In this document: positions 1 through 12,615 of the stretch, in pieces | How positions within the stretch are numbered: position 1 is the first letter of the stretch | Layout of the letters: every line of letters starts with the position of its first letter | Virus record (IMG/VR): IMGVR_UViG_2541047681_000005 | DNA from: a virus | Lineage: Duplodnaviria > Heunggongvirae > Uroviricota > Caudoviricetes | DNA: 12,615 nt | Direction: 5' to 3' (one strand) | Position numbers and translations under genes: made by a program | The notes under the pieces: generated by a model | Databases searched by the model: none | Seen by the model: only the letters and a program-made list of their open reading frames with translations | What the model was told of the DNA's origin: nothing

Positions 1-1230
1 ATGCGCAGAGCACTTAACAAACTGAGTGATACACAGCTAAGGAAAATCAACGGCACACCCGCCCAAAAAACAGCCTTTCTTAATGACGGTGGAAACCTGA
101 GCGTCAGGCATTCAACCAGCGGCCTTTTAACCTGGTATTTCACCTACAGGGCCGGAACGGGAAGGGGAGCACGACCGGAACGGATTAAGCTGGGAAATTA
201 TCCTGATCTGAGTCTGAAAGCTGCCAGGGAAAAAGCGGCACAGTGTCGCGCTTGGCTTGCTGAGGGGAAAAATCCACGTCATGAGATGAATTACACCGTA
301 CAGAAAGCGTTAAAGCCCGTAACGGTTGGCGATGCGCTTACCTACTGGCTTGAGTCTTACGTAAAGGAAAACCGCGTGGATTATGCCGCCCTGAAAAAGC
401 GCCTTAATAATCACGTAATACAGCACATTGGTGCTATGCCGCTGGATAAATGCGAGCTACGGCACTGGCTGGCCTGTTTTGACCAGGTGGCAAAGCGAAC
501 GCCTGTTACTGCCGGATTCTTGCTACAGACGTGCAAACAGGCGCTTAAGTTCTGCCGGAGGCGGCGCTATGCAATCAGCAACGTTCTTGATGATATGAGT
601 GTGGCGGACGTTGGGAAAAAACCGGATATAAGCGAGCGTGTCTTAAGCACCAAAGAACTTGGCGAATTATTGCAGGCACTGGACAAAAAAATATTTTCCC
701 CTTACTACGTCGCACTAATCCGCCTCCTGATTGTTTTCGGATGCCGGACGGTAGAACTGAGGTTATCGGAGATCAGCGAGTGGGATTTTACCGAAATGCT
801 CTGGACCGTGCCGAAAGAACACAGCAAAACGAAGGTGGCAATATTCCGGTCCATACCGGAAGCAATACTGCCGTTCGTCACGCAGCTGGTGGAGCAGAAC
901 AGGCACACGGGCTTATTGCTGGGGGAAGTGAAACAGGAAACAAGCGTGTCGCAGTACGGCAGATTAGCGCACAGGAGGCTAAAACACCCTCACTGGTCAC
1001 TGCATGACATCCGGCGCACCTTTACAACGATGCTGAACGATTTAGGCGTGGATCCTCACGTCGTGGAGCAGCTTACAGGTCATCAGATGCCAGGGATGCA
1101 ACGAGTCTATAACCATTCCCGTTATCTGGATGCGAAACGTGACGCGCTGGATATGTGGACGGAGCGGTTAGGGATACTGGCGGGAACACATGAAAACGTA
1201 ACCACATTGCCAATAGCCAGAGAAATATAA
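1..1230 (+). CDS. int: Tyrosine site-specific integrase, P4-type
   Basis: 409-aa ORF starting at window base 1. N-terminal arm-binding-like region (LNDGGNLSV...WYFTYR...LGNYPDLSLKAARE) and C-terminal catalytic region with HDIRRT (H-x-x-R) and a terminal VYNHSRY tyrosine motif. Upstream RBS not visible because the window starts at the ATG. Confidence 0.9.
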   Translation: MRRALNKLSDTQLRKINGTPAQKTAFLNDGGNLSVRHSTSGLLTWYFTYRAGTGRGARPERIKLGNYPDLSLKAAREKAAQCRAWLAEGKNPRHEMNYTVQKALKPVTVGDALTYWLESYVKENRVDYAALKKRLNNHVIQHIGAMPLDKCELRHWLACFDQVAKRTPVTAGFLLQTCKQALKFCRRRRYAISNVLDDMSVADVGKKPDISERVLSTKELGELLQALDKKIFSPYYVALIRLLIVFGCRTVELRLSEISEWDFTEMLWTVPKEHSKTKVAIFRSIPEAILPFVTQLVEQNRHTGLLLGEVKQETSVSQYGRLAHRRLKHPHWSLHDIRRTFTTMLNDLGVDPHVVEQLTGHQMPGMQRVYNHSRYLDAKRDALDMWTERLGILAGTHENVTTLPIAREI

Positions 1231-1257
1231 TTTTTTTTGCGATTTTTCAGGATGCGG

Positions 1258-1317
1258 ACAACGTGAAACAACGAGACACAACGACGAACAACAAGGAACA
1301 AAATGGAACAACGGGTT
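1258..1317. repeat. Six phased 10-bp direct repeats (ACAACGnnnn) just downstream of int
   Basis: ACAAC(G/A) begins at 1258, 1268, 1278, 1288, 1298 and 1308, an exact 10-bp period. A second CA-rich tract with CACAA/CCCAA repeats lies at 1511..1565, just upstream of alpA. Confidence 0.6.
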
Positions 1318-1595
1318 AAAAATCAGCCATCGTAATAACCATTTGATTTTTATAGGTGTACTGTTTTTTTATACACTGGCGAATCACTCTTAAAAATATG
1401 TAAAAAAGGCGTAAAAGTAAAATTTTATGCCTTTGCATCATAATGAATTAAAAGAGTTTTTATTCTCATTCCCCCTGCTTCTGTAAAACGACCGCCGCCA
1501 GTGTTTGCCATTCCACAAACACCCTGACACAATCCGACACAACCCAACCCAATAATCCACCCAATGACTCTTTAAGAAACAACAAAGGGGGAATT

Positions 1596-1784
1596 GTGTT
1601 AAGCACAGATCGCTTTATACGTGAAAAAGAATGTCAGCAACTTACAGGCCTGAGCCGCTCATGTCGGTACCGCCTGGAAAAAGCCGGACAATTCCCATCA
1701 CGGCGTAAGCTGGGCGGTCGTTCCGTTGGCTGGTCTTTATCCGAAGTTCTGGCATGGAAGGACAGCTGCGAGGCAGTTCACTAA
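1596..1784 (+). CDS. alpA: AlpA-family transcriptional regulator (excisionase-like winged-helix protein)
   Basis: 62-aa ORF with GTG start at 1596 preceded by RBS AAAGGGGGAA. Sequence (FIREKECQQLTGLSRSCRYRLEKAGQFPSRRKLGGRSVGWSLSEVLAWK) matches the AlpA/prophage CP4-57 regulatory protein pattern. Position directly after a P4-type int is typical. Confidence 0.85.
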   Translation: MLSTDRFIREKECQQLTGLSRSCRYRLEKAGQFPSRRKLGGRSVGWSLSEVLAWKDSCEAVH

Positions 1785-1836
1785 TCAGGCTGGCGGCACA
1801 CAGCCGCCACCCATCCACTAATACAGAGATCTAACC

Positions 1837-2196
1837 ATGAATACTGGATATTCTCCCGAACAAGGGCGGGGCTTCGTTCGTCCTGAAAAACAGAATCTGC
1901 AAAATTTTGCCGAAATTATTCCGGTTATTTCCGGCCTTACTGGCGGGAGTGAAACCAATATTGTTAACGCCAGAGCGTTGCAGATGTTTGATGATAAAAA
2001 GGGAGTAAATTTAACTTACACCCCTGACGGCAATCAGAATATGAGCATTATCTCTGAGTCAGGTTTCTACAAACTAATAAAAACAAAAAGCGCCCCGTTG
2101 CCGGAGCGCCTTTGTGAACAATTAACCTACTGCGCAAAAAATGAATCTGAGCAGTGGGATTATATCAACCATGTGGAGAAGCGCCACAATTGCCGA
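1837..2196 (+). pseudogene. Possible decayed Bro-N/antirepressor-like remnant (N-terminal part of a 428-aa composite ORF)
   Basis: The first ~115 aa (DGNQNMSIISESGFYKLIKTKSAPLPERL) weakly resemble the Bro-N/KilA-N motif (ESGLYSLI...). The remainder of ORF 1837..3123 is Cys/Arg/Ser-rich and low in complexity, crosses a divergent promoter region and overlaps a better-supported minus-strand gene, so the long ORF is not one real protein. Confidence 0.25.
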
Positions 2197-2543
2197 ATAA
2201 CGGGCAAAACAAAGGCCACCCGCTACGGTGGCCCCTCGACACAAGCTACACGTTATCCCCAACGCATGAGCATTGCCAACAATGCCACATTTGCGGCTGG
2301 TGGGCAATGCAATCAGTCTGGTTCAGTTCGTTGCCATACCTGCAATGAGCGCTTTTCCCTGTACTCTTTAAGGAATTGCTCAAGGGCAAAAGCACATGGC
2401 GCGAATCTTTCTGATTCATGCTCTATCTTTCTGCGCCGTCTTTTCCGTGCCGGTGATAATGTTTTGGTCAATTCTTTATCGGTCATTGTGTTGTCCTGCA
2501 TAGCAATGCGCCGTAGTTACTCACACCACGGCGCTGGTGATGG

Positions 2544-2723
2544 TTACTCCTGCTCTTTGGCCTTGCGGCGCTGGCGGCGTTTGATTTCGCCGCGCATGGC
2601 TGCGTTTATAAACTGTCCCGTGCTTTCGCCTTCTTCTTTCACGTTCTCCATGCCTTCAATAATTTCATGGGCAATACGTGCAGTTACAGATTGTGATTTT
2701 GCATTCTTTGGACCCGTTGCCAT
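2544..2723 (-). CDS. Hypothetical small basic protein (59 aa), divergently transcribed from the left operon
   Basis: Internal ATG at 2721..2723 (complement) preceded by RBS GAGGGG with 6-nt spacing; product MATGPKNAKSQ...EIKRRQRRKAKEQE. Candidate -35/-10 (TTCAAA/TATATT) on the minus strand, overlapped by operator-like repeats. Family not recognised. Confidence 0.45.
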   Translation of the reverse strand: MATGPKNAKSQSVTARIAHEIIEGMENVKEEGESTGQFINAAMRGEIKRRQRRKAKEQE

Positions 2724-2744
2724 GTTTAACCCCTCATGTTTTTG

Positions 2745-2826
2745 GTGTAAGACAATATACACGAAAAAAAAATATTTTGAAGGGTTGACGTGTAAGACAC
2801 CATTGTTTTACATTGTGTCTTACACC
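2745..2826. promoter_or_regulatory. Divergent promoter region with three copies of an 11-bp operator-like motif GTGTAAGACAC
   Basis: Motif at 2745..2755 and 2790..2800 (direct) and 2815..2825 (inverted). Candidate + strand promoter -35 TTGACG (2785..2790) and -10 TTACAT (2808..2813), 17-bp spacer; one operator copy sits in the spacer and the inverted copy at the predicted +1. Candidate minus-strand promoter overlaps the first copy. Confidence 0.55.
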
Positions 2827-2922
2827 TTATTGATGAAAGGCACAGAAACGACGAAACCCCGCACTGTAGGAGCAGTAACGGGGCTTCTAACCACCAACGA
2901 TAGCAACAGTATCGAGGTAGCT

Positions 2923-3123
2923 ATGAGAAATCATACCACACACCCGAAAGGGCGGGACTCGCACAACCTGAATAAATACATCTGGCGTTTTATCGCCCTG
3001 AGCACGGCACAACCGCGCGTGATTACCATTGAGGCCACCAGCGAACAGGAAGCACGCCAGCAATCTCCGGCTGGCTGCGTGATGGTATTTGCTGCCCGTA
3101 TTCGTCAGGGGGTAGGCTTATGA
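2923..3123 (+). CDS. Small protein (66 aa), first gene of the left operon; possibly Icd-like, otherwise hypothetical
   Basis: ATG at 2923 with RBS GAGGT upstream; product MRNHTTHPKGRDSHNLNKYIWRFIALSTAQPRVITIEATSEQEARQQ.... Its stop overlaps the next ATG (ATGA). The Icd-like assignment is a recollection of P4-like prophage annotations and is unverified. Confidence 0.45.
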   Translation: MRNHTTHPKGRDSHNLNKYIWRFIALSTAQPRVITIEATSEQEARQQSPAGCVMVFAARIRQGVGL

Positions 3124-3350
3124 GCCAGGAAATCACACTACAACAGGCAGCAGAACGCGCCCACCAAATCGAAGTTATTTGCGCACTGGCAGAGGATTAC
3201 CCTAGCATGATGACCGACAGCGAATCAGGGGCAATCATCGGCTTACTTAAACGCCTTAGCGGTGAGGTCTGCGTATTCCTGAGCGATGAACAGGAAAGAA
3301 GAACGCTTATTTCTAACGAAAAAAAATGCGGAGGGGTACATGTGCAATAA
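3120..3350 (+). CDS. Hypothetical protein (76 aa)
   Basis: ATG at 3120 overlapping the upstream stop (ATGA), RBS AGGGGG upstream; acidic product. No family recognised. Confidence 0.5.
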   Translation: MSQEITLQQAAERAHQIEVICALAEDYPSMMTDSESGAIIGLLKRLSGEVCVFLSDEQERRTLISNEKKCGGVHVQ

Positions 3351-3570
3351 AACCACACCGGACGCAGCAGAAGAAGCAATGCAAATACTGATACGTGCGC
3401 TCGTTGATGTTACCCACATGGTGGAGATTATGGAGAGAAAATCACAGTCGGAGCACGACAAAAGAAAACTTAAAACAATAAAAATAATTGCCAAAAACTC
3501 GCTGATAAAAGTTACAGACATCCTTAATGAGGACATTAAAAGAATAAGGGAGAAAATTTGTGATGCATAA
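3340..3570 (+). CDS. Hypothetical protein (76 aa)
   Basis: ATG at 3340 preceded by RBS GGAGGGG, overlapping the previous gene by 11 nt. The longer six-frame ORF 3286..3570 probably starts at this internal ATG. No family recognised. Confidence 0.5.
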   Translation: MCNKTTPDAAEEAMQILIRALVDVTHMVEIMERKSQSEHDKRKLKTIKIIAKNSLIKVTDILNEDIKRIREKICDA

Positions 3571-3790
3571 AATCCCTTTTGAAGTATTAATCCACTCTGA
3601 AAACGCATTAATTAAAGCACGCGAAATGAATGCGTTGTTAATTAAATTAATTGAAGTGCCGGAAGGTGGCGAAGATCATTCATCATTAATGTTTGCCGCT
3701 GTTCAGACATTATTGACACCTGTTATTGATGAACTCAATAAGGCTATGGCAATTCACGAGAATAATAAAGCGCCCCACACCGGAGAATAA
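3563..3790 (+). CDS. Hypothetical protein (75 aa)
   Basis: ATG at 3563 (GTG at 3560 also possible) with RBS AAGGGAG upstream; overlaps the previous gene by 8 nt. No family recognised. Confidence 0.5.
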   Translation: MHKIPFEVLIHSENALIKAREMNALLIKLIEVPEGGEDHSSLMFAAVQTLLTPVIDELNKAMAIHENNKAPHTGE

Positions 3791-3795
3791 AAATA

Positions 3796-4095
3796 ATGAA
3801 ACTTAAATATTCTGGCTTAACTGCCAGTGGCAAAACTCGCACTAAATTCATGCGCGGTGATATTTACCGCGACCAGTACGGCGGCACGGTAATGATTAAG
3901 GGCGTGGAGGAACGGCGCGTAACCTACCGTCGTGAAGGCTACGAATATGATTGCGTGATGCCTGTTTATCAGTTCGATCGTGATTTTTCTCTGGTGCAGG
4001 CCGTACCGCGTAACGTGCCCACCAGCAGGGAGAAAGCACGCGCCAATATTCAGGAAATAAAAAAGATGCTTAACGTATTCAGGGGTAAGAAATGA
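3796..4095 (+). CDS. Hypothetical protein (99 aa)
   Basis: ATG at 3796 with RBS GGAGA 9 nt upstream; stop overlaps the primase start (ATGA). No family recognised. Confidence 0.55.
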   Translation: MKLKYSGLTASGKTRTKFMRGDIYRDQYGGTVMIKGVEERRVTYRREGYEYDCVMPVYQFDRDFSLVQAVPRNVPTSREKARANIQEIKKMLNVFRGKK

Positions 4096-5846
4096 AACTG
4101 GCACCGAACGTAAAAAAACAACCACGCGGAATAAAACACAAAGACACAGAGGTAATTATTTTCGCGGGTAGTGATGCGTGGTCACATGCAAAACAGTGGC
4201 AGGAGCAGGACGGCCCCGCATCCGGCGATAATGTGCCGCCTGTGTGGCTTGGGCCAAATCAGCTTGCCGAACTTGATGCGCTGAAAATTGTTCCGGATGG
4301 GAAAAAGCGCGTAAGGCTGTACCAGGCCGGAGAACTGGATTTAGTGGAGACCAAAAAGATTGGTCAGAAGCTGGCGGCGGCAGATATTCAGGACGCAAAT
4401 TTTTACCCTGATGGTATGCACGGTCAGAAGGTGGAGAACTGGCGCGAATATCTGGCCCGTGAGCGCCAGAATCTTTCTGATGGTCTGGTCATTGAGCTTC
4501 CGGTAAAGCAAAAGGCGCAACTTTCGCAGATGGCGGACAGTGAGCGCGCGCAGCTGCTTGCCGATCGCTTTGATGGCGTTTGCGTACATCCTGAAAGTGA
4601 AATCGTTCACGTATGGCGCGGCGGGGTATGGTGTCCGGTCAGCACAATGGAACTTAGCCGCGAAATGGTGGCGATCTATTCAGAGCACAGGGCCACTTTC
4701 AGCAAGCGCGTAATCAATAACGCCGTGGAAGCGTTAAAAGTTATTGCCGAACCAATGGGCGAGCCGTCCGGCGATTTGCTGCCGTTCGCCAATGGTGCGC
4801 TTGACCTGAAAACGGGGGAATTTTCCCCGCACACGCCGGAGAACTGGATCACCACGCACAACGGCATTGAGTACACGCCACCAGCACCAGGGGAGAACAT
4901 CCGCGATAACGCGCCAAACTTTCATAAATGGCTTAAGCACGCAGCCGGAAAAGACCCGCGCAAGATGATGCGTATATGTGCCGCGCTGTACATGATTATG
5001 GCGAACCGGTACGACTGGCAGATGTTTATTGAGGCCACCGGAGACGGCGGGAGCGGTAAAAGTACATTCACGCACATAGCCAGCCTTCTGGCAGGGAAAC
5101 AGAACACGGTAAGCGCTGAAATGACATCGCTTGATGATGCTGGTGGACGTGCGCAGGTTGTCGGGAGTCGTCTTATCGTCCTGGCTGACCAGCCGAAATA
5201 TACAGGCGAAGGAACGGGCATCAAGAAAATCACGGGCGGTGACCCCGTGGAAATTAACCCGAAATACGAAAAGCGTTTCACGGCTGTAATCAGGGCGGTG
5301 GTGCTGGCGACCAACAATAACCCGATGATATTCACCGAACGGGCCGGAGGTGTGGCACGTCGTCGCGTGATTTTCCGTTTCGACAATATCGTCAGTGAGG
5401 CCGAAAAAGACAGGGAGCTACCGGAAAAGATCGCGGCTGAAATCCCTGTCATTATCCGCCGATTGCTGGCGAACTTTACCGACCCTGAGAAGGCACGGGC
5501 TTTACTACTGGAACAGCGTGACGGTGATGAAGCACTGGCAATAAAGCAACAGACGGATCCGGTTATTGAGTTTTGCCAGTTCCTGAATTTTCTGGAGGAA
5601 GCGCGCGGCCTGATGATGGGGGGCGGTGGCGATTCAGTGAAGTACACGACCAGGAACAGCCTTTACCGCGTCTATCTGGCGTTTATGGCATACGCAGGCA
5701 GGAGCAAACCGCTAAACGTAAATGACTTTGGAAAGGCTATGAAGCCTGCCGCAAAAGTTTACGGACATGAATATATTACGCGGAAAGTTAAGGGGGTAAC
5801 GCAGACTAACGCAATAACAACAGACGAGTGCGACGCGTTTTTATAA
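4092..5846 (+). CDS. Replication primase/helicase, P4-alpha / D5-like family with P-loop NTPase domain
   Basis: 584-aa ORF with RBS AGGGG upstream; Walker A motif GDGGSGKST, followed by a hydrophobic strand (LIVLADQP) consistent with Walker B. Position after int-alpA and immediately before an iteron cluster matches satellite pri-rep genes. Confidence 0.9.
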   Translation: MKLAPNVKKQPRGIKHKDTEVIIFAGSDAWSHAKQWQEQDGPASGDNVPPVWLGPNQLAELDALKIVPDGKKRVRLYQAGELDLVETKKIGQKLAAADIQDANFYPDGMHGQKVENWREYLARERQNLSDGLVIELPVKQKAQLSQMADSERAQLLADRFDGVCVHPESEIVHVWRGGVWCPVSTMELSREMVAIYSEHRATFSKRVINNAVEALKVIAEPMGEPSGDLLPFANGALDLKTGEFSPHTPENWITTHNGIEYTPPAPGENIRDNAPNFHKWLKHAAGKDPRKMMRICAALYMIMANRYDWQMFIEATGDGGSGKSTFTHIASLLAGKQNTVSAEMTSLDDAGGRAQVVGSRLIVLADQPKYTGEGTGIKKITGGDPVEINPKYEKRFTAVIRAVVLATNNNPMIFTERAGGVARRRVIFRFDNIVSEAEKDRELPEKIAAEIPVIIRRLLANFTDPEKARALLLEQRDGDEALAIKQQTDPVIEFCQFLNFLEEARGLMMGGGGDSVKYTTRNSLYRVYLAFMAYAGRSKPLNVNDFGKAMKPAAKVYGHEYITRKVKGVTQTNAITTDECDAFL

Positions 5847-5860
5847 TTTTTTGTAATTGC

Positions 5861-6086
5861 TGTCTACCCTGTCTACCTGAGTAAAGAAAAATACATTTAA
5901 TTCAGTGCATTAAGTTAGGTAGACAGCCTTTTTTTACTGTCTACCCACTATCTACCCTCTCTACCTGATTTTACCTGAATCAGACAGGGAGGTAGACACG
6001 GGGTAGATAGTGGATAAAAGCACTCTACCCCGCTGAAAGCCGCGCCATTACTGGCATGAGGGCCACTAAGGTAGATAAGGTAGACA
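5861..6086. repeat. Iteron cluster, putative replication origin
   Basis: About 11 copies of the core TCTACC / GGTAGA in both orientations (TGTCTACC at 5861, 5870, 5938; ATCTACCC 5950; CTCTACC 5959 and 6023; GGTAGACA 5918, 5991, 6079; GGTAGATA 6002, 6070), with an AT-rich stretch at 5880..5915. Directly downstream of the primase stop. Confidence 0.7.
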
Positions 6087-6134
6087 AGGGGAGGCACAAC
6101 TCAAAACTTTTTAAACGAGGGGGTAAAAATAAAT

Positions 6135-6413
6135 ATGCACACTTCAGGGAAATTTAATAAATCACTCAAAAAACGCAGAGACAGAACAGAACCGAAATAT
6201 CGCGCGTTAGACATGACAGAGCACGCTTTAAAGGTGGCAATCAGAACGATAGACCGCCACGCGGGGGAAGGATACGCGAAAGCACATCCCGAACTGATAA
6301 GCGCATTCATGACCACGACGGCGGCAAATTTTGCCACGCTGACAGAGCGGGAGATTGCCGAAGCGGAACAGGTAACAACCATCAACGTTAAAACCGGAGA
6401 GGTGGAATCATGA
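6135..6413 (+). CDS. Hypothetical protein (92 aa)
   Basis: ATG at 6135 with strong RBS GAGGGGG; stop overlaps the next start (ATGA). No family recognised. Confidence 0.55.
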   Translation: MHTSGKFNKSLKKRRDRTEPKYRALDMTEHALKVAIRTIDRHAGEGYAKAHPELISAFMTTTAANFATLTEREIAEAEQVTTINVKTGEVES

Positions 6414-6832
6414 CAGCACAGATAGCAGCTTACGGGCGGCTGGTGGACGACCCGCAGGTAAAACAGACCAGCAAGGGCACACCGATGACGCTGGCGCGTA
6501 TGGCGGTCCCCCTTCCGTGCAGCCAGGCAGATGACGGAACGGCGACGATGTGGTTATCCGTCCTGGCATTTGGCAGACAGGCCGAAGCACTGGAAAGGCA
6601 CCGCAAGGGTGAACTCCTGAGCGTGGCGGGTAACATGCAGATCAGCCAGTGGACTGGGCAGAACGGAGAAACGCGGCAGGGCTGGCAGGTTATCGCAGAC
6701 AGTGTAATCAGTGCGCGAACGGCGCGACTGGGCGGCAAAAAAGGTCAACAGGGCCAGGCTACTGACGCGCTGAACAGGGCAAAACAACAGGCGGGGAATG
6801 ATGATCCGTACGGGGATAACATACCGTTTTAA
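6410..6832 (+). CDS. SSB-like single-stranded DNA-binding protein (OB fold with SSB-type C-terminal tail)
   Basis: 140-aa ORF with RBS GGAGAGGTGG. N-terminal region aligns by eye with the E. coli SSB OB fold (GRLVDDPQV vs GNLGQDPEV; WLSVLAFGRQAEALERHRKGELLSV vs [25 protein letters not shown]). Gly/Gln-rich linker and C-terminal DDPYGDNIPF resemble the SSB DDDIPF tail. Confidence 0.65.
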   Translation: MTAQIAAYGRLVDDPQVKQTSKGTPMTLARMAVPLPCSQADDGTATMWLSVLAFGRQAEALERHRKGELLSVAGNMQISQWTGQNGETRQGWQVIADSVISARTARLGGKKGQQGQATDALNRAKQQAGNDDPYGDNIPF

Positions 6833-6848
6833 GCGACGAGAGACAGAA

Positions 6849-6870
6849 GCCGGAGCAATCCGGCTTTTTT
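6849..6870 (+). terminator. Rho-independent terminator after the SSB-like gene
   Basis: Hairpin GCCGGA-GCAA-TCCGGC followed by six T (6865..6870). Confidence 0.7.
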
Positions 6871-6908
6871 ACGGGTCCTCCTGGCGGGGTGGGCCTGAAC
6901 ACGGGGCG
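6871..6908 (+). other. Degenerate cos-like sequence (pseudo-cos)
   Basis: ACGGGTCCTCCTGGCGGGGTGGGCCTGAACACGGGGCGGGAAGCGCGG resembles the cosQ/cosN segment at 9313..9360 (ACGGGTCCTTTCCGG...ACGGGGCGGCGACCTCGCGG), and is preceded by the same terminator hairpin, but lacks the intact GGGCGGCGACCT core. Confidence 0.45.
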
Positions 6909-7044
6909 GGAAGCGCGGAAAAAAGCGCATTTTTGTGATTTTATCGTCATCATCATCATGAGCGTAATTTATTGTTTTTAATTGTTTTGATGCAAAAAAG
7001 ATGATGGTTGTGGTTAATTTTCGTTCGACATCTTTGCAGGCAGA

Positions 7045-7087
7045 TAAAAAAGCCCGATAAGGTCAGAGGTGGCTTATCGGGCTTTTG
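7045..7087. terminator. Bidirectional hairpin terminator candidate
   Basis: 11-bp perfect stem AGCCCGATAAG / CTTATCGGGCT with 11-nt loop, A-run upstream and T-run downstream. Confidence 0.5.
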
Positions 7088-7163
7088 CATATGAGGCTTT
7101 TTGGTGCACTGACACACATGAGCGGGATCATCATTTCATAATTTGCAACACAACTCAATATCA

Positions 7164-7212
7164 TTGTACAAAACGCAATCCTGATTATAATCAGAGCTGG
7201 ATGAACATCCAG
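7164..7212 (+). promoter_or_regulatory. Candidate promoter of the capsid operon with overlapping palindromic operators
   Basis: -35 TTGTAC (7164..7169), 16-bp spacer, -10 TATAAT (7186..7191). The -10 lies inside a perfect 14-bp palindrome CTGATTATAATCAG (7181..7194), followed by inverted repeat CTGGATG-AA-CATCCAG (7197..7212). Confidence 0.5.
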
Positions 7213-7247
7213 TTATGATTTTTTAAGTCGAAGAGGAATTTCTTACT

Positions 7248-7454
7248 ATGGCTGAAGAGAAAAAAGGCGGTGTTTCGGTGTACATAAGCCCCGAAATCGT
7301 GGAGGTGCTCAAGCAGCGCCACAAAAAAAACTATGAGGCTGGCGTGGCGGCTGGACTGGATCCGCTGATGACGCCGGAGCCGTCGATAGGTTCACTTGTA
7401 CGCTCTTATTTACTTGCGGCGCTTGGGATGCATAAAAATTATGGGGGTGAATAA
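7248..7454 (+). CDS. Hypothetical protein (68 aa), translationally coupled to the major capsid gene
   Basis: ATG at 7248 with RBS AGAGGA; its stop TAA overlaps the capsid ATG (TAATG). No family recognised. Confidence 0.55.
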   Translation: MAEEKKGGVSVYISPEIVEVLKQRHKKNYEAGVAAGLDPLMTPEPSIGSLVRSYLLAALGMHKNYGGE

Positions 7455-8509
7455 TGGCAGGCAAAGCAACGGCACTTAACACTAACCAGCTTTTCATGTA
7501 CCTGAATCGCGGGGATATTGCGGATTTTAAATTCAGCCCTCTGTTTACTACGCTGTTTTTCCCGAACGTGGCGACATTCAGCACGCAAAACATCATGCTG
7601 GATACCCTGGACATTGAAGAAGTCACCATGTCGGCGTTTTGTTCGCCTATGGTGGGTAGCCAGGTTCAGCGCGATAAAGGGTACGAAACCAGCACGATTA
7701 AACCTGGCTACATGAAGCCAAAGCACGAAATCGATCCAACGAAAACCATCATGCGCATGGCTGGAGAAGATCCGGCACAGCTTAACGACCCTACCTATCG
7801 CCGTATGCGCCTGATTACTGGCAATATGCGCCGCCAGATAAACGCCATAAAAGCGCGCGTGGAATGGCTGGCGGTAAATGCGGTAACGACCGGAAAAAAC
7901 ATCATTGAGGGCGAAGGCATAGAGCGCTATGAAATCGACTGGAAGATACCGGAAAAAAACATCATAGAGCAGGCCGACGGGAAAAAATGGTCAGAGCAGG
8001 ACAAAGAAACCCACGATCCAATCTATGATATCGAACTATACGCCGATCAGGCTGGTTGCCCCGCAAACGTCATGATTATGGGCGCTGAGGTATGGCGAAC
8101 GTTACGCAGCTTTAAAAAATTCCGTGAGCTGTACGATCTTTCCCGTGGTTCAGAATCCGCCGCCGAACTGGCCTGTAAAAACCTGGGCGAAGTGGTGAGC
8201 TTTAAAGGCTATCTTGGTGATCTGGCCCTTATCGTCTATTCCGGCAAATACACTGACAGCGATGGTACCGAAAAATATTTCCTTGAGCCTGATTTGCTGG
8301 TCCTGGGCAACACCAACAATAAAGGGCTGGTGGCCTATGGTGCGATAATGGATCAGGAAGCGGTAAGAACGGGCGCAACACAAAACATGTTTTACCCGAA
8401 AAACTGGATTGAGGACGGCGATCCGGCGATTGAGTACGTGCAGACACACAGTGCACCGCAGCCGGTACCGGCAGATATTCGCAAATTTGTTACCGTCAAA
8501 ATTGGTTAA
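7454..8509 (+). CDS. Major capsid protein, lambda gpE family
   Basis: 351-aa product aligns by eye along its length with lambda gpE (341 aa): [163 protein letters not shown] upstream. Confidence 0.9.
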   Translation: [351 protein letters not shown]

Positions 8510-8521
8510 CGGGGGGATTCT

Positions 8522-8857
8522 ATGGACACTCCATACATTGAGTTATTTGCAGGCAGTCAGCAGGTCGCCACGACGCTGGTACATTTTGCCGCTGATGCTG
8601 GCGTTATTCAGGAATTTACCCCGCTGATGCTGGCAGACAATGGCGAGTTTAAGCCGTGGGATGGTCAGGAATCTGGCAAGGCTGTTTATCTGACCTCGTA
8701 CCCTGTGGACACGTCAAAGCAGAAATCAGCACAGTGTTACAAGACGGGGATTTTCAATATTGCCGCCGTTAACTGGCCTGAGAGCGTCGACACCGATGCG
8801 AAAAAATGCGCCGCCTTTGCGGGTTCTGGCGTATCCGTTCAGCCGCTGGCCCGATAA
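8522..8857 (+). CDS. Head decoration protein, lambda gpD family
   Basis: 111-aa product (lambda gpD is 110 aa) with TPLMLADNGEFKPWDG vs TPLMLDTSSRKLVAWDG and YKTGIFNIAAVNWPESVDTDAKKCAAFAGSGVSVQ vs [44 protein letters not shown] upstream. Order is capsid then decoration, the reverse of lambda (D then E). Confidence 0.85.
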   Translation: MDTPYIELFAGSQQVATTLVHFAADAGVIQEFTPLMLADNGEFKPWDGQESGKAVYLTSYPVDTSKQKSAQCYKTGIFNIAAVNWPESVDTDAKKCAAFAGSGVSVQPLAR

Positions 8858-8869
8858 GCAGGGGGAACG

Positions 8870-9283
8870 ATGGCAACGAATGAAAGCGTCATGACGCTAC
8901 CGCTGGCGAGTAAATTTAAAGCCGAAGCGCGGGCAATGGCTGACAGAGGTTTATCAACCTACGAGGCCGTATATCAACTCAACAAACTGGAAGAGCAGGA
9001 CAAGCCGCGCGCTGATGCGATTATGGCGCTTCATGAACATAACGACTATCAGCCGCTGTTACGTGCAATGGCAAACGTGCCATGTATTAGCGTCGATAAT
9101 GCTCGTGAAATCCTGAACATGACCATAGAGCAGGAGCGCCCAAAGGTTGCGCCGGAGCTTACCGCAGCCTTTGAAAACTTTATGGACATGCACAGCCCGA
9201 AAGCCGTATCACCCGGCATGGCATACGACGGCAGAAACCAGGGCGATGAAGGCGACGTCGATCGCATACTGAAAACCATCTGA
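8870..9283 (+). CDS. Hypothetical protein (137 aa), last gene before cos
   Basis: ATG at 8870 with RBS AGGGGGA; followed by a strong terminator. No clear similarity to lambda FI or other remembered head proteins. Confidence 0.6.
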   Translation: MATNESVMTLPLASKFKAEARAMADRGLSTYEAVYQLNKLEEQDKPRADAIMALHEHNDYQPLLRAMANVPCISVDNAREILNMTIEQERPKVAPELTAAFENFMDMHSPKAVSPGMAYDGRNQGDEGDVDRILKTI

Positions 9284-9289
9284 CATAAG

Positions 9290-9312
9290 GCCGGAGAAAT
9301 CCGGCTTTTTTT
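9290..9312 (+). terminator. Rho-independent terminator after the capsid operon
   Basis: Hairpin GCCGGA-GAAA-TCCGGC followed by seven T (9306..9312); near-identical to the hairpin at 6849..6870. Confidence 0.75.
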
Positions 9313-9445
9313 ACGGGTCCTTTCCGGCATATGGACCCGTTACGGGGCGGCGACCTCGCGGGTTTTCGCTATTTATGACGTTTTTCCGTGAAGGTGACAC
9401 CACCACCACTTGATTAATATTTAACCATGCGGTTAAGGTAACATT
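9313..9445 (+). other. Lambda-type cos site (cosQ-like, cosN, short cosB) upstream of the TerS-like gene
   Basis: TACGGGTCCTTTCCGG...GTTACG|GGGCGGCGACCTCGCGGGTTTTCGCTATTTATGA closely matches the lambda cohesive-end region as remembered. Predicted 12-nt cohesive end GGGCGGCGACCT at 9345..9356. One R-site-like element (CGTTTTTCCGTG, about 9381..9392) and an AT-rich stretch follow. Confidence 0.75.
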
Positions 9446-9886
9446 ATGATTGATAAAGCTTGTTTTGTAAGTCAGCAGGAAATAGCTGAACATTTCAAGG
9501 TTAACAGAACCACTATTCGCGCATGGACCAAACAGGGGATGCCGTATCTTAATGCGGATCGCGGAAAGTCTGGCGGTTATCACATCGGGCATACATTGCT
9601 TTGGTCTTCAGGTAAAAGCCGTCTTGAGGCCATCAGATATCACGTAGAAACCAGTGCGCTGGAAAAAATTATGTTTGCCAGGCTGCTTTCATCTGAGCGT
9701 GACGAGTACTCCAGTGAAGAAACAGAACATCGATTTGATGAAGGTTTGCAGATTTACGGCTATTCACCGGAAGATGTGAGCAAGGCACGAAATAAAATGG
9801 CTGGCTTTCTGGCTGGGTGGCGTCATGCCGTAAGCGTTCGCCGTGCCAGCATGGAACAATCAGTCGTTACAGAACAGCAAAGTTAA
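9446..9886 (+). CDS. Small terminase-like protein, lambda Nu1-type DNA-binding N-terminus with divergent C-terminus (TerS/Rpp-like)
   Basis: 146-aa ORF about 90 bp downstream of cosN, as Nu1 is in lambda. N-terminus QQEIAEHFKVNRTTIRAWTKQGMPYL aligns with Nu1 KKQLADIFGASIRTIQNWQEQGMPVL (winged HTH). Shorter than Nu1 (181 aa) and the C-terminal region does not resemble Nu1's. Confidence 0.7.
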   Translation: MIDKACFVSQQEIAEHFKVNRTTIRAWTKQGMPYLNADRGKSGGYHIGHTLLWSSGKSRLEAIRYHVETSALEKIMFARLLSSERDEYSSEETEHRFDEGLQIYGYSPEDVSKARNKMAGFLAGWRHAVSVRRASMEQSVVTEQQS

Positions 9887-9915
9887 AAATCACTTTCTGT
9901 TACGCCATCAAATAC

Positions 9916-10012
9916 GCAATACAACAACCACGTATTTTTTTAAAACTATTTGATTCAATTAGCATTTTTTTATTTTTAGCATCAAAAAAACACTATCAGG
10001 TTGTTGTATTGC
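9916..10012. repeat. 14-bp perfect inverted repeat flanking a 69-bp AT-rich spacer
   Basis: GCAATACAACAACC (9916..9929) and its reverse complement GGTTGTTGTATTGC (9999..10012); a further direct ACAACAACC copy lies near 10060. Spacer contains T/A runs and repeated TAGCATTTTT. Confidence 0.55.
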
Positions 10013-10090
10013 TCTTTATTTTTACTTAGTTATCAAATGGATATGACAAACAATTAAACAACAACCTCCCTCTAAAAAAGCTCATAAATA

Positions 10091-10145
10091 GCGAAAAACC
10101 GCGAGGTCGCCGCCCCGTAACGGGCCATAATTCCAGGAAGGACCC
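10091..10145 (-). other. Second cos-like sequence in inverted orientation (cosQ/cosN-like, no recognisable cosB)
   Basis: Reverse complement of 10091..10145 reads CGGGTCCTTCCTGGAATTATGGCCCGTTACGGGGCGGCGACCTCGCGGTTTTTCGCTATTTATGA, about 85% identical to cos at 9313..9380 including an intact GGGCGGCGACCT. No R-site-like element or TerS gene follows it on the minus strand. Confidence 0.6.
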
Positions 10146-10179
10146 GACGACACCAGACTATCAGAACGATGGGGGCACA

Positions 10180-10461
10180 ATGACAGAAGCCGAAATACTG
10201 CGATTAATCCGCCGCGTTGCCGGAATCAGCCAGCAGCATGACGAACAGGCCACGCAGCCGGACAGCGTGACCGCTGAAAATTATGTGCGTGTTGTTGCTG
10301 AGGTGATGCGCCGTGATGGTATCCAGCTTAATGATGTTGATATGCGCGACATACGGATCCGCGTTCTGGAAATGCTGGCCTACAATCGCCGCGTTGAACT
10401 GTATCGGGAGAAAGAAAAAATAACGTACCACTGGAAGAAGCCGGAGCGGTTGCGGCGGTAA
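10180..10461 (+). CDS. Hypothetical protein (93 aa)
   Basis: ATG at 10180 with RBS GGGGGC upstream; charged product (MTEAEILRLIRRVAG...). No family recognised. Whether it belongs to the satellite or the junction region is unresolved. Confidence 0.5.
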   Translation: MTEAEILRLIRRVAGISQQHDEQATQPDSVTAENYVRVVAEVMRRDGIQLNDVDMRDIRIRVLEMLAYNRRVELYREKEKITYHWKKPERLRR

Positions 10462-11154
10462 CTGGTTGATATTTTCGAAATTCGCCAGCGGCGAACATCG
10501 GGGAAACCAGCCTAACCCGTTGATATTTTCGGAAACCTCAATTTGAGGAAGTCGGCGCGGTAACTCGCTGAACTTAAAGCAAAGCGCAAAATTGCGCTTG
10601 CTGAATAATCATTATGATTACGCAGATGATTAAGGAATGACCGAAGGCGGAAATTCGCCTGTGGTTAATGGGGGAGTTGCAGATCTGCAACTCGACCATG
10701 AAACTACGGAAACTACCCGTAGTTTGGGTAGTAAGAGTAACACCCAGATTTTGGGGCTTACTCGTGATACCCAAATTTGGGGTATCGGTGGCAACCATAA
10801 CGACTTTCGTTACGGTTGATGCTTTTACCCCATTGGGGGAAAGGTATTACGATAATCATAACACCTACCGAACAGGTAAAGCCCACCAGCCTGATTAACG
10901 TTTAACCGGAAAAAAATTCCGGTAGGTGGGGATCCCCATATAGACATTAACGCCCCTCATGAATTGGTGCGCTTCCCCCTGGAAAGATGATCCGCCTGTA
11001 TATTTCTTGTGTCTATTTGTTCCACGTTGTTTCATACGGTGCACCGAACGGTGTAGTTAATGGTGTAGTCAATTTGCGATTTTTGGCACTTTTTCAGTGT
11101 AGATTATTTAATTAAATCAATGGTTTGTCTTGATATAGTGATAAAAGGACATAT
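10462..11154. other. Palindrome-dense non-coding tract between the last satellite ORF and phoQ (possible attR region or structured RNA)
   Basis: No convincing ORF. Direct repeat TAAC-nGTTGATATTTTCG-AAA at about 10459 and 10513. Hairpin-forming palindromes roughly every 30 bp, e.g. AAGCGCAAAATTGCGCTT, GTTGCAGATCTGCAAC, GATACCCAAATTTGGGGTATC, CCGGAAAAAAATTCCGG, TGGGGATCCCCA, CGGTGCACCG. Tandem GGTGTAGT(T/C)AAT at 11050..11073. Confidence 0.4.
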
Positions 11155-12615
11155 TTATTCATCTTTCGGCGCAGAATGCTGGCGACCAAAAATCACTTCC
11201 ATCCGCGCACCGCCCAGCATGCTCTCTCCGGCGACGATTTTACCCTCATATTGCTCGGTGATTTCGCGGGCTACCGCCAGCCCCACACCTTGCCCAGGGC
11301 GTAAAGTATCAACCCGTTGACCACGGTCGAAAATGACCTCTCGCTTGCTTAATGGAATACCGGGGCCATCATCCTCGACCACAATATAGAGATGCTCGTC
11401 GGTTTGCCTTGCAGAAATTTCGACAAACTCGAGGCAATATTTACAGGCGTTATCCAGCACGTTGCCCATCACTTCGACAAAATCATTCTGCTCACCAACA
11501 AAGCTGATTTCTGGCGAGATATCGAGAGAGATATTGACCCCTTTGCGTTGATACACTTTGTTCAGCGCCGAGGTGAGATTGTCCAACAGTGGCGCGACCG
11601 GATGCAGCTCGCGGCTAAGCAATGTCCCGCCGCGCATACTGGCACGATGCAGGTAGTAGCCAATTTGCTGTGAAATGCGGCTGATTTGCTCCAGCATTAC
11701 CGGCTCAGCATCACTGACGCTCATCTTCTCACTACGCAGAGAACGCAGCGTACTTTGCAGCACCGCCAGTGGCGTTTTCAGACTATGGGTCAGGTCGGTG
11801 AGCGTTGTACGATATTTGTCGTAACGTTCGCGTTCACTTTTTAACAGTCGGTTCAGGTTTCGTACCAGACTGGTCAGTTCTCGCGTTGTGGCTGGATTGA
11901 GCAATTCACGGTTATGTTCTTCCAGTTCGCGGACTTCTTTTGCCAGGGCTTCGATGGGGCGTAAACTCCACCAGGCGGCGACCCACAGCAGCGGGATCAC
12001 TAACAGCAGATTGGCTGAGAGCACATAGATAAACCAGCTCCAGACCATATAGGAACTTTTTAGCTCCACCGGAATGGTATCCACCACCACAATGGTTAAC
12101 TTTGGCATCCGCGATGTTGCCGGGTAGACGTTTACCGCCACCGAGTGGGTCATCTCCGCGTCGTCATCATCTTCCCGCACTTCCTGCAACTGTTGCTGTA
12201 TCGAATGATCTCCACTCAGCAAGAGGCTGGTATCGTTAACATCCGCTTCAATTTCATGAAAACCATTCGATTTCAGCCAGTCAGGCTGGATCATCTTCAT
12301 CAGCCAGGGCACGTCACGTTGCGCCCATAAAAGCTGCCCGTTCTCATCATAAATTAGTGTCATCGTGGGGCTTTGCTTGTCGATATTTTCGGGTAACTCG
12401 ACATGCAACTTATTGTTTTCCCACTTCGCAAGGGTATAGAACAGATTGCTCTCGCCACGTAACAGCCGAAACGTGGTTTTATCGAAACTGACGCTATAAC
12501 CGATCAGCGCAACCATTCCGTAGGCAAGCGAAAGCACCAATACTACTGCTGCCGTTGCTAACAGAAAACGTACCCGCAGCGAGAGCGGGAAAAAAAGATG
12601 CAGTAATTTTTTCAT
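11155..12615 (-). CDS. phoQ: Sensor histidine kinase PhoQ (PhoP/PhoQ two-component system), complete
   Basis: 486-aa minus-strand ORF whose ATG is the last codon of the window. Two transmembrane segments, periplasmic acidic cluster EDDDDAE, H-box [15 protein letters not shown] and G-box DDGPGIP; reads as full-length Escherichia/Shigella-type PhoQ. Confidence 0.97.

Follow-up and report, generated by a model that had tools for sequence, protein, structure and literature searches.

The window, as we call the whole stretch of 12,615 nucleotides that was analysed, almost certainly carries an allelic variant of EcCICFT073, a classical Gram-negative PICI at the roxA/phoQ site, and this island includes an intact four-gene capsid module that is strongly constrained by purifying selection. 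EcCICFT073, the PICI of E. coli CFT073, was reportedly described by Fillol-Salom et al. in 2018 (ISME J) and 2019 (Mol Cell). By 2018-2019 the element had been described together with its homologues of capsid and decoration proteins, both cos sites and the protein that redirects packaging, and because the capsid-like genes and the packaging trick have been published the island as such is a rediscovery. An intact, constrained set of capsid, decoration and scaffold-like genes is kept by about one in nine of the complete E. coli genomes, on satellites that do not need the set for laboratory spread; the role of this module, once found, would show whether classical and capsid-forming PICIs mark the two ends of a continuum.

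In a megablast comparison the CFT073 chromosome (NC_004431.1, 1379160-1389208) is 93.6% identical to the island at 87% coverage, and a collinearity comparison matched both the succession of roxA, island and phoQ and the gene order within the island. Both elements have the same insertion site, the same gene order, two inverted cos sites devoid of lambda cosB, RppA proteins that are 99% identical and a capsid protein near-identical to the 3BQW structure. The island in the window differs from EcCICFT073 in that a few small early ORFs have been replaced in mosaic fashion, perC is missing between ssb and the capsid module, and the spacers near cos2 and ahead of attR are divergent; the mosaic patches lie at 3369-3764, 6739-7045 (the one without perC), 9883-10073 and 10556-10875. 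The first-pass annotation was right to propose a PICI-type satellite of lambdoid helpers that borrows portal, protease, terminase and tails from them, and the EcCICFT073 type, which it had raised as a possibility, proved to be the right one, as shown by DNA identity, gene order, RppA and capsid protein. It had let the island run to 11154; the true right end is the attR core CGGTGTAGTTAATGGTGTAGT at 11049-11069, a direct repeat of a sequence upstream of int. The corresponding attL lies outside the window, approximately 26-46 nt upstream of int, where the repeat was found in a related genome (locus L001), and the 21-nt direct repeats define an element of 11,095 bp. Genomes with the same insertion have roxA/pepT on one side and phoQ/phoP/purB on the other, and these core host genes adjoin the island directly, which answers the concern that portal or TerL genes of the same element might lie just outside the window.

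The proposed int-alpA-primase-ori core is present, as seen with Pfam, TIGR01613 and an iteron scan. The left end is formed by a tyrosine integrase gene on the forward strand (1-1230; Pfam Arm-DNA-bind_3 and Phage_integrase), and the same gene adjoins roxA in loci L001 and L002. It is followed by an AlpA-family activator (1596-1784, forward; Pfam Phage_AlpA, E 3e-18), which in EcCICFT073 is induced by the helper and switches on excision and transfer (PMC6092414). Four small early ORFs (3120-3350, 3286-3570, 3560-3790 and 3796-4095, all forward; the last a DUF4222 protein) precede the primase/replicative helicase gene pri-rep (4092-5846, forward; Pfam D5_N, DUF5906 and Pox_D5, and the P4-family primase model TIGR01613). 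Directly 3' of it, in the position described for PICIs (PMC6092414), the replication origin at 5857-6091 consists of about 12 iterons of the forms TGTCTACC and GGTAGACA in both orientations. The region 6135-6832 (forward), which has a match to phrog_1231, holds a 92-aa ORF and the gene for a single-strand DNA-binding protein (SSB, 6410-6832; Pfam SSB, E 4.9e-15). The sequence features of a classical PICI are all found: int with a direct-repeat att site, an alpA-type activator after int in a mostly co-oriented gene set, an own primase or replication initiator followed by an iteron origin, a size within the range of about 10-15 kb between core host flanks, the absence of genes for lysis, tail, portal and TerL, and an Rpp protein combined with helper-type cosN/cosQ and a non-helper cosB.

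The capsid module comprises a 68-aa ORF, a gpE-like capsid gene, a gpD-like decoration gene and a gene for a scaffold protein resembling the C-terminal part of Nu3, all on the forward strand. The first, orf68 (7248-7454; phrog_3255), overlaps the start of the capsid gene and is conserved in nine loci with a dN/dS of 0.27; a single-sequence model predicts two helices, for which a fold search returned no significant match. The major capsid homologue (7454-8509), equivalent to c1499 of CFT073, bears out the earlier assignment, with 44% identity to lambda gpE across 327 aa (Pfam Phage_cap_E, E 5.9e-52), and is near-identical to PDB 3BQW, deposited as 'putative capsid protein of prophage' (E 8e-236); among deposited phage capsid proteins none is more than 48% identical to it. 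The assignment of the decoration protein (8522-8857, equivalent to c1500) holds as well, with 36% identity to lambda gpD and a Pfam HDPD match at E 1.3e-17, and its best solved relative is the head decoration protein PDB 1TD0, with structures of lambda gpD also among its PDB matches. A scaffold had been listed among the missing genes, wrongly so, as the 137-aa product of orf137 (8870-9283), probably c1501 of CFT073, is a homologue of the C-terminal region of Nu3/gpC (phrog_1999, E 1.4e-61; C-terminus of phrog_53). Residues 117-200 of lambda Nu3 match phrog_1999 (E 2.7e-26), hhalign relates orf137 to Nu3 (74%, E 2.7e-5) with the protein P0041 bridging the two, and in phage 204576 the orf137 match sits just upstream of D/E. 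The module is closed by a hairpin with a T-run, GCCGGA-GAAA-TCCGGC-TTTTTTT (9290-9312, forward), which was read off the sequence and is not listed by the pattern scan.

Portal, protease, TerL and tail genes are missing from 1-11154, as had been claimed: the ORF map leaves the coding space fully assigned, and Pfam and PHROG scans found none of them. The architecture had been called unusual, a description that does not fit the capsid gene carried by 21 of the 29 reference Gram-negative PICIs (PMC10111431).

The lambda-type cos was confirmed, and there are two of them: the cohesive end GGGCGGCGACCT occurs as two exact, inverted copies, at 9345-9356 on the forward strand and at 10104-10115 on the reverse strand, with conserved cosQ/cosN flanks at both sites and with lambda cosB (R sites) found at neither. 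The first site, cos1 (9313-9445, forward), consists of a cosQ/cosN core (9313-9378) that includes the 12-nt cohesive end and of a PICI-specific cosB-equivalent region that extends up to rppA, while cos2 (10082-10146, reverse) is a second, inverted cosQ/cosN core. In EcCICFT073 the second site has been described and both are functional (PMC6092414), the function of cos1 being documented in two studies (PMC6092414, PMC6739421).

The ORF at 9446-9886 (forward) had been read as a Nu1-like TerS. It is RppA, the redirecting phage packaging protein: 142 of its 144 residues are identical to c1503 of CFT073, residues 2-125 match RppC (PDB 6HLK, E 5.7e-31), and by its sequence it belongs to the Rpp proteins. 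Its sequence also contains R21-T22, the conserved alpha-2 DNA-reading residues of RppA (PMC6739421). With Nu1 it shares only the 64-aa N-terminal wHTH domain (30% identity), and the full-length similarity expected of a Nu1-type TerS, which would extend to the C-terminal region for contact with TerL (gpA), is lacking. Sibling E. coli PICIs (for example those of clone D i14, O157:H7 and O26) carry the same four-gene module at 92-96% DNA identity followed by lambda cosN, but their next gene encodes a true Nu1 homologue, a 180-aa protein that is 37% identical to lambda Nu1 over 178 aa and has no similarity to the RppA at 9446-9886; in some of these siblings a RepA-type helicase replaces the D5/P4-type primase. 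RppA and RppC bind the helper TerS and retarget it to the PICI cos; c1503 itself is the RppA that binds lambda and phi80 TerS, prevents the phage from being packaged and is needed for packaging of the PICI through cos1 (PMC6739421), and the helper terS is essential for EcCICFT073 (PMC6092414). The claim that the satellite supplies its own packaging specificity therefore stands insofar as the specificity is satellite-carried; its source is RppA acting with the helper TerS and not a satellite TerS (PMC6739421).

By homology to EcCICFT073, the life cycle of the window allele would most likely proceed as follows. A lambdoid helper would turn on alpA, upon which the island would be excised by int and replicated via its own primase-helicase and iteron origin. 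RppA is predicted to heterodimerise with the Nu1-type TerS of the helper, such that phage cosB would no longer be recognised and the RppA-TerS complex would instead recognise the satellite cosB beside the lambda-type cosN/cosQ of cos1. Satellite concatemers would end up in phage-sized heads, packaged with the terminase, portal, capsid and tail of the helper, and the packaging of the helper itself would be blocked. Four copies of an 11.1 kb unit amount to 44.4 kb or about 92% of the lambda genome, and as lambda packages roughly 75-105% of its genome length such a tetramer would fit the packaging window. Helper induction, high-frequency transfer and helper interference have been shown for the CFT073 allele (PMC6092414, PMC6739421).

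What the capsid module contributes to this cycle is less easily explained. With lambda as the helper all packaged EcCICFT073 DNA was phage-sized, as judged by the size of the DNA, and deletion of c1499 or c1500 affected neither transfer nor interference (PMC6092414); putting a marker in place of c1499 likewise gave 'no phenotype' (PMC6893505). By analogy with the CFT073 allele, the capsid and decoration genes would be dispensable for both processes with those helpers that have been tried. Among 5,426 complete E. coli genomes the module is nevertheless intact in approximately 590; of the 598 genomes that carry it, 590 have it at full length. All four ORFs are full length in nine divergent loci with dS values of up to 0.9-1.8, and the module is under purifying selection: dN/dS comes to 0.11 for capsid and decoration and to 0.27-0.29 for orf68 and orf137. 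The published 'no phenotype' is consequently not the whole story, and the current model is incomplete for these four genes. The module also occurs in PICIs with other integrases and att sites, and in one PICI that is embedded in the late region of a prophage (locus L007).

Tentatively, the module may have a conditional role, a reading that is possible and falls well short of being probable. It could provide a backup shell when helper E is limiting or has been interrupted, the situation of helper-embedded PICIs, broaden the range of usable helpers, yield particles that escape capsid-sensing host defences, or interfere with non-helper phages. Purifying selection and wide distribution are consistent with such a role, as is the occurrence of the module in the prophage-embedded PICI, and the backup-copy idea has been suggested by Mageeney et al. 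(PMC10111431). Against it, the island in the window is chromosomal and does not reside inside a helper, and none of the PADLOC defence models matches orf68 or orf137. A more specific form, which we consider rather doubtful, is that of a shell kit, from which the satellite would build full-size T=7 shells on the helper portal, with natural helpers, with helpers in which E is disrupted or limiting, or in capsid-sensing hosts. Some transducing particles would then combine a satellite capsid with the portal, terminase and tail of the helper, which would place the island midway between classical PICIs and cf-PICIs; both the published finding of phage-sized DNA and the laboratory dispensability are compatible with this.

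The first-pass annotation had favoured a partial capsid-forming satellite, in which the gpE- and gpD-like proteins (to which the scaffold can now be added) form an own, perhaps smaller shell on a helper portal and packaging relies on an own TerS. In its favour, the scaffold-like, capsid and decoration genes form a coherent, co-adapted set that is kept intact in some 590 genomes at a dN/dS of 0.11, sibling PICIs have a full-length Nu1-type TerS in the rppA slot, and with at most 48% identity between the capsid protein and deposited phage capsids, mixed assembly with the helper gpE is not obviously expected. We regard it as very unlikely all the same, given that loss or replacement of c1499/c1500 leaves EcCICFT073 transfer undiminished (PMC6092414, PMC6893505), that the packaged DNA is all phage-sized with lambda (PMC6092414), and that the supposed TerS is RppA, which depends on the helper TerS (PMC6739421). 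The small-capsid version is largely refuted, as it is contradicted by these same results in the 94%-identical EcCICFT073 (PMC6092414, PMC6893505), and the lambda-like length of the gpE-type protein gives no reason for a smaller T number. That the module is a decaying, now functionless remnant of a cf-PICI or of a late region captured from a helper, as the deletions without phenotype (PMC6092414) and the cycles of late-gene capture and loss proposed for PICIs by Mageeney et al. (PMC10111431) might suggest, is highly improbable in view of four ORFs that remain full length across nine divergent loci with dN/dS values of 0.11 and 0.27-0.29, a full-length module in 590 of 598 carriers, and its presence across PICIs with different integrases and att sites.

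Compared with other satellites, the island shares an int-alpA-rep core and a satellite-encoded capsid gene with the cf-PICIs. The EcCIEDL933 type of these was reportedly described by Alqurainy et al. in 2022/2023. Of the two, only cf-PICIs encode everything for head formation and packaging (protease, portal, head-tail connectors, HNH, TerS and TerL) and make their own small capsids; the head set of the island is limited to capsid, decoration and Nu3C-like genes with no room for more, and Pfam and PHROG found protease, portal, connector or TerL domains in none of its ORFs, which excludes it from this class. A P4-like class was likewise rejected: the sid, psu and delta families were not found by Pfam/PHROG, the cos is of the lambda and not the P2 type, and only the primase C-terminal domain is held in common. 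SaPIbov5 Ccm and PmCI172 also involve a satellite homologue of the helper major capsid protein, and both are associated with small capsids, Ccm redirecting capsid size; EcCICFT073-type islands, unlike them, are packaged in heads of full size and can do without their capsid gene. With lambda the island shares E (44%), D (36%), the Nu3 C-terminal region (by profile), the cosQ/cosN core including the exact 12-nt cohesive end, and an RppA wHTH similar to the Nu1 DNA-binding domain. It lacks lambda A, W, B, the C protease, FI, FII, the cosB R sites and the C-terminal part of Nu1, which RppA does not have, and its head genes run E-D-Nu3C as opposed to C/Nu3-D-E in lambda.

Two further ORFs lie outside these modules. 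The long open frame at 1837-3123 (forward, 428 aa, no Pfam match) is probably not one real protein; as judged from what RefSeq annotates in the collinear parts of L001 and L002, it spans the remains of BRO-N, lies opposite a YlcI/YnfO gene on the minus strand (2544-2762) and terminates in an Icd-like segment (about 2923-3123). Beyond cos2, a conserved 93-aa ORF (10180-10461, forward; phrog_1561, E 3.1e-57) is also present in CFT073.

The island in the window is an allele of the published PICI EcCICFT073. In a megablast comparison with complete E. coli genomes, the chromosome of CFT073 (NC_004431.1 1379160-1389208) matched it with 87% coverage, 93.6% identity and an identical gene order, and closer alleles were found at the same site in other strains. 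The matched CFT073 region is EcCICFT073 itself, for which a capsid homologue (c1499), a decoration homologue (c1500) and two cos sites have been described (Fillol-Salom et al. 2018, PMC6092414). The window differs from EcCICFT073 in mosaic patches (3369-3764, 6739-7045, 9883-10073 and 10556-10875); CFT073 carries a gene for a PerC-family regulator, perC, between ssb and the capsid module (9300-9548 of the CFT073 locus L002), whereas the window has none at 6739-7045. In other relatives perC lies close to the right end instead (12615-12917 in L006). The first-pass annotation regarded the architecture as an unusual, partial capsid-forming strategy; both element and architecture are already known. 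Its observation was largely real apart from two annotation errors, an RppA protein labelled as a small terminase subunit (TerS) and a scaffold-like gene that was missed. What remains of interest is solely the conservation of a module of capsid, decoration and scaffold-like genes despite the lack of a published phenotype for the capsid and decoration genes.

The ORF map reveals a single co-oriented gene set on the plus strand (1-11154). Pfam, PHROG and NCBIfam scans identified a tyrosine integrase (1-1230), an AlpA regulator (1596-1784), a D5_N/P4-type primase-helicase (4092-5846), and a 92-aa ORF and an SSB (6135-6832), with remnants and small ORFs at 1837-4095. Directly 3' of the primase gene, about a dozen iterons (TGTCTACC/GGTAGACA, in both orientations, 5857-6091) constitute an origin-like region, and the int-alpA-primase-ori core is present as originally described. 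In the capsid block, a 68-aa ORF (7248-7454) comes first and is followed by the genes for a Phage_cap_E capsid protein (7454-8509) and an HDPD decoration protein (8522-8857) and by a 137-aa ORF (8870-9283); downstream lie genes for a 146-aa wHTH protein (9446-9886) and a 93-aa ORF (10180-10461), followed by the host gene phoQ on the minus strand (11155-12615). A 428-aa open frame without a family match (1837-3123) crosses a BRO-N remnant, enters an Icd-like segment and has a YlcI/YnfO gene antisense to it (2544-2762, minus strand); it probably stays open by chance and does not encode a genuine protein. A tRNA scan and Rfam detected no tRNAs or RNA families in the window, PADLOC matched no defence model to the 68-aa or 137-aa ORF, and a pattern scan for promoters and terminators gave a signal at background level.

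Domains of portal, protease, large terminase and tail proteins are absent from every ORF, as the first reading had held, and no unassigned space is big enough to accommodate one. The attL site is outside the window because the window begins at the integrase start codon. In L001, a genome with the same insertion, a 21-nt sequence (CGGTGTAGTTAATGGTGTAGT) is located 27-47 nt upstream of int and is repeated at 11049-11069 of the window; this repeat at either end delimits an island of 11,095 bp, ending approximately 85 nt before phoQ. The flanks in both L001 and CFT073 are host genes, roxA and pepT on the left and phoQ, phoP and purB on the right, with no head genes just outside the window, which excludes a prophage fragment or a cf-PICI with head genes beyond it. 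In the cf-PICI paper EcCICFT073 serves as the ‘classical’ contrast to elements encoding a complete head.

The product of 9446-9886, previously taken for a Nu1-like TerS, is RppA. Only its 64 N-terminal residues align with lambda Nu1 (30% identity), whereas residues 2-125 match the RppC structure (6HLK/6HN7) with an E-value of 5.7e-31, and 142 of 144 residues are identical to the 144-aa CFT073 protein encoded at the same position. RppA is c1503, with 144 residues; the wHTH of Rpp proteins imitates the DNA-binding domain of Nu1, and the heterodimer of Rpp and helper TerS abolishes recognition of the phage cos while Rpp confers recognition of the PICI cosB, the helper terS remaining essential (2019 Mol Cell, PMC6739421). 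PICI packaging requires R21-T22 of RppA (PMC6739421), and both residues are found in the window's protein. The description as TerS suits sibling PICIs that share this capsid module, where the rppA slot holds a true Nu1 homologue, a 180-aa protein with 37% identity to lambda Nu1 over 178 residues and no similarity to the RppA of the window. This Nu1-type small terminase follows lambda cosN in L012 (12235-12777) and in the related loci L008, L009 and L011 (from ~2742); one position is thus occupied by either of two packaging-specificity genes, rppA or a full-length Nu1-type small terminase.

The lambda-type cos reported earlier is in fact duplicated, with the exact lambda cohesive end GGGCGGCGACCT at 9345-9356 (plus strand) and 10104-10115 (minus strand). 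In alignment with lambda cos, both sites are conserved through the cosQ/cosN core and for about 22 nt past the nick on its right side, beyond which both diverge completely, where the R sites of lambda cosB would be. The sites cos1 (9313-9445) and cos2 (10082-10146) are mutually inverted, so oriented that each turns its cosB-equivalent side towards rppA. According to published work, deletion of cos2 raises transfer.

The proposed gpE-like and gpD-like identities held in direct comparisons. The capsid protein shares 44% identity with lambda gpE across 327 aligned residues and is near-identical to PDB 3BQW, a ‘putative capsid protein of prophage’ (E 8e-236). Its best capsid match among 50,697 phage records has no more than 48% identity, and by sequence comparison it represents a separate lineage inside the gpE family; this distance marks it as an old satellite lineage and not a recent capture. 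The decoration protein has 36% identity to lambda gpD, and among solved structures the head decoration protein 1TD0 is nearest to it. The 68-aa ORF overlaps the beginning of the capsid gene, the two sharing an ATGA (7451-7454). This ORF has no Pfam or NCBIfam match and, although lambda gpW is likewise 68 aa long, shows no similarity to it, so that a gpW assignment was rejected. Single-sequence AlphaFold predicts an extended N-terminus followed by two helices (pLDDT 74.5); Foldseek found no significant fold match in the PDB (best E 1.8) and did not support the impression of a ribbon-helix-helix.

The 137-aa ORF (8870-9283) is remotely homologous to the C-terminal, scaffolding region of lambda Nu3/gpC, a relationship that required profiles and a bridging protein to uncover. 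It is a member of phrog_1999 (E 1.4e-61) and has a further match to the C-terminal end of phrog_53, a protease-scaffold family; residues 117-200 of lambda Nu3 match phrog_1999 with an E-value of 2.7e-26. A 195-aa Nu3-like protein from an exhaustive search (P0041) aligns with both, and profile-profile comparison gave a 74% probability (E 2.7e-5, 108 columns). Direct BLASTP against lambda Nu3 was negative, which makes the relationship remote. In its sole match among deposited phages, phage 204576, the gene lies just upstream of D and E homologues; wide protein searches returned relatives nearly all from E. coli. We found no evidence supporting the RefSeq name ‘phage head-tail connector protein’ that it occasionally bears, and no mention of the Nu3 relationship in the publications consulted. 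The first-pass claim that protease and scaffold are both lacking therefore stands for the protease but not for the scaffold, and the satellite thus combines scaffold-like, capsid and decoration genes.

The suggestion that the satellite shell proteins build a smaller capsid is contradicted by published experiments. With lambda as helper, all DNA packaged from EcCICFT073 was phage-sized and the authors ruled out capsid-size redirection; deletion of c1499 or c1500 left interference and transfer unchanged, and transfer persisted with a tetA marker in c1501 (PMC6092414), probably the 137-aa ORF. EcCICFT073 encodes a capsid homologue yet uses normal-size capsids, at least with lambda (Dokland 2019, PMC6893505). 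In later literature we found no function ascribed to c1499-c1501. By analogy with the CFT073 allele, for which the steps have been shown, helper-dependent induction of alpA in the window's allele would lead to excision and then self-replication of the island; an RppA-TerS heterocomplex would target cos1, and the helper's terminase would package satellite concatemers into full-size, helper-built heads while the helper is blocked. Four copies of the island amount to 44.4 kb or ~92% of the lambda genome, and three to 33.3 kb or 69%, which is below lambda's usual lower packaging limit.

The 2-kb module block (7248-9283) occurs in 598 of 5,426 complete E. coli genomes (~11%), at full length in 590 of the 598 and with 91-99.9% identity. 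It is also present in PICIs with other integrases and att sites (L006, at tRNA-Pro), with a different replication protein (L012) or lying within the late region of a prophage (L007). The window and each of eight related loci have all four ORFs intact (9/9), and mean dN/dS by the Nei-Gojobori method is 0.11 in both the capsid and the decoration gene and higher in the 68-aa ORF (0.27) and the 137-aa ORF (0.29); all four genes are under purifying selection. A capsid gene is found in 21 of 29 reference Gram-negative PICIs, and a backup capsid has been suggested as its role where a PICI interrupts the helper's E gene (Mageeney et al. 2023, PMC10111431). The L007 element (1777-12000) is of the same satellite type but more divergent, its capsid module being 81.5% identical in DNA. 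It is located within a prophage, bordered on one side by lambda-like head genes (FI, head-tail joining) and on the other by P2-like baseplate and tail genes, and resembles the helper-embedded PICIs that Mageeney et al. (2023) described.

Follow-up and report, generated by a model that had tools for sequence, protein, structure and literature searches.

The window, the whole 12,615-nucleotide stretch of DNA analysed here, begins at the int ATG and ends in the 3' end of phoQ; the attL arm therefore lies outside it. Over positions 1-4000 it is 96.7% identical to the CFT073 genome from 1377930 onward, a match that corresponds to EcCICFT073, the prototype Gram-negative phage-inducible chromosomal island (PICI), located between roxA and phoQ. 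The open reading frames encode a P4-type integrase, a 62-aa AlpA-family protein, a D5-type primase followed by iterons, an SSB and a lambda-E-type capsid protein. Strain 2017C-4173W12 has an identical (100%) copy of the segment linking the int 3' end and alpA (query 1100-1900), and this segment was found at a coverage of at least 80% in 878 out of 5426 complete E. coli genomes (~16%). The islands occupy at least four chromosomal sites (roxA/phoQ, abgR, ilvL/yifB and tqsA), vary in their replication and packaging modules, and include full capsid-forming PICIs (cf-PICIs).

Several other parts of the window are recognizable. A lambda-type cosN (GGGCGGCGACCT, then CGCGGGTTTTCGCTATTTATGA) is present at 9345-9356 within a segment (9308-9388) that matches lambdoid phages at ~88%, consistent with the cos-packaging hijack described for EcCICFT073. 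Dense iterons of the type (C)TGTCTACC / GGTAGA, in both orientations, lie at 5860-6090 directly 3' of the D5-type primase gene and probably mark the island ori. A 170-bp non-coding stretch at 6866-7035 is ~90% identical to unannotated DNA of Stx1/Stx2-converting phages. This study concerns the left end, where the following features were found:

1-1230, plus strand: int, encoding a P4-type tyrosine integrase of 409 aa with an N-terminal arm-binding domain (Pfam Arm-DNA-bind_3 9e-19, Phage_integrase 7e-16)
1258-1317, minus strand: distal array of six 10-bp units, a candidate AlpA operator array
1336-1348, minus strand: IHF consensus AATCAAATGGTTA (WATCARNNNNTTR), located by pattern search 18 bp past the array
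1405-1434, plus strand: hairpin AAAGGCGTAAAA-loop-TTTTATGCCTTT followed by TTTGCAT, the probable int terminator
1505-1533, plus strand: candidate alpA promoter TTGCCA-17-CACAAT with a TG upstream of the -10, the best sigma-70 match in the spacer
1526-1543, minus strand: two proximal motif-like units 10 bp apart, TTGTGTCG and TTGTGTCA, overlapping the -10 and +1
1596-1784, plus strand: alpA, encoding a 62-aa winged-helix protein of the regulator/excisionase family (Pfam Phage_AlpA, PF05930, 3e-18)

The int stop codon (TAA) occupies 1228-1230, and the array begins at 1258. Its units start at 1258, 1268, 1278, 1288, 1298 and 1308, at a spacing of exactly 10 bp, and read ACAACGTGAA ACAACGAGAC ACAACGACGA ACAACAAGGA ACAAAATGGA ACAACGGGTT on the plus strand. 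On the minus strand they read TTGTTCCATT TTGTTCCTTG TTGTTCGTCG TTGTGTCTCG TTGTTTCACG TTGTCCGCAT, with the consensus TTGTTYCACG. Tandem Repeats Finder reports a period of 10 at 1258-1311. The null model consisted of 1000 dinucleotide-preserving shuffles of the whole 12.6-kb window, with any 4-mer scored. The longest period-10 run of a 4-mer was two in 795 shuffles, three in 203 and four in 2, and a run of six occurred in none; in the real window, periods 7 to 14 other than 10 gave runs of at most three. The array is thus real and a chance pattern is excluded, confirming the original prediction of six repeats at exact 10-bp spacing after int. The motif given there was ACAACG; ACAA recurs in 6/6 units at exactly 10 bp, and ACAAC or ACAACG in 4-5 of the six. 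The internal location that had been noted also holds, as the array is about 1.3-1.4 kb from the attL core, with the whole int gene in between, and 9.8 kb from the attR core. Beyond this internal copy, the same motif is present at both element ends, at 11007-11036 and just upstream of position 1. The 428-aa ORF that follows alpA contains, on the plus strand at 2803-2822, a further pair of motif-like units at 10-bp spacing (TTGTTTTACA TTGTGTCTTA); the pair is not conserved in CFT073 and probably arose by chance.

Conservation was analysed in alignments, first of 12 E. coli islands, then of int-alpA spacers in 56 distinct versions taken from E. coli genomes and IMG/VR. The 10-bp phase is kept across the 56 relatives. 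In units 3-6 the AACAA cores are 98-100% conserved and the intervening spacer positions (5 bp) 42-89%, a periodic pattern indicating selection on a repeated recognition element. The array of one clade has five units, not six. In one IMG/VR relative (L061), a 10-bp unit (GCAACAATGA) is exactly duplicated, resulting in six units versus five; this is the sole change of unit number within a clade, it amounts to exactly one helical turn, and a gain of 10 bp rules out coding constraint from the overlapping mechanical ORFs. AlpA relatives of at least 90% identity were found at 68 loci on IMG/VR viral contigs; the distance to the start of the contig or of int is 1.58-1.61 kb in every case, and the array is kept wherever the contig reaches that far. 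Since this holds for all 68 loci (int not typed), they do not separate AlpA from Int. Searches with the AlpA protein gave 3 loci in genome contigs and 19 by homologous-protein search. The association between array variant and alpA allele carries no weight, since the two are physically adjacent. More distant AlpA-bearing PICIs (AlpA 64-70% identical) are without the internal array and have an ORF in its place, indicating that the array is not essential to AlpA function generally. No comparable array was found in CP4-57 of K-12, the source of the original AlpA. The array is a clade-specific addition and probably an inverted copy of an arm array.

In five of the distant PICIs (L089, L094, L098, L100 and L103), the ORF between int and alpA is 260-300 aa long and a hairpin lies immediately 5' of the alpA ATG. 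In two of them (L094 and L098), alpA is also preceded by two palindromes of the AGTGATATCACT type, pointing to a different mode of control, of the repressor type.

The motif recurs at the right end of the window, where the attR side of the element contains:

11007-11036, plus strand: P-arm (attR side) array of three units at 10 bp, TTGTGTCTAT TTGTTCCACG TTGTTTCATA, with the motif of the internal array
11050-11073, plus strand: doubled 12-mer GGTGTAGTTAAT GGTGTAGTCAAT, probable Int arm-type sites in a P4-like layout
11115-11127, plus strand: IHF consensus AATCAATGGTTTG, located by pattern search between the doubled motif and the core
11147-11156, no strand assigned: attL/attR identity block (crossover region) GGACATATTT, overlapping the phoQ stop codon

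The block GGACATATTT is present once per island end in CFT073 (L013 9820-9829 and 21272-21281), and from the attR crossover block it is ~115 bp inward to the P-arm array. The three 8-mers of that array, TTGTGTCT, TTGTTCCA and TTGTTTCA, all occur again in the internal array and almost nowhere else, each having an expectation of about 0.4 per window. A motif-cluster test at a low threshold of 6 bits was only weakly significant (17 of 500), and the exact sharing of 8-mers is the stronger statistic. On the P' arm of CFT073 and its relatives, the units TTGTTCCAGC TTGTTTCACG TTGTAGCCCT TTGTGCAACG (L013 9912-9951) are found within the 90 bp before int, with a second, looser GTTTCA/GTTCA array closer to the core. 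The internal array is inverted relative to the arm arrays, which are separated from the doubled 12-mer by 13 bp on the P arm and 3 bp on the P' arm.

The doubled 12-mer (GGTGTAGTTAAT GGTGTAGTYAAT; GGTGTAGTnAnT) is present on both arms, at about -91 and +141 from the core, the P' copy being at L013 9955-9978. The int homologues of CFT073 and relatives are annotated as integrase, and among the islands two Int N-terminal types occur, MSRALNKLSDTQLRKINGTPAQK... and VSRAMNKLSDTLLRKLHGKPAEK.... The MSRALNKLSDTQLRKINGTPAQK type always accompanies 12-mers ending in TAAT/CAAT, and the VSRAMNKLSDTLLRKLHGKPAEK type always those ending in CACT/CATT/TACT. This co-variation between the last four bases and the Int N-terminal type was seen at 13 loci on the P' arm and in 6 islands on the P arm, which is more than 10 kb distant, and two islands that share the tqsA site differ in their Int N-terminus and, on each arm, in their 12-mer variant. 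Co-variation at both arms suggests that the doubled 12-mers are Int arm-type sites, probably forming four half-sites for a tetramer. The TTGT arrays beside the 12-mers, the P-arm array among them, are identical in all six islands, whichever Int type is present, and each Int N-terminal type is found with each form of the internal array, so that all four combinations are represented. Lacking co-variation with Int, the TTGT arrays would serve another factor. In the distant PICIs the doubled motif has wholly changed together with Int (TGTGTGGTCAGT, GTGTATCACTCG, GGTGCAGTCAG, TGGTCCAAA), and 10-bp-phased YGTTY arrays persist beside it, as does the helix-wing (DNA-binding) region of AlpA. One locus (L091) has an unrelated Int N-terminus and doubled motif, yet keeps CTGTTTC repeats. 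Int arm-type sites would be expected within about 150 bp of the crossover core, a range that does not include the internal array.

AlpA is the sole small DNA-binding protein conserved across all these islands. Its sequence matches PDB 8C3T (GIsul2 excisionase; E 2.6e-6), and its AF2 model (pLDDT 86.5) has 8C3T as the best fold match (TM 0.83), followed by RdfS, TorI, Pukovnik Xis and BldC. These proteins bind direct repeats one turn apart in a head-to-tail manner (PMC7498355, PMC11963761), and RDFs generally bind tandem direct repeats one turn apart, longer arrays being bound more tightly (PMC7498355). The island combines what is expected of an RDF operator array, namely a small wHTH protein of an RDF family, direct repeats at one helical turn, and the same motif in the att arms beside the Int arm-type sites. 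An analogy with the AlpA antiterminator of P. aeruginosa was considered and rejected, as that protein is 21Q-like and shares the name only (PMC9371919). A Q-like loading site goes with a 21Q-like multi-helix fold with residues beyond 140, one ABE between the -35 and -10, and a -10-like pause element (PMC9371919); the locus does not have this constitution, and AlpA here is a 62-aa wHTH protein.

Published data link AlpA to the DNA fragment in question. In EcCICFT073, over-expression of AlpA leads to int-dependent excision of the island (Fillol-Salom et al. 2018, PMC6092414), and AlpA activates its own promoter (PMC6092414). In the reporter test, performed in DH5alpha with pBAD-alpA only and no Int, the lacZ fusion was activated (PMC6092414), and the primers of that study place the reporter at the window-equivalent 1198-1653, array included. 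Activation of this fragment by AlpA alone suggests an AlpA target within it, and its only strong motif cluster is the array. The helpers lambda and phi80 induce alpA, as measured on a reporter that includes the array, and a Pint fusion carrying the P' arm arrays did not respond to AlpA (PMC6092414). In the literature searched, no AlpA binding site in a PICI is mapped, PMC6092414 mapping none, and neither the internal nor the arm arrays are mentioned; searches for AlpA EMSA data in PICIs and for the 8C3T structure paper returned nothing relevant.

The spacer between the array and alpA contains further conserved elements. IHF consensus matches number six in the window versus 1.06 expected. At 1336-1348 the consensus positions are 96-100% conserved except the R position (T1343, 73%), where the alternative C gives AATCAG and still satisfies WATCAR; for the N4 positions, conservation is 55-69%. 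A minus-strand IHF consensus also occurs within each copy of the direct repeat GGTTGATATTTTCG(G)AAA, of which the non-coding right end of the island has two (10459-10525). In variants of the 1405-1434 hairpin, pairing is preserved through G.U on the plus strand only, the plus-strand RNA is usually 3-9 kcal/mol more stable than that of the minus strand, and L003 and L004 carry compensatory A-T to G-C changes. The hairpin is probably the Rho-independent terminator of int, insulating alpA from int transcription, and a plus-strand terminator at this position would place the array within the int 3'UTR. A minus-strand terminator or small RNA was rejected because the G.U pairs are kept on the plus strand only.

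No credible promoter was found next to the array on either strand with a prediction tool and a looser script, PalpA being the only conserved one, and the attL arm gave no promoter prediction upstream of the P' array. A second clade has TTGCCA-17-AACAAT, keeping the hexamers and the 17-bp spacing of the candidate alpA promoter despite a 10-bp indel. With a position weight matrix built from arm units only, the two proximal units score 10.9 and 7.6 bits, and in the second clade TTGTGTCG/TTGTTCCC are found at the same place, again as two units 10 bp apart over the -10 (AACAATACGACACAAT). A second CA-rich repeat tract had been described at 1511-1565, just upstream of alpA. Two units of it, GACACAAT (1526) and GACACAAC (1536), are indeed 10 bp apart, and the tract is otherwise only partly a repeat tract, with a weaker unit at ~1511 and another at 1575. 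Its units overlap the predicted alpA promoter, and conservation is lower here than in the distal array. Between the last distal unit and the -35, 53 of the 56 spacers have 195-199 bp; two have 207 bp (+11), and L059 has 225 bp owing to a mutated unit that truncates the detected run. The spacer has a GC content of 37.5% versus 48.9%.

The periodic cores, the motif shared with the att arms, the excisionase fold and the AlpA-responsive fragment containing the array best support cooperative binding of a small AlpA/Xis-like protein on one DNA face, one of the two binders originally put forward. The other, the integrase arm domain, is unlikely, because the doubled 12-mer, which has the P4 arm-repeat architecture, co-varies with Int and the TTGTT arrays do not. 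AlpA is quite probably the protein that binds the arrays, and we hold it somewhat more probable than the contrary that the internal array is an RDF (excisionase-type) operator array for AlpA, its autoregulatory role included.

The alternatives differ in what would bind the array and at which level. The binder may be a host nucleoid protein or a helper product such as a helper excisionase or alpA inducer, which would make the array the entry point of the helper signal. The induction of alpA by lambda and phi80 on an array-containing reporter, the cross-talk between PICI AlpA and helper Xis excisionase reported for EcCIMP1, and the AT-rich spacer, which fits H-NS-type silencing, are in line with such a binder. 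It is nevertheless unlikely, as the motif is present in both att arms beside the Int sites, where an element-encoded RDF is expected, and AlpA alone is enough to activate the fragment in DH5alpha. Cross-recognition by lambda Xis was rejected, its X1/X2 sites scoring <7 bits with the island motif matrix. Int itself might use the units as arm-type sites of an extra, internal arm, for looping out or int autoregulation, given that it has an arm-binding domain, that the arrays adjoin the doubled motif in both arms, that the unit GTTGTAGCC resembles GGTGTAGTT, and that inverted arrays bracket int. We regard this as very unlikely, since the four half-sites of the doubled motif already fit an Int tetramer and the P4 layout, only the 12-mers follow the Int N-terminal type, every combination of Int type and array form exists, and the repeats of L091 persist beside an unrelated Int N-terminus.

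A role at the RNA level, in which the int 3'UTR binds an RNA chaperone or pairs with the P' arm sequence if that lies in the int 5'UTR, draws on the plus-strand terminator, by which the array would be transcribed with int, and on 14 nt of perfect complementarity between ACAACGUGAAACAA and UUGUUUCACGUUGU (L001 14823-14836). Such complementarity is automatic for inverted copies of one protein site, and the exact helical period together with the 10-bp unit gain points to DNA recognition; moreover, the P-arm copy is at the far island end with no obvious transcript, and no promoter was found upstream of the P' array. An Rfam scan of the whole window at E <= 1 gave no match. A role of this kind is therefore highly improbable. 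Least credible of all is an array without regulatory function, which would be a minisatellite produced by replication slippage or a group of origin iterons. The tandem 10-bp repeat and the unit duplication in one relative are as expected for it, but the cores are conserved and the spacers free among the 56 variants, and the motif recurs at the att arms. Iterons would be adjacent to the replicase, co-vary with it and share the repeat of the ori, whereas the true iterons here (TCTACC type), at 5860-6090, follow the primase gene, and the array does not differ between islands that have a D5-type primase, a RepA helicase or a DUF927 replicase.

For the AlpA operator array that we favour, a working model can be outlined. 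The array would present six head-to-tail sites one turn apart, to which AlpA monomers would bind cooperatively on one helix face. AlpA sites would thus exist at three places, the P arm and the P' arm, where AlpA would have its excisionase role, and the inverted internal array, which follows the int stop codon, precedes the int terminator and lies ~195 bp upstream of the alpA promoter. Having the most and best sites, the internal array would fill first. The array and IHF bending, perhaps with the proximal units, would then form a bent complex and drive positive feedback on PalpA. At higher AlpA levels the arm arrays of 3-4 sites would fill later and, with Int on the 12-mers and IHF, promote excision. 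We infer that AlpA binding is cooperative and that PalpA is activated through the array rather than the proximal units. Action at ~-230 could alternatively involve a loop to the proximal units, counter-silencing of the AT-rich spacer, or the array serving as an AlpA sink.

Several observations weigh against this model. The array is ~195 bp upstream of the -35 and past a terminator hairpin, a long distance for a simple activator, and a U-turn imposed by IHF at 1342 would not suffice to bring it to the promoter. The Pint fusion with the P' arm arrays is unaffected by AlpA, and P4 Vis and KplE1 TorI repress their own int promoters. Arrays are present on both arms, and RDFs usually bind one arm. 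In addition, the resemblance of the P' unit GTTGTAGCC to the doubled-motif core GGTGTAGTT means that Int may make some contact with the arrays. A bolder version, which we consider distinctly unlikely, would make the array and IHF the ignition point of a repressor-less satellite, at which the highest-affinity filament nucleates, a helper signal sets off an all-or-none AlpA burst, and the att arrays time excision. The helper signal could be a helper-encoded wHTH/RDF that cross-binds the array, or relief of silencing. If true, the array, as an inverted arm-array duplication replacing the int-alpA ORF, would define helper sensing in the EcCICFT073 and cf-PICI clade.

An RDF operator array that acts both at att and in regulation, as proposed here for AlpA, is of a known kind, represented by 186 Apl, P2 Cox and P4 Vis. 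The seven Apl operators at pR-pL and the attP sites of 186, and the Cox boxes of P2, are likewise bound by a small wHTH RDF (PMC7498355). They comprise 5-7 direct repeats one turn apart, with an att set and a regulatory set beside the RDF operon as in this island, and are bound as a cooperative filament, longer arrays giving higher apparent affinity (PMC7498355). The Apl and Cox arrays, however, lie between or over promoters and repress, whereas the array described here is ~195 bp upstream, behind the int terminator and accompanied by an IHF site, and AlpA activates. This island also differs in having arrays in both att arms and in its protein, which belongs to the AlpA family PF05930 and not to Cox/Apl. 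The lambda Xis sites X1-X1.5-X2 similarly hold head-to-tail wHTH monomers ~10 bp apart, which bend the att arm by Int arm and IHF/Fis sites; they differ in being confined to one arm, where there are three of them, in lacking a regulatory array and in scoring poorly with the island motif.

P4 is a satellite with a P4-type Int and annotated 12-bp tandem arm-repeat pairs on both arms, at core distances similar to those found here, and its record annotates an AlpA-family protein as excisionase and transcriptional regulator. Vis is said to bind two boxes between int and the core and to bend DNA, in work attributed to Cali et al. 2004. In P4, however, vis and int lie far apart, and beside int there is no evident phased array of six units. 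Vis represses Pint, whereas AlpA of EcCICFT073 left Pint unaffected (PMC6092414). Helper-embedded PICIs (HE-PICIs) have a doubled attP motif, tgTGTATTGCa x2, at -81 and +132, the same architecture as the doubled GGTGTAGTTAAT here, for which Int arm domains or AlpA were suggested as binders (PMC10111431). That motif differs in sequence from GGTGTAGTTAAT and was stated to be unique to HE-PICIs, and neither adjacent phased arrays nor an internal array are described there (PMC10111431).

The proposed AlpA consensus, its three loci and their separation from the Int arm sites appear to be undescribed. Gram-negative PICIs and cf-PICIs have AlpA as their master switch. The analysis provides a candidate 10-bp consensus, TTGTTYCACG, with three target loci, and sets the AlpA-type arrays apart from the Int 12-mers. 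The autoregulatory circuit, the sequence in which the sites fill and the excisive intasome thereby become directly testable, and the same information may yield design rules for engineered PICI vehicles.

Follow-up and report, generated by a model that had tools for sequence, protein, structure and literature searches.

The question raised by this locus is what kind of gene, if any, is represented by a reading frame that stays open for 428 codons across a divergently transcribed regulatory cassette. The window, i.e. the whole stretch of 12,615 nucleotides that was analysed (viral record IMGVR_UViG_2541047681_000005), is an E. coli phage-inducible chromosomal island (PICI) of the EcCICFT073 type. 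As the initial annotation had reported, the ORF runs from ATG 1837 to the stop at 3123 (428 aa), and its frame is free of stop codons from 1822 onwards. Annotation of this locus is split between a gene of 66-94 aa in some genomes, with the short gene alone annotated in RefSeq complete genomes, and an 'Icd-like protein' of 360-540 aa in thousands of others. The locus is carried by ~1,760 E. coli genomes. Neither label describes the long frame, for which the correct description would be a short Icd/Kil-like gene nested in an eta-like ORF that lies over real minus-strand genes. We consider it rather probable that ORF 1837..3123 is an eta/kil-type nested pair of an enterobacterial satellite, kept open for translation-dependent anti-termination. 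The features on which this reading draws are the following.

1596..1784, plus strand: alpA, encoding an AlpA-family activator/excisionase-like regulator, directly upstream of the long ORF (Pfam Phage_AlpA, E=3e-18)
1788..1812, plus strand: stable hairpin without a U-tract, lying between the alpA stop and the long-ORF start (-17.3 kcal/mol, z=-3.45)
1837..3123, plus strand: eta-like bridging ORF of 428 codons with an Icd-like gene nested in frame at its 3' end (chance probability, recurrence in 48 of 50 clusters, layout of P4 eta)
1852..1980, plus strand: what is left of the 5' part of an AntA-type antirepressor gene, ORF aa 6-48 (identity to loci L004 and L005)
1960..2103, plus strand: fragment of a Bro-N antirepressor gene, ORF aa 42-89 (second half of the Bro-N domain only)
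2076..2113, minus strand: distal intrinsic terminator-like hairpin with T-tract for leftward transcription (terminator scan, 12 pairs plus TGTTTTTATT)
2203..2236 (stem 2211-2236), minus strand: proximal terminator-like hairpin with U-tract of the leftward operon (10-bp stem)
2248..2310, minus strand: conserved, structured 3' UTR of the leftward operon with two hairpins (amino-acid identity, fold, codon-position diversity)
2313..2486, minus strand: gene of a 57-aa basic protein, the second gene of the leftward cassette (phrog_21027, E=1e-15; RefSeq CDS)
2544..2723, minus strand: gene of a YlcI/YnfO-family small protein, putative repressor of the rightward promoter (NF041551, 64.8 bits; phrog_949)
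2745..2825, no strand assigned: operator-like repeats GTGTAAGACA at 2745-2754 and 2790-2799, with an inverted copy at 2816-2825 (repeat search)
2754..2781, minus strand: predicted sigma-70-like leftward promoter of the YlcI cassette (TTCAAA-16-TATATT, 9/12, consensus scan)
2785..2814, plus strand: predicted sigma-70-like rightward promoter within the long ORF (TTGACG-18-TACATT, 9/12, consensus scan)
2853..2887, plus strand: leader hairpin of the short transcript, 5' of the icd Shine-Dalgarno sequence (fold; ...cggggcttctaaccaccaacgatagc... conserved across loci)
2914..2917, plus strand: Shine-Dalgarno sequence GAGG, 5 nt from ATG 2923 (conserved in E. coli, Cedecea and Edwardsiella loci)
2923..3123, plus strand: nested Icd/Kil-like gene, 66 aa (NF033153, 69.9 bits; RefSeq CDS in CFT073)
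3120..3350, plus strand: next gene of the rightward operon (phrog_1478, E=3e-28; RefSeq annotation)

The two ends of the long frame are anchored by conventional genes. The upstream alpA gene is annotated by RefSeq in homologous islands and shows a pN/pS of 0.09 in its own frame; ATG 1837 lies 52 nt past its stop and is preceded by a weak SD-like GAGA. At the 3' end, the initial annotation had placed the true plus-strand coding sequence at 2923, and this start is borne out by an Icd-like gene with conserved Shine-Dalgarno sequence and ATG, annotated in the same way by RefSeq in CFT073. Its 66-aa product matches NF033153 (48-position model, cut-off 25 bits) with 69.9 bits as compared to 65.6 bits for the long ORF (aa 381-424), the Icd-like domain spans nt 2977-3108 and the pN/pS is 0.24. 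The arrangement GAGG-N5-ATG is kept across genera, even where the long frame ends 20 nt upstream. The ATG of the gene at 3120..3350 overlaps the long-ORF stop (ATGA) and the operon runs on to the primase gene at 4092..5846. Apart from a below-threshold Bro-N match, the Icd-like domain is the only one found in the long ORF.

Openness of this frame by chance is hard to obtain. Upstream of the icd ATG no stop codon occurs in 362 codons of the long-ORF frame, while the other two plus-strand frames contain 21 and 23. When the non-overlapped parts were shuffled with a Markov model and the minus-strand genes were resampled synonymously, the probability of an open frame was ~1.5e-6. The minus-strand genes span just 354 of the 1086 nt upstream of icd, and the two non-overlapped segments of 158 and 66 codons have probabilities of being open of 5e-4 and 0.015, respectively. 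The encoded peptide is unusual: aa 116-362 are rich in Ser, Arg, Thr and Ala with 13 Cys, an odd composition that does not amount to the low complexity named in the initial annotation if the term is taken strictly. AlphaFold2 modelling gave a pLDDT below 50 at every residue (mean 28), which is weak evidence because the underlying alignment of 36 sequences is shallow. The C/G ratio of the plus-strand RNA, used as a proxy for rut sites, is mildly above 1, with no striking rut-like signature.

The N-terminal part carries the traces of a decayed gene with weak Bro-N/antirepressor resemblance that had been noticed earlier, and in fact of two such genes. Residues 6-48 are 74% identical to an ant fragment of L004 and 67% identical to aa 23-52 of a 280-aa AntA protein of L005, whose AntA domain proper (aa 47-132) is missing from the window ORF. 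Residues 42-89 share 71% identity with aa 57-107 of an intact 192-aa Bro-N protein of L029. The Pfam Bro-N profile (PF02498) matches aa 50-91 below its cut-off (E=0.009, 17.1 bits against 25.6) and covers profile positions 35-85 of 96 only, hence the complete domain is absent, and PHROG antirepressor families match aa 44-90 with E ~1e-5. As judged from these alignments, the N-terminal ~85 aa are a chimera of two antirepressor gene remnants, neither with a complete domain.

The middle of the ORF mirrors, on the opposite strand, two minus-strand genes with their terminators as well as a divergent promoter/operator region. The initial annotation had pointed to one overlapping minus-strand gene; there are two, at 2544..2723 (NF041551) and 2313..2486 (phrog_21027), and the divergent promoter/operator region that it proposed is supported by promoter-like sites on both strands and three GTGTAAGACA operator-like repeats. 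The protein encoded at 2544..2723 exceeds the cut-off of the YlcI/YnfO family model (NF041551 / DUF3950; 64.8 bits against 30), and on the minus strand its gene evolves as coding sequence, with diversity in the order pos2<pos1<pos3 and a pN/pS of 0.38. From its position we infer that it represses the rightward promoter, whose predicted site at 2785..2814 is overlapped by the operator repeats, with the inverted pair 2790-2803 / 2812-2825 flanking the -10 element on both sides. Nothing on the function of YlcI/YnfO proteins was found in the literature searched. In a comparison with ribbon-helix-helix repressors (Arc/CopG type), the top match of this protein in a PDB profile search was Arc, with a weak E of 0.55, and the L082-type cassette protein matches Pfam Arc below threshold (E=0.0057); the AlphaFold2 model consists of two helices with a pLDDT of 83, and Foldseek returned no significant match for it. 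For the 57-aa gene, which is present in some relatives only, the minus-strand frame has the lowest pN/pS (0.37). The distal terminator folds to -20.5 kcal/mol (z=-4.99) on the minus strand as compared to -13.7 kcal/mol on the plus strand, and is translated by the ORF as ...KSAPLPERL...; the proximal stem was obtained from a minus-strand fold of 2190-2315.

Selection on the peptide was examined in the same segments. In the ORF frame pN/pS is 0.84 (2086-2312) and 1.12 (2724-2922), equal to out-of-frame controls, and codon-position diversity in the non-overlapped segments is flat. In the overlapped parts, constraint is found in the minus-strand frames and not in the ORF frame. The region 2248..2310 is the most conserved part of the entire ORF (aa identity of 0.9 over 120 homologues), and there too codon-position diversity is flat. 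The bridging frame is without amino-acid-level selection; that purifying selection goes undetected does not prove that the peptide is functionless. We propose that the selected trait would be translatability rather than the peptide sequence.

A survey of related loci was based on 175 loci fetched with only the 66-aa Icd part as bait, among which 148 with at least 900 nt upstream formed 50 upstream sequence clusters. In 48 of the 50 clusters, a single plus-strand frame reaches icd after at least 133 codons without a stop (median 270), as compared to 99-117 codons in open-frame controls on identical DNA. These clusters are mosaics with common modules and hence not 50 independent trials, and their number falls to 14-25 groups by single linkage at looser thresholds. 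Mosaicism also left only nine collinear unique sequences for a full-region alignment, and analyses were therefore done segment by segment. In eight other genera, whose upstream sequence is unalignable, the frame is open for 176-293 codons, each with P between 5e-3 and 1e-4 at 0.030 stops per codon, a conservative rate measured for wobble-sharing antisense frames. Apparent exceptions carry a frame of 300-400 codons in another phase, ending 20 nt before or overlapping the icd ATG; the long frame is unfused to icd in ~15% of loci. L067 has three in-frame stops in the bridge, and the L042 cluster has an interrupted bridge and no antirepressor gene.

The position of the frame is conserved as well. 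In 22 of the 37 clusters having alpA, it opens -155 to +37 nt from the alpA stop. The gap was inspected in 10 of the remaining 15: in nine of these an antirepressor gene of full length occupies it, of the Bro-N or AntA type (in L004 it consists of two ORFs), and in eight of the 10 bridge start and antirepressor stop overlap. Indels of the intergenic part net to multiples of three (0, -9, 0, -3). The open frame is thus conserved, and so is its placement, with alpA or an intact antirepressor gene at one end and icd at the other. In all 46 minus-strand small-regulator genes the third codon positions coincide with those of the bridge, a phase pattern that may stem from two or three independent cassette lineages only. 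A synonymous-shuffle test on 32 such genes gave a probability of being open of ~0.4 per gene, which is mildly informative and circular, because the genes were chosen inside bridges. A measure of how far the first start codon lies from the closest stop-to-stop stretch before it was dropped as evidence, being a noisy proxy in which that stretch is often no gene. The notion of a non-coding read-through by chance, as held in the initial annotation, is contradicted by the chance probability of ~1.5e-6, by numerous full-length homologues of 60-99% identity, by openness in 48/50 clusters and at least eight other genera, by the compensated indels and by the resemblance to the eta/kil layout of P4. The refuting case named in the initial annotation, a full-length homologue with conserved domains throughout, is half realised: the homologues span the full length, but conserved domains are not found all along them.

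The closest precedent is the phage-plasmid P4. Its eta ORF (8168..8812) begins with an ATG that shares bases with the stop codon of vis/ORF88, the alpA homologue, and its product contains Phage_ASH (PF10554, 82.2 bits) and, at the C-terminus (kil, aa 161-208), NF033153 (73.1 bits). According to PMC10111431, which summarises Forti et al. 1999 (J Bacteriol 181:5225), full-length Eta is translated only when transcription starts at the late promoter upstream, and its translation reportedly keeps this transcript from ending prematurely ('Eta translation prevents termination'). In both elements a long ORF lies just downstream of an alpA homologue on the same strand, its last ~65 codons form a separately expressed small gene of the Icd-like family (toxic in P4), a promoter for the short gene lies inside the long ORF (predicted by consensus scan in the window), an immunity determinant (putative in the window) is contained within it, and the replication (primase) operon follows downstream. 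The predicted rightward promoter at 2785..2814 would be the analogue of P4 PLE, with the short icd-like gene and the replication operon transcribed from it. The two differ in length, with 197-214 codons for P4 eta and 428 for the window ORF, and at the start, where 52 nt separate the window ORF from the alpA stop, hence no overlap with alpA as in P4. They also differ in the determinant carried: in P4 eta the CI RNA (Rfam C4) and a seqA/isrK-like site lie on the strand of eta itself, whereas the window has an antisense YlcI/YnfO-family protein cassette that is divergently transcribed and, unlike in P4, has its own promoter, operator repeats and two terminators. Rfam matches for C4 and isrK were obtained in P4 and in the E. 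albertii locus L008, and a search of all Rfam families at E<=1 returned no match in the window, hence no P4-type CI/C4 or isrK RNA; the leader hairpin 2853-2887 was accordingly rejected as a recognisable relative of C4. Phage_ASH is absent from the window ORF in Pfam searches, BLAST against P4 Eta is non-significant (E=0.51), and tblastn against 50,697 phage records gave four weak partial matches only, P4 not among them; the link with P4 therefore rests on the common NF033153 domain and the layout. The window ORF has the architecture of the eta/kil nested gene pair, with an antisense protein cassette in the place of the CI-RNA cassette of P4. The eta/kil architecture is already known from P4 and the antisense protein cassette in place of the CI RNA is new here; no description of such a cassette within eta-like ORFs was found in the literature searched.

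'Bro zone' genes are found in Gram-negative PICIs (PMC10111431), and 'ORF3' in EcCICFT073 (PMC6092414); the window ORF shares with both the type of element and the position, which is flanked by the integration zone (int, alpA) on one side and the replication zone on the other. The EcCICFT073 locus, with ~94% identity over window 1500-3400 and the same open frame, is the closest characterised relative. Bro zone and window share segment-swapping mosaics and N-terminal AntA, Bro-N or Phage_ASH pieces. In PMC10111431 these segments are treated as protein domains of Bro-network proteins, and immunity RNAs are mentioned but an antisense protein cassette is not; in contrast, the middle segments of the window ORF are mirror images of minus-strand genes and regulatory DNA, without peptide-level selection. 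In EcCICFT073, AlpA activates PalpA and an 'ORF3'-fused reporter, and induction requires alpA (PMC6092414).

Two further systems offer partial parallels with the window. A small Icd-family gene stands first in an operon behind an upstream immunity element, with antirepressor-type genes nearby, both here and in the immI region of phage P1. In P1, translation of the operon begins with icd, which encodes a cell-division inhibitor of the Icd family, control is exerted by the immunity element just upstream, and antirepressor-type genes share the module in the order c4-icd-ant. The P1 controller is an RNA, and icd is upstream of and coupled to ant, which sets it apart from the window; we know of no long ORF upstream of icd in P1. 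In the excludons of Listeria, a long antisense transcript silences the divergent neighbour and doubles as the mRNA of downstream genes; the window is proposed to resemble them in having one transcript that runs antisense to a divergent regulatory operon and also serves as message for genes with the opposite function. Excludons carry their antisense part as an untranslated 5' UTR, whereas the one in the window is a maintained open reading frame. In E. coli, Rho efficiently ends the transcription of antisense RNA that is not translated, and this is a plausible reason why the antisense part is kept open.

In the quiescent island, the divergent module would act like an immunity switch, in which the YlcI/YnfO-family protein from the minus strand presumably binds the GTGTAAGACA repeats and limits the internal rightward promoter, thereby holding down the 66-aa Icd/Kil-like gene (ATG 2923) and the replication operon. 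Upon induction, AlpA would turn on its own promoter, as demonstrated for EcCICFT073, and the alpA transcript would extend rightward, antisense across the entire cassette. Selection would hold one frame stop-free from just past alpA to icd, so that ribosomes can trail RNA polymerase over ~1.1 kb and translation would block termination by Rho and by the hairpins of both leftward terminators. The transcript could then reach icd, the small genes and the primase gene irrespective of the repressor-controlled promoter. In such a scheme the N-terminus is a scrap of antirepressor genes and the middle a wobble-phase mirror of minus-strand genes and regulatory DNA. Read-through from PalpA, translation of the long ORF and anti-termination by such translation are all inferred. 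We see even chances for a more specific version, a 'ribosome bridge', in which a kilobase ORF selected for translatability only runs antisense, in a wobble-sharing phase, over a complete divergent regulator operon, such that one AlpA-driven transcript overrides or silences the immunity cassette and escapes Rho.

Among other explanations, a genuine multi-domain 'Bro-network' protein, with the full 428 aa made and functional and its variable segments being swapped domains (as in PMC10111431), is unlikely. Many full-length homologues exist, some with a complete-enough Bro-N (P0087, 52.9 bits) or Phage_ASH (P0070, 54.4 bits), NCBI calls the long products Icd-like proteins and P4 Eta is a recognised gene product; however, the middle 250 aa mirror a promoter/operator, two terminators and two genes that are themselves under constraint, pN/pS equals that of control frames where nothing else is encoded, the fusion to icd is missing in ~15% of loci, and the N-terminal modules are truncated in the window, with a pLDDT below 50 throughout (from the shallow alignment). 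Quite improbable as the main selected role is a translated, excludon-like antisense silencer, which would shut off the leftward cassette via convergent transcription, antisense RNA pairing or ribosome/RNA polymerase traffic, with the replication genes then fired from the derepressed internal promoter and read-through into them secondary. In its favour, the ORF spans the leftward operon exactly, from terminators to promoter, translation would shield such antisense RNA from Rho in E. coli, and induction requires AlpA. It leaves unexplained, however, why the open frame extends past the leftward promoter and ends only 20 nt short of icd, over its ATG or inside it, and the P4 precedent is one of read-through. 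Antisense silencing is compatible with the bridge explanation, and both could act together.

An accidental composite, in which a decayed antirepressor gene runs stop-free by chance into the icd frame and the long ORF is meaningless, is very improbable. The N-terminus is truly a chimeric gene remnant, segments 2086-2312 and 2724-2922 lack amino-acid-level selection, no confident fold was obtained and RefSeq complete genomes carry only the short gene annotation; yet this reading has a probability of ~1.5e-6 from the window alone and is contradicted by the comparative data, in which the open frame recurs in 48/50 clusters and in eight other genera with unrelated upstream sequence, begins at alpA or where an antirepressor gene stops and has its indels compensated. 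That the frame is open merely as a shadow of real minus-strand genes in a stop-poor antisense phase is extremely improbable. Third positions do coincide with those of the minus-strand genes, the stop rate of this antisense phase is lower (0.030 per codon), and, given the protein sequence, the two window genes leave the frame open with a probability of 0.36-0.80, with an average of ~0.4 over 32 regulator genes, but the minus-strand genes of the window account for no more than 354 of the 1086 nt before icd, the uncovered segments have the low probabilities given above (5e-4 and 0.015), and antisense frames of downstream genes in the same loci have a median of only 116 codons, which makes the effect quantitatively insufficient.

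If kept open for translation-dependent anti-termination, the eta/kil-type pair would be a clean example from nature of an open frame that is selected while its peptide is not, and one of obligate antisense overlap in a wobble-sharing phase, with relevance for the interpretation of overlapping ORFs and for the ways in which mobile elements deal with Rho when it silences antisense or foreign transcription. The known action of AlpA in EcCICFT073 is limited to the activation of its own promoter and of 'ORF3', and translated read-through from PalpA would provide a testable route to replication. If the bridge reading is true, the locus is a translated excludon, and many 'domain-swapping Bro segments' and 'Icd-like proteins' of 360-540 aa in databases would be mirrored regulatory cassettes and not domains. 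At the proximal terminator (2203..2236) the plus strand reads ...GKTKA..., and a motif M-x-x-KTKAA is found at the start of the bridge in four other genera.

Positions 1837..3123 are best interpreted as an eta-like bridging ORF with a nested kil/icd gene, whose open frame is conserved in presence and placement, which lacks peptide-level constraint, and which has its domain and layout in common with P4. The window represents a PICI-type phage satellite of E. coli, which homologous genomes carry integrated beside roxA, and window positions 1500-3400 are ~94% identical to the EcCICFT073 locus. The long ORF extends from an ATG at 1837, preceded by a weak Shine-Dalgarno sequence, to a stop at 3123, with no stop codon from 1822 onward, and lies among the following features.

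1..1230, integrase gene
1596..1784, alpA
1837..3123, + strand, long ORF of 428 aa
2076-2113, terminator-like hairpin in leftward orientation (consensus match)
2203-2236, terminator-like hairpin in leftward orientation, stem 2211-2236 (consensus match)
2313..2486, - strand, gene for a hypothetical 57-aa protein (RefSeq), inside the long ORF
2544..2723, - strand, YlcI/YnfO-family protein gene (RefSeq), inside the long ORF
2923..3123, + strand, nested short Icd-like gene (icd), 66 aa
between the long ORF and primase, + strand, small genes followed by a DUF4222 gene
4092..5846, primase gene

In three complete genomes 1785-2312 is without RefSeq annotation, and the only RefSeq call on the + strand in this region is a short Icd-like CDS equivalent to 2923..3123, with a 94-aa version in one genome. 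The same frame is labelled inconsistently by NCBI, as a 66-94-aa Icd-like protein in complete RefSeq genomes versus 360-540-aa proteins elsewhere, named 'Icd-like', 'ash family' or 'Bro-N domain-containing'. Upstream, the int-alpA spacer (1231-1595) is AT-rich with a GC content of 0.35-0.38, and its sole + strand promoter-like site upstream of alpA, at 1505-1533 with an extended -10 TG (consensus match), is presumably the AlpA-activated PalpA. In EcCICFT073, AlpA is required for induction and activates its own promoter and an 'ORF3' reporter fusion (PMC6092414). The Rfam int-alpA RNA (RF02996) precedes alpA in two other genera (L004 1117-1185 and L005 618-686, both related loci fetched for comparison), and an Rfam search of the window did not find this RNA even at E<=1. 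A strong GC hairpin without a U-tract directly follows the alpA stop, ahead of the long-ORF ATG (1788-1812; -17.3 kcal/mol, z=-3.45). At the other end, the long ORF and icd finish in a stop codon that shares bases with the next gene's ATG (ATGA at 3120-3123), and the small genes after 3123 are closely packed as far as primase, an arrangement consistent with translational coupling along the entire rightward operon.

The initial annotation explained the long ORF as a decayed gene followed by accidental non-coding read-through, an explanation that fails on the openness of the frame. Ahead of the icd ATG the frame runs for 362 codons without a stop, against 21 and 23 stops in the other two + frames, and under a model that applies Markov shuffling to the non-overlapped segments and resamples both minus-strand genes synonymously, such openness arises by chance with P about 1.5e-6. 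A protein search returned 2,045 matches, of which more than 100 are full-length (361-540 aa, 60-99% identity) and mostly carry the NCBI name 'Icd-like protein'; in CFT073 and two other genomes the long frame is open too, although RefSeq annotates only the short gene there. Since protein databases contain only open ORFs and such homologues are possibly biased, loci were fetched with the 66-aa Icd part as sole bait, 12 of them from species-representative genomes, 80 from IMG/VR and 80 from metagenomes. The 148 loci with at least 900 nt upstream of icd form 50 upstream-sequence clusters, which are mosaics with common modules and merge to 14-25 groups under looser thresholds. In 48 of the 50, a single + frame runs into icd without a stop over 133 codons or more (median 270, maximum 541), whereas the longest open stretches in the controls (remaining + frames, minus strand, antisense of downstream genes) have medians of 99-117. 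Eight loci from other genera (E. ruysiae, Cedecea, Rahnella, Enterobacter, Superficieibacter, Rosenbergiella, Intestinirhabdus and Tenebrionibacter) keep 176-293 codons of the frame open though their upstream sequence is unalignable, each with a probability of 5e-3 to 1e-4 at a conservative rate of 0.030 stops per codon, measured in wobble-sharing antisense frames. The apparent exceptions have a 300-400-codon frame in another phase, which ends 20 nt before the icd ATG or overlaps it; hence the conserved feature is an open frame reaching icd, not a fusion. One locus, L067, has three in-frame stops.

In 22 of the 37 clusters with a recognisable alpA the frame opens -155 to +37 nt from the alpA stop and spans at least 95% of the alpA-icd interval (451-1262 nt). 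The gap was inspected in 10 of the other 15, and nine contain an antirepressor gene of 190-280 aa, full-length and of Bro-N or AntA type, split into two ORFs in L004. In eight of these 10 the upstream gene's stop shares bases with the bridge start (ATGA in L014, GTGA in L011). ORFs thus tile the + strand from alpA to primase. The remaining gap, in L042, is without an antirepressor gene and has an interrupted bridge; in this one cluster the frame is broken by a 176-aa membrane-protein-like gene (2127-2657, - strand), which may be inserted cargo or a defence gene.

Codon-position diversity and pN/pS, computed per segment alignment, separate the frame from its peptide. Across 2086-2312 (22 unique sequences, 81-98% identical) diversity is flat at 0.123/0.125/0.107 and pN/pS is 0.84 in the ORF frame and 0.71-0.87 in the other five; in the intergenic segment 2724-2922 the ORF frame gives 1.12. 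Antisense to the 57-aa gene and the YlcI/YnfO gene, minus-strand diversity follows pos2<pos1<pos3 and pN/pS is lowest in the minus frame (0.37 and 0.38, against 0.58 and 0.46 in the + ORF frame). In their own frames icd gives 0.24 and alpA 0.09. AlphaFold2 predicts the long ORF with a mean pLDDT of 28 and no residue reaching 50, which is weak evidence as the alignment was shallow (36 sequences). Intergenic indels in four variants are net 0, -9, 0 and -3, and minus-strand regulator genes of several types are, in 46 of 46 cases, in the phase that brings the third codon positions of the two strands together. The peptide therefore shows no sign of selection, whereas the frame does, in its indels and in the phase of the minus-strand genes. 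In L024/L025, a 1-nt deletion in the YlcI-like gene, equivalent to window 2641, disrupts that gene and the long + frame alike, which suggests an island copy in decay.

The initial annotation was correct on the anatomy of 1837-3123, namely an antirepressor-like N-terminus, an overlapped minus-strand gene and a divergent promoter/operator region, and its advice not to annotate a 428-aa protein of conserved function and to place the real start at 2923 holds. The Bro-N resemblance it described is present below threshold (17.1 bits vs 25.6, second half of the domain only), and PHROG antirepressor families match the N-terminus at E about 1e-5. Compared with intact genes in related loci, this N-terminus proves chimeric, with pieces of two different antirepressor genes: aa 6-48 resemble AntA-type proteins over their first ~45 residues, ahead of the AntA domain proper, and aa 42-89 resemble a 192-aa Bro-N protein over its aa 57-107, with a terminator following directly. 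The sole above-threshold domain is the Icd-like NF033153 (aa 381-424), and icd has a conserved GAGG-N5-ATG start. The minus-strand YlcI/YnfO gene matches its NCBIfam model at 64.8 bits; between this gene and icd are located divergent sigma-70-like sites (consensus matches) and three copies of GTGTAAGACA, an inverted pair of which flanks the -10 of the rightward promoter. The best-conserved stretch of the long ORF (aa identity about 0.9, 120 homologues) is the leftward operon's 3' UTR (2229-2312, - strand). A GCGGCTGGTGGGCAA motif in it, 'AAGGQ' in the + frame, is also found in loci of Rahnella, Superficieibacter, Rosenbergiella and Intestinirhabdus. The UTR forms two hairpins in addition to the terminator hairpin 2211-2236 (z=-2.05), and it could act as a site on the DNA or give rise to a small RNA.

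Phage-plasmid P4 has the same layout in its nested eta/kil genes. The P4 ORF 8168..8812 (- strand), whose ATG overlaps the stop of ORF88/vis, an alpA homologue, contains Phage_ASH (aa 37-161) and, as kil, the NF033153 domain (aa 161-208) common to the window ORF. However, it harbours on its own strand an isrK-like element and the CI RNA (Rfam C4), whereas the window has in place of this RNA immunity cassette a divergent protein cassette, read antisense by the ORF. As PMC10111431 summarizes Forti et al. 1999, P4 Kil is a truncated Eta, full-length Eta is made only from the upstream late promoter, coupled to the alpA homologue, and 'Eta translation prevents termination'. That paper also puts PICI 'Bro zone' genes in the eta/kil class and regards their mosaic segments as protein domains, with no mention of an antisense protein cassette for them. 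On this reading, the internal operator-flanked promoter would serve only the short icd gene and the replication operon, under control of the YlcI-like protein, a putative repressor. In a search for a ribbon-helix-helix fold, the best PDB profile match of this protein was Arc at E=0.55, the L082-type cassette protein matched Pfam Arc below threshold (E=0.0057), and an AlphaFold2 model (pLDDT 83) had two helices and no significant Foldseek match. A long transcript from PalpA would read through the cassette in antisense, and translation of the long ORF on it would shield this transcript from Rho and the terminator hairpins; unlike P4 eta, the window ORF has to accommodate a divergent protein cassette in antisense. 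In E. albertii L008, P4-type isrK-like and C4 (CI) RNAs lie upstream of icd (3735-3923) and the YlcI-type protein cassette is absent; RNA and protein cassettes are therefore alternatives in one slot of the same framework.

Follow-up and report, generated by a model that had tools for sequence, protein, structure and literature searches.

Three copies of a short repeat, set over two divergent promoters, probably form the three-part operator of a 59-residue YlcI/YnfO-family protein, a predicted ribbon-helix-helix (RHH) repressor encoded next to them in an E. coli phage satellite, a phage-inducible chromosomal island (PICI) of the EcCICFT073 type. We hold this assignment with good confidence. In our best reading of the locus the repressor would be autoregulated, and the three-part operator would occlude both a rightward promoter (PR) and a leftward promoter (PL).

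EcCICFT073 is the prototype Gram-negative PICI, for which induction, replication and transfer with the aid of a helper have been demonstrated (PMC6092414), and the window (the whole stretch of DNA analysed, 12,615 nucleotides) is an allelic variant of it at the same chromosomal site, roxA|phoQ. In an ST131 strain a 99.5% identical copy of the window occupies the interval from roxA to phoQ, and identity to CFT073 is 91–97% at the nucleotide level over most of the island. The order int, alpA, primase, capsid-related genes, TerS-like gene and the roxA/phoQ site are as in CFT073. A sequence-only reading of this DNA had described operator-like repeats over back-to-back promoters, one for the 59-residue gene and one for an operon leading to the primase, in a phage satellite, and this description stands. 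Its P4 wording ('left operon') is an analogy only, since the same island occupies the same site in CFT073; the element is an EcCICFT073-type PICI and is not P4-like. The gene content is as follows.

1–1230: integrase gene (int)
1596–1784: alpA
between alpA and the 59-residue gene: Bro-N remnant
2313–2486, minus strand: conserved small open reading frame (ORF) of 57 residues, behind ylcI and probably co-transcribed with it
2544–2723, minus strand: ylcI/ynfO-family gene, 59 residues, encoding the predicted RHH repressor
2923–3123, plus strand: gene for an Icd-like protein of 66 residues (NF033153, E = 1.4e-19), first in the rightward operon
between the Icd-like gene and the primase gene: three small ORFs and a DUF4222 gene
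4092–5846: D5/P4-type primase gene
after the primase gene: SSB gene
7454–8509: major head gene, lambda-E-like
8522–8857: head decoration gene
between the decoration and TerS-like genes: scaffold-like gene
9446–9886: TerS-like gene
past the island end: phoQ

A 428-residue open frame at 1837–3123, which runs antisense through ylcI and across the promoters, is a mechanical artefact; only its first ~100 codons resemble the Bro-N remnant.

The promoters were predicted by a consensus scan. From its position, PR would drive the operon from the Icd-like gene to the primase, and PL would drive ylcI together with the small ORF behind it. The repeats (S1, S2 and S3) and promoters are arranged as follows.

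2745–2755, plus strand: S1, GTGTAAGACAA, one mismatch, at the last base; the weakest of the three (extended form, from 2744, gGTGTAAGACAa)
2754–2781, minus strand: PL, predicted; −35 TTCAAA at 2781–2776, 16-nt spacer, −10 TATATT at 2759–2754
2785–2814, plus strand: PR, predicted; −35 TTGACG at 2785–2790, 18-nt spacer, −10 TACATT at 2809–2814
2790–2800, plus strand: S2, GTGTAAGACAC, exact
2815–2825, minus strand: S3, GTGTAAGACAC inverted, exact; the minus-strand GGTG extends to 2826

S2 starts on the last base of the PR −35 element and occupies the PR spacer, S3 starts directly 3′ of the PR −10 element and covers the expected PR +1, and S1 overlaps both the PL −10 element and the expected +1 of the 59-residue gene. 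Two direct copies and one inverted copy of an 11-bp motif, placed over divergent promoters in this way, had been proposed beforehand; the coordinates, the consensus scan and the chance test below all agree with the proposal, and comparison of the three copies lengthens the unit slightly beyond 11 bp, to GGTG...CACC. The sequence GGTGTAAGACA is common to S1 and S3.

When at most one mismatch is allowed, S1, S2 and S3 are the sole matches to the motif in the 12.6 kb (0.15 expected), and not one of 200 shuffles that preserved dinucleotides contained three. With a second mismatch allowed there are 4 matches where 2.08 are expected, which by itself is not significant, so the case for the sites lies in their exactness and clustering.

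We collected homologues of the 59-residue protein from many Enterobacterales genera, giving 52 loci (51 fetched), 49 of them distinct, and two further sets of 10 E. coli loci and 80 IMG/VR loci, 77 of which were analysable. Absence of the motif from homologous islands had been named in advance as grounds for rejecting the switch; the three-site layout recurs in ~140 related Enterobacterales loci (52 + 10 + 77). The generic site is (G)GTG-N5-CA(C)(C), in which the GTG and CA flanks are nearly invariant and the N5 core varies from locus to locus. In nearly all loci the start of S1 is 21 nt from the ylcI ATG, and a conserved TATACT −10 element adjoins the site; S2 follows S1 at a distance of 45 ± 1 bp in almost all loci and stands directly after a conserved TTGA(C/A)G, and S3 starts 22–26 bp or ~35 bp past S2. 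Of the 49 distinct loci, 28 have S3 inverted and 21 have it direct; this mixed orientation argues against a conserved hairpin and points to each site being recognised on its own. S1 is the poorest match, off the locus consensus, in 44 of the 49.

The promoters are kept along with the sites. The PR −35 element reads TTGAC/AG in nearly all relatives, and a spacer of 17 nt (36 loci) or 18 nt (14 loci) separates it from a −10 element that fits TAnnnT. The PL −10 element is TATACT in 36 of 51 relatives. As read from the sequences, the PL −35 element is poor in most relatives, so the regulation of PL may exceed simple autorepression.

Within a locus the three cores agree with one another (4.53 of 5 positions identical, against 1.60 of 5 between types). 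The 49 distinct loci hold 15 core types and the E. coli and IMG/VR sets at least two more, for at least 17 overall. In genomes that carry two islands, the core types differ in every case (8 of 8).

The sequence-only reading saw no helix-turn-helix (HTH) repressor and on that ground left the binding protein open among the 59-residue protein, AlpA and a helper-encoded factor. The 59-residue protein is indeed not of the HTH kind, but it is predicted to be an RHH (Arc/MetJ/CopG) DNA-binding protein. It matches the NCBIfam model NF041551 (YlcI/YnfO) over residues 9–50 with 64.8 bits (cut-off 30; E = 5.2e-18), and the identical gene is labelled YlcI/YnfO family protein in RefSeq. The predicted parts are a β-strand at about residues 9–17 (KSQSVTARI), a helix at 19–28, a G32-E33-S34 loop and a second helix at 35–58 with a basic tail, which together make the strand-helix-helix fold of ~45 residues typical of RHH proteins. 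RHH proteins are obligate dimers in which the strands pair as a two-stranded antiparallel sheet; a single RHH chain should therefore have an extended N-terminal segment with no partner strand, and the monomer model of YlcI shows one. The turn between RHH helices, G-X-S/T/N, anchors the second helix to the DNA backbone; here it corresponds to G32-E33-S34, with E33 and S34 invariant and G32 present in at least 90% of 91 sequences. N7, S10 and R16 are also invariant among the YlcI relatives. In an hhalign alignment that is weak by itself (probability 8.6%), S12, T14 and R16 fall on Q9, N11 and R13 of Arc. These three Arc residues contact bases in the Arc-operator complex; the Gln9 and Asn11 contacts are reportedly from work by Raumann and colleagues in 1994. 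Recognition of bases by alternate β-strand side chains, a further mark of the fold, is indicated for YlcI by the comparative evidence that follows.

Mantel tests were used to compare operator-core distances with distances in neighbouring sequences. The core follows YlcI residues 9–17 (r = 0.75), and it does so when the rest of the protein (partial r = 0.65), the non-operator intergenic DNA (partial r = 0.72) or residues 1–8 (partial r = 0.68) is taken into account. Residues 1–8, given residues 9–17, show no significant relation to the core (partial r = 0.08). Residues 12 and 14 alone give r = 0.82, and these two rank highest of 53 positions for information about the core. Since the sequences are physically adjacent, linkage inflates the covariation, an effect that the partial tests and the prediction sets below reduce and do not remove; residues 1–8 and the intergenic DNA correlate less in spite of being nearer to the operators, so linkage alone is insufficient as an explanation.

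The relation is nearly one to one when the protein is reduced to a key of residues 11, 12 and 14.

Key Q-S-T: core TAAGA
Key Q-M-T: core TATTT
Key Q-A/S-K: core GGCCA
Key Q-K-Q: core GAGTC or GAATC
Key Q-Q-N: core CGATT
Key L-Q-S: core GTGTT
Key Q-Q-V: core GCATG
Key K-R-D: core TCCGA
Key K/R-K-E: core GCTGA

The E. coli and IMG/VR loci add further types, in which TQA goes with GTTAG or CTAAG and QTA with TTCAA. A residue-to-core map learnt on the 52 loci was then applied to new loci. It predicted the core in all eight E. coli loci with a known key (ten were read) and predicted it exactly in all 46 distinct new IMG/VR loci with a known key (from the 80), in sets that span 61–100% protein identity and that, holding many close relatives, are not phylogenetically independent.

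The island's own 59-residue protein thus stands out among the binders that had been proposed, its residues covarying with the core. It is unlikely that YlcI binds the sites in a module that is toxin-antitoxin-like or purely autoregulatory and not a master switch. Two of the three sites, and the best conserved, lie on PR and not on PL, which is not the type II toxin-antitoxin pattern of an adjacent toxin family with operators at its own promoter only. The small ORF behind ylcI, scanned as its 62-residue reading (2313–2501), matches no family in Pfam or NCBIfam, known toxin families included. As a 57-residue ORF it is annotated in CFT073 and other E. coli islands, where alignment shows an invariant EHE..RFAPCAF; apart from the E. 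coli island of the set, none of the 51 loci from other genera yielded it. The same ORF, in its 57- or 62-residue form, was considered as a binder and rejected, being confined to Escherichia and 100% identical in the window and CFT073 despite their different cores.

There is very little chance that the repeats are read instead by the Icd-like protein, acting as a Cro-like regulator. Its gene adjoins the sites in 49 of the 52 loci, and the protein has matches to phrog_6196 and phrog_1743, families that carry the PHROGs label 'transcriptional repressor', but this label is an annotation of the family and not a tested function. Icd-like sequence does not follow the core (Mantel r = 0.008, p = 0.39; partial r = −0.06). 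In Pectobacterium and Samsonia three different cores are found beside Icd-like proteins that hardly differ, unrelated Icd-like types can share a core, and in three loci that retain YlcI and the sites the first gene is not Icd-like. The Icd-like protein could still recognise the invariant flanks.

AlpA and a helper-phage protein, the other two binders listed by the sequence-only reading, are just as improbable as readers of the repeats. An identical AlpA (WP_000953274.1) coexists with TAAGA in the window, GGCCA in CFT073, TTCAA in NCTC86 and GCTGA in strain A36; one AlpA with four cores excludes it as the reader of the variable core. In ~20 of the 52 loci, moreover, AlpA was not detected within 3 kb and the sites are kept. 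A helper factor would leave unexplained the link between the core and two residues of a protein that the island itself encodes. Least credible of all, to the point of being almost negligible, is that the repeats are not protein sites and represent a hairpin or terminator, chance, or replication iterons: S2 and S3 do form an inverted repeat in the window (14-nt arms, 93% complementary, with an 8-nt loop), but S3 is direct in nearly half of the distinct relatives, S2 lies upstream of the predicted start and so would not be transcribed from PR, the shuffles rule out chance, and the replication origin of this island family is elsewhere, downstream of pri (PMC6092414, PMC10111431).

With YlcI as the preferred binder, the switch may work as follows. 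The invariant N7, S10 and R16 and a conserved N-terminal arm would read the symmetric flanks of each site, and the variable β-strand residues 12 and 14 would read its 5-bp core. Repressor bound at S2, in the PR spacer, and at S3, on the PR +1, would block RNA polymerase, and this occlusion of PR would, in the resting island, prevent expression of the operon that begins with the Icd-like gene and leads to the primase. S1, the weaker site, lies over the PL −10 and +1 and would give negative autoregulation at higher protein levels. A site of 11–13 bp is long for a single RHH dimer. We infer from sequence comparison and structure prediction the binding itself, the sign of repression, the stoichiometry and the route of induction.

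Two routes of induction can be envisaged. AlpA-dependent rightward transcription from the alpA promoter, convergent to ylcI, may run through the switch into the replication operon, or a helper-encoded antirepressor may inactivate the repressor. The published model does without a repressor, and overexpression of AlpA alone leads to excision and replication of EcCICFT073 (PMC6092414); once AlpA is made, therefore, a repressor at PR is not enough to hold the island off. Read-through from alpA would be the simplest way to accommodate induction by AlpA alone, with a helper antirepressor as the alternative. The region had also been likened to a repressor/antirepressor switch; the operator-like switch is retained in our reading, but no antirepressor was found, and the adjacent Bro-N gene is a remnant.

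Repressor and operators appear to have diversified together, into at least 17 specificities resembling immunity types, and may be swapped as a cassette of ~300 bp. When the window, EcCICFT073 and NCTC86 are aligned together, a divergent segment stands between flanks that are identical; we delimit it as follows.

2587–2881, ends approximate: exchangeable specificity cassette, comprising YlcI codons 1 to ~45, the three operators, both promoters and a leader hairpin

The pattern looks like the exchange of an immunity cassette.

The leader from S3 to the Icd-like start codon is itself strongly conserved, and it may specify an antisense RNA. The features concerned, proposed at lower confidence than the operators, are these.

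2845–2938, minus strand: candidate cis-antisense small RNA opposite the Icd-like leader
2938–2930, minus strand: extended −10 element TGgTATGAT, read from the sequence, which would start the RNA at the Icd-like start codon
2914–2898, minus strand: 5′ hairpin, opposite the ribosome-binding region
2887–2853, minus strand: terminator-like hairpin, followed by a T-rich tract

Both hairpins covary across 45 relatives. When read on the sense strand, their non-standard pairs comprise ~70 A-C or C-A against a single G-T, an excess that makes the structure fit an RNA of the minus strand. The minus strand of relatives aligns over the full length of SymR (RF01809), the best of them scoring 45.4 bits (L051), below the gathering score of 61, and the window itself gave no match to that model. 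The likeness to symE/SymR of E. coli, seen in the island relatives, consists in two hairpins, one at the 5′ end over the ribosome-binding site and the other a terminator; the regulated gene in the island, unlike symE, is Icd-like. We treat a cis-antisense RNA over the ribosome-binding site of the Icd-like gene as a lead, not a finding. Rfam searches of the whole window at E ≤ 1 and of 2700–3100 at E ≤ 10 yielded no credible family; the immunity RNAs P1 C4, P4 CI and IsrK were among those without a match.

Several known switches resemble parts of this one. The divergent-promoter module of P22 immI (Arc and Mnt; Pant/Pmnt) works alike, and we do not file the island as a member of that family, to which YlcI has, at an hhalign probability of 8.6%, no significant homology in sequence. 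A single palindrome of ~17–21 bp is the operator of Arc, and likewise of Mnt, each binding as a tetramer, whereas the island has three sites of 11–13 bp, set apart from one another within 80 bp, direct or inverted, each with constant flanks around a core that varies; further, the operon that would be controlled in the island serves satellite replication, and not an antirepressor gene as in P22. The omega repressor of inc18 plasmids (pSM19035) shares the tolerance of either site orientation, but it binds contiguous 7-bp heptads cooperatively, and the island sites are 11–13 bp long and 22–45 bp apart.

The likeness to lambda OR (PRM/PR) is that three graded sites lie between divergent promoters, flanked by the repressor gene and by the lytic or replication operon, and heteroimmune lambdoid phages likewise show co-diversification of repressor and operator and exchange of the cassette between similar elements. 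In contrast to lambda, the island repressor is of the predicted RHH and not the HTH class, and neither a cleavable C-terminal domain nor a Cro counterpart is in evidence. The island shows two marks of an immunity-repressor system such as lambda CI or SaPI Stl: the putative repressor gene is divergent from the replication operon, with candidate operators over both promoters, and specificities are co-diversified, each core being tied to its own β-strand residues.

Gram-positive PICIs are under a master repressor, which helper-phage proteins inactivate. The gene for Stl/Rpr, in SaPIs and other Gram-positive PICIs, is placed like ylcI, between the integration and replication modules and divergent from the replication operon, and by this analogy the functional role of YlcI would be the same as that of Stl/Rpr. 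Stl proteins differ in their larger size, in their HTH fold and in losing activity when they bind proteins of the helper phage.

The family has a distribution in keeping with satellites. A tblastn search of 50,697 deposited phage genomes with the 59-residue protein gave no match, and its close relatives lie in chromosomal islands and IMG/VR contigs, many of them satellite-sized (6–16 kb). DNA resembling ylcI and the operators is present in 801 of 5426 complete E. coli genomes. YnfO of E. coli K-12, from the Qin prophage, is a distant RHH-like relative encoded divergently from nohA; the locus on inspection had no comparable three-site set and is therefore uninformative on this switch.

The global repressor of Gram-negative PICIs has been called unclear (PMC6092414). 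A survey of the 'Bro zone' mentions immunity RNAs and not YlcI/YnfO (PMC10111431), and YlcI/YnfO enters a 2026 survey only among the accessory genes, as a 'prophage-associated protein' (PMC13612085). Our full-text literature search returned no functional study of YlcI, YnfO or DUF3950, of a repressor of EcCICFT073/cf-PICI, or of an RHH PICI. We rate the locus as a familiar type of switch that would be built from a protein family without known function, in a class of elements thought to be repressor-less.

The broadest form of the proposal is that YlcI/YnfO RHH proteins are unreported master repressors of Gram-negative PICIs, EcCICFT073 included, with a code in residues 12 and 14, at least 17 heteroimmune types, a 300-bp exchangeable cassette, an override by the helper and a SymR-like second lock. 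We advance this composite tentatively, as something to which we give a little short of an even chance.

If the 59-residue protein is an operator-binding repressor, EcCICFT073 has an overlooked second layer of control, and the YlcI/YnfO family would gain a function. The nearly one-to-one relation between residues and cores would amount to a compact natural set of orthogonal repressor-operator pairs, of potential use in synthetic circuits and in engineered PICI delivery vehicles. The islands would then form immunity-like groups, which may govern whether satellites coexist or superinfect.

The window differs from the EcCICFT073 (L054) and NCTC86 (L053) loci by a divergent cassette of ~300 bp (2587–2881) with sharp borders; the islands are otherwise near-identical. 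The cassette contains the N-terminus of the predicted repressor (YlcI), the operators, the promoters, and a leader hairpin. Judged from sequence, it is an exchangeable specificity module.

The distance between candidate operator sites S1 and S2 is constant across genera (45 ± 1 bp). The interval separating them in the window (2756–2789) is A-rich, with nine A at 2764–2772, and the −35 element of the leftward (ylcI) promoter, PL, is poor in most relatives. The constant spacing may be due to bending or looping of the DNA, or to PL being activated from S2. In the allele with TTCAA cores (NCTC86-type; L053 3960–4030, and L062), the PL-side site lies ~50 nt from the start codon, rather than 21 nt, and abuts the −35 element of the rightward promoter (PR) on its left. 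Operator layout is therefore not entirely fixed.

Two elements were found on the minus strand around the leader of the Icd-like gene, which lies downstream of PR:

2853–2887 and 2898–2914, minus strand: two conserved and covarying hairpins in the Icd-like leader
2938–2930, minus strand: extended −10 element (TGgTATGAT), which would place an RNA start at the Icd-like start codon

Read on the sense strand, the non-standard pairs of the hairpins comprise ~70 A-C or C-A pairs versus one G-T pair, a pattern consistent with an RNA transcribed from the minus strand. SymR (RF01809) matches on the minus strand of the relatives' leaders are full-length but sub-threshold, and the window itself has no SymR match. 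The minus strand of window 2845–2938 is thus a possible source of a cis-antisense RNA, a candidate on sequence grounds, that would cover the ribosome-binding site of the Icd-like gene.

Two further open frames overlap or follow ylcI:

1837–3123, plus strand: open frame of 428 codons, antisense through ylcI, across PR and PL and into the Icd-like gene
2313–2486, minus strand: 57-aa ORF behind ylcI, its protein conserved in E. coli islands

Resemblance of the 428-codon frame to Bro-N is confined to its first ~100 codons (E = 0.014), and RefSeq annotates the NCTC86 counterpart as a truncated BRO-N pseudogene. Because the frame stays open, PGAP calls N-terminally extended Icd-like proteins in some genomes (L060, L062). 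The 57-aa ORF, which probably shares one transcript with the repressor gene, has the invariant residues EHE..RFAPCAF..FLK.Y across E. coli islands and is missing from islands of other genera; a scan of its 62-aa reading (2313–2501) matched no known family.

Elsewhere, the late region of the window (7454–9886) has genes for a major head protein resembling lambda E, a decoration protein resembling D, a TerS-like protein, and a protein similar to the C-terminus of the head protease or scaffold; the same is true of EcCICFT073. One related Pectobacterium locus (L045 847–913) has a confident Rfam match to int-alpA RNA (RF02996; 60.9 bits against 35.8), for which Rfam gave no match in the window.

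Eight genomes carry a pair of related loci (L004/L027, L024/L036, L020/L045, L039/L046, L030/L047, L013/L051, L028/L052, and L026/L042), and within every pair the operator cores differ, a count that is not significant alone given the observed type frequencies (chance probability ~0.2, a rough estimate). Unlike cores within one genome are as expected for heteroimmune elements.

Follow-up and report, generated by a model that had tools for sequence, protein, structure and literature searches.

Five small ORFs on the same strand (66 to 99 aa) lie upstream of a primase gene in the window, which is the whole stretch of 12,615 nucleotides analysed here. The genes and features that concern them are listed below.

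1-1230: int, 409 aa, at the left end; annotated as a tyrosine recombinase in orthologous islands
2544..2723, minus strand: gene for a small basic protein of the YlcI/YnfO family, 59 aa from the ATG at 2723 (NF041551, 8.8e-18)
2745..2825, no strand assigned: control region, three copies of GTGTAAGACA around two divergent sigma70-like promoters
2923..3123, plus strand: ORF1, Icd-like, 66 aa, pI 10.8 (NF033153, 1.4e-19; phrog_6196, 6e-45)
3120..3350, plus strand: ORF2, acidic optional cassette, 76 aa, pI 4.8 (phrog_1478, 3e-28)
3340..3570, plus strand: ORF3, optional cassette, 76 aa, in an AT-rich stretch (phrog_5146, 4.5e-8)
3563..3790, plus strand: ORF4, acidic predicted helical hairpin, 75 aa (76 aa from the GTG at 3560), pI 5.4
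3796..4095, plus strand: ORF5, RgdR family (DUF4222), 99 aa, pI 10.05 (PF13973, 5e-24)
4092..5846, plus strand: pri-rep, P4-family primase/helicase (D5_N, DUF5906, Pox_D5), the last gene of the operon
5854..6091, no strand assigned: putative replication origin, at least 12 iterons (GGTAGACA / TGTCTACC) in both orientations, immediately 3' of pri

The element is inserted between roxA (ycfD) and phoQ, as is EcCICFT073, the prototype Gram-negative PICI; phoQ is found at the right end of the window. The best matches are all located at roxA|phoQ. They align with 92-95% of the window at about 96% identity, and the gene order is that of the CFT073 island. A gene for an alpA-family regulator (PF05930, 3e-18) is present next to int. 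The island, measured up to phoQ, is about 11 kb long, which falls within the range of about 10-15 kb, with int and alpA, that defines a PICI. It also has a replicon of its own, consisting of pri-rep with the iterons immediately 3'; an origin in this position relative to the replication gene has been described as a hallmark of PICIs (PMC6092414). Pri matches TIGR01613 (108.9 bits; cut-off 108.7) and phrog_864 (8e-174). The element encodes an SSB, a lambda E-like capsid protein and a head-decoration protein. Morphogenesis genes are limited to the latter two, and lysis and tail genes are absent from both the ORF list and the annotation of the orthologues. By sequence comparison, the element is a mosaic variant of EcCICFT073. 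The original prediction had placed it among P4-type satellites; the roxA|phoQ site, alpA, the primase with its iterons and the lambda E/D-like genes assign it to the EcCICFT073 family of PICIs instead.

Helper-dependent induction, packaging and high-frequency transfer of EcCICFT073 have been demonstrated with lambda and phi80. The helper induces a PICI via AlpA, and the island does not derepress the helper; induction of EcCICFT073 is AlpA-dependent (PMC6092414). Its packaging is redirected by Rpp complexed with the phage TerS protein (PMC6739421). An rpp gene was not located in the window. The window and EcCICFT073 share the attachment site, gene order, operon and junction geometry, with identities of 97% for ORF1, 98.7% for ORF2, 86% for ORF5 (C1493) and about 95% for Pri. 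Whereas EcCICFT073 has six small genes, the window has five, because the fourth gene of CFT073 is absent. ORF3 and ORF4 also differ; they are AT-rich, deeply divergent alleles (40% and 39% identity), and they go with a different YlcI allele and a different operator (TGTAAGACA versus TGGGCCACA). Sequence related to positions 2400-4400 of the window is present in 1,787 of 5,426 complete genomes.

The small ORFs are closely packed. ORF1 and ORF2 overlap by 4 nt (ATGA), ORF2 and ORF3 by 11 nt, ORF3 and ORF4 by 8 nt, and ORF5 and pri by 4 nt; ORF4 and ORF5 are separated by 5 nt. Overlaps of 1-11 nt between all neighbours had been proposed, and this holds for each junction except ORF4/ORF5. A Shine-Dalgarno (SD) match precedes every start from ORF1 to pri, with anti-SD duplex energies of -6.6 to -10.7 kcal/mol (-7.2 kcal/mol for ORF1), which agrees with the credible RBS first ascribed to each of the five. 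Alternative in-frame starts at 2833 and 3286 give duplex energies of +0.9 and -2.2 kcal/mol; the longest mechanical ORF3 frame opens at 3286, without an SD. Overlaps or very short spacers, with the SD inside the preceding gene, are the geometry expected of coupled genes and suggest that the operon is translationally coupled.

Gene order and junction geometry recur in 87 related loci, which fits the tightly coupled, primase-terminated operon that had been predicted. The junction between the RgdR gene and pri is -4 nt in 86 of the 87, and that between the ORF4-family gene and the RgdR gene is +5 nt in 79 of 80. The layout across these loci is one or two Icd-like genes, zero to four optional cassettes of about 75 aa, an ORF4-family gene, the RgdR gene and the gene for a replication protein. 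Thirty architectures are found, in which the Icd-like and RgdR genes are separated by 1 to 5 or more genes; minimal islands of the form Icd-O4-RgdR-Pri occur. Each cassette has its own fixed coupling junction. The comparison separates an invariant core (Icd-like, ORF4-type hairpin, RgdR and Pri) from exchangeable cassettes. None of the five families contains an internal stop, and purifying selection acts on each of the five genes (dN/dS about 0.17-0.37); the conservation as coding sequence that was expected across related islands is observed. Because of the SD sites, the purifying selection, the stop-free frames and the junctions conserved in 87 loci, the five ORFs are, as far as sequence can tell, genuine protein-coding genes.

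ORF2, ORF3 and ORF4 encode 'hypothetical' proteins that are restricted to Escherichia, apart from the outside homologues and clusters of ORF2 and ORF4 described below. Pfam, NCBIfam, PHROG and PADLOC give no informative match for these three, nor does the ORF4 fold search, and the literature searched on Icd-like proteins, YlcI/YnfO and PICI inducers yielded nothing on them. Paralogy among the three was rejected (hhalign probabilities below 1%). ORF1, ORF3, ORF4 and ORF5 are essentially without counterparts in 50,697 phage records, satellite-like entries excepted. The PADLOC defence models give no family for ORF1-5 at E<=0.1.

ORF1 matches the Icd-like family NF033153 over residues 19-62 with 69.9 bits (cut-off 25), and the tentative Icd-like call made for it is confirmed. 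Its dN/dS is 0.17. There is no meaningful match to ORF1 among PDB sequences. By analogy with its family, the protein may block host cell division or be toxic.

ORF2 is missing from many islands. Where present, its junction is always -4 nt; its dN/dS is 0.31, with few substitutions. Homologues with 38-41% identity over 58 aa are found in the Salmonella phage Fels-1 (STM0898.6n) and in seven Klebsiella temperate-phage records, in two of which the homologue adjoins an annotated recombination exonuclease. In Fels-1 the homologue is one of a series of small, overlapping ORFs located between repressor gene and xis/int. The junction of ORF3 is always -11 nt. ORF3 and its divergent CFT073 counterpart have the N-terminal MCNKTTPDAA in common, and the ORF3-ORF4 stretch has a GC content of 34-37%. 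Against homologues that are 76-78% identical, ORF3 has a dN/dS of 0.35-0.37, compared with 0.55-1.40 in the shifted frames. By likeness to the small early genes of lambdoid phages, where homologues of ORF2 are located, ORF2 and ORF3 are most likely small protein-binding accessory factors directed against host or helper proteins; these, and the role given to ORF4 below, are functions that we infer.

The AF2 model of ORF4 is a confident hairpin (pLDDT 83.6) with helices at residues 6-31 and 39-68 and heptad-like conservation. A Foldseek search with this model against PDB and BFVD returned generic hairpins alone, none at E<=1e-3. In a set of 1.84e9 proteins clustered at 50% identity, the family accounts for only 15 clusters, of which six were looked up: they bear the name of E. 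coli or Yersinia enterocolitica, or none. The dN/dS of ORF4 is 0.20 overall (dS 0.59) and 0.09-0.14 in its helices. For the variable loop it is 0.52, a relaxed value but not one above 1, and positive selection there was rejected. The last codons of ORF4 (T-G-E) hold the SD of the RgdR gene (GGAG). In nearly all loci examined, with a divergent third allele counted, an ORF4-family gene is found directly upstream of the RgdR gene; ORF4 is therefore probably a partner or modulator of RgdR.

ORF5 belongs to the RgdR family, matching PF13973 with 84 bits (gathering threshold 27). Apart from the Icd-like call, no recognisable family had been reported among the five ORFs; this is incorrect for ORF5. 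Its dN/dS is 0.26. An RGD motif, which is linked to type III secretion (T3S) activation, is present at residues 20-22 (...KFMRGDIYRD...). Position 20 is polymorphic in other islands (R/C/N/H), and the core (residues 20-68) is nearly invariant among 30 alleles. There is no meaningful match to ORF5 among PDB sequences, and its AF2 model from single-sequence input (pLDDT 46.7) is unusable for a fold search. A scan of genome contigs with the ORF5 protein alone, which reaches close relatives only, identified two loci. Taken together with published work on its relatives, the sequence suggests a small basic DNA-binding regulator.

RgdR proteins have been described in pathogenic E. coli. ECs1581, encoded in O-island 51 (CP-933C) of E. 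coli O157:H7, is likewise a basic DUF4222 protein of 99 aa with RGD at residues 20-22, and its gene is directly upstream of the island replication gene; the window allele differs in being closest to the C1493-like group (Flockhart et al. 2012, PMC3378721). C1493 of CFT073 activates LEE/T3S and represses motility in EHEC. LEE1 activation, motility repression and DNA binding are reported for both ECs1581 and C1493; expression of RgdR orthologues raises LEE1 expression and Congo-red binding and lowers motility (PMC3378721). These published phenotypes resemble the loss of H-NS. The host of the window may not have the LEE at all. The RgdR gene precedes varied replication proteins in the islands (P4-type primase alleles, a RepA-family helicase and DUF927), and we infer that what RgdR natively does for the island is linked to the replication gene which its own gene overlaps. 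PICIs are widespread in E. coli, and among the genes between regulator and primase RgdR is the only one with a known effect, on EHEC virulence and motility; the operon bears on how PICIs are silenced, how their replication is launched and how island genes control type III secretion.

The YlcI/YnfO gene is divergent from the operon. The ORF list extends its start to the GTG at 2762; PGAP annotates 59-aa orthologues in CFT073. The protein has a ribbon-helix-helix-like pattern (KSQxxxxRxPH) and gives no meaningful match to PDB by sequence or profile search. A promoter scan places the operon promoter at TTGACG (2785) and TACATT (2814) on the plus strand, and the divergent promoter at 2781-2754 on the minus strand. 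Of the three copies of GTGTAAGACA, two are at 2745-2754 and 2790-2799, and the third, at 2816-2825, is inverted. In other islands, operator 9-mers occupy the corresponding sites: beside a ylcI-proximal TATAC motif, beside the -35 box (TTGAC) and downstream of the -10. The 9-mer is different in each island. This 9-nt core of the operator, TG-N5-CA, co-varies with the YlcI/YnfO allele across the loci, in 11 or more types; the YlcI/YnfO protein is therefore likely to be a sequence-specific repressor of the operon, and the divergent gene appears to encode an allele-specific operator-binding regulator. The leader folds into a stable hairpin (z = -2.8).

The arrangement resembles immI of P1 (c4-icd-ant), and likewise P4, in that an Icd-like gene comes first and is followed by tightly coupled small genes. 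Both P1 and P4 require the leader gene to be translated for the downstream genes to be expressed. They differ from the window in their immunity: an antisense or processed RNA for this purpose is absent from the window, where an Rfam scan over the full length for a C4/CI-type RNA upstream of the Icd-like gene gave nothing at E<=1, and control appears to be exerted by a protein at operators instead.

The reading we prefer, with a probability of roughly 0.6, is that the replication ('early') operon of an EcCICFT073-type PICI begins with the five ORFs as its promoter-proximal half, and is regulated and coupled as follows. Transcription would start from the sigma70-type promoter at 2785-2814, which is bracketed by three allele-specific operators and most likely held off by the divergent YlcI/YnfO-family protein. 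Repression would be lifted during induction by a helper phage, for which AlpA is needed in EcCICFT073, or when the island enters a repressor-free cell. On the model of P1 icd-ant and the P4 leader genes, one mRNA would then be translated as the chain ORF1, ORF2, ORF3, ORF4, ORF5 and pri. Through the stop/start junctions, synthesis of every protein after ORF1, up to and including the primase, would hinge on the preceding gene being translated; the origin iterons follow pri. This is not a new kind of system; it is an ordinary but modular PICI operon.

A different function for the end of the operon is possible, albeit unlikely. ORF4 and RgdR could be replication-control factors for the island initiator, analogous to Cnr of P4, a primase-modulating protein encoded upstream of alpha; the effects of RgdR on host genes would then be side effects of a protein that binds DNA or the initiator. 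O4-RgdR-Pri is the invariant core of the islands, and the ATGA overlap is kept whatever the type of initiator. Recombination breakpoints lie after about 125 aa of Pri; O4, RgdR and the N-terminus of Pri therefore travel as a unit. An O4-family gene is also found directly before the primase gene in the cf-PICI-like vB_KppS-Ant. The reported DNA binding of RgdR (PMC3378721) and the strong constraint on the ORF4 helices point the same way. However, there is no homology to Cnr (DUF5375; hhalign probabilities below 1%), RgdR alone gives strong host phenotypes, and its near-invariant core occurs with initiators that differ widely, which speaks against a specific initiator contact beyond the N-terminus they share.

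The early-operon reading can be taken further, although the extension is doubtful. The stretch from the Icd-like gene to pri may be a plug-and-play cassette array, in which the optional cassettes are strain-specific inhibitors and ORF4/RgdR a nucleoid-directed switch. Each cassette of about 75 aa brings its own coupling junction, so swaps would leave translation of the primase intact. If so, ORF2, ORF3 and their alleles would target proteins of helper phages or of host defence, and RgdR might, for instance, antagonise H-NS under restraint by ORF4. The switch would thereby make the AT-rich island accessible to expression, with the LEE opened as a by-product.

It is also rather improbable that the ORFs form an abortive-infection or superinfection-exclusion module, in which a toxic Icd-like effector is freed when a phage protein disturbs repression and the small ORFs act as co-factors. 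The idea has precedents. In ECOR61, expression of phage orf24 leads to growth arrest through a prophage set of six linked genes, among them an Icd-like gene, two overlapping small ORFs and a primase gene, and the arrest is lost when the Icd-like gene is removed (Silas et al., bioRxiv 10.1101/2023.04.06.535777). A P4 satellite prophage in ECOR15 is triggered by Abc1, with suppressor insertions in int, AlpA, Icd-like, hypothetical and primase genes; EcCICFT073 blocks lambda through genes other than those for capsid and decoration. The ECOR61 module, compared here by its description, is like the window in its components, which there work jointly: small ORFs that overlap, an Icd-like protein and a primase. 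It differs in gene order and Icd-like architecture: its Icd-like protein has a long N-terminal extension, and its small ORFs are located upstream. The negative PADLOC result for ORF1-5 also counts against such a module, and the published packaging redirection of EcCICFT073 is due to Rpp binding to TerS, not to this operon.

A P4-type left operon, whose small genes derepress a helper prophage (as epsilon does) and interfere with the host, is largely refuted and very unlikely. The shape is alike, and the equivalence originally drawn with the P4 operon is valid at both ends: the first P4 left-operon ORF has an Icd-like domain (7.8e-21), and a P4-family primase gene is last. The genes in between are unrelated. 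No Pfam match to the Derepression family of P4 epsilon (PF25738) was found in ORF1-5 at E<=0.1, blastp and phmmer comparisons with epsilon are not significant, and no homologue of epsilon, orf151 or cnr (DUF5375) was detected among ORF2-5. The specific pairings of ORF2 or ORF4 with Cnr and of RgdR with orf151 were rejected as not significant (best hhalign probability 5%). The immunity RNA is missing, as noted above; sid, delta and psu are not annotated in the orthologous islands, which carry capsid and decoration genes, and the PICI is induced by its published helpers, lambda and phi80.

That ORF2-4 are not functional genes, but a spacer or leader kept open by chance or for ribosome traffic to pri, is scarcely credible: no family of known function is found for them, ORF2 and ORF3 are dispensable in many islands and the close set of ORF3 sequences alone gives an uninformative dN/dS of 0.68, but purifying selection acts in the annotated frame and not in shifted frames, every start has an SD, the ORF4 hairpin is modelled with confidence, and alleles of only 40% identity keep their length and motifs.

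The window carries an integrase island that directly adjoins phoQ. From left to right it encodes an integrase (int), an AlpA-family protein, a divergent YlcI/YnfO-family protein, ORF1-5, a P4-family primase (Pri; D5_N/DUF5906), SSB, a lambda E-like major capsid protein and a head-decoration protein. In a megablast search of 5,426 complete E. coli genomes, islands sharing the roxA|phoQ site aligned over 92-95% of the window (about 96% identity), and their annotation follows the same pattern. Among them is the CFT073 island, known as EcCICFT073, which serves as the prototype of Gram-negative phage-inducible chromosomal islands (PICIs; PMC6092414). An iteron-rich array with at least 12 GGTAGACA/TGTCTACC copies in both orientations (5854-6091) lies directly 3' of the primase gene, pri, and is likely to be the replication origin; this placement of the origin has been described in PICIs (PMC6092414). 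The element is therefore a PICI, and not a P4-type satellite, the comparison drawn in the original prediction. P4 resembles it in that the first ORF of the P4 left operon has the same Icd-like domain as ORF1 (7.8e-21), beside a Phage_ASH domain, and in that this operon also ends in a primase. No relative of P4 epsilon (Derepression family), orf151 or cnr (DUF5375) was detected among ORF2-5, and no C4/CI-type RNA was found in the window. The five ORFs are real; both the element and two of its five small genes belong to kinds already known.

Genes of the operon (window coordinates; strand; product; pairwise NG86 dN/dS)
2923-3123; plus; ORF1, 66 aa; 0.17
3120-3350; plus; ORF2, 76 aa; 0.31 (few substitutions)
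3340-3570; plus; ORF3, 76 aa; 0.35-0.37 against 76-78% identical homologues (shifted frames 0.55-1.40)
3563-3790; plus; ORF4, 75 aa; 0.20 (mean dS 0.59)
3796-4095; plus; ORF5, 99 aa; 0.26
from 4092; plus; primase, next after ORF5, 584 aa; 0.14

The predicted coordinates and sizes (five same-strand ORFs of 66-99 aa, 2923-4095) are correct. Overlaps had been proposed between all adjacent genes; this holds for ORF1/2, 2/3 and 3/4 (-4, -11 and -8 nt) and for ORF5/pri (-4, ATGA), but ORF4 and ORF5 are separated by a 5-nt spacer. A Shine-Dalgarno match stands before every start, and the anti-SD duplex energies lie between -6.6 and -10.7 kcal/mol, in keeping with the credible ribosome binding sites expected for each ORF; by the same energies, the in-frame alternative starts at 2833 and 3286 have no match. 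The coupling geometry is conserved, and the operon reading is right. In P1 (c4-icd-ant) and among P4 leader genes, downstream expression needs translation of the Icd-type leader gene; by this precedent, the overlaps probably serve functional translational coupling. There are no internal stops in any family and dN/dS values for the ORFs are 0.17-0.37; the five ORFs are therefore coding genes under purifying selection in related islands.

ORF1 had tentatively been called Icd-like. The call is borne out by an NCBIfam hit to the Icd-like domain (1.4e-19); identity to the CFT073 orthologue is 97%. A 428-aa 'ORF' at 1837-3123, taken from a mechanical list, is an artefact; its open frame crosses the promoter region and a BRO-N-domain pseudogene remnant (1837-2500, plus strand; annotated as such in orthologous islands), which holds the ORF1 frame open far upstream. 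In some PGAP annotations, a 135-aa 'Icd-like' protein spans promoter and leader. The ORF1 5' leader has a stable hairpin at 2853-2887 (fold of 2820-2940, -27.4 kcal/mol; z = -2.8 against shuffles), with no U-run after it and no Rfam match.

Two divergent sigma70-like promoters were found by promoter scan between ORF1 and the start (ATG 2723) of the YlcI/YnfO gene, a small gene on the minus strand. Three copies of GTGTAAGACA surround them. The leftward promoter has one at its -10/start region; the rightward promoter has one directly adjoining its -35 and another, inverted, immediately past its -10. In other islands another TG-N5-CA 9-mer occupies the corresponding places, repeated two to three times, and this 9-mer co-varies with the YlcI/YnfO allele (at least 11 types). 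The variable residues of YlcI/YnfO fall in an N-terminal KSQxxxxRxPH segment, which resembles the DNA-reading strand of a ribbon-helix-helix protein; the fold assignment is based on pattern only. YlcI/YnfO is thus a candidate for an allele-specific repressor that acts on both the ORF1-pri operon and its own gene. Induction of EcCICFT073 requires the activator AlpA, and the existence of a repressor was left open (PMC6092414). The many YlcI/YnfO alleles, each paired with an operator of its own (2544-2825 in the window), look like an immunity-type repressor system of Gram-negative PICIs.

Modularity was examined by tblastn mapping of 80 IMG/VR loci with a homologue of ORF5 (RgdR), together with annotated E. 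coli loci. All mapped loci have YlcI/YnfO on the opposite strand, followed by one or two Icd-like genes (in a short or a long form), zero to four additional small genes, a member of the ORF4 family, RgdR and a replication protein; 30 different architectures were counted. Between the last Icd-like gene and RgdR, distances fall into discrete steps (about 240, 470, 700 and 910 nt, plus longer ones), which correspond to one to five or more small genes. Minimal islands have only Icd-like, ORF4, RgdR and Pri, and islands apparently without ORF4 hold a third, divergent ORF4-family allele. The window combines ORF2, ORF3 and ORF4 allele 'a'. It has one small gene fewer than the CFT073 island, and identity is only 40% for ORF3 and 39% for ORF4; this differing stretch is AT-rich in the window (34-37% GC), whereas its flanks are 50-55% GC. 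The AT-rich ORF3-ORF4 pair, at 3300-3800, suggests another source or a target of H-NS silencing.

Junction type is set by the downstream cassette. ORF2-type starts are always -4 and ORF3-type starts -11; ORF4a, the fourth CFT073 gene and the long Icd-like form nearly always start at -8. For RgdR the junction is +5 in 79 of 80 loci, and for Pri it is -4 in 86 of 87. The next cassette therefore dictates the last residues of the upstream protein, as in the Icd-like tails VGL, SHHA and ETYA; the RgdR Shine-Dalgarno sits within the codons of the ORF4 tail T-G-E. In strain HM670 the third and fourth CFT073 small genes form one fused 144-aa ORF, and such fusions are common among IMG/VR loci. The N-terminal ~125-130 aa of Pri (4092-4480; phrog_2850) are common to otherwise different replication proteins downstream of RgdR (40-77% identity), including RepA-family helicases. 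This places a recombination breakpoint inside the initiator gene; ORF4, RgdR and the Pri N-terminus move as one block.

The original prediction recognised no family beyond ORF1. This stands for ORF2-4, which have none in Pfam, NCBIfam or PADLOC; it fails for ORF5, a DUF4222 protein (Pfam, 5e-24). PHROGs matches of ORF2-4 are to families of unknown function only, and named relatives in a 5.8-billion-protein search are 'hypothetical proteins' of Escherichia and Shigella. An exhaustive profile search of 1.84 billion representatives gave only 15 ORF4-family clusters at 50% identity; of the six looked up, those with a name are E. coli or Yersinia enterocolitica and the others have none. ORF2 (pI 4.8) and ORF4 (pI 5.4) are acidic, and no paralogy is detectable among ORF2, ORF3 and ORF4. 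The ORF4 model is a confident antiparallel helical hairpin (pLDDT 83.6; helices 6-31 and 39-68) for which Foldseek returned generic hairpins only, with nothing at E<=1e-3. Its helices are tightly constrained (dN/dS 0.09 and 0.14); the loop and helix 2 start are relaxed (0.52), and positive selection was not seen there. Any biochemical role of ORF2-4 is putative.

Among 50,697 phage records, ORF3 has no match and ORF5 one weak match (an 8.6-kb record). ORF2 has homologues (38-41% identity) in Salmonella phage Fels-1, within a run of small, overlapping genes that separates the repressor gene from xis/int, and in seven Klebsiella phage records, in two of which it lies beside an annotated recombination exonuclease. 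ORF1 and ORF4 match only 'Escherichia phage vB_KppS-Ant' (LR881103.1), a 16.5-kb capsid-encoding satellite-like element in which the ORF4-like gene lies directly upstream of the primase, without RgdR. Deposited as a phage, it has integrase, primase, Icd-like, ORF4-like, terminase, capsid, portal and connector genes, and looks less like a phage than like a capsid-forming PICI.

A preprint (bioRxiv 10.1101/2023.04.06.535777) reports growth arrest in E. coli ECOR61 upon expression of a phage accessory protein, caused by a set of linked genes among which are an Icd-like gene, a primase gene and two overlapping small ORFs; for a similar effect in an ECOR15 P4 prophage, it reports suppressors that map to int, AlpA, Icd-like, hypothetical and primase genes. 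These data keep alive, by analogy, an abortive-infection reading of the operon, which we consider unlikely. A 146-aa ORF in the right arm (9446-9886, plus strand) has a weak N-terminal PADLOC match to mad1 (6.5e-5, residues 8-33). The best-supported account is of a repressor-controlled, translationally chained early operon; it would deliver an Icd-like host-directed protein, optional accessory cassettes, the ORF4/RgdR pair and the initiator. As a whole the case is of modest interest, mainly for its cassette logic and its candidate PICI repressor.

ORF5 is basic (pI 10.05), has RGD at residues 20-22 and is 86% identical to C1493, the CFT073 protein; its single-sequence model (pLDDT 46.7) is too poor for use. 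Flockhart et al. gave the family the name RgdR (PMC3378721). In their work, ECs1581 (O-island 51) and C1493 switched on the LEE1 promoter and type III secretion, repressed motility and increased Congo-red binding; ECs1581 bound DNA without apparent specificity, and residue 20 was important for activity. The RgdR N-terminus is relaxed (dN/dS 0.74); the core (0.17) and C-terminal helix (0.18) are constrained. Position 20, the residue reported to switch type III secretion activation (PMC3378721), is naturally polymorphic (R, C, N or H) among RgdR alleles of related loci, and in the allele alignment of these loci the N-terminus and C-terminal helix each have two or three mosaic alleles.

Follow-up and report, generated by a model that had tools for sequence, protein, structure and literature searches.

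The stretch of DNA analyzed here (IMGVR_UViG_2541047681_000005; 12,615 nt; 'the window') is a phage-inducible chromosomal island (PICI) of Escherichia coli of the EcCICFT073 type, EcCICFT073 being the prototype Gram-negative PICI. The context is that of a PICI: the window carries int, alpA, pri-rep, and helper cos, its genes are unidirectional, and its att site is PICI-specific (Table 1). The island is located between roxA and phoQ in complete E. coli genomes, and the CFT073 island occupies the same site and has the same gene order. The replication gene, pri-rep, is followed by genes for a 92-aa protein and an SSB-family protein, which probably form the rest of the replication module; the gene order pri-rep, 92-aa, SSB is common to most related islands. 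The end of the DUF4222 gene and the start of pri share an ATGA overlap, and the position of the DUF4222 gene is conserved in all related islands; no alignment was obtained between the DUF4222 protein and P4 Cnr, the gene for which occupies the same place upstream of the initiator gene.

Outside the replication module, islands of this type vary. The left part of the EcCICFT073 island contains small genes where the window contains a 428-aa ORF (1837-3123, + strand), and this ORF is absent from both CFT073 and HM670, where several small genes are present instead. The C-terminal ~45 residues of the ORF are Icd-like (NCBIfam, E 2.9e-18), residues ~50-84 show weak resemblance to anti-repressor (Ant/BRO-N) proteins, and the ORF may have arisen by fusion or through insertion of an accessory gene upstream of icd. 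Despite the E-like and D-like genes at 7454-8857, no portal or large-terminase gene was found within the window. Related islands have other annotated capsid genes (a ClpP-like prohead protease/capsid fusion, or a 'phage major capsid protein'), and two of them, L008 and L010, have a small terminase subunit; this variety among capsid and terminase genes indicates that the replication module is combined with different morphogenesis modules.

The λ cosN 12-mer, GGGCGGCGACCT, occurs as two exact copies in opposite orientation, ~750 bp apart, at 9345-9356 (+) and 10104-10115 (-); the two copies correspond to cos.1 and cos.2, which were deleted in the 2018 study of EcCICFT073 (PMC6092414). The IHF consensus, WATCAANNNNTTR, has five exact matches in the window (0.58 expected), at 1336-1348, 10459-10471, 10513-10525, 11115-11127, and 11307-11319. 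Four of the five flank the island ends (1336, past int; 10459, 10513, and 11115, before phoQ) and the fifth, at 11307, is inside the phoQ ORF; the matches may be part of attL and attR.

Table 1. Genes, protein domains, and origin features of the window, in coordinate order.
Feature	Coordinates	Strand	Remarks
Tyrosine integrase	1-1230		
AlpA-family regulator	1596-1784		Pfam E 3e-18
DUF4222 protein	3796-4095	+	
pri-rep ('primase family', 584 aa), predicted initiator and SF3 helicase	4092-5846	+	Pfam D5_N, DUF5906, Pox_D5
Pri-Rep N-terminal domain, ~residues 1-133	4092-4490	+	α/β fold, TOPRIM-like at best
Pri-Rep C-terminal winged-helix domain, residues 488-579, predicted iteron-binding	5553-5828	+	1KA8 match; Pfam Pox_D5
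Interval equivalent to the segment missing from the EcCICFT073 pri-Δori plasmid	5851-6157		Functional definition of the origin
Iterons 1 and 2, TGTCTACC	5861-5868, 5870-5877	+	Direct repeats, 9 bp spacing; cores invariant in 10-sequence alignment
AT-rich spacer, predicted DNA unwinding element	5878-5917		78% AT
Iteron 3, reads GGTAGACA on + strand	5918-5925	-	
Iterons 4-6: TGTCTACC at 5938, TATCTACC at 5949, TCTCTACC at 5958	5938-5965	+	
Central short inverted repeat CCTCTCTACCTGATT / AATCAGACAGGGAGG	5956-5992		Inverted repeats I8, I1, I2; whole-array dyad centre 5973/5974
Iterons 7 and 8: GGTAGACA 5991-5998, GGTAGATA 6002-6009	5991-6009	-	
Iteron 9, ACTCTACC	6022-6029	+	
Conserved non-iteron box CTGAAAGCCGCGCCATTACTG, 21 nt	6033-6053		Within GC-rich spacer 6030-6069; near-invariant in 10-sequence alignment
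Iterons 10 and 11: GGTAGATA 6070-6077, GGTAGACA 6079-6086	6070-6086	-	Mirror iterons 2 and 1; inverted repeat I2
Conserved AAAACTTTTTAAACGAGGGGGTAAAAATAAA, outside the iteron array	6103-6133	+	From alignment; ATG of next ORF at 6135
92-aa protein	6135-6413	+	PHROG 1231
SSB-family protein, 140 aa	6410-6832	+	
Capsid-E-like protein (λ-type major capsid homologue)	7454-8509	+	
Head-decoration-like (D-like) protein	8522-8857	+	
Host phoQ	11155-12615	-	

Pri-Rep is related to the α protein of satellite phage P4 over most of its length. Residues 141-579 align with residues 324-762 of P4 α (BLASTP; 40% identity, E 1e-112), nearly without gaps, and the protein matches TIGR01613 'primase_Cterm' with 108.9 bits (cut-off 108.7). 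Residues 188-432 match the PriRep protein of SaPI5 (PDB 7OLA, E 1e-14), and residues 488-579 match PDB 1KA8 (phmmer, E 6.8e-7), a 100-residue fragment of P4 α that we take to be the origin-binding winged-helix domain of that protein and that is attributed to Yeo et al. 2002. The N-terminal 323-residue primase region of α has no counterpart in Pri-Rep, and a primase activity of the N-terminal domain of Pri-Rep is putative.

The iteron array 3' of pri-rep

The region that follows pri-rep contains an array of short repeats ('iterons'). The core of the repeat, TCTACC (GGTAGA on the opposite strand), occurs 13 times in the window, and 11 of the 13 copies are located inside 5863-6084, an interval of 222 bp; the remaining 12.4 kb contain just two more copies, which are isolated, at 750 and 12123. 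In 200 dinucleotide-preserving shuffles, the count averages 2.79 and reaches 9 at most, and, from the shuffle rate, the expectation by chance in 226 bp is ~0.05 copies, for which the Poisson probability of at least 11 copies is ~1e-22. A search of the window for the octamer TGTCTACC with at most one mismatch returns 10 sites, all in 5861-6086; the octamer at iteron 9, which is the eleventh, retains an intact core and has two mismatches to TGTCTACC. The earlier note, made from the sequence alone, had described about eleven copies of an 8-bp motif, in both orientations, directly downstream of the primase gene, and the results bear this out on each point: 11 copies are present, on both strands, positions 5861 and 6086 are the exact ends of the first and last octamers, and the first iteron begins 15 nt past the stop codon (5844-5846) of the 584-aa ORF.

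The start-to-start spacings of the cores are 9, 46, 22, 11, 9, 31, 11, 22, 46, and 9, and are mirror-symmetric about 5973/5974. The symmetry is a symmetry of site placement, not of spacer sequence: positions within octamers are mirror-identical in 37 of 48 cases, and positions outside octamers in 26 of 65. The mirror-symmetric spacings agree with two long imperfect inverted repeats, I1 and I2, and a twelfth site, demanded by perfect symmetry near 5982-5989, is degenerate. Paired iterons are 9-11 bp apart; that is, about one helical turn. Folded as single-stranded DNA, 5855-6092 has an energy of -43.7 kcal/mol (z = -6.4), as is to be expected of inverted iterons. A structured RNA at 5600-6400 was considered and rejected: an Rfam scan returned sub-threshold miRNA-hairpin models only (20-24 bits vs. 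gathering thresholds of 59-150), and we ascribe these hairpin matches to the inverted repeats and not to an RNA gene.

The earlier note had also placed the repeats around an AT-rich segment. An AT-rich segment does exist, but it is located between the second and third sites and not at the centre of the array (Table 1). Its mirror counterpart, the spacer at 6030-6069, is only 40% AT, and the AT-rich spacer itself, off-centre in the array, does not rank with the least stable 30-mers that the window contains. For DnaA boxes, we find a single 8/9 match in the origin region, at 6009-6017, which is not conserved in diverged origins, and no enrichment in the window (6 vs. 2.6 expected).

Relation to the EcCICFT073 origin and to origins of P4, SaPIs, and plasmids

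The origin of EcCICFT073 has been studied by Fillol-Salom et al. (2018, ISME J; PMC6092414). According to that report, the origin in these islands is the region directly 3' of the initiator gene. With a thermosensitive plasmid into which the pri-ori segment of EcCICFT073 was cloned, colonies were obtained at 44 °C; with the Δrep (Δpri) plasmid, no colonies were obtained at 44 °C; and with the Δori plasmid, the number of colonies was significantly reduced, although not abolished. Maintenance is thus reported to depend on pri as well as on ori. To delimit the 'ori' deleted in the latter plasmid, we mapped the primers in the supplement onto the CFT073 locus (L002). Primer rep-3c maps to L002 9131-9151, and the Δori construct ends 4 nt past the pri stop codon, at L002 9151. 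Primer rep-2c, for which no match with up to three substitutions was obtained, maps to L002 ~9438-9458 once an indel of one base is allowed (the PDF text may contain an error here); this position is within the first codons of the next gene, and the full construct ends there. The published deleted 'ori' is, on this mapping, L002 9152-9458, corresponding to 5851-6157 of the window, with 94.8% identity over 307 nt.

The EcCICFT073 origin and the window have all 11 cores at the same positions and in the same orientations, and the Pri-Rep proteins are 95% identical; three iterons differ at flanking positions or at the second position, making the two origins different alleles. An array near-identical to the array in the window has thus been shown to be required in cis for Pri-Rep-dependent plasmid maintenance, and the replication experiment with pri and ori that the earlier note had proposed is, in substance, already done on that allele (PMC6092414). 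Because the EcCICFT073 origin was mapped and tested in 2018, the origin in the window was already known and offers little new biology. What is added here is a site-by-site map, the mirror symmetry of the array, evidence for a joint change of the iteron sequence and the C-terminal domain of the initiator at constant geometry, and the link to the architecture of P4 ori, which bears on the question of a replication module common to PICIs and P4-like satellites. The 2018 report calls the organization of the PICI origin unique, and we found no mention in it of a link between PICI and P4 origins, although such a link may have been noted elsewhere.

Comparison with P4 shows likeness in both the initiator and the site. 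The initiators are homologous in the SF3 helicase and in the C-terminal winged-helix origin-binding domain, and the iterons of both elements occur in both orientations. In the GenBank record of P4 (NC_001609), type I iterons are annotated in ori and in crr, and crr is located directly 3' of the α gene, as the iteron array in the window is located directly 3' of its initiator gene. The P4 iterons are TGTTCACC, with variants at position 2; the window iteron TGTCTACC is likewise 8 bp long and degenerate at position 2, and agrees with the P4 iteron at 6 of 8 positions. On the α-sense strand, P4 ori has the arrangement ++[43, AT]-[22]+++, with spacings of 10, 43, 22, 11, and 10, and the left half of the window array, with spacings of 9, 46, 22, 11, and 9, matches this six-site geometry. 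The same six-site geometry is found in the relatives of the island in Serratia (10, 44, 20, 11, 10) and Morganella (9, 43, 20, 11, 10). The P4 octamer itself is not the octamer of the window, but relatives of the window, Serratia L013 and L082, do use TGTTCAC. In P4 there are two clusters ~4.7 kb apart (ori and the distant crr), whereas in the window there is one compact, mirror-symmetric, 226-bp cluster.

In staphylococcal pathogenicity islands (SaPIs), the origin follows rep directly and consists of 6-12 iterons that flank an AT-rich region, no fewer than two to either side and with the two sides opposed in orientation; the initiator, a self-loading SF3 helicase, binds them with its winged helix (PMC9371898). 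Binding and melting by Rep independently of ATP is a further, biochemical, trait of the SaPI type. The window has this layout, with short iterons in that number range after its rep gene, on both sides and opposed, and SaPI Rep/PriRep and Pri-Rep both comprise an SF3 helicase and a C-terminal winged helix, with homologous helicase cores. The two systems differ in that the hosts of SaPIs are Gram-positive, DNA similarity is nil, the winged-helix domain of the window is detected against P4 α and not against SaPI Rep, and the AT-rich region of the window is off-centre. With respect to the PICI origin, the window has the expected position 3' of pri-rep, two mirror-image sets of sites (11 sites), and an AT-rich spacer, albeit off-centre.

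Iteron plasmid origins (RK2 oriV, pPS10, F, R6K; Rep_3/RepA-type) have iterons of 17-22 bp, mostly in direct tandem, and conserved DnaA boxes; their initiators, Rep proteins with paired winged helices, use DnaA to recruit host DnaB. The window, in contrast, has 8-bp sites in both orientations and an initiator that is itself a helicase (D5_N/SF3, not Rep_3), and does not belong to the class of iteron plasmid origins.

Conservation of layout and change of iteron in related islands

Conservation of the repeats in related islands had been set beforehand, in the earlier note, as one of the tests that could refute the satellite-origin reading, and the repeats are conserved. We compared ten E. coli loci. 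Where the query could be aligned, their origin DNA shares 72-99% identity with the window (for L010, the alignment covers only the first 27% of the query; that is, the 3' end of pri). Each of the ten loci has 9-12 cores in the intergenic region. In an alignment of 10 diverged E. coli origins, invariant columns within 5861-6086 number 53 of 66 in the cores and 37 of 160 outside them. Just 5' of the core, two bases vary by lineage, being TG or TA in the lineage of the window and CC or CT in another.

A scan of genome contigs with a single protein yielded three loci, and an alignment-based scan of viral contigs yielded more. Across 66 IMG/VR loci, cores occur at 35.2 per kb within the first 300 nt past pri and at 0.06 per kb in the rest of the same loci. 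The 66 loci comprise 49 distinct origin sequences, in which the spacing vector is almost constant: the spacers diverge, and the cores keep position and orientation.

With more distant initiators, the iteron changes and the layout is kept. In Serratia L013 (initiator 52% identical to that of the window), the iteron is T[GA]TTCA[CT], in 11 copies, with spacings of 10, 44, 20, 11, 10, 23, 20, 11, 44, and 9; in Morganella L014 (44%), the iteron is TGTTCAT, in 12 copies; in L082 (55%), the iteron is TGTTCA, in 9 copies; and in L084-L094 (53%), the iteron is G-T-[AG]-T-[AT]-C-A-T. These relatives, with initiators 44-55% identical to Pri-Rep, thus have other iterons in the same layout (++, AT spacer of 43-48 bp, -, +++ ...), and AT-rich spacers of 43-48 bp are present at the equivalent position in the E. 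coli variants, Serratia, Morganella, L082, L084, and P4 ori. The C-terminal ~100 residues of these initiators are 30-33% identical to those of Pri-Rep, compared with 51-70% for the helicase core. The C-terminal motif R-x-S-L-Y-R-[VL]-Y-L goes with TCTACC, and the motif R-x-Y-L-Y-H-A-Y-L goes with TGTTCA, P4 included. The covariation of iteron and C-terminal domain, seen in few independent lineages, is the pattern that would be expected if the C-terminal domain reads the iterons.

A further candidate, a switch in specificity between GTGTTCAT-rich and GTATACAT-rich origins of the 53%-identity group, was rejected; both arrays are mixtures of variants of G-T-[AG]-T-[AT]-C-A-T.

In L076 and L078, which have initiators 70% identical to Pri-Rep and the TCTACC core, and in L082, the halves of the origin are permuted and are ~90 bp apart: the module containing the GC-rich box is first, followed, after ~90 bp, by the module containing the AT-rich spacer (in L076 and L078, at ~18-300 nt past the pri stop codon). 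The permutation and separation of the halves in these loci suggest that the two origin modules behave as separable units.

The replication origin and alternative roles of the repeats

We conclude, with a probability of about 0.9, that the vegetative replication origin of this EcCICFT073-type PICI lies at 5861-6086. The earlier proposal of a satellite origin is supported by the type of island, by the published Δori interval, by the conservation of the repeats, and by the homology of the adjacent protein to an origin-binding domain. The origin defines the replicon by which a widespread satellite amplifies after induction by a helper phage, and, since 5700-6250 is matched in 608 of 5,426 complete E. 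coli genomes, always in the chromosome, its correct annotation is useful.

According to the mechanism that we envisage, Pri-Rep, after induction, would bind the 8-bp iterons, with core TCTACC, through its C-terminal winged helix. The sites form two mirror-image, convergent sets of five to six, with pairs one helical turn apart, an arrangement on which the SF3 helicase domains could load themselves as a hexamer or double hexamer. Melting of the duplex would occur at the AT-rich spacer, 5878-5917, and, by analogy with P4 α and staphylococcal SaPI Rep, theta replication would follow, with primers supplied by the N-terminal domain or by host DnaG. A model of this kind, comprising binding, helicase assembly, melting, and theta replication, was reportedly established for P4 α by Ziegelin and colleagues in 1993. 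For SaPI Rep, the same model is established (PMC9371898).

The alternative that fares best, plausible although we consider it less likely, is that the two halves of the array differ in role. Origin activity proper would reside in a single half, and its partner (the GC-rich right half, 5991-6086, being the probable candidate) would serve in cis for enhancement or copy control, in the manner of P4 crr or plasmid inc iterons, by looping or by 'handcuffing' initiators. P4 replication depends on two distinct clusters of α-binding sites, ori and crr, of which crr is directly 3' of α; the left half of the window array alone reproduces the geometry of P4 ori; the AT-rich spacer is in the left half only; and the halves are ~90 bp apart and in reversed order in L076, L078, and L082. 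Against a division of the array into origin and accessory element, a single melting region in SaPI origins is served by the iterons to its left and right (PMC9371898). The deletion described in the 2018 report took both halves together and therefore does not discriminate between the halves (PMC6092414).

Improbable, in our assessment, is that the repeats are mainly an array of transcriptional operators, bound by the winged helix or by another regulator of the island and controlling read-through into the 92-aa, SSB, and capsid genes, with a secondary role as an origin. The island is transcribed in one direction, the genes on either side of the array are co-oriented, and 49 nt separate the end of the last two iterons from the next ATG. 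Autoregulation is common among the iteron-binding initiators of plasmids. However, a consensus scan of 5700-6300 found neither a promoter on the + strand nor a terminator, the geometry of the array matches that of known origins, and a requirement in cis for plasmid maintenance is shown for the near-identical allele (PMC6092414). Finally, a packaging site (cos/pac) or a recombination site (integrase arm sites) is very improbable, even though cosB and att arm regions, too, typically contain protein-binding repeats in both orientations: the cos reading is rejected because the exact λ cosN 12-mers are located elsewhere (9345-9356 and 10104-10115), the integrase gene and the island ends are at least 4.6 kb away, the IHF-consensus sites cluster at the island ends with none in the origin, and the sequence of the repeat tracks the C-terminal domain of the adjacent helicase.

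Within the preferred reading of 5861-6086 as the vegetative origin, we propose tentatively, at somewhat less than even odds, that the architecture of the origin is modular and P4-derived and includes a conserved box, 6033-6053, that is independent of the iteron. The PICI origin looks like a P4-type six-site module to which a second, inverted module, the one with the conserved box, has been joined. If this is true, the origin would represent equivalents of P4 ori and crr fused into one 226-bp palindrome-like unit, and the replication modules of E. coli PICIs and P4 would share ancestry in both the protein and the cis-acting site.

Two conserved elements of the region are not iterons. The element AAAACTTTTTAAACGAGGGGGTAAAAATAAA, which precedes the ATG of the next gene, is probably the ribosome-binding region of that gene. 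The box CTGAAAGCCGCGCCATTACTG is recovered in 64 of 79 IMG/VR loci at up to six mismatches (the variants listed differ at 0-4 positions), and is kept in L082 and L083 despite the different iteron (TGTTCA) there. The box may be a priming or helicase-loading signal, or a site for a host factor. In L076-L079, the place equivalent to the box is occupied by a perfect 13-bp hairpin, GCTGAATCCCTTG/CAAGGGATTCAGC.

Follow-up and report, generated by a model that had tools for sequence, protein, structure and literature searches.

A bacterial-type SSB encoded beside the replication origin of an EcCICFT073-type PICI, and its probable accessory role in satellite replication

What use does a phage satellite make of a gene for a single-stranded DNA-binding protein (SSB), and is the small ORF that overlaps this gene a partner or a neighbour? 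The locus that raises these questions lies at 6135-6832, on the plus strand, in a 12,615-nucleotide stretch of viral DNA (IMG/VR record IMGVR_UViG_2541047681_000005), the whole of which we call the window; the ORF list gives it two ORFs, one of 92 aa, here orf92, and one of 140 aa, here ssb. A preliminary description made from the sequence had regarded an SSB-like gene in a small satellite as notable, had proposed that the tail of its product may support satellite replication or compete with host or helper SSB, and had described the 92-aa ORF as uncharacterised and coupled to it.

The carrier element proves to be an allele of EcCICFT073, the model Gram-negative PICI. The name satellite given to it was thus correct: domain and PHROG matches and the CFT073 record identify an EcCICFT073-type PICI adjoining phoQ. 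It has the layout of that type, with int, alpA, pri-rep, ori and late genes on one strand of about 11 kb and with no lysis or tail genes, and the order of its early part is int, alpA, several small ORFs, DUF4222, pri-rep, iteron origin, orf92, ssb, terminator. Domain matches place a tyrosine integrase (int) at 1-1230, an AlpA-like HTH protein at 1596-1784 and a DUF4222 protein at 3796-4095, and, to the right of ssb, a lambda-type major capsid protein E (7454-8509), a decoration protein D (8522-8857), a scaffold-like protein (8870-9283) and an HTH/TerS-like (TerS/Rpp-like) protein (9446-9886), each on the same strand as the other element genes. The attachment site is that of the prototype: phoQ, on the opposite strand, stands directly to the right of the element both in the window and in CFT073, the comparison being of the right side since the left junction falls outside the window. 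Two exact copies of the lambda cosN 12-mer are present, at 9345-9356 (plus strand) and 10104-10115 (minus strand), and two cos sites have been reported for EcCICFT073. The published layout of the prototype includes the capsid gene c1499 and the decoration gene c1500, and its helper-dependent induction, packaging and transfer have been demonstrated (PMC6092414). Window and prototype share, besides the phoQ site, the order pri-rep, ori, small ORF and ssb, with a 4-nt overlap between the last two; they differ in that EcCICFT073 has perC after ssb and before the capsid gene, whereas the window lacks perC and showed no remnant of it downstream of ssb. No P4-type immunity RNA or other Rfam family was detected in the window at gathering thresholds, and no tRNA was found there.

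The 140-aa ORF (6410-6832, plus strand, starting at the ATG at 6410) is, on sequence and predicted structure, near certain to encode a genuine bacterial-type SSB. Pfam PF00436 matches its residues 5-99 with an E-value of 4.9e-15 and a score of 55.9 bits, the curated cut-off being 26, the PHROG family of SSBs, phrog_44, matches it at 3.3e-37, and 26 solved SSBs match it by sequence. An AlphaFold model, predicted as a monomer from an alignment of 49 homologues, consists of an OB fold at residues 1-103 (pLDDT 80-92), built of strands 2-11, 16-19, 25-36, 44-54, 69-82 and 88-101 with a helix at 55-62, and a disordered remainder, 104-140, with pLDDT below 50; the best 50 matches found by Foldseek in the PDB are all bacterial or mitochondrial SSBs (E about 1e-8). 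Both the SSB call itself and the OB fold on which it hung are upheld by these results. The PF00436 match, the model and the Foldseek matches together define a predicted ssDNA-binding OB domain encoded at 6410..6718; it is followed by a short disordered linker, residues 104-132 (6719..6805), beginning where pLDDT drops below 50, and by the C-terminal tip PYGDNIPF with the stop codon (6806..6832), all on the plus strand.

The chromosomal SSB of E. coli (PF00436; PDB 1EQQ/1EYG) has the OB fold, the disordered linker and a [FY]-x-D-x-I-P-F tip in common with the satellite protein. Residues aligned with its W54, F60, W88 and G15 are conserved; the first three correspond to W48, F54 and W81, which are invariant in the clade, and amount to three of the four aromatics that stack on ssDNA in the E. 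coli protein (W40, W54, F60 and W88). The loop of W40 is shortened in the satellite protein and holds no aromatic residue, and Leu49 occupies the position of His55 at the E. coli tetramer interface. The two proteins otherwise differ in being only 27% identical, in the length of the linker (about 30 aa in the satellite SSB, about 60 in that of E. coli), in the acidity of the tip, PYGDNIPF being less acidic than DFDDDIPF, and in setting: unlike the chromosomal gene, the satellite ssb belongs to a mobile element and is presumably silent until induction.

The tip is the part of the protein to which the preliminary description had drawn attention as a conserved IPF tail, and its conservation is confirmed. 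The product ends in ...NDDPYGDNIPF, and the tails of the 120 homologues listed, if a few incomplete or truncated sequences are set aside, are PYGDNIPF, PYGDGIPF, PYGDDIPF, PYEDEIPF and the like, with the consensus [PQ]-[YFW]-x-D-x-I-P-F; the invariant positions are D136 and F140, with I138 and P139 at least 90% conserved. The linker occurs in two variants among the homologues. The SSB of EcCICFT073 itself (C_RS06995, WP_000126698.1) is 72% identical to that of the window and ends in a tail of the same type, ...PYGDDIPF, but has the other linker variant and is 136 aa long rather than 140. Ratios of dN/dS of 0.21 for ssb (54 distinct alleles) and 0.40 for orf92 are those of genes that, on this sequence evidence, are both under purifying selection.

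Phage SSBs of phrog_44, for example that of Pseudomonas phage F116, match the same profile and are likewise encoded in replication modules of mobile elements. Among 50,697 phage records, no close relative of the satellite SSB was found, the best match being 32% identical, and the clade therefore appears confined to satellites; the closest plasmid records inspected hold it in satellite-like contexts. A satellite-specific SSB whose tip has been conserved while the rest of it has become so unlike the host protein might be a means of interference, competing with host SSB for ssDNA or titrating the host partners of SSB with its IPF tip and so slowing, to the benefit of the satellite, the replication or recombination of a lambda-like helper; strong interference of EcCICFT073 with lambda is on record (PMC6092414). 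However, the known interference is explained by Rpp, which redirects the helper small terminase (PMC6739421). Moreover, ssb is situated in the replication module and not among the late and interference genes, and its sequence bears no dominant-negative mark, the OB residues and the tip both being intact. Competition with host or helper SSB, as raised in the preliminary description, is unsupported rather than refuted, and we judge such a decoy function unlikely.

Confinement of the clade to satellites could also be fitted to protection of the element, the satellite SSB shielding ssDNA intermediates of the satellite from nucleases, or masking or replacing an SSB that is sensed by defence systems. 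In favour of this, phage SSBs or ssDNA elicit responses from several defence systems, and satellites are known to carry genes for phage-host conflict. But no PADLOC model matches either SSB or the orf92 product at E-values up to 0.01, ssb occupies a fixed position beside the origin rather than a variable accessory hotspot, and no support was found in the literature, all of which leaves an anti-defence role very unlikely in our estimation.

The fixed position beside the origin is where the evidence for an accessory replication function begins. The gene immediately upstream of the cassette of origin and ssb is pri-rep (4092..5846, plus strand), which encodes a 584-aa replicase with a D5_N, DUF5906 and Pox_D5 primase-helicase architecture (Pfam E-values 1.5e-15, 5.1e-10 and 7.8e-5, respectively) and which matches the DNA primase family phrog_864 at 8e-174; its EcCICFT073 orthologue is annotated "DNA primase family protein". 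Between pri-rep and orf92, at 5861..6086, lies the replication origin, with nine GGTAGAYA iterons, in both orientations, that flank A+T-rich stretches. All nine exact matches to this motif fall within 5861-6086, where 0.29 would be expected by chance and where none of 200 shuffles reached nine, and they are situated 50-270 bp upstream of the orf92-ssb pair. With the corresponding sequence 3' of pri-rep in EcCICFT073 this region shares 96-98% identity, and the prototype's region 3' of rep has been found experimentally to act as an origin (PMC6092414).

Signals read from the sequence suggest how the pair is expressed. A Shine-Dalgarno-like GAGGGGG at 6117..6123 (plus strand) precedes the orf92 start codon by 11 nt and is kept in EcCICFT073 and in the locus of a capsid-forming PICI (cf-PICI); a putative Shine-Dalgarno region for ssb, GGAGAGGTGG, is located at 6396..6405 (plus strand), within the 3' end of orf92. 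Just 3' of ssb, at 6845..6871 (plus strand), fold prediction yields a hairpin and U tract, a probable intrinsic terminator (-22.8 kcal/mol, z = -2.9), whose stem, AGAAGCCGGA/UCCGGCUUUU, comprises five G-C pairs with an A-U and G-U extension into the U tract; part of the T run is taken up by the stem, which is why a simple scan for terminators overlooked the hairpin. This hairpin probably closes the early, replication transcription unit. A promoter scan found no sigma-70 promoter on the plus strand between pri and orf92, and within 5700-7500 that strand has a single sigma-70-like match, which precedes the late genes at 7135-7164. With a terminator-like hairpin after ssb and the next sigma-70-like site lying before the late genes, the replication module would end with ssb, a transcription pattern that we infer from these signals.

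The association of ssb with replication genes extends well beyond the window. When species-representative genomes were scanned, 39 loci were obtained, nearly every one in a genus of Enterobacterales, and ssb was detected in 38 of them. In nearly all of these 38, ssb begins 170-760 bp past a large replicase gene, and most of the scanned loci have an integrase and an alpA-like gene upstream of ssb on the same strand. The replicase is not always of one kind: several unrelated architectures, at least four in all, precede ssb, including D5_N-DUF5906, as in the window, Zn-ribbon-Toprim-DUF927 and Zn-ribbon-Toprim-DUF5906, and, in E. coli, a RepA-family helicase and a P4-family primase are found before it. 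Plasmid record CP088587 holds a capsid-forming PICI in which the block of pri, ori, orf92 and ssb stands before a full HK97-type head module. It is because this SSB clade follows satellite replicase and origin across Enterobacterales, whatever the replicase type, that we regard its product as an accessory replication SSB, and the stability of this link is what chiefly supports a replication role; the part in satellite replication proposed in the preliminary description fits so conserved a position, right after replicase gene and iteron origin. Extra SSBs with host-type tips are also encoded by conjugative plasmids, as by the ssb of the F-type leading region, and are generally regarded as supplementing host SSB. 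The F-type genes are part of the leading region, and their products act on the single strands that conjugation transfers; the satellite ssb differs in following a replicase and an origin.

The satellite SSB is nevertheless not needed for replication as such. In E. coli DH5alpha, pri-rep and ori alone support replication of a plasmid (PMC6092414), from which it follows that host SSB suffices for basic replication and that satellite SSB is non-essential; the published accounts consulted on staphylococcal SaPIs and on EcCICFT073 describe a replication module of pri, rep and ori, without an SSB. Dispensability for replication of the pri-ori plasmid might be taken to mean that ssb is a passenger, without current role and kept only through its linkage to the origin, and the existence of truncated or frameshifted copies, for example partial proteins among the homologues and several tail-less variants at species-representative loci, L036-L038 included, would agree with this. 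Against it are the low dN/dS of the gene, the invariance of the ssDNA-binding aromatics and of the tip, and the retention of ssb after at least four types of replicase and across many Enterobacterales genera. We consider a passenger status extremely unlikely.

If ssb serves replication, does it serve one replicase in particular? Among 24 complete loci the divergence of SSB shows no correlation with that of Pri (Spearman rho -0.05), and in 47 of the 110 pairs of loci with Pri proteins more than 98% identical the SSBs are less than 80% identical. Co-evolution of SSB and Pri is accordingly rejected: SSB alleles are shuffled independently of Pri, and hence there is no sign of a specific interface between SSB and replicase. 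Uncorrelated divergence of the sequences fits a generic SSB that would work with host partners rather than one matched to the element's own replicase. Within the PICI's replication module, we think, ssb probably supplies an accessory SSB that relies on host partners.

Such a role could be played out as follows. Helper phage would turn on the AlpA-driven operon, and Pri-Rep would then melt the iteron origin that lies just upstream of the pair. The OB domain of the satellite SSB would coat the single strands so exposed, while its D-x-I-P-F tip could dock on the host proteins that read SSB tails, for example the clamp-loader chi subunit, PriA and members of the RecQ/ExoI class. In this way the satellite may top up the cell's supply of SSB at a time of heavy replication by satellite and helper alike, its SSB being an accessory and non-essential factor throughout.

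The second question, that of the upstream ORF, calls first for a decision as to which strand is coding. orf92 (6135..6413, plus strand, with its TGA at 6411-6413) is opposed by an antisense ORF at 6101-6385, which is open in 56 of 56 close variants and has a dN/dS of 0.28, a value that is uninformative because the wobble positions of the antisense frame coincide with those of the sense frame. The antisense ORF is closed in distant relatives, and was rejected as a real gene; the sense protein is conserved in distant relatives down to 25-35% identity, and this sequence conservation identifies the sense frame as the real gene.

Its product was rightly called uncharacterised. The one family to which it can be assigned is phrog_1231, whose profile matches residues 12-92 at 2.9e-51 and is also matched by all 50 of the diverse orf92 relatives tested, and this is a broad family, of small helical proteins, without assigned function and without a Pfam, NCBIfam or PDB counterpart. 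No match to orf92 was obtained in Pfam, PADLOC, NCBIfam, PDB or BFVD; weak matches to COG5_N and HrpE/YscL look like the noise to be expected of helical hairpins, and were discarded. In the AlphaFold model, whose mean pLDDT is 61, residues 20-43 and 52-79 are helical, which predicts, with moderate confidence, a core that is a helical hairpin; since the model is only moderately confident, fold matches made with it would be unreliable. The protein begins with a basic, variable segment whose annotated start varies from one record to another, and continues with a strongly conserved core (ALDxTEHxLKVAIxxIDRxxGEGYAKAHPELISAFMTTAAANFATLTEREIAEAEQVTTINVK): close homologues number 166, and a profile search returned 672 representative clusters with the common motif ID..FG.GYAK.HPELIAAFM.TAA.DF. 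The corresponding small ORF of EcCICFT073 is 85 aa long, annotated as hypothetical and 72% identical to orf92.

The junction of the two genes reads ...GAA TCA TGA, the ssb ATG at 6410 overlapping the orf92 stop codon by ATGA, and within E. coli, as far as sequence comparison goes, orf92 is indeed largely tied to ssb. An ssb lies downstream in 76 of the 80 viral-contig loci with orf92, with the same 4-nt overlap in 66 of the 76; the pair is also found after a RepA-family helicase; and in complete E. coli genomes orf92-like DNA (2153 places, in 1617 genomes) is nearly as frequent as SSB-like DNA (2365 places), both being commoner than the replicase type of the window (625 places). These observations could be read as the mark of a dedicated unit, in which the orf92 protein would act as loader, chaperone or regulator of SSB and the ATGA overlap would fix the proportion of the two proteins. 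Other observations do not sit well with it. Outside E. coli the same SSB clade occurs without orf92: in other genera the slot before ssb is empty, with about 180 nt from replicase to ssb, or is filled by unrelated ORFs, several of which overlap the ssb start by 4 nt just as orf92 does, for example a family of 126-142 aa in Klebsiella, Buttiauxella and Rahnella. In 9 of the 76 viral-contig loci a further ORF, of 101-104 aa, is inserted between orf92 and ssb. Five more distant members of phrog_1231 were looked up, none of which neighbours an SSB gene. Two are found among replication genes, one of them following AlpA and preceding a DUF927 replicase and the other following a PriCT/DUF5906 replicase; a closer relative, with 49% identity to orf92, is 3.3 kb downstream of an SSB whose own upstream ORF is a different one; and of the remaining two one is in a phage tail region and one before an integrase. 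Finally, between the window and the cf-PICI of CP088587 orf92 is 100% identical and SSB only 72%, and the divergences of the two proteins are uncorrelated (rho 0.08).

Given these differences in other genera and distant relatives, orf92 as a conserved partner of SSB is rejected as a general rule, and we find a dedicated unit quite unlikely. The ATGA overlap is better taken as the product of a compact operon and of linkage by descent; of the earlier statement that the two ORFs are coupled, the overlap and the compact operon stand and the dedicated partnership is unsupported. We propose instead that orf92 encodes a co-transcribed small protein, helical according to its model, in a variable slot between origin and ssb.

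Little speaks positively for any of the four alternatives considered: interference, protection against defence systems, passenger status or a dedicated orf92-SSB unit. A bolder reading is that the satellite SSB selectively captures the host partners of SSB for the satellite replicon, or denies them to the helper, with the phrog_1231 protein as modulator in E. coli; it is an improbable one in our view. If it were true, a divergent OB core and a shortened linker joined to a host-like tip would make a tool of conflict, something beyond a spare SSB. The best explanation overall, and one that we hold to be probable, is that ssb encodes a genuine SSB, ends the early, replication unit and is accessory to PICI replication.

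It remains to ask how unusual such a gene is. The CFT073 RefSeq record names the prototype's 136-aa protein "single-stranded DNA-binding protein", the protein is already named SSB in RefSeq at near-identical loci, and SSB has been placed in the replication category of Gram-negative PICIs (Mageeney et al. 2023; PMC10111431); no experimental work on the function of the satellite SSB was found in the searchable literature. Of the 5426 complete E. coli genomes, 1814 contain SSB-like DNA, at up to six places each. What had been thought notable is thus an ordinary, already annotated gene of EcCICFT073-type and capsid-forming PICIs, and not a new feature. The result is mainly a clarification, that of a known SSB belonging to the replication module; what it means for E. 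coli is that a satellite-specific SSB with a docking tip of host type occurs, in one to six copies, in about a third of its genomes, and for phrog_1231 that this family recurs in the early regions of mobile elements controlled by AlpA.

The lambda cosN 12-mer GGGCGGCGACCT occurs twice in the window without mismatch, at 9345-9356 on the plus strand and at 10104-10115 on the minus strand, in agreement with the pair of cos sites that has been reported for EcCICFT073, the prototype Gram-negative PICI of E. coli CFT073. The copies are inverted relative to each other and flank a gene (9446-9886) for a 146-aa HTH protein resembling TerS/Rpp, its similarity to small terminase subunits being weak (phrog_57, 4.2e-8); by position, this gene corresponds to that of Rpp, the EcCICFT073 protein that redirects the helper's packaging.

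A 428-aa ORF of odd composition, at 1837-3123 of the window, is probably not a real gene. For the corresponding region of L001, a near-identical locus, RefSeq gives Icd-like fragments or pseudogenes, together with a YlcI/YnfO gene that runs on the other strand. This stretch is the P4-like "Bro/immunity" zone, but a search of the window for C4 RNA, isrK RNA and other Rfam families returned none at threshold. Within orf92, a 94-aa ORF on the minus strand (6101-6385) is uninterrupted in each of the 56 distinct close variants, probably a result of its third codon positions coinciding with those of orf92; in distant relatives the matching frame is closed.

The genes bordering ssb vary among the compared loci. 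An extra ORF of 101-104 aa (MSEPKFGEKFYKHNGRITILQISAATPGWWVE...) lies between orf92 and ssb in nine of the 76 viral-contig loci that carry both genes (L075-L079, L088-L090 and L105), disrupted in L090. Loci of Klebsiella, Buttiauxella and Rahnella have another conserved ORF upstream of ssb, of 126-142 aa, unrelated to orf92 and overlapping the ssb start by 4 nt (L003, 6624-7004; also L015 and L034), and in Sphingomonadales loci a further distinct family, of 98-117 aa, occupies that same slot. The contig of L012 (CACSKA010000004.1) is labelled Chryseobacterium sp.; since its int...ssb locus is Enterobacter-like and its SSB tail is common to Buttiauxella, Atlantibacter and Enterobacter intestinihominis loci, the sequence suggests a mislabelled or contaminated assembly.

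Directly 3' of ssb, CFT073, the capsid-forming PICI locus L002 and several other loci carry a gene for a perC-family regulator. Comparison with L134 (10950-11470) and L002 (7424-7696) revealed neither perC nor a remnant of it in window 6833-7247, and L001 likewise has neither.

L002 itself (CP088587.1) is a circular record of 32.5 kb, typed as a non-mobilizable plasmid, which holds a complete capsid-forming PICI with int, alpA, pri, orf92, ssb, perC and genes for HK97 capsid, protease, portal, connectors, HNH, TerS and TerL. Between L002 and the window, identity is 100% for orf92 but only 72% for SSB, a disparity that points to recombination inside the cassette.

Follow-up and report, generated by a model that had tools for sequence, protein, structure and literature searches.

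The window analysed here is a 12,615-nucleotide stretch of DNA from the IMG/VR virus record IMGVR_UViG_2541047681_000005 and represents an EcCICFT073-type PICI, a phage satellite of E. coli, inserted between roxA and phoQ. Its gene order matches those of CFT073 and the O157-type strain F690, and it is 86% identical to CFT073 across the promoter region. That region was found in 598 of 5426 complete E. coli genomes (~11%), and searches of species-representative genomes with the profile of the 68-aa protein encoded by the first capsid-operon gene, or with the DNA pattern GATTATAATN5CTGGATN4ATCCAG, returned 0 related loci; the element occurs at strain level in E. coli and Salmonella. The helpers of EcCICFT073 are lambdoid phages, and its family has been described as induced via AlpA and a helper phage, not by the SOS response itself (PMC6092414). 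The gpE/gpD-like capsid genes of EcCICFT073-type islands are without known phenotype or regulation (PMC6092414, PMC10460865). Among the PICI proteins, AlpA (1596–1784), a Bro-N/repressor-like protein of 428 aa and a PerC-like protein may bind DNA. A comparison of the whole window with Rfam gave no family at E ≤ 1.

The four-gene capsid operon spans positions 7248–9283, with all genes on the plus strand. Its first ORF (7248–7454), preceded by the Shine–Dalgarno sequence GAGG at 7233–7236 within AAGAGGAA, which is conserved in relatives, encodes a 68-aa homologue of c1498 (phrog_3255, E 8.5e-46) that has 25 homologues in E. coli and Salmonella. The stop codon of this ORF overlaps the start of the capsid gene (7454–8509), which encodes a lambda gpE-type major capsid protein homologous to c1499 (phrog_29, E 3e-108; PF03864 on homologues). 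A gpD-type head decoration protein homologous to c1500 follows at 8522–8857 (phrog_49, E 2.6e-27), and the last gene (8870–9283; phrog_1999, E 1.4e-61) encodes a 137-aa homologue of c1501 that weakly matches the C-terminal portion of a family of head maturation proteases. From its sequence, the 68-aa protein gave the impression of a ribbon-helix-helix autoregulator, an idea that found no support: there was no Pfam match, no significant fold match and no PDB profile hit. Its AlphaFold model has a pLDDT of 71, and the top Foldseek match is the DNA-binding domain of TraM at E 0.54.

Two terminator-like elements lie upstream of the operon. T1 (6848–6871, plus strand), after the SSB gene, is the perfect palindrome AGCCGGAGCAATCCGGCT followed by T6; its RNA folds at −15 to −20 kcal/mol (z −2.8), and the CFT073 equivalent was flagged as terminator-like. 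T2 (7041–7093) is a terminator-shaped hairpin formed by the inverted repeat GCCCGATAAG...CTTATCGGGC, preceded by an A run and followed by a T run. It folds at −25.6 kcal/mol (z −2.7) and is conserved in E. coli relatives; of its two possible U tracts, the minus-strand one (T6) is better than the plus-strand one (T4). Downstream, a hairpin of the same type as T1, GCCGGAgaaaTCCGGC followed by T7, ends the operon at 9290–9312 (plus strand). Beyond this terminator come a putative lambda-cosN-like sequence (~9340–9400) and then the TerS-like rpp gene (9446–9886). The preliminary description had treated capsid, cos and TerS as one controlled module; as the terminator splits the four capsid-operon genes from cos and rpp, the controlled module is probably smaller.

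A putative −35 element, TTGTAC, lies at 7164–7169 on the plus strand, and its TTG marks the first position of the interval originally singled out. It is separated by 16 nt from the −10 hexamer TATAAT at 7186–7191 (plus strand). Together these elements match the sigma-70 consensus at 9 of 12 positions, and the −35 alone at only three of six, which is why a simple promoter scan missed the pair. With both strands counted, TTG-N19–21-TATAAT occurs once in the window, at 7164, against an expectation of 0.35. Across 52 distinct relatives the 16-nt spacer is constant (52/52), the −35 reads TTGCxx in 51, mostly as TTGCAC or TTGCAT, and TATAAT is retained in 50. The −35/16/−10 frame also aligns in Salmonella, in E. 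coli of the L088 type and in Edwardsiella, the last two having TAAAAT at the aligned −10 position; conservation that reaches Edwardsiella is restricted to this core of −35, spacer and −10.

The capsid operon is very probably transcribed from this site, as first proposed: the gap has no other good sigma-70 match, and the site lies behind T1 and T2, 57 nt ahead of the first ORF, and is conserved from E. coli to Salmonella. Transcription is predicted to start at ~7197–7199. Another promoter candidate flagged by the scan, TTCATA-18-TATCAT (7135–7164), was rejected because its −10 is not conserved in Salmonella, and its bases are better explained as the upstream dyad of the TTGCA type described below. 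Searches for phage DNA resembling 7120–7250 found none at E ≤ 1 except a 26-nt chance match, which argues that the promoter was not borrowed from a helper late region.

Two palindromes occupy the −10 and the predicted start. Palindrome 1, CTGATTATAATCAG (7181–7194), is the perfect 14-bp palindrome previously noted around TATAAT and has the conserved core TGATTATAATCA; palindrome 2, CTGGATG-AA-CATCCAG (CTGGATGAACATCCAG), follows at 7197–7212, as also noted. The two had been called nested and are in fact adjacent, with 2 nt between them. The nesting is of another kind: palindrome 2 is the centre of a longer imperfect inverted repeat (7189–7203 and 7206–7220) that extends into palindrome 1, covering its right half and the final 3 nt of the −10. 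On their own, perfect palindromes with 7-nt arms are unremarkable in this DNA, since the window contains 12 (spacers of 0–4 nt), where Markov-1 random windows have 4.4 ± 2.3. A pair of them no more than 5 nt apart turned up in only 0.3% of random windows.

The two palindromes differ in conservation. Palindrome 1 is perfect in 32 of the 52 distinct relatives, where its outer pair is either C-G (12) or A-T (20); the outer bases of the other 20 do not pair. As AT precedes TATAAT, eight of the 14 bases are self-complementary by virtue of the −10 itself, and the outer pair varies freely; palindrome 1 is thus for the most part a self-complementary −10 and supports an operator only weakly. The core of palindrome 2, CTGGAT...CAG, is invariant in the 52 relatives except for a one-position C→A change in four and a 1-nt insertion in one.

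The symmetry of palindrome 1 places TATAAT on both strands (plus, 7186–7191; minus, 7184–7189), and it could therefore form the pseudo-symmetric core of a bidirectional promoter, with a leftward start near 7177 and a short divergent RNA ending at T2. Symmetric −10 regions are reported commonly to drive divergent starts 7–25 bp apart (Warman 2021, as cited in PMC10268837). Such bidirectional sigma-70 promoters carry TATAAT on both strands through the same symmetry that makes palindrome 1 palindromic, although the 2-nt offset of the hexamers here predicts starts ~21 nt apart, versus a commonest distance of 18. The better minus-strand U tract of T2 would suit this arrangement, and the predicted LexA box described below would cover the −35 region of the leftward promoter. 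However, the leftward −35 matches at only three of six positions, the putative RNA is not notably structured outside T2 (z −1.6) and matches no Rfam family, and segment 7094–7127 is not conserved. We regard a leftward promoter as unlikely; it would complement the other readings of the site and does not exclude any of them.

The sequence around palindrome 2 fits the binding model of the host SOS repressor LexA. Fit was expressed as the heterology index (HI), using a LexA matrix derived from 18 published E. coli sites (PMC3009722, Table 4). The 20-mer at 7195–7214, AGCTGGATGAACATCCAGTT, contains palindrome 2 and has a 16-bp core forming a CTG-N10-CAG dyad, in which CTG and CAG are kept in all 52 distinct relatives but the one with the 1-nt insertion. 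Its HI is 8.1–8.7 in the window, 6–7.4 in relatives (about 7 in most), 7.0–7.4 for the consensus of relatives and 6.7–8.2 in Salmonella; the EcCICFT073 version reads AACTGGATGAACATCCAGTT. By leave-one-out scoring, known sites range from 0.6 to 12.8, with ruvA at 8.5, cho at 7.9, uvrB at 9.1, dinB at 11.8 and polB at 12.6. The predicted box begins 4 nt past the conserved −10 and would span approximately −3 to +17 relative to the predicted start. Palindrome 1 was rejected as a LexA box: it has CTG-N8-CAG spacing, an HI of 14.4 and C/G ends that are not conserved. A resemblance of ATGATTATAATCAT to a Fur box was also set aside, as the spacing of the half-sites misfits such a box.

A LexA box of this quality is expected by chance 0.8 times per Mb, or 0.01 times per window, and a random perfect 7-2-7 palindrome would fit LexA this well with a probability of 2–5e-4. 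In 80 related loci (555 kb), picked via the 68-aa protein and not via the box, sites with HI ≤ 10 occur at the promoter position in 79 of 80 and elsewhere only once. A Lelliottia PICI has a canonical box (CTGT-N8-ACAG), CACTGTTTTTTCATACAGTT, in the same alignment columns, with an HI of 5.8/8.1; it retains CTG and CAG, differs at eight of the 16 core positions and has no hairpin potential.

The closest counterparts are the SOS boxes of ruvAB and cho (ydjQ), which likewise have the form CTG-N10-CAG, carry G for T at the fourth position and have a similar HI. The ruvA box, CGCTGGATATCTATCCAGCA (PMC3009722), is identical to the satellite box in its outer 6 + 6 bases, CTGGAT...ATCCAG, whereas the central four bases are GAAC in the satellite and ATCT in ruvA. 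The central 10 bases of the satellite box, GATGAACATC, include six A/T and five consensus matches, and ruvA and sulA are similarly poor in this respect. Because the fourth base of each half-site is G/C where the consensus has T/A, and because the centre is less A/T-rich than in strong boxes, the affinity of LexA for the predicted box may be modest.

These comparisons bear on the regulator formerly proposed, a dimeric and possibly helper-encoded protein acting at the palindromes. A dimeric repressor at palindrome 2 is plausible, while palindrome 1 adds little to the case, and host LexA is a better candidate than a helper protein, given that 7195–7214 fits the SOS-box model as ruvA and cho do and that no similar phage DNA was found. 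With LexA as the best candidate, the operon is predicted to respond to SOS induction, a trigger of helper prophages as well, and not to infection by a helper as such. The tight repression once suggested gives way to a prediction of moderate repression, the box being of ruvA-like strength.

A second set of symmetric elements lies further upstream. The conserved dyad TTGCAcaaaaTGCAA overlaps the −35 at 7164–7178 and is degenerate in the window (TTGTAcaaaaCGCAA); a further copy, TTTCAtaattTGCAA (7134–7148), is TTGCA-N5-TGCAA with one mismatch and lies 30 bp upstream of the −35 copy, both on the plus strand. The upstream copy is invariant in E. coli relatives and nearly so in Salmonella, and TTGCA-N5-TGCAA is also present in the promoters of Salmonella, Edwardsiella (two copies), L088, L089 and L093. 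The dyads suggest a second regulator, which could be encoded by the PICI or by a helper.

The dyads also bear on the possibility that a dimeric regulator of PICI or helper origin, in place of LexA, binds palindrome 1, palindrome 2 or both and switches the operon during helper growth. The palindromes are conserved and lie on the −10 and +1, the PICI encodes several candidate DNA-binding proteins, and the TTGCA-N5-TGCAA elements over and upstream of the −35 make it probable that some factor other than LexA acts on the promoter. Yet such a regulator would reduce the LexA fit of palindrome 2 to a coincidence of the rarity calculated above, and one that recurs with a different sequence in Lelliottia. 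It also sits poorly with the free variation of the outer pair of palindrome 1, the remainder of which the −10 explains, and with the lack of similarity between this region and helper-phage DNA. Further, no candidate protein was singled out, and the 68-aa ORF product gave no significant match to a DNA-binding fold. We consider this explanation of the palindromes improbable.

In E. coli and Salmonella, the predicted box forms the core of a hairpin with 15-bp arms followed by a T run. This extended inverted repeat, AATCAgaGCTGGATG-aa-CATCCAGttaTGATT and then TTTT (7189–7224, plus strand), is shaped like an intrinsic terminator, with a left arm that reaches into the −10. It folds at about −13 kcal/mol in the window and about −18 kcal/mol in the consensus, with z-scores against shuffled sequences of −2.9 and −4.9, respectively; CFT073 has perfect 15-nt arms and a terminator-like flag with 14 pairs. 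In the alignment, 91% of cells are paired and three pairs are changed on both sides, a double-change count reached in 0 of 500 shuffles, although covariation statistics are only moderate because the related sequences are close. The compensatory changes are C-G to T-A at 7192/7217, and T-A, G-C and C-G at 7194/7215, with a G.U intermediate. The T run is kept in Salmonella though the remaining leader differs.

The hairpin may act as an insulating terminator. It is immediately followed by a U tract, as in intrinsic terminators, whereas its lower stem (AAUCA/UGAUU) is A/U-rich and only four of 14 pairs are G-C, short of the G+C-rich stem of such elements. After T1 and T2, a terminator role here seems redundant. 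The aligned promoters of the Lelliottia, L088 and Edwardsiella homologues lack the hairpin.

Palindrome 2 might be nothing but RNA or DNA secondary structure, either a terminator of read-through transcription from the early operon or a stabilising hairpin at the 5′ end of the capsid mRNA, with its likeness to a LexA site coincidental. The extended arms, the T run, the compensatory changes, the terminator-like flags and a fold far stabler than shuffled sequence would all be accounted for. The Lelliottia homologue, however, retains a LexA-type dyad at the same place with no hairpin, and the recurrent C→A variants, in which ATCCAG becomes ATACAG, come nearer to the LexA consensus at the cost of a central G-C pair of the hairpin. 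In addition, two strong terminators already lie upstream, the lower stem is A/U-rich, and transcripts starting from the adjacent −10 would lack the left arm. A purely structural role is, on balance, also improbable.

The same features recall the lambdoid PR′/Q arrangement, in which a strong promoter and a close terminator-shaped hairpin lie upstream of the head genes. Here, the Q protein of the helper would override a terminator lying directly behind a constitutive promoter, tying capsid expression to helper late transcription. The promoter is near consensus, the hairpin and T run fall within 30 nt, and the satellite depends on lambdoid helpers (PMC6092414). Unlike at PR′, however, the left arm of the hairpin overlaps the −10, so that the full hairpin falls outside the promoter's own transcript, and the alternative upstream promoter TTCATA-18-TATCAT lacks conservation in Salmonella. 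The region resembles no phage late-promoter region, no element for Q binding or pausing was identified in it, and the hairpin is absent from related operons. Q antitermination was rejected, and we consider it highly improbable.

Taken together, segment 7164–7214 is predicted, with somewhat better than even confidence, to combine a sigma-70 promoter for the PICI capsid operon with an operator for host LexA over the transcription start. In this model, RNA polymerase would use the −35 TTGTAC (TTGCAC in relatives), the 16-nt spacer and the −10 TATAAT, starting at ~7197–7199. In undamaged cells, a LexA dimer on the CTG-N10-CAG dyad at 7195–7214 would block open-complex formation or promoter escape. 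Upon DNA damage, activated RecA would promote LexA self-cleavage and derepress the operon, a signal shared with the induction of lambdoid helper prophages. Repression would be partial and not tight, because the box is of ruvA/cho strength.

The hairpin could add to this control in E. coli and Salmonella. Read-through transcripts from the AlpA-driven early operon would hold the whole hairpin and be terminated, whereas transcripts from the capsid promoter, lacking the left arm, would escape; the capsid operon would thus depend on its own promoter. A fuller and more tentative version, to which we give considerably less weight than to LexA control itself, is a three-layer switch in which the LexA operator over the start is nested in a terminator hairpin and supplemented by TTGCA-N5-TGCAA dyads for a further PICI or helper regulator. 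If so, the capsid module would be switched on only by an SOS signal in combination with one from the satellite or a helper, and the SOS response would feed directly into a Gram-negative PICI family.

Some observations weigh against LexA control. A sizeable E. coli subclade (the L088 type) has no box or a degenerate one, as do Edwardsiella, Serratia and Cedecea and more distant PICI capsid operons, and LexA control is therefore not essential to capsid operons of this kind. In plaque assays, EcCICFT073 interferes with lambda even when SOS is not deliberately induced (PMC6092414), which would require basal expression if rpp depended on the capsid promoter, though a terminator separates the two. 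The SOS transcriptome of O157:H7 (PMC5931665) was considered as evidence and proved uninformative for the EcCICFT073-type family. Non-induction there carries no weight because the Sakai island by phoQ (Sp7), which has the same left half, has another capsid module, of the cf-PICI type, with no LexA box upstream of it. RNA-seq from Sakai/PA20 covers this different module at the same att site, and a search for binding or expression data on an EcCICFT073-type element found none.

The satellite box differs from those of ruvAB and cho in its setting, as it lies in a mobile satellite and they precede chromosomal repair genes, and in its extension, in most relatives, to 15-nt arms with a T run. The chromosomal boxes are not known to have such extended arms and T run. 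The LexA motif of S. aureus is CGAAC-N4-GTTCG. Publications on Gram-negative PICIs describe AlpA and induction independent of SOS, and were not found to mention a LexA site. For the SaPIs of Staphylococcus aureus, control of operon I, the packaging module, by LexA was reported by Ubeda 2007, as cited in PMC6739421 and PMC6092414. That operon serves packaging and capsid remodelling. In outline, the control predicted here works alike: a satellite operon for morphogenesis or packaging has a promoter of its own, outside the master induction circuit, under the host SOS repressor. The SaPIs nevertheless have a Gram-positive host, unrelated proteins and a different induction logic (Stl versus AlpA here), and LexA control has been demonstrated experimentally for them, whereas for the satellite capsid operon it is a prediction.

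For future searches, the prediction makes host LexA the foremost candidate at palindrome 2, and directs the search for a helper or PICI factor to the TTGCA-N5-TGCAA dyads in place of the palindromes flagged earlier. A LexA operator at this promoter would predict expression of the capsid genes during the SOS response, independently of AlpA. If correct, it would provide a Gram-negative parallel to SaPI operon I and point to convergence, with unrelated satellites drawing on the damage signal of their hosts.

The window is an EcCICFT073-type phage-inducible chromosomal island (PICI) adjoining phoQ (11155–12615, minus strand). It encodes an integrase (1–1230), AlpA (1596–1784; PF05930, E 3e-18), a primase (4092–5846) and SSB (6410–6832), then a 68-aa ORF with no assigned function (7248–7454), a lambda gpE-type capsid protein (7454–8509), a gpD-type decoration protein (8522–8857), a 137-aa protein (8870–9283) and a TerS-like wHTH protein in the rpp position (9446–9886). 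CFT073 and an O157-type strain share this gene order; of 5426 complete E. coli genomes, 598 contain a match to region 7000–7460, CFT073 among them (86% identity). No significant DNA-binding fold emerged for the 68-aa ORF from Pfam, structure and profile comparisons. The 137-aa ORF has no Pfam match; its position, next after the decoration gene, is held in distant PICI capsid operons (L090–L095) by an AlpA-family (PF05930) gene of 114–145 aa. Published work on EcCICFT073-type islands describes AlpA-dependent and helper-dependent induction; genes c1498–c1501 can be replaced with island transfer retained, and no phenotype is reported for c1499 (capsid) or c1500 (decoration). No account of the capsid-operon promoter or of a LexA site within it was found in that literature.

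Within 6900–7500, the palindrome CTGATTATAATCAG occupies 7181–7194 and contains TATAAT at 7186–7191; the second palindrome, CTGGATG-AA-CATCCAG, lies at 7197–7212. Both are thus present as first described, but they are adjacent, with 2 nt between them, and not nested. A -35-like TTGTAC, whose TTG starts at 7164, is placed 16 nt 5′ of TATAAT, and TTG-N19–21-TATAAT occurs once on either strand of the window, at 7164 (0.35 expected). One such perfect palindrome by itself is unremarkable: the window has 12 of comparable size (spacers 0–4 nt), and random sequence 4.4 ± 2.3. A pair separated by ≤5 nt arises in only 0.3% of random windows, and the arrangement is real and non-random.

Retrieval via the 68-aa protein gave 80 IMG/VR loci which, with three Salmonella loci, supplied 52 distinct upstream sequences. 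These share a conserved block that starts near 7128 and extends to the start codon, retaining TATAAT in 50, TTGCxx in 51 and the 16-nt spacer in all 52. The first palindrome is perfect in only 32 of the 52, its outer pair being C-G, A-T or unpaired around a constant core, TGATTATAATCA. It is weak operator evidence, because 8 of the 12 core bases are self-complementary merely through the AT preceding TATAAT. The palindrome places a consensus TATAAT on both strands, and such symmetry is known to underlie bidirectional promoters (PMC10268837); a leftward RNA that stops at the hairpin at 7041–7093 is possible but unsupported. Four further perfect palindromes (AAGCGCAAAATTGCGCTT, TAATCATTATGATTA, AGTTGCAGATCTGCAACT and AAACTACCCGTAGTTT) cluster at 10582–10725, near the island's right end, and TAATCATTATGATTA has the TAATCA/TGATTA half-sites of the first palindrome in the opposite arrangement.

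The second palindrome has the CTG-N10-CAG spacing of the E. coli SOS box. Fit to LexA sites was expressed as a heterology index (HI) by the Berg–von Hippel/Lewis formula, using a matrix of 18 E. coli sites (Table 4 of PMC3009722). The window 20-mer AGCTGGATGAACATCCAGTT (7195–7214) has an HI of 8.1–8.7; values are 7.0–7.4 for AACTGGATGAACATCCAGTT, found in EcCICFT073 and the commonest relative, 5.9–6.6 for ATACAG variants and 6.7–8.2 in Salmonella. Known sites scored leave-one-out gave 7.9 (cho), 8.5 (ruvA), 9.1 (uvrB), 11.8 (dinB) and 12.6 (polB), and the ruvA box and the window's predicted box share the six outermost bases of each half. Sites this good are expected at 0.8 per Mb of composition-matched random sequence (0.01 per window), and a random perfect 7-2-7 palindrome reaches the window's HI with probability 2–5e-4. 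The 80 loci total 555 kb, in which sites with HI ≤10 occur at the box position in 79 loci and elsewhere only once. The predicted box begins 4 nt 3′ of the -10 element, which puts it over the predicted start (about 7197–7199), a standard operator position for repression.

In the E. coli and Salmonella clades, the second palindrome is also the core of a longer inverted repeat (7189–7203/7206–7220) followed by TTTT. Most relatives, including EcCICFT073, have perfect 15-nt arms that a scan classes as terminator-like (14 pairs), with folding energies far lower than those of shuffled sequence. Three pairs have changed on both sides (C-G to T-A at 7192/7217; T-A, G-C or C-G at 7194/7215; A-T to G-C at 7195/7214), a count reached in 0 of 500 shuffles, which is moderate evidence because the sequences are closely related. 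The -10 element's final three bases form part of the left arm, so the whole hairpin could form only in transcripts from upstream. The simplest reading would make it a terminator that insulates the capsid operon from early-operon read-through, but such a terminator would be redundant behind two good ones, and the lower stem is A/U-rich; the hairpin is real in sequence and uncertain in function. Q-type antitermination was rejected: the terminator overlaps the -10 element, the alternative promoter further upstream lacks conservation, and no phage DNA resembling the promoter region was found.

Nine further PICI capsid operons were fetched via capsid homologues (52–64% identity). A Lelliottia island whose leader ORF encodes 75 aa has the box CACTGTTTTTTCATACAGTT (HI 5.8/8.1), which MAFFT aligns column for column with the window's box. 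Half of the core bases differ with CTG and CAG kept, giving a canonical CTGT-N8-ACAG, and the hairpin potential is gone. This pattern would be expected if LexA recognition, not secondary structure, were maintained. The predicted box does not occur throughout: in one subclade of E. coli (L088 type) it is degenerate, with its right half deleted, and it is absent from the Edwardsiella, Serratia, Cedecea and more distant operons compared. In Edwardsiella tarda (L087) and L092, a set of phage genes (portal, protease, decoration and capsid) comes immediately after the PICI capsid and decoration genes, an arrangement that looks like the helper-embedded PICI of PMC10111431.

Sp7 of E. coli O157:H7 Sakai (L085:4712–20172) is an island at the same roxA/phoQ attachment site. 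Its left half, int through SSB and pchE, is the same as the window's; its morphogenesis module differs (capsid, protease, portal, adaptor, TerS and TerL, as in capsid-forming PICI), and no LexA box lies 5′ of its capsid gene. The comparison indicates modular exchange of the island's right half. RNA-seq of Sakai-type strains is uninformative here, since they carry a different capsid module without the box.

A second 20-mer resembling a LexA box, TACTGTTTTTTTATACACTG (1359–1378, minus strand; HI 5.7), lies between int and alpA, about 220 nt upstream of alpA, with one half-site reading CAC, not CAG. It is part of a GTGTA-N11-TACAC inverted repeat and is conserved in CFT073, the O157-type strain and the Sakai Sp7 capsid-forming PICI (L086:1029, L084:1956, L085:6261); in published work, alpA is not SOS-inducible without a helper. 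Short direct repeats flank it at 1265–1315 and 1526–1552 (GAAACAAC, GACACAAC, GAACAAC and GACACAA types); they look like iterons and may serve as arm sites for Int, AlpA or Xis.

The preliminary description had envisaged a dimeric, possibly helper-encoded regulator of a capsid/cos/TerS module. At the second palindrome LexA is favoured instead; the general idea may hold at a second dyad, TTGCA-N5-TGCAA (7164–7178), which overlaps the -35 element and is degenerate in the window (TTGTAcaaaaCGCAA). A copy with one mismatch lies 30 bp 5′ (7134–7148), and the dyad recurs in Salmonella, Edwardsiella (two copies), L088, Lelliottia and one distant E. coli promoter. It accounts for the conserved block upstream of the -35 element. 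A further regulator probably acts at the -35 element, and the dyad is the best place to seek a PICI- or helper-encoded one.

Of the proposed module, probably the capsid operon alone falls under this promoter. Two strong terminator hairpins (6848–6871 and 7041–7093) lie 3′ of the SSB gene; in some relatives only, as here, an A/T-rich segment of about 170 bp (6872–7040) separates them, and elsewhere they abut. The segment has no convincing ORF and no Rfam match, and no Rfam family matches the window. A third terminator (9290–9312), whose hairpin GCCGGAG(A/C)AATCCGGC is nearly identical to that at 6848–6871, ends the four-gene operon. Just 3′ of it, within 9290–9400, is GGGGCGGCGACCTCGCGGGTTTTCGCTATTTATGA, which we take to be a lambda-cosN-like sequence. 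Because this terminator closes the operon, cos and the TerS-like gene fall outside it.

On the most likely reading, the PICI capsid operon is driven by a conserved sigma-70 promoter that host LexA would repress from a predicted operator over the start site, much as at the chromosomal ruvA and cho boxes. In the main clade this operator would sit inside a terminator-shaped hairpin. With host LexA occupying it, the capsid operon would be held under LexA control in the way that SaPI operon I is, a parallel predicted here from sequence.

Follow-up and report, generated by a model that had tools for sequence, protein, structure and literature searches.

Helper-dependent induction, packaging and high-frequency transfer have been shown for EcCICFT073, a Gram-negative phage-inducible chromosomal island (PICI) for which two cos sites were also described (PMC6092414). 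Its genes c1499, c1500 and c1501 encode proteins of 351, 111 and 137 aa (supplement, PMC6092414), and a capsid gene is present in 21 of 29, about two thirds, of the reference Gram-negative PICIs (PMC10111431). Deletion of c1499 or c1500 left both transfer by the natural helper and interference with lambda unchanged, and transfer by lambda and phi80 was still high after c1499 had been replaced with cat (PMC6092414). All DNA packaged with lambda was phage-sized, and a PICI-monomer band was absent with the natural helper (PMC6092414). Apart from c1503/rppA, none of the genes inhibited lambda when expressed singly, and results for phi80 were similar (PMC6739421). The cf-PICI EcCIEDL933 (Alqurainy et al., bioRxiv 10.1101/2022.09.08.507074) combines the PICI backbone int, alpA and rep with a capsid protein of its own; cf-PICIs encode a complete set of capsid, protease, portal, connectors, HNH, TerS and TerL, and form small capsids. 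HK97-fold capsid homologs are also encoded by other satellites, namely Ccm of SaPIbov5 and the capsid homolog of PmCI172, both of which are linked to small capsids. In lambda and its homologs (phage 21, Gifsy-1, N15, Chi, Salvo), the head genes are tightly packed on one strand in the order (C/Nu3)-D-E, with the scaffold nested in the protease gene and with Q-dependent late transcription.

In this study, we analysed a window of 12,615 nucleotides, which is almost certainly a PICI of the EcCICFT073 type carrying a capsid-shell operon of one promoter, four genes and a terminator. The original prediction had taken this DNA for a satellite, and its gene content confirms this. An integrase gene (int, 1-1230) with Arm-DNA-bind and Phage_integrase domains lies at one end and is followed in the same direction by an AlpA match (3e-18) and a D5_N primase gene (4092-5846), with origin iterons at 5850-6090 directly 3' of the latter; an SSB gene was also found by its domain match. 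Downstream of the operon, the gene at 9446-9886 (+ strand) encodes a homolog of Rpp (redirecting phage packaging), which matches RppC (PDB 6HLK) with 5.7e-31. Two lambda-like cosN copies of the helper type form an inverted repeat outside the operon, cos1 at 9314-9385 on the + strand (cosN GGGCGGCGACCT at 9345-9356) and cos2 at 10075-10146 on the - strand. Scans of the window with Rfam and for tRNAs gave no matches, and neither did PADLOC. The island adjoins phoQ, as does the CFT073 island, which has an identical gene set; c1499, c1500, c1501 and the ORF upstream of them, their order, rpp, cos and the phoQ junction are all shared. EcCICFT073 and others differ in having a PerC-family gene between the SSB gene and the first gene of the operon, which is lacking here. 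The closest match among complete genomes (99.8%) is an O18:H1 strain in which the island sits in tqsA, and the capsid-operon region has 95-97% DNA identity to many EcCICFT073-type islands. The island is an allelic variant of EcCICFT073.

The second gene of the operon (7454-8509, + strand) encodes a gpE-like major capsid protein of 351 aa (Phage_cap_E, 5.9e-52), the ortholog of CFT073 c1499. It scores 177 bits against PF03864 over residues 28-349 (cut-off 22.9), is 44% identical to lambda gpE over 327 residues and matches the gpE structure 7VI9 with 1.2e-82. Over residues 2-350 it is near-identical to chain 3BQW_A of PDB entry 3BQW (E = 8e-236), which serves as the HK97-type representative of PF03864 (bioRxiv 10.1101/2021.03.18.436031); the HK97 fold that had been suggested for this protein is therefore supported by a solved structure. 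The third gene (8522-8857, + strand), the ortholog of c1500, encodes a gpD-like head decoration protein of 111 aa (HDPD, 1.3e-17) that scores 64.5 bits against PF02924 (cut-off 29.1) and matches phrog_49 with 2.6e-27. It is 36% identical to gpD and 44% identical to D of the CFT073 helper prophage. The pair itself is a known feature, the already described c1499/c1500 of EcCICFT073. As the original prediction presumed, the capsid protein does not duplicate that of a resident prophage, its best phage match being 47.6% identical and the natural helper prophage of CFT073 45%. Within PICIs, E proteins share 55-64% identity versus 41-47% to enteric lambdoid phages, and D proteins 49-56% versus 25-39%, so that each forms a clade of its own. 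Both lineages always travelled together across the PICI loci examined. By these identities, the E-D pair of PICIs is of old, separate descent and was not captured recently.

The scaffold homolog is, by its profile and pairwise matches, the fourth gene (8870-9283, + strand), which lies downstream of the region that had first drawn attention. This ortholog of c1501 encodes a stand-alone Nu3-type scaffold-domain homolog of 137 aa that matches phrog_1999 (1.4e-61), a family also matched by the C-terminus of Gifsy-1 gpC (3.4e-42) and by residues 117-200 of lambda Nu3 (2.7e-26). In pairwise comparisons with C/Nu3-type C-terminal domains, E-values of 2e-8 (BLASTP, Gifsy-1 gpC 411-480), 1e-11 and 7e-10 (CFT073 helper gpC 416-493) were obtained, which indicates homology, and a direct BLASTP against lambda Nu3 was not significant. 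The protein retains the Nu3 C-terminal domain only, behind a different N-terminus, and its gene is free-standing and not nested in frame in the 3' part of a protease gene, which the window lacks altogether. An AlphaFold2 monomer model was all-helical and of a confidence (pLDDT 46) too low for a fold search. The NCBI label 'phage head-tail connector protein' was unreproducible with NCBIfam or Pfam, and the Nu3 link is much better supported. An intrinsic terminator read from the sequence at 9289-9312 (+ strand; GCCGGA-GAAA-TCCGGC followed by T7) closes the operon. The intergenic gaps of the operon are -1, 12 and 12 nt, and each gene has its own G-rich ribosome-binding site. No portal, maturation protease, head-tail connector or large terminase was found among the ORFs of the window or in related loci. 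The operon thus contains the same families as lambda-type phages (Phage_cap_E, HDPD and the Nu3 C-terminal domain), equally tightly packed on one strand, with shell proteins that are 25-47% identical to those of the phages. However, the order is E-D-Nu3-like, the scaffold gene is separate, the operon has its own promoter, and portal, protease, terminase and connector genes are missing. From cf-PICIs the island differs in encoding shell proteins and Rpp only, and from Ccm and PmCI172 in that its capsid homolog is accompanied by homologs of decoration and scaffold proteins; no size change was observed for the EcCICFT073 ortholog (PMC6092414).

The first gene (7248-7454, + strand) encodes a 68-aa orphan protein, the ortholog of CFT073 C_RS07005. 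Its coupling to the capsid gene was seen as described before, the TAA stop (7452-7454) sharing one base with the capsid ATG to give TAATG. The protein has an invariant N-terminal K-GGV(S/T)VYISP followed by two helices. It occurs in allele classes of 100%, about 68% and about 56% identity that are reshuffled against nearly identical capsid genes, and a sister PICI lineage that retains E-D lacks it. These two observations, together with a weak fold lead to a DNA-binding ribbon-helix-helix protein, speak against the suggestion that the ORF encodes a size-determination or scaffold-interacting factor. No sequence match to ribbon-helix-helix families was found. Assignment to the PerC family (PF06069) was rejected, as there was no Pfam match even at E = 10, and the one relative with a PerC label (P0023) joins a PerC N-terminus to the C-terminal part of the 68-aa protein; this chimera was regarded as a fusion artefact. 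The protein looks more like a small regulator than a size factor. In the Arc-ant and CopG-RepB operons, a small ribbon-helix-helix autoregulator is the first, coupled gene. There, too, the small first gene overlaps the start of the next one (Arc-ant at P22 Pant), although this is an analogy only, and symmetric sites lie across the -35 and -10 elements as at the promoter described here; the 68-aa protein is without sequence similarity to Arc or CopG, and the predicted fold lead is weak.

A sigma-70-type promoter was identified at 7164-7191 (+ strand) as TTGTAC, a 16-nt spacer and TATAAT, again by inspection of the DNA. It was unlisted by a generic promoter scan because the -35 element matches only three of six consensus bases, and promoter-like hits in the region were not enriched (five found, 5.4 expected in shuffles). 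Its conservation nevertheless supports a real promoter: 50 related loci, which have 37 distinct upstream sequences and include a lineage with coding DNA only about 65% identical, all have TTGCAx-16-TA(T/A)AAT. The -10 box (7186-7191) indeed lies, as had been noted, within a perfect 12-bp palindrome, TGATTATAATCA (7182-7193; strand not applicable), which is nearly invariant in the main lineage and reads TGATTAAAATCA in the diverged one; an inverted repeat with 15-nt arms follows at 7189-7220. The palindromes in themselves are statistically unremarkable; around the near-palindromic TATAAT, four extra matched positions are enough to give one of 12 bp. A candidate operator, an inverted repeat at 7163-7179 (+ strand), extends over the -35 element with the family consensus ATTGCA-N5-TGCAAT. 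The single window copy, ATTGTACAAAACGCAAT, has one change in each arm, and the repeat is perfect in the majority of relatives, among them the lineage whose 68-aa protein is of the 56% class. Both this repeat and TGATTATAATCA were found at the capsid promoter only. Further upstream, the block ATTTCATAATTTGCAAC (7133-7149, + strand) is nearly invariant among the 37 distinct upstream sequences of the 50 loci and is a candidate regulator site. A terminator-like hairpin at 7041-7093 (strand not applicable; inverted repeat with 21-nt arms, 86% complementary, with A-run and T-run flanks) is kept in close relatives and is predicted to keep the capsid operon insulated from the SSB unit that precedes it. 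Several other readings of this region were set aside. The palindromes are not the replication origin, the iterons lying after the primase gene. A further terminator-like hairpin with a T-run between promoter and ribosome-binding site (7195-7214, + strand; leader fold z = -2.5) is doubtful as an attenuator, being missing in the diverged lineage and having uncompensated stem changes in some loci. AlpA-type motifs common to the alpA and capsid promoters were dropped, GACACAAY being present near alpA only. One copy of CTGACACA is present at each of the two promoters, which is barely above chance.

In lambda, D (5747-6079) precedes E (6135-7160). The reversed order in the window had been proposed to be specific to satellites, and the comparative loci agree: E precedes D without exception in the PICIs compared (80 loci on viral contigs, the annotated E. 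coli PICIs that were checked, and four loci of other genera), whereas D precedes E in 36 of 36 phage or prophage loci and in six phages checked by annotation. The loci from other genera were found by a profile-based scan of genome contigs; a scan with a single protein returned nothing. In every PICI locus examined, the decoration gene lies directly downstream of the capsid gene and never in the upstream position seen in phages. Since the reversed order is common to all lineages, one ancient origin is implied. On this comparison, E-then-D is an inherited hallmark of the PICI module, and the order itself is without evident effect. In the sister lineage (L004-type), E-D is found with an excisionase-like HTH gene in the position of the scaffold gene; the triad of capsid, decoration and scaffold is therefore not universal. 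Lineages with their own Nu3-like gene have a divergent capsid N-terminus and those lacking it a lambda-like one (two lineages each), a possible pairing that is only a lead. Many related loci, and likewise two loci in other genera, have lambda-like E or B fragments of 97-100% identity directly after the module.

The genes of the operon are clearly kept by selection, and purifying selection on them is of the same strength as for island genes of proven function, with dN/dS of 0.22 for the 68-aa gene, 0.13 for E, 0.12-0.21 for D and 0.27 for the Nu3-like gene, compared to 0.17 for the proven-functional Rpp and 0.19 for SSB. About 95% of loci have intact ORFs. The module is present in 788 of 5426 complete E. 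coli genomes (about one in seven) and conserved across at least five genera. Beyond the known pair, this study thus adds the four-gene operon, the scaffold homolog, the fixed E-D order, the separate clade and the purifying selection.

Potentially, the three structural proteins of the operon form a matched set and co-assemble. A cognate decoration protein and a cognate scaffold would be pointless unless the PICI capsid protein forms a lattice. Such a set would borrow the portal, protease, terminase and tail of the helper and thereby form helper-sized shells, which would add to or replace helper shells for the Rpp-directed packaging of PICI concatemers. Against this stand the deletions of c1499 or c1500, which changed neither transfer nor lambda interference, the high transfer after replacement of c1499 with cat (PMC6092414), and the sister lineage with E-D but an HTH gene in place of the scaffold gene. 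As no portal or protease is encoded, assembly would also require that parts of the helper be recognised by proteins only about 45% identical to those of the helper. Since shells are also made by the helper, the set might not be needed in the laboratory. The 68-aa protein would be a putative small dimeric ribbon-helix-helix DNA-binding regulator that acts on the symmetric elements of the promoter from which it is itself expressed, much as Arc does at P22 Pant, and would not be a capsid component. Co-assembly into helper-sized shells together with such an autoregulator is our tentative view of how the operon most likely works. Taken together, the identity of the operon, co-assembly and the 68-aa regulator give the best overall explanation, in which our confidence falls somewhat short of even.

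Other functions have to be weighed against co-assembly. The PICI capsid protein and the short Nu3-like scaffold, possibly with the 68-aa protein, might force small capsids for the island of about 11 kb, as suggested by the small capsids obtained with PmCI172, a PICI with a capsid homolog (PMC6092414; PMC6893505). Such a role would be comparable to that of Ccm of SaPIbov5 or CpmB of SaPI1, and a 137-aa protein with only the C-terminus of Nu3 behind a different N-terminus also recalls CpmB. The latter reportedly competes with the helper scaffold via a common C-terminus. This redirection of size is quite unlikely, however: the DNA of EcCICFT073 was phage-sized with lambda, no monomer band was seen with the natural helper (PMC6092414), and the L004-type lineage has no scaffold gene at all. 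The objection that the c1501::tetA marker disrupted the scaffold gene in the strains without phenotype was refuted, since the primers place the cassette between the c1501 stop codon, at which one arm ends, and the terminator, at which the other begins; inserted there, it left the operon of the published strains intact. The original prediction of satellite-specific capsid remodelling as the purpose of the genes is not supported, given that EcCICFT073 packaged only phage-sized DNA and that transfer and interference were unaffected by deletion of c1499 or c1500 (PMC6092414). PICIs commonly block helpers at capsid assembly (PMC6739421), and the three proteins, which are strongly conserved, might instead mix into or mis-scaffold the heads of certain lambdoid phages as an anti-phage function; their own sigma-70-type promoter could allow expression independent of helper late transcription. 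We regard such a dominant-negative role as rather improbable. Single expression of the genes except c1503 was harmless to lambda and similarly for phi80 (PMC6739421), interference was not relieved by deletion of c1499 or c1500 (PMC6092414), PADLOC found no match, and a poison would have no need of its own decoration protein.

It is also quite unlikely that E-D is a captured spare that covers an interrupted helper gene, or a substrate for recombination, an idea discussed in PMC10111431. Many such islands insert in helper E or B genes and are flanked by the E/B fragments of 97-100% identity, but the present island and EcCICFT073 adjoin phoQ and do not lie within a prophage, the clade of PICI E and D is separate and old, and the reversed order in all lineages implies a single ancient origin. 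The published deletions without phenotype (PMC6092414) would also fit a functionless remnant of a phage ancestor. This is very improbable in view of dN/dS values (0.12-0.27) equal to those of proven functional island genes, ORFs intact in about 95% of loci, a module kept across at least five genera, and a conserved promoter and terminator.

Co-assembly as preferred here could go further with suitable natural helpers, on whose portals the self-matched kit of capsid, decoration and free-standing Nu3-type scaffold proteins would build satellite-specified shells. We consider this extension unlikely, though not negligibly so. If true, a change in size or stability could have been missed, since the tests were confined to lambda, phi80 and a single resident prophage. 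PICIs with a shell kit would then stand functionally midway between cf-PICIs, which steal tails only, and satellites that take over entire capsids. The association of the capsid gene with a cognate decoration protein, the cognate scaffold of this lineage and the purifying selection on all of these genes make the question of satellite shells testable. In summary, the operon bears on the evolution of satellites from capsid thieves to capsid makers, and is also relevant to the use of PICIs as engineered delivery particles.

The capsid gene and the decoration gene of the window lie on an EcCICFT073-type phage-inducible chromosomal island (PICI), one of the Gram-negative PICIs. The element carries integrase and AlpA, a D5-type primase followed by iterons (5850-6090), SSB and an Rpp homolog (9446-9886; PDB 6HLK, 5.7e-31) with a lambda-like cos site on each side (9314-9385 and 10075-10146), and phoQ adjoins it. 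E. coli CFT073 carries these genes at the corresponding chromosomal site, and the window capsid protein is nearly identical to the crystallised CFT073 protein 3BQW (E = 8e-236). Therefore, the pair corresponds to c1499 and c1500 of EcCICFT073 (Fillol-Salom et al. 2018, PMC6092414), and a capsid-decoration pair has already been described in such islands. The lineage was found in 788 of 5426 complete E. coli genomes.

Several other features of these islands were observed. The iterons, CTGTCTACC and GGTAGACAG in direct and inverted orientation, are densely packed directly after the primase gene and constitute the replication origin of the island. The 428-aa ORF at 1837-3123 is, as a whole, probably no real gene; the closest annotated relative (L001) has Icd-like pseudogene fragments and an opposite-strand YlcI/YnfO gene there. 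Between SSB and the 68-aa gene, CFT073 and other relatives (L006, L007, L008, L176) carry a PerC-family regulator gene, sometimes with two small ORFs, which is absent from the window (6833-7247); the database protein P0023, a fusion of a PerC N-terminus to the C-terminus of the 68-aa protein, is apparently a deletion product. Two cos sites were already published for EcCICFT073. In the window, the two sites are the arms of an inverted repeat (72 nt, 86% complementary) that encloses rpp, and the cos1-rpp segment is flipped in several otherwise collinear islands (L007, with 98% identity on the reverse strand, L035, L036, L039, L040), an inversion polymorphism of which we found no description in the literature. 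Lambda-like E or B gene fragments of 97-100% identity directly follow many related islands (L029, L030, L036, L055-L089), also in Cedecea and Kosakonia (L178, L219); these islands sit within the late genes of a helper prophage, an arrangement that PMC10111431 calls HE-PICI. In strain PapRG-04-4 (L003, 11997-17371) a diverged family member directly adjoins P2-like baseplate, tail fibre and tail sheath genes, and may lie inside a myovirus-type prophage with a capsid protein from another family.

The shell genes follow each other on the plus strand. A 68-aa ORF (7248-7454) overlaps by one base (TAATG) with the 351-aa capsid gene E (7454-8509; Phage_cap_E, 5.9e-52), a full-length family member with 44% identity to gpE. 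The 111-aa decoration gene D (8522-8857; HDPD, 1.3e-17; 36% identity to gpD) and a 137-aa scaffold-like gene, the c1501 ortholog (8870-9283; phrog_1999, 1.4e-61), come next. Since a clean intrinsic terminator (9289-9312) directly follows the latter, the unit runs from the promoter through the 68-aa, capsid, decoration and scaffold-like genes to this terminator. The TATAAT box (7186-7191) sits inside the perfect palindrome TGATTATAATCA, a second inverted repeat follows (7189-7220), and the -35 element is weak (TTGTAC). A generic promoter scan gave no excess of promoter-like sites; the promoter is taken as real because TTGCAx-16-TA(T/A)AAT is conserved across 50 related loci, including one deeply diverged lineage. 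A conserved inverted repeat, ATTGCA-N5-TGCAAT, spans the -35 region, and within the window both this repeat and the -10 palindrome occur only at the capsid promoter. Thus, the TAATG overlap and the palindrome-embedded -10 of the original prediction were recovered, as was the reversed gene order.

In lambda, D (5747-6079) precedes E (6135-7160). The order portal, protease/scaffold, D, E was also seen in four distant phages (Gifsy-1, Vibrio HY01, Xylella Salvo and Chi) and in one partial genome of an Escherichia phage. In contrast, the 80 loci that a capsid profile retrieved from viral contigs were all PICIs, arranged as SSB, (68 aa), E, D, third gene, rpp or terS, 93 aa, and annotated E. coli islands of three further lineages likewise had E before D. 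A scan of one genome per species gave 36 phage or prophage loci with A-B-C-D-E-FI-FII and four PICI loci (Kluyvera, Cedecea, Superficieibacter, Kosakonia) with replicase-E-D. E-then-D is therefore a derived character common to the PICI module and implies a single old rearrangement. No evidence for a function of gene order as such was found. The scan also returned contigs 100% identical to lambda head genes in unrelated assemblies (Neobacillus, Kitasatospora, Paenibacillus, Pseudomonas, Shewanella, Leeuwenhoekiella and others; L185-L198 and other loci), some about 48.4 kb and often of low coverage, which are almost certainly lambda DNA contamination.

The 68-aa protein is an orphan: it had no Pfam, NCBIfam, PADLOC or PDB sequence match and no phage match, and a set of 1.84 billion proteins contained only 16 representatives. 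Its three allele classes (about 100%, 68% and 56% identity) assort freely with 92-99% identical capsid genes (L010-L053), which implies that recombination is frequent at the TAATG junction or close to it and speaks against a close structural pairing with the capsid protein. A role as size-determination or scaffold-interacting factor, as originally proposed, is therefore unlikely. The N-terminus has an invariant K-GGV(S/T)VYISP followed by two helices, and we prefer to read the protein as a small autoregulator with the symmetric promoter sites as candidate operators, a reading with about an even chance of being correct. The component missed was c1501, located after D. Its profile, phrog_1999, also matches the last 125 residues of Gifsy-1 gpC (3.4e-42) and residues 117-200 of lambda Nu3 (2.7e-26), and BLASTP aligned residues 49-119 with the Gifsy-1 gpC C-terminus (2e-8) and residues 49-131 with a phage 204576 homolog (1e-11) and CFT073 helper gpC (7e-10). 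The region is the domain common to protease and Nu3 scaffold in lambda-type heads; in the window a gene of its own encodes it. Neither the 68-aa nor the scaffold-like gene is present in a sister lineage (L004, L005, L009 and the four loci from other genera), whose third gene encodes an excisionase-like HTH protein. Among the loci compared (L003, L004, L009), the capsid N-terminus (window 7454-7530) is divergent in lineages with their own Nu3-like gene and lambda-like in those without (DLYSPAQL vs lambda SMYTTAQL); scaffold-binding co-variation is possible, on the basis of only two lineages of each kind.

The shell genes were not captured recently. The top phage match of the capsid protein has 47.6% identity, and identities to the natural helper prophage of CFT073 are 45% (E), 44% (D) and 36% (scaffold domain), far from the identical resident prophage capsid that simple capture would give. 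PICI E and PICI D each form a separate clade and diverge in parallel in identity matrices. Pairwise dN/dS over dozens of alleles was 0.13 for E, 0.12-0.21 for D, 0.27 for the 137-aa gene and 0.22 for the 68-aa gene, compared with 0.17 for Rpp and 0.19 for SSB; selection retains these genes for a protein-level function. Decay of the shell genes, the least likely explanation, is disfavoured by these values.

Parallel divergence of E and D, a cognate scaffold and strong selection make it our best guess that capsid, decoration and scaffold-like proteins are a matched set, which would build shells on helper portal, protease, terminase and tail and would be redundant with helper shells under laboratory conditions. 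The main counter-argument is the published absence of phenotype: deletion of c1499 or c1500 changed neither island transfer nor lambda interference (PMC6092414), and capsid genes, present in 21 of 29 reference Gram-negative PICIs, are dispensable for transfer (PMC10111431). A marker-placement artefact was considered and rejected; the tetA cassette lies just downstream of the c1501 stop codon. Later functional work on these genes was not found in a literature search. The shell genes might instead redirect capsid size with untested helpers, but satellite capsid remodelling as first proposed is unsupported by these deletions and by the phage-sized DNA packaged by EcCICFT073 (PMC6092414). Dominant-negative interference is another reading; when genes after ori were expressed singly, only c1503 (rppA) interfered (PMC6739421). 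A backup role linked to the helper-embedded lifestyle is a further rival to the matched set. In summary, this study adds the operon boundaries, the scaffold homology of c1501, selection data on the shell genes and E-then-D as a PICI signature universal among the loci examined. In the best case, the shell genes would define a stage midway between satellites that steal capsids and those that form them.

Follow-up and report, generated by a model that had tools for sequence, protein, structure and literature searches.

A stand-alone homolog of the lambda Nu3-type scaffolding module in the capsid cassette of an EcCICFT073-type phage-inducible chromosomal island

The stretch of DNA analysed here (hereafter the window) is 12,615 nucleotides long and is an EcCICFT073-type Gram-negative phage-inducible chromosomal island (PICI) adjoining phoQ. 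It has the gene order int, alpA, replication module, cos and rpp within about 11 kb, together with a chromosomal attachment site. An integrase gene (1-1230), alpA (1596-1784), a D5-type primase gene (4092-5846) and an SSB gene (6410-6832) lie on one side of the capsid genes described below, and orf93 (10180-10461) and phoQ (11155-12615, minus strand), which reaches the end of the window, lie on the other. Tail and lysis genes are absent from the island, and the window genes include no portal, head protease, connectors, HNH or TerS/TerL of the cf-PICI type. The island in CFT073 has the same gene layout and the same roxA/phoQ insertion site.

The capsid cassette consists of four genes on the plus strand. 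The first, orf68 (7248-7454), is a homolog of c1498 that matched PHROG 3255 (E 9e-46) and gave no match in a Pfam search. It is followed by a gpE-like major capsid protein gene (7454-8509; c1499 homolog; PF03864, E 6e-52), a gpD-like head decoration gene (8522-8857; c1500 homolog; PF02924 (HDPD), E 1e-17) and, last, the target gene (8870-9283), which codes for a 137-aa protein. The target open reading frame has an ATG start, 137 codons and a TGA stop at 9281-9283. Its start lies 13 nt past the decoration gene stop, and a Shine-Dalgarno sequence, AGGGGG (8860-8865), ends 4 nt upstream of its ATG. A GC-rich hairpin followed by a U-run starts 4 nt past the target stop and closes the cassette as an intrinsic terminator (9287-9312, plus strand; AAGGCCGGA-GAAA-UCCGGCUUU). 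This hairpin was missed by a consensus terminator scan and was confirmed by direct RNA folding (dG -17.4 kcal/mol, z -2.7).

Beyond the terminator lies cos1 (9314-9385, plus strand), a lambda-type cosQ and cosN with an exact match to the 12-mer GGGCGGCGACCT at 9345-9356. It forms a 72-nt inverted-repeat arm with cos2 (10075-10146, minus strand), a second, inverted cosQ/cosN copy whose 12-mer is at 10104-10115; cos1 and cos2 of EcCICFT073 have been described previously (PMC6092414). The position of the target between the decoration gene and cos, as given in an earlier note on this DNA, is therefore right. Between the two cos copies is rpp (9446-9886, plus strand), an RppA-type gene for a 146-aa protein with weak Nu1/HTH and TerS-family matches. 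Its assignment also draws on ortholog identity, since the protein is 99% identical to the product of the CFT073 gene in the c1503 position; c1503 is RppA, and Rpp redirects the helper TerS to the PICI cos (PMC6739421). Upstream of the cassette, a further copy of the terminator hairpin with a cosQ-like segment and a degenerate cosN (6849-6918, plus strand) is a direct repeat (D2) of 9290-9359 with 95% identity, supported by a three-way alignment, and the pair brackets the capsid cassette.

Several observations confirm that the target is a real gene under purifying selection, more than a chance open reading frame. The protein matched PHROG 1999 end to end (E 1e-61), and DNA matches were present in 596 of 5426 complete E. 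coli genomes; in 591 of these the match spanned 80% or more of the gene. Pairwise dN/dS among five orthologs was 0.24-0.36 (Nei-Gojobori), with one low-divergence pair at 0.63; by the same method the coat gene gave about 0.1 and the decoration gene about 0.05-0.2. Searches of Pfam, NCBIfam and PDB sequences with the target protein alone were empty, and to this extent the earlier description of an unknown protein was apt. The gene is, however, already catalogued as c1501 of EcCICFT073. The CFT073 layout is identical, the c1501 protein is 90% identical to the target at the same length of 137 aa, and the published gene list gives c1498 as 68 aa, c1501 as 137 aa and c1502 as 60 aa (PMC6092414 supplement), so the target is an allele of c1501. 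The same study named c1499 a capsid protein and c1500 a decoration protein (PMC6092414). The two islands have c1498, c1499, c1500, cos1 and rppA as common neighbours of this ortholog, and there is no difference of substance between them.

The cassette is conserved as a unit. In 85 of 85 related loci examined, the target comes after the coat and decoration genes with constant spacing, and orf68 lies ahead of the major capsid protein gene in 83 of the 85, which are all those whose fetched stretch reaches that far upstream. In complete E. coli genomes the decoration gene was found in 598 genomes at 633 places and the target in 596 genomes at 631 places; the two genes are co-inherited, and their co-occurrence is near-perfect. 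The block is present in about 11% of these genomes. It also occurs in islands with other replication modules (D5 primase or RepA helicase), its attachment sites vary (roxA/phoQ, allC), and the packaging gene downstream of it is either RppA-type or TerS-like. Sequence change has been quicker in the target gene than in the genes around it: in locus L008, for example, the target protein is 38% identical to that of the window, compared with 84-85% for the coat, decoration and Rpp proteins.

The target family was seen in PICI-sized contexts only, and a tblastn search of phage genomes found no sequenced phage with the target as a stand-alone gene, which bears out the proposal that the protein is satellite-specific. 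A word-indexed homolog search returned only orthologs more than 58% identical. Searching 1.8 billion representatives exhaustively with an HMM gave just 13 matches, among them P0040, a divergent ortholog, and a small number of Nu3-type proteins from phages. Two scans of the GTDB species-representative genomes found no relatives, which suggests that the family is restricted to E. coli-like strains outside the representative set.

Profile comparison connected the target to the scaffolding module of lambdoid head proteases. The protein matched PHROG 53 (head maturation protease) at C-terminal positions 495-567 of 583 (E 2e-9). The tblastn search of phage genomes gave a single match, located at the very end of the protease/scaffold frame of Escherichia phage 204576, directly ahead of the genes for the decoration and coat proteins of this phage. 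The natural helper of EcCICFT073 is the lambdoid prophage at icd in CFT073 (PMC6092414; PMC10111431), and this prophage codes for a 501-aa S49 peptidase (WP_001253913.1) just ahead of its decoration and coat genes. BLAST aligned target residues 49-131 with residues 416-493 of the 501 residues of the helper protein (36% identity over 83 aa, E 7e-10). Using hhalign, the PICI family matched the last repeat plus tail of the phage proteins with a probability of 97.5% (E 6e-12), and the same phage profile matched lambda Nu3 residues 125-190 (E 1.3e-15). An HMM of the phage repeat likewise matched lambda Nu3 (E 2e-22) and target residues 49-83 (E 8e-6). Compared directly, the PICI family and lambda Nu3 gave a marginal match (E 0.011) with the register unchanged, and BLAST of the target against lambda gpC/Nu3 gave no significant match. 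The link to lambda Nu3 is thus visible only through intermediate phage sequences, which explains why a reading of the DNA by itself had recognised no similarity to lambda. MAFFT aligned the target collinearly over its whole length with a 158-aa, two-repeat Nu3-type protein. The phage repeat also gave weak matches to helix-hairpin-helix Pfam families (E 0.009-0.095), which were below threshold and are not counted here as a sign of DNA binding.

Alignments of these proteins defined a common architecture of repeats followed by a tail. In the helper S49 protein, the final ~190 residues consist of three ~45-aa repeats with the consensus xxIMALxEAKGRExLAxxLAxxPGMTVxxAxxLLAAAP, and then the tail AMFEHFMANHSPAAV...DADVKMLMAMP. 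Related phage proteins have two to five repeats, lambda Nu3 has one with an equivalent tail (residues 119-201), and the target has two. Repeat 2 of the target (aa 46-90; 9005-9139, plus strand; DAIMALHEHNDYQPLLRAMANVPCISVDNAREILN) is the segment recognised by the phage-repeat HMM, and both BLAST and hhalign pair it with the final repeat in the S49 protein of the helper. Repeat 1 (aa 5-45; 8882-9004, plus strand; VMTLPLASKF..ARAMADRGLSTYEAVYQL) is degenerate, and its assignment, from self-alignment and MAFFT, is weakly supported in statistical terms. Self-alignment of repeat 1 to repeat 2 gave a score of 28, which was reached by 99 of 5000 shuffles (p about 0.02), and MAFFT set repeat 1 on the first repeat of the phage Nu3-type proteins; with the repeat HMM alone, repeat 1 was not significant. 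Natural alleles of 93 aa lack exactly one repeat, by an in-frame deletion between two ARAMA motifs. The KGRE motif of the phage repeat has been lost in the target.

The tail includes a predicted helix (aa 95-107; 9152-9190, plus strand; ELTAAFENFMDMH) and ends with a C-terminal helix, GDVDRILKTI (aa 128-137; 9251-9280, plus strand), that was delimited from ortholog alignments. No other segment is as well conserved with the helper-type scaffold (TAMFEHFMANH) as this tail helix (AAFENFMDMH), the island and helper pair being TAAFENFMDMHSPKAV and TAMFEHFMANHSPAAV, and the helix is nearly invariant across PICI orthologs. As a whole, the target tail AAFENFMDMHSPKAV...DVDRILKTI aligns with the helper tail given above and with lambda ALDRLMQGAPAP...DAVNDLLNTPV. 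The terminal RILKTI is invariant even in P0040, which is 38% identical, and the divergent locus L008 keeps both the N-terminal IMxLPLASKF and the C-terminal DRILKTI unchanged.

Structure prediction with AF2 was poor when the alignment contained orthologs only (pLDDT 50) and improved to a mean pLDDT of 74.7 when phage homologs were added. The improved model has a confident helical domain over aa 1-80 (pLDDT 79-94), and repeat 1 falls in the same range. For repeat 2, pLDDT was 87-94 in 10-residue blocks over aa 41-80 and 70 for aa 81-90. The two ~44-aa helical repeats model as a compact domain, aa 1-88. The tail contains low-confidence helices at 95-107 (pLDDT about 54-62) and 128-136 (about 50), and is probably flexible. 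Fold searches found no related solved structure, and no solved structure was found that matched lambda Nu3 or the family profile. The modelled helical core and the flexible docking segment at its C-terminus are what one would expect of an internal scaffold, a resemblance that falls short of proof.

Taken together, the alignments show that the target is homologous to the scaffolding module at the C-terminus of lambdoid S49 proteins, the module represented in lambda by gpC/Nu3, but stands alone and lacks the protease. With the lambda gpC/Nu3 C-terminus and its S49 equivalents the target has in common a ~45-aa helical repeat (IMAL..EAKGRE..LA..PGMTV..A..LL), a tail pattern F(E/D)xFM...hLxT(P/I), a predicted all-helical fold with a flexible C-terminus, and a gene that adjoins gpD- and gpE-type genes. 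It differs in that its 137 residues contain no Peptidase_S49 domain detectable with Pfam, and in that no S49 protease gene contains its gene or is joined to it; the gene comes after those for the E-like and D-like proteins, so that the island order is E-D-scaffold, compared with scaffold-D-E in lambdoid phages. Some Nu3-type gene calls from phages and metagenomes also stand alone (P0041 and P0064), and these may be internal-start products. The target has two diverged repeats, against one in lambda Nu3, three in the helper and as many as five in some phages. Further, the satellite, unlike lambdoid phages, carries no portal, protease or large terminase, and the scaffold role of its protein is proposed from homology.

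The neighbouring genes show the same relationship to the helper. The island coat protein is 45% identical to the helper prophage major capsid protein and 44% identical to lambda E, and the island decoration protein is 44% identical to its helper prophage counterpart. With the scaffold homology, these values indicate that each of the three helper genes that form the shell, adjacent in the helper as C(Nu3)-D-E, has a paralog in the island. The earlier view of the target as capsid-related is upheld by its kinship to the Nu3/gpC module. Its suggested role in head completion or as a packaging accessory is displaced by the same result, because the homology is to a scaffolding module instead.

Lambda Nu3 is a scaffold that forms dimers and has E, B and C as interaction partners (PMC3224144). 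From the homology, we infer that the c1501-family protein probably functions as an internal scaffold or assembly chaperone for an E-type coat, in an accessory role. On induction of the island by a helper, c1501 would act in procapsid assembly as follows. The repeat domain would self-associate, as in the dimerisation of lambda Nu3, and the C-terminal tail would dock on the inner face of an E-type coat, that of the island and possibly that of the helper too. Satellite coat subunits, and then the decoration protein, would enter procapsids nucleated on the helper portal, and the helper protease would mature these procapsids and then remove the scaffold. The contribution of c1501 would be accessory, as cos/Rpp-driven transfer by phage 80 in the laboratory proceeds without need for it.

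Published experiments on EcCICFT073 bear on this proposal. Deletion of c1499 or c1500 left transfer and lambda interference unchanged (PMC6092414). In addition, c1498-c1501 have been swapped for cas9 or melA, and phage 80 lacking cosN still transduces the island (PMC10530653, PMC10460865). The replaceability of c1498-c1501 and the silence of the c1499 and c1500 deletions indicate that the cassette is dispensable for laboratory transfer, and the phage-sized packaged DNA discussed below gives no sign of size redirection. The lack of a deletion phenotype, which the earlier note would have counted against its packaging or capsid-size proposal, has therefore been seen in part, for replacement of the whole block with phage 80 transduction retained. 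In the published work c1501 itself serves as a landmark for marker insertion or as part of a replaceable 'adaptable module', with no assigned function. We considered whether the 'c1501::tetA' marker disrupts the gene, which would undermine the published negative results. The primer sequences in the PMC6092414 supplement rule this out, as they place the tetA insertion between the c1501 stop codon and the terminator hairpin and leave c1501 intact. In the literature we found no clean single deletion of c1501 with the natural helper, no analysis of particle protein composition for EcCICFT073, and no statement relating c1501 to Nu3.

A more ambitious version of the scaffold reading, possible although unlikely in our judgement, is that scaffold, coat and decoration proteins form a working 'shell kit'. 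Such a trio would build chimeric or all-satellite shells on helper portals, with c1501 as a private scaffold, in natural helpers that have the matching S49 scaffold type. Published packaging and transfer measurements covered the natural helper, lambda and phage 80; they are silent on this idea because they recorded transfer titres, lambda plaques and packaged DNA size, not particle proteins.

The main rival to the scaffold reading is that the protein is a decoy or competitor. As a protease-less mimic of the coat- or portal-binding tail of the helper scaffold, it would block sites on the helper, disturb procapsid assembly or maturation, and add to interference with particular helpers. The conservation of the tail helix above all other segments between island and helper suggests a common partner, and the fast evolution of the gene, with 38% identity in L008 against 84-85% for its neighbours, fits adaptation to helper variants. 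There is also a precedent in SaPI1 CpmB, which works in this way through a C-terminal motif in common with the 80alpha scaffold (PMC6893505). Against this, deletion of rpp (c1503) alone almost fully restored lambda plaques, and c1503 alone, among genes of this region expressed from pBAD18, inhibited lambda (PMC6739421), although both results concern lambda only, whose Nu3 tail diverges. A decoy would also leave unexplained why the island maintains coat and decoration genes under strong purifying selection. We consider this alternative rather unlikely.

The comparison with SaPI1 CpmB (gp6), an internal scaffold, is instructive beyond this point. CpmB is, like the target, a small helical satellite protein with a C-terminal motif like that of the helper scaffold, and its gene is likewise dispensable for transfer. 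In its proposed way of working the target is most like CpmB, yet the two are unrelated, and we found neither homology nor structural similarity between the target and CpmB or the phi29 scaffold.

CpmB also raises the idea of capsid-size redirection, in which the target as an alternative scaffold and the island coat as a Ccm-like homolog would yield small, island-sized capsids. With a length of about 11 kb (KEGG table, PMC6092414 supplement) the island is small, it combines a coat homolog with a scaffold homolog, of which SaPIbov5 (Ccm) and SaPI1 (CpmB) have one each, and the target has two repeats compared with three in the helper scaffold. However, EcCICFT073 DNA packaged with a lambda helper was all phage-sized, and no PICI-monomer band appeared upon induction in CFT073 with the natural helper (PMC6092414), c1501 being intact in the tetA-marked island. 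Later papers report that islands of this type are packaged as multimers in large capsids. These results disfavour the capsid-size factor proposed in the earlier note, and we regard it as improbable.

It is equally improbable that the island once captured a phage head module and that the gene is now a functionless, decaying remnant of it. Such a relic could account for the absence of a phenotype for c1499 and c1500 and the dispensability of the cassette for transfer, the direct repeats bracketing the cassette could reflect a past insertion, and a few alleles are short of one repeat. Decay is difficult to reconcile with coverage of at least 80% in 591 of 596 carrier genomes, dN/dS values of about 0.3 for the target and about 0.1 for the coat gene, and gene order and spacing that are fixed across islands differing in replicase, attachment site and packaging genes. 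The repeat-deletion alleles, too, are still in frame.

Finally, a head-tail connector or packaging accessory protein of the FI/FII/W kind would suit the location near cos and past the coat gene, which in lambda is the place of FI and FII, the size (137 compared with 132 aa for FI) and the PGAP name 'phage head-tail connector protein' carried by several orthologs at NCBI, but is contradicted by family searches and is extremely unlikely, as no connector, gpW, FII or FI family in Pfam, NCBIfam or PHROGs matched, BLAST against W, FI and FII of lambda and of the helper prophage found no similarity (as had been noted from the sequence for the lambda proteins), and the significant homology is to the scaffold module.

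With the scaffold reading preferred, the island can be placed among other satellites that carry capsid genes. SaPIbov5, with Ccm, and the cf-PICIs have their own HK97-fold coat gene, as does this island, which adds decoration and scaffold genes. Ccm alone changes the shape of the helper capsid, unlike the shell-forming trio found here. The cf-PICIs encode portal, protease, connectors and terminase as well and so make complete small capsids, whereas this island has the shell-forming trio only and depends on the helper for the rest.

The c1501 gene was already in databases and in a model island, and what is new is the Nu3-type assignment and the 'shell kit' view. The assignment corrects the misleading 'head-tail connector' label and defines a repeat-plus-tail architecture for lambdoid scaffolds, with one to five repeats and lambda Nu3 included. 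EcCICFT073-type islands are model Gram-negative phage satellites that are being engineered as delivery vehicles. Their capsid-gene block, c1498-c1501, has been treated as disposable, and the scaffold assignment gives a concrete hypothesis for its role. If the 'shell kit' is real, these islands would stand, in function and in evolution, midway between classical PICIs, which appropriate entire capsids, and cf-PICIs, which take only tails, and the possible gains for the island would include escape from capsid-targeted host or helper defences and altered particle stability.

We identified natural alleles of the 137-aa protein that differ in repeat number. Three orthologs (P0027, P0030 and P0031) are 93-aa alleles without residues 21-64, and the deletion, equivalent to window 8930-9061, removes exactly one repeat unit and keeps the frame. 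The junction falls between two ARAMA motifs. Copy number also varies among the phage proteins: in a comparison of Nu3-type scaffolds (P0064, P0077, P0083 and lambda Nu3 at L003:5132-5737), the number of ~45-aa repeat copies preceding the conserved tail ranged from one (lambda) to five among lambdoid S49/Nu3-type scaffolds.

The capsid cassette as a whole is bracketed by a direct repeat (window 6849-6918 and 9290-9359), in which a terminator hairpin is followed by a cosQ-like segment and then by cosN. In the upstream copy (6849-6918) cosN is degenerate, reading GGGCGGGAAGCG compared with GGGCGGCGACCT. The bracketing repeats and the degenerate upstream cosN suggest that insertion of the four-gene cassette took place at the cos region or duplicated that region. 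The first cassette gene, orf68 (c1498 homolog, window 7248-7454), encodes 68 aa, a length equal to that of lambda gpW, and had no similarity to gpW or to any Pfam family. Two classes of orf68 allele occur: one has about 69% identity to the copy in the window, the other about 100%. A PerC-family regulator gene sits between ssb and orf68 in CFT073, in L006 and in the O157:H7 island; it is absent from window 6833-7247 and also from L001.

Further upstream, a 428-aa ORF (window 1837-3123, + strand) had no Pfam match. In related islands the region that it spans is occupied by several small genes, some on each strand, and a ylcI-like ORF (window 2544-2762, - strand) lies within the span in the window itself. 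The 428-aa ORF is probably not a single real gene.

Downstream of the cassette, two lambda-type cos copies, at window 9314-9385 (+) and 10075-10146 (-), form an inverted repeat (72 nt, 86%) that flanks rpp, the RppA-type gene. Exact GGGCGGCGACCT is present in both. These copies correspond to cos1 and cos2 of EcCICFT073, for which only cos1 is important for transfer (PMC6092414). The divergent island L008, on a Logan ERR3372453 contig, carries the 38%-identical ortholog of the 137-aa protein, together with coat, decoration and Rpp proteins that are 84-85% identical to those of the window. Its cosN-region sequence (L008:2277-2440), GGGACGGCAGACGCGC, is unlike the lambda type, and the L008 island may have a different type of helper.

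The gene 3' of cos is not RppA-type in many of the islands that share this capsid cassette, among them many IMG/VR loci and the E. coli O157:H7 SS17 island. In the SS17 island the product encoded after cos (L007:9620-10162) is ~180 aa long and bears the annotation "terminase small subunit". We therefore conclude that exchange of the packaging gene is not tied to the capsid cassette.

Follow-up and report, generated by a model that had tools for sequence, protein, structure and literature searches.

The stretch from 9290 to 11156 of the window, as the whole 12,615-nt DNA analysed here is called (virus record IMGVR_UViG_2541047681_000005), is best explained as the packaging end of a phage-inducible chromosomal island (PICI) of the EcCICFT073 type, inserted in the host chromosome with roxA on one side and the 3' end of phoQ on the other. 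The probability of this explanation as a whole is put at about 0.85. Its module of two cos sites flanking a single gene, cos1-rppA-cos2, is a system that has already been published and experimentally characterised in 2018-2019 (Fillol-Salom et al., ISME J 2018, PMC6092414; Mol Cell 2019, PMC6739421). What the sites are and which way they point, what RppA does, that cos1 is needed and that the packaged DNA is phage-sized are all shown either here or in the literature. Transfer of neighbouring host DNA is probably a marginal route, and in other respects the sequence points to the known system.

Island identity and host site

Gram-negative PICIs carry int, alpA and a primase or replicase gene in one direction, measure about 11-15 kb and occupy a dedicated attB without prophages. 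The same layout is found in the window, which continues beyond the island into the host chromosome:

1-1230, + strand: int
1596-1784, + strand: alpA
4092-5846, + strand: D5-type primase gene
10180-10461, + strand: last island gene, a 93-aa ORF of unassigned function (phrog_1561, E=3e-57; without Pfam match)
11050-11073, + strand: tandem GGTGTAGTTAAT / GGTGTAGTCAAT repeats, probably integrase arm-type sites of attR
11147-11156, + strand: attR core (GGACATATTT), the right island end, placed by aligning it with the unoccupied site of K-12 and the two island junctions of CFT073
12615-11155, - strand: phoQ, a full-length host core gene of 486 aa in the ORF list, annotated as phoQ in all matching genomes

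The window is covered to 90% by the CFT073 chromosome at 95% identity, with identical gene order and attB, and the uncovered part reflects some left-side accessory genes that differ from those of EcCICFT073. The attB at roxA/phoQ is common to both islands, and the distance between the att cores is about 11.33 kb here versus 11,452 bp in CFT073. The attR core overlaps the phoQ stop codon (11155-11157). In CFT073, the same GGTGTAGTTAAT / GGTGTAGTCAAT repeats adjoin both island ends, and the counterpart of ORF 10180-10461, located at the same position downstream of rppA, is annotated as a hypothetical protein. With Rfam gathering thresholds applied across the full window, no match was obtained, and the non-coding stretch 10460-11150 thus contains no known RNA element. 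All related genomes examined have phoP directly beyond phoQ. Induction by a helper phage, packaging and transfer at high frequency have been established experimentally for the CFT073 element only, for which excision and CCC DNA were seen after induction.

The cos1 site

The packaging module is made up of the following elements:

9290-9311, + strand: GC-rich hairpin followed by a T-run, after ORF 8870-9283; a putative terminator from its sequence
9310-9327, + strand: cosQ-containing block of cos1 (TTTACGGGTCCTTTCCGG), 18/18 identical to lambda and matching 'CFT073 cos.1' (PMC6092414 Fig. S5)
9345-9356, + strand: cosN of cos1 (GGGCGGCGACCT), which gives the 12-nt cohesive ends and agrees with the left end of lambda in 12/12 positions
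9357-9378, + strand: conserved Nu1-side segment corresponding to lambda bp 13-34 (I2 region), 22/22 identical to lambda
9379-9445, + strand, with putative borders: cosB region of cos1, unlike lambda, the presumed binding region of an RppA-TerS heterodimer
9446-9886, + strand: rppA (redirecting phage packaging protein A), 146 aa, 142/144 identical to CFT073 c1503
9887-10081, - strand: cosB side of cos2, phage-type, with three GGTTGTTGT repeats, reaching back to the 3' end of rppA
10082-10150, - strand: cos2 core, the right arm of inverted repeat I1 and the published 'CFT073 cos.2'
10082-10103, 10104-10115 and about 10133-10143, - strand: I2-like 22 nt, cosN and cosQ block of cos2

The lambda-type cos1 spans 9310-9378. 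The T-run of the preceding hairpin continues into its cosQ block, and a 95% identical copy of this hairpin lies at 6849-6870 (direct repeat D15). As judged from the sequence comparison, the match of cos1 to the lambda cosN is not due to chance; about 0.1-0.3 one-mismatch cosN matches are expected per 50-kb stretch of E. coli DNA. The polarity is that of lambda, with cosQ, cosN and cosB followed by a gene whose product has a winged helix-turn-helix N-terminus, and cosQ, cosN and the next 22 nt are identical in both. The lambda arrangement differs in what follows. Past 9378 the similarity drops to background (31/121), so that the R3, R2 and R1 elements of lambda are absent, as is a lambda-like cosB, and the downstream gene encodes RppA, a mimic of the TerS DNA-binding domain. 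The rppA start lies 101 nt past the first cosN base, whereas Nu1 starts at +191 in lambda. Compared with cos1 of CFT073, identity is 78/79 up to cosN+34 and 91/92 beyond, the latter interval running about 25 nt into rppA. The right limit of the cos1 cosB is uncertain, and it may extend into rppA.

A cos1 upstream of rpp, with lambda-like cosQ and cosN and a non-phage cosB, is characteristic of the Rpp-type cos PICIs. Lambda itself mobilises the CFT073 island, and transfer of EcCICFT073 by lambda and phi80 needs cos1 (PMC6092414). Cos1 cosB confers RppA-dependent packaging in cosB-swap experiments (PMC6739421), and efficient termination in lambda needs I2 (PMC4669245). The earlier note had described a lambda-type cos from which packaging would proceed rightward to the island end, phoQ and phoP. 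This direction is confirmed by the cosQ-cosN-cosB order ahead of the downstream gene, and the order of genes beyond it is confirmed by the position of phoQ in the window and of phoP in the related genomes.

RppA and the second cos site

The same note had taken the ORF at 9446-9886 for the gene of the small terminase subunit TerS. The ORF instead encodes RppA, a member of the Rpp family (RppA/B/C) that remodels the TerS of the helper and is no terminase subunit. Besides its identity to c1503, whose product has 144 aa, it matches the crystal structure of RppC (6HLK, E=6e-31). Lambda Nu1 is similar only in the winged-helix domain at the N-terminus (BLASTP, residues 8-71, 64 positions with 30% identity), the PHROG TerS match covers residues 7-47 only, and weak HTH Pfam matches fall in residues 6-45. 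An N-terminal winged helix-turn-helix as in TerS is therefore present, and homology to Nu1 over its full length, including the C-terminal part, is not. No Pfam terminase family was matched at E<=0.01. Taken together, the c1503 identity, the 6HLK match, the N-terminal-only likeness to Nu1 and the PHROG family, and the lack of a Pfam terminase match rule out the assignment as TerS. In lambda, the C-terminal part of Nu1 mediates self-assembly and binding of TerL. Since similarity is undetectable beyond residue ~71, nothing in RppA corresponds to this part. The structure of RppC contains a TerS-like DNA-binding domain, and RppA, by binding TerS, steers it to the cosB of cos1 (PMC6739421).

A second, inverted site, missed in the earlier note, faces leftward and away from phoQ. 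It was recognised from the 72-nt inverted repeat I1, whose arms at 9314-9385 and 10075-10146 are 86% complementary, and this repeat rules out a model with a single cos. Compared with lambda, cos2 is identical in 12/12 positions of cosN and 21/22 of the flank. Across the whole of the intergenic region from cos to terS in a lambdoid prophage of E. coli O111 strain 11128, the cos2 reverse complement (cosQ, cosN and cosB side) shows 84% identity. The search of the phage collection gave no match for the cosB side of cos2, and the match was found in E. coli prophages instead. In EcCICFT073, whose rppA is c1503, cos2 occupies the same inverted position. The cosB sides of the two cos2 sites are unrelated (37/114); that of CFT073 resembles the resident prophage #2 (80/93) and that of the window an O111-type lambdoid prophage. 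Between the two prophage TerS proteins, the differences lie in the DNA-binding region at the N-terminus, with almost no change in the C-terminal part. A second cos downstream of rpp is a further feature of the Rpp-type islands, here with a cosB unlike that of CFT073. Deletion of cos2 increases lambda-mediated transfer, deletion of both sites abolishes transfer of EcCICFT073, and cloned cos2 supports plasmid transfer, both sites being reported as functional (PMC6092414). Helper-type cos sites are also present in SaPIbov4 and SaPIbov5, and two putative cos sites have been reported for the former (PMC6092414). These satellites differ in their Gram-positive lineage, in depending on HNH-dependent terminases and in having no Rpp; in SaPIbov5 the capsid size is redirected via Ccm.

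Proposed packaging of the island

Induction by a lambdoid helper would be followed by excision and replication of the island. The heterodimer of RppA and helper TerS would no longer recognise the phage cosB and would bind the island cosB by cos1. The TerL of the helper would then nick cosN at 9345-9356, and the DNA would enter a phage-sized capsid with rppA first. On an excised concatemer, the rightward direction would lead across the rejoined att site into int and then through the rest of the island. The terminase would probably pass over each cos that it meets before the head is almost filled; ~45 kb would be reached with four units of ~11.3 kb, and the packaged DNA of EcCICFT073 is indeed phage-sized (PMC6092414). 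On an unexcised copy, packaging from cos1 would reach phoQ after about 1.8 kb. Where no co-oriented cosQ-cosN lies downstream, termination would fail, and the filled heads would probably stay tailless and non-infectious. Cos2 is an additional site of phage type that faces the other way, and its cosB would belong to a different TerS specificity group.

Alternative routes and transfer of host genes

The nature of cos2 makes a leftward start conceivable, if rather doubtful. With a helper whose TerS matches the cosB of cos2, packaging would begin there and proceed through the island toward int, roxA and pepT, and its direction would depend on the helper instead of always leading toward phoPQ. Such a start agrees with the completeness of cos2 as a cosQ-cosN-cosB unit close to a real prophage cos-to-terS region, with the match of the CFT073 version to prophage #2, whose TerS differs in its DNA-binding region, and with the mobilisation of a plasmid by the cloned site, both sites being reported functional (PMC6092414). 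With lambda and phi80, however, cos2 is dispensable and slightly inhibitory (PMC6092414), and leftward packaging in situ would meet the same termination problem. The opposite direction is that of the earlier note, in which host DNA rightward of cos1 could be packaged in a manner like lateral transduction if terminase cuts before excision. Taken generally, this would transfer phoQ and phoP even in hosts lacking a downstream cos. The orientation of cos1 and its distance of 1.8 kb from attR are borne out. As in the pac-type prophages and islands that perform lateral transduction (S. aureus phages, P22, SaPIbov1), the packaging site is located inside the integrated element, near its end and facing the host flank. 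Lambda replicates in situ before excision (PMC8575938), and SaPIs, which are pac-type PICIs, are cited as performing lateral transduction in PMC12829572, which suggests that some island copies can stay integrated at the time of packaging. As a general mechanism it found no support, in that the terminal cut needs a second cos, the gene is not TerS and cos2 is opposed. Lateral transduction depends on headful, sequence-independent terminal cleavage and successive headfuls, whereas the site in the window is a lambda-type cos. It also presupposes replication in situ and late excision, which leave integrated copies for an active terminase. A sequence-independent terminal cut is impossible for cos terminases, and cos phages are stated not to perform lateral transduction (PMC12829572). 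A cos-type terminase needs a second cos for the terminal cut, and DNA protruding from the capsid blocks tail attachment (PMC6687093); for lambda terminase this cut needs cosQ, cosN and I2 (PMC4669245). Lambda is stated to be incapable of generalised or lateral transduction although it replicates in situ (PMC8575938). In three of the six hosts surveyed, a terminating cos is absent within about 50 kb, and lysates of CFT073 gave no transfer of lac::tetA, a chromosomal marker. Lambda heads left unterminated, with protruding DNA, are not known to join tails unless the DNA is trimmed. Lateral transduction from cos1 alone is thus very improbable, and phoPQ transfer of this kind is not expected as a regular outcome; such spread would call for a co-oriented prophage cos at a distance of about one capsid-load downstream and is otherwise unlikely.

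A layout of this kind does occur. Of six genomes with the island, three have a prophage cos in the orientation of cos1, 33.5-37.2 kb downstream of it (the window itself ends in phoQ). The terminase directed by RppA could start at an unexcised cos1 and end at the cosQ-cosN of a lambdoid prophage at icd, giving a mature, cohesive-ended particle with the right end of the island, phoQ-phoP-purB-hflD-mnmA-nudJ-rluE-icd and the early region of the prophage. In CFT073, cos1 and the cos of prophage #4 (phi4), the natural helper of the island located at icd, share the + strand at a distance of 37,186 bp; the interval contains no cosN except the inverted cos2, and the prophage site agrees in sequence with the phi4 cos as published. 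The excisionase gene of phi4 is annotated as split by IS3. Prophage #4 therefore appears unable to excise, and its cos may stay in the chromosome. The same layout is present in HM670 and CU568-3 (34,774 and 33,462 bp). In lambda dilysogens, work of the Feiss laboratory has shown that chromosomal DNA flanked by two cos sites of equal orientation can be packaged without excision: terminase supplied in trans packages passive prophages, and termination is independent of cosB (PMC4669245). The arrangement is equivalent to that of cos1 and phi4. The segments in those experiments were engineered to lambda length, whereas host genes are bracketed here and the spacings amount to 69-77% of the 48.5 kb of lambda, which is no more than the minimum length at which the terminal cos is cut efficiently and virions are stable. 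Feiss et al. reportedly placed this limit, in 1977 and 1979, at about 75-78% of lambda length, and lambda-sized heads accommodate a distance between sites of about 37-51 kb. In addition, early excision is probable for most island copies and for prophages able to excise. The layout is strain-specific, no co-oriented cos being found within about 49.8 kb downstream of cos1 in GmF052, NCTC86 and MEI4BO-21, the three genomes whose packaging module most resembles that of the window. This cos-to-cos route is accordingly considered unlikely. CFT073 has three co-oriented cos sites, in prophage #2 at potB, in the island (cos1) and in prophage #4 at icd, separated by 39,025 and 37,186 bp. The chromosome around the island might therefore act as a natural pseudo-concatemer releasing cos1-to-helper-cos particles with phoQ-phoP-purB...icd and the helper early region, an outcome to which only a small chance is given. 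Packaging of the excised island from cos1 remains the preferred reading.

No published test of transfer of a phoQ-, phoP- or purB-linked marker was found in the literature. A published int-mutant result was considered as evidence against packaging in situ and set aside as uninformative: judging by position, its marker c1501::tetA seems to be located to the left of cos1 and is thus silent on rightward packaging. In the recipients, moreover, the packaged fragment would find no homology on both of its sides.

Biological significance

Since it re-describes a published system, the finding adds little as it stands. Its value lies in raising the question of whether host genes beside a cos-type satellite can be mobilised by it at all, to which the field of lateral transduction currently answers no. 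Transfer of host genes is predicted only where a co-oriented cos is located about one capsid-load downstream, and CFT073, the strain that defines this island family, has the required layout at a borderline 37.2 kb. As phoPQ is a core operon of E. coli, transfer, if true, would give allelic replacement across phoQ-icd and no new trait. The differing cosB of cos2, which matches different prophage TerS types across islands, marks this site as a swappable, phage-derived cos and bears on how such islands broaden their range of helpers. If true, the route from cos1 to phi4 would be the cos-type counterpart of lateral transduction, which the field now denies.

The island and its genes

Megablast searches against complete E. 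coli genomes place the window at the roxA/phoQ locus, with strain GmF052 as the top match (95% of the window, 96.4% identity); the CFT073 chromosome covers 90% of it at 95% identity. Gene order is common to the window and the CFT073 annotation, with roxA on one flank and phoQ-phoP-purB on the other. The CFT073 element with this order is EcCICFT073, which serves as the prototype of Gram-negative phage-inducible chromosomal islands (PICIs). In CFT073 the island is 11,452 bp long; for the window the estimate is about 11.33 kb, assuming the 181-bp attL-int offset of CFT073.

Genes of the window (rows with a strand from the ORF map and Pfam scan)
1-1230, + strand, tyrosine integrase
1596-1784, + strand, AlpA
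4092-5846, + strand, D5/P4-type primase
6410-6832, + strand, SSB
7454-8509, + strand, lambda gpE-like major capsid protein (Pfam Phage_cap_E, E=6e-52)
8522-8857, + strand, gpD-like decoration protein (E=1e-17)
8870-9283, 137-aa ORF, weak match to the C-terminal portion of head-maturation proteases (phrog_53, E=2e-9)
10180-10461, 93-aa ORF, PHROG family without assigned function
12615-11155, - strand, phoQ

A gpE-like capsid protein, a gpD-like decoration protein and the 137-aa ORF are encoded by the island at 7454-9283. From its phrog_53 match, the last could be scaffold-like. These genes contrast with the 2018 description (PMC6092414), which has the island lacking capsid morphogenesis genes and using phage-sized capsids. 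Further left, a 428-aa + strand ORF at 1837-3123 shares its span with several ORFs of the - strand and is unlikely to be one real gene; the same position holds short genes on both strands in CFT073 and a BRO-N domain protein in the GmF052 annotation. This accessory region is probably part of the window sequence missing from CFT073. An Rfam scan of the window gave no match.

The right end is set by the attR core (GGACATATTT) at 11147-11156, located against the unoccupied K-12 site and the two island junctions of CFT073. The core overlaps the phoQ stop codon (window 11147-11157), so that integration rebuilds the last bases of phoQ and displaces its native downstream region, which in K-12 is the 75-bp phoQ-roxA intergenic sequence. 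A non-coding stretch of about 690 bp, likewise with no Rfam match, separates attR from the last ORF of the island. It contains direct repeats of GTTGATATTTTCG at 10465 and 10519 (window 10465-10539) and paired CCCAGATTTTGGGG / CCCAAATTTGGGG motifs (window 10560-10900); the stretch possibly offers binding sites for recombination proteins.

The cos1 site and the gene beside it

The earlier note had read 9290-12615 as a cos and a TerS gene oriented for packaging toward phoQ/phoP. The site, cos1, is indeed a lambda-type cos of that orientation. Its cosN (GGGCGGCGACCT), at 9345-9356 on the + strand, agrees with lambda at 12/12 positions, the cosQ-containing block at 9310-9327 agrees with the lambda ends at 18/18, and the 22 nt following cosN (lambda bp 13-34) at 22/22. 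Past that segment identity is at background level (31/121), and comparison with the lambda ends found no R3, R2 or R1 element beside cos1. The next gene starts at 9446, 101 nt past the first base of cosN, against +191 for lambda Nu1. The polarity of cos1 is thus the lambda one, and packaging begun there would proceed rightward. A GC-rich hairpin followed by a T-run (GCCGGAG-AATCCGGCTTTTTT) occurs in two copies, 95% identical, one after the SSB gene (6849-6870) and the other immediately before the cos1 cosQ (9290-9311).

The assignment of the neighbouring gene (9446-9886) to TerS has to be abandoned in favour of RppA. The product is identical to CFT073 c1503 at 142/144 positions, and among crystal structures it matches that of RppC, 6HLK (E=6e-31); no Pfam terminase family is matched in this ORF. 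Only its N-terminal winged-helix domain is like Nu1, at 30% identity across 64 residues, and the PHROG TerS match is restricted to residues 7-47. According to Fillol-Salom et al. 2019 (PMC6739421), RppA binds the helper TerS, and the DNA-binding domain of the resulting RppA-TerS is blind to phage cosB and recognises the cosB of cos1, as confirmed by cosB swaps.

The module is thus a known, experimentally dissected packaging system. Figure S5 of Fillol-Salom et al. (PMC6092414) labels the + strand site upstream of rppA 'cos.1', while 'cos.2' is the site on the downstream side, printed as its reverse complement. Deletion of cos1 strongly reduced transfer by lambda and phi80, deletion of cos2 gave more transfer, and deletion of both abolished it. 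The same paper describes the DNA in particles as phage-sized, which means that terminase has to pass over cos sites in the concatemer of the island. Four island units come to about 45.3 kb, or 93% of lambda, and three to about 34 kb, or 70%; we infer that the particles take up tetramers, in agreement with the published phage-sized DNA.

Possible packaging toward phoQ and phoP

With attR where it is, cos1 lies only about 1.8 kb from the right end of the island, and all related genomes examined have phoP next after phoQ, so that the geometry proposed for packaging into phoQ/phoP is sound. The rightward direction is also right for cos1; the outcome hinges on how packaging terminates. Reviews and primary papers on lateral transduction state that a cos terminase requires another cos to make its terminal cut and that tails cannot attach while DNA protrudes (PMC6687093), and also that lambda is incapable of generalised or lateral transduction despite in situ replication (PMC8575938). 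As a general mechanism, lateral-transduction-like transfer of phoPQ therefore conflicts with established cos biology and is not supported. No published experiment on a phoPQ-linked marker was found. The published result with an island int mutant used c1501::tetA as marker; judged by map position, c1501 seems to be on the left side of cos1, which makes that result uninformative on rightward packaging.

A conditional route does exist in principle. In the 'helper packaging' of the Feiss paper (PMC4669245), chromosomal DNA that lies unexcised between two cos sites of one orientation is packaged by terminase provided in trans, with a yield of about 0.7-2.3 particles per cell. For this reason, a downstream co-oriented cos was sought in hosts of the island. 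The window ends in phoQ, and the survey of spacings covers six related genomes; 44 complete genomes bear the island. Over 83 kb rightward in CFT073 there are three exact cosN sequences, namely cos1 (+), cos2 (-) and a third (+) 37,186 bp past cos1. The third is immediately upstream of terS in a lambdoid prophage at icd, and matches the cos published as 'phi4 CFT073'. Leftward, the + strand cos of prophage #2, which sits at potB, precedes cos1 by 39,025 bp.

Co-oriented cosN sites in CFT073 (NC_004431.1; L003 and L005 are stretches of this chromosome)
1,348,533 (L005 20534), + strand, prophage #2 at potB
1,387,558 (L003 559), + strand, island cos1
1,424,744 (L003 37745), + strand, prophage #4 at icd

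Next co-oriented cos downstream of cos1 (lambda, 48.5 kb)
CFT073, 37,186 bp, icd prophage, 76.7% of lambda
HM670, 34,774 bp, icd prophage, 71.7% of lambda
CU568-3, 33,462 bp, icd prophage, 69.0% of lambda
GmF052 (the genome nearest to the window), NCTC86 and MEI4BO-21, no such cos up to about 49.8 kb in any of the three

Feiss et al. 1977 and Feiss and Siegele 1979 reportedly put the lower limit for stable virions and efficient terminal cleavage at roughly 75-78% of the lambda length. The spacings in CFT073, HM670 and CU568-3 are at or below this limit, and the route is consequently real in principle, strain-specific and at best borderline. Cos-to-cos transfer would require a co-oriented cos roughly one headful downstream, an arrangement that CFT073-like strains have marginally.

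Prophage #4 is the natural helper of the island, and in CFT073 it sits only about 8 kb past phoP. Its excisionase gene is annotated there as two partial fragments split by IS3 (L003 11503-13052), and in HM670 the gene is intact. The early region of prophage #4 carries two more insertion sequences, and the prophage spans about 55 kb. Judged from these features, it may have lost the ability to excise or may exceed packageable size, and yet it is reported as the EcCICFT073 helper.

An inverted cos of phage type

A second cos, overlooked in the earlier note, lies on the other side of rppA. The gene is flanked by a 72-nt inverted repeat (9314-9385 and 10075-10146, 86% complementary), and the cosN of cos2, at 10104-10115, is on the - strand, so that cos2 points leftward. 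The cosB side of cos2 in the window (10081 back to 9887) is unrelated to that of CFT073 (37/114). Compared as its reverse complement (window 9887-10150, - strand, against L011 2420-2720, the locus of this comparison), cos2 as a whole, with its cosQ, cosN and cosB, is 84% identical to the complete intergenic cos region (cosQ-cosN-cosB) in a lambdoid prophage of E. coli O111 strain 11128; the match extends to the prophage terS start, with three GGTTGTTGT repeats conserved. The cos2 cosB of CFT073 matches that of the resident prophage #2 at 80/93 (L003 1183-1354 and L005 20489-20660). The accessible portions of PMC6092414 and PMC6739421 make no mention of a likeness of cos2 to prophage cosB sequences.

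The TerS proteins of the two prophages are near-identical over their C-terminal ~90 residues and divergent in the N-terminal DNA-binding region; identity to Nu1 is 37% for the O111 TerS and 53% for that of phi4, CFT073 prophage #4. This pattern suggests that cos2 is a swappable, phage-derived cos cassette setting a second helper specificity. By the same sequence comparisons, cos2 may serve direct packaging by a second class of helpers, without Rpp and in the opposite direction, which would also explain the published result that, with lambda and phi80 as helpers, cos2 can be dispensed with and slightly inhibits transfer.
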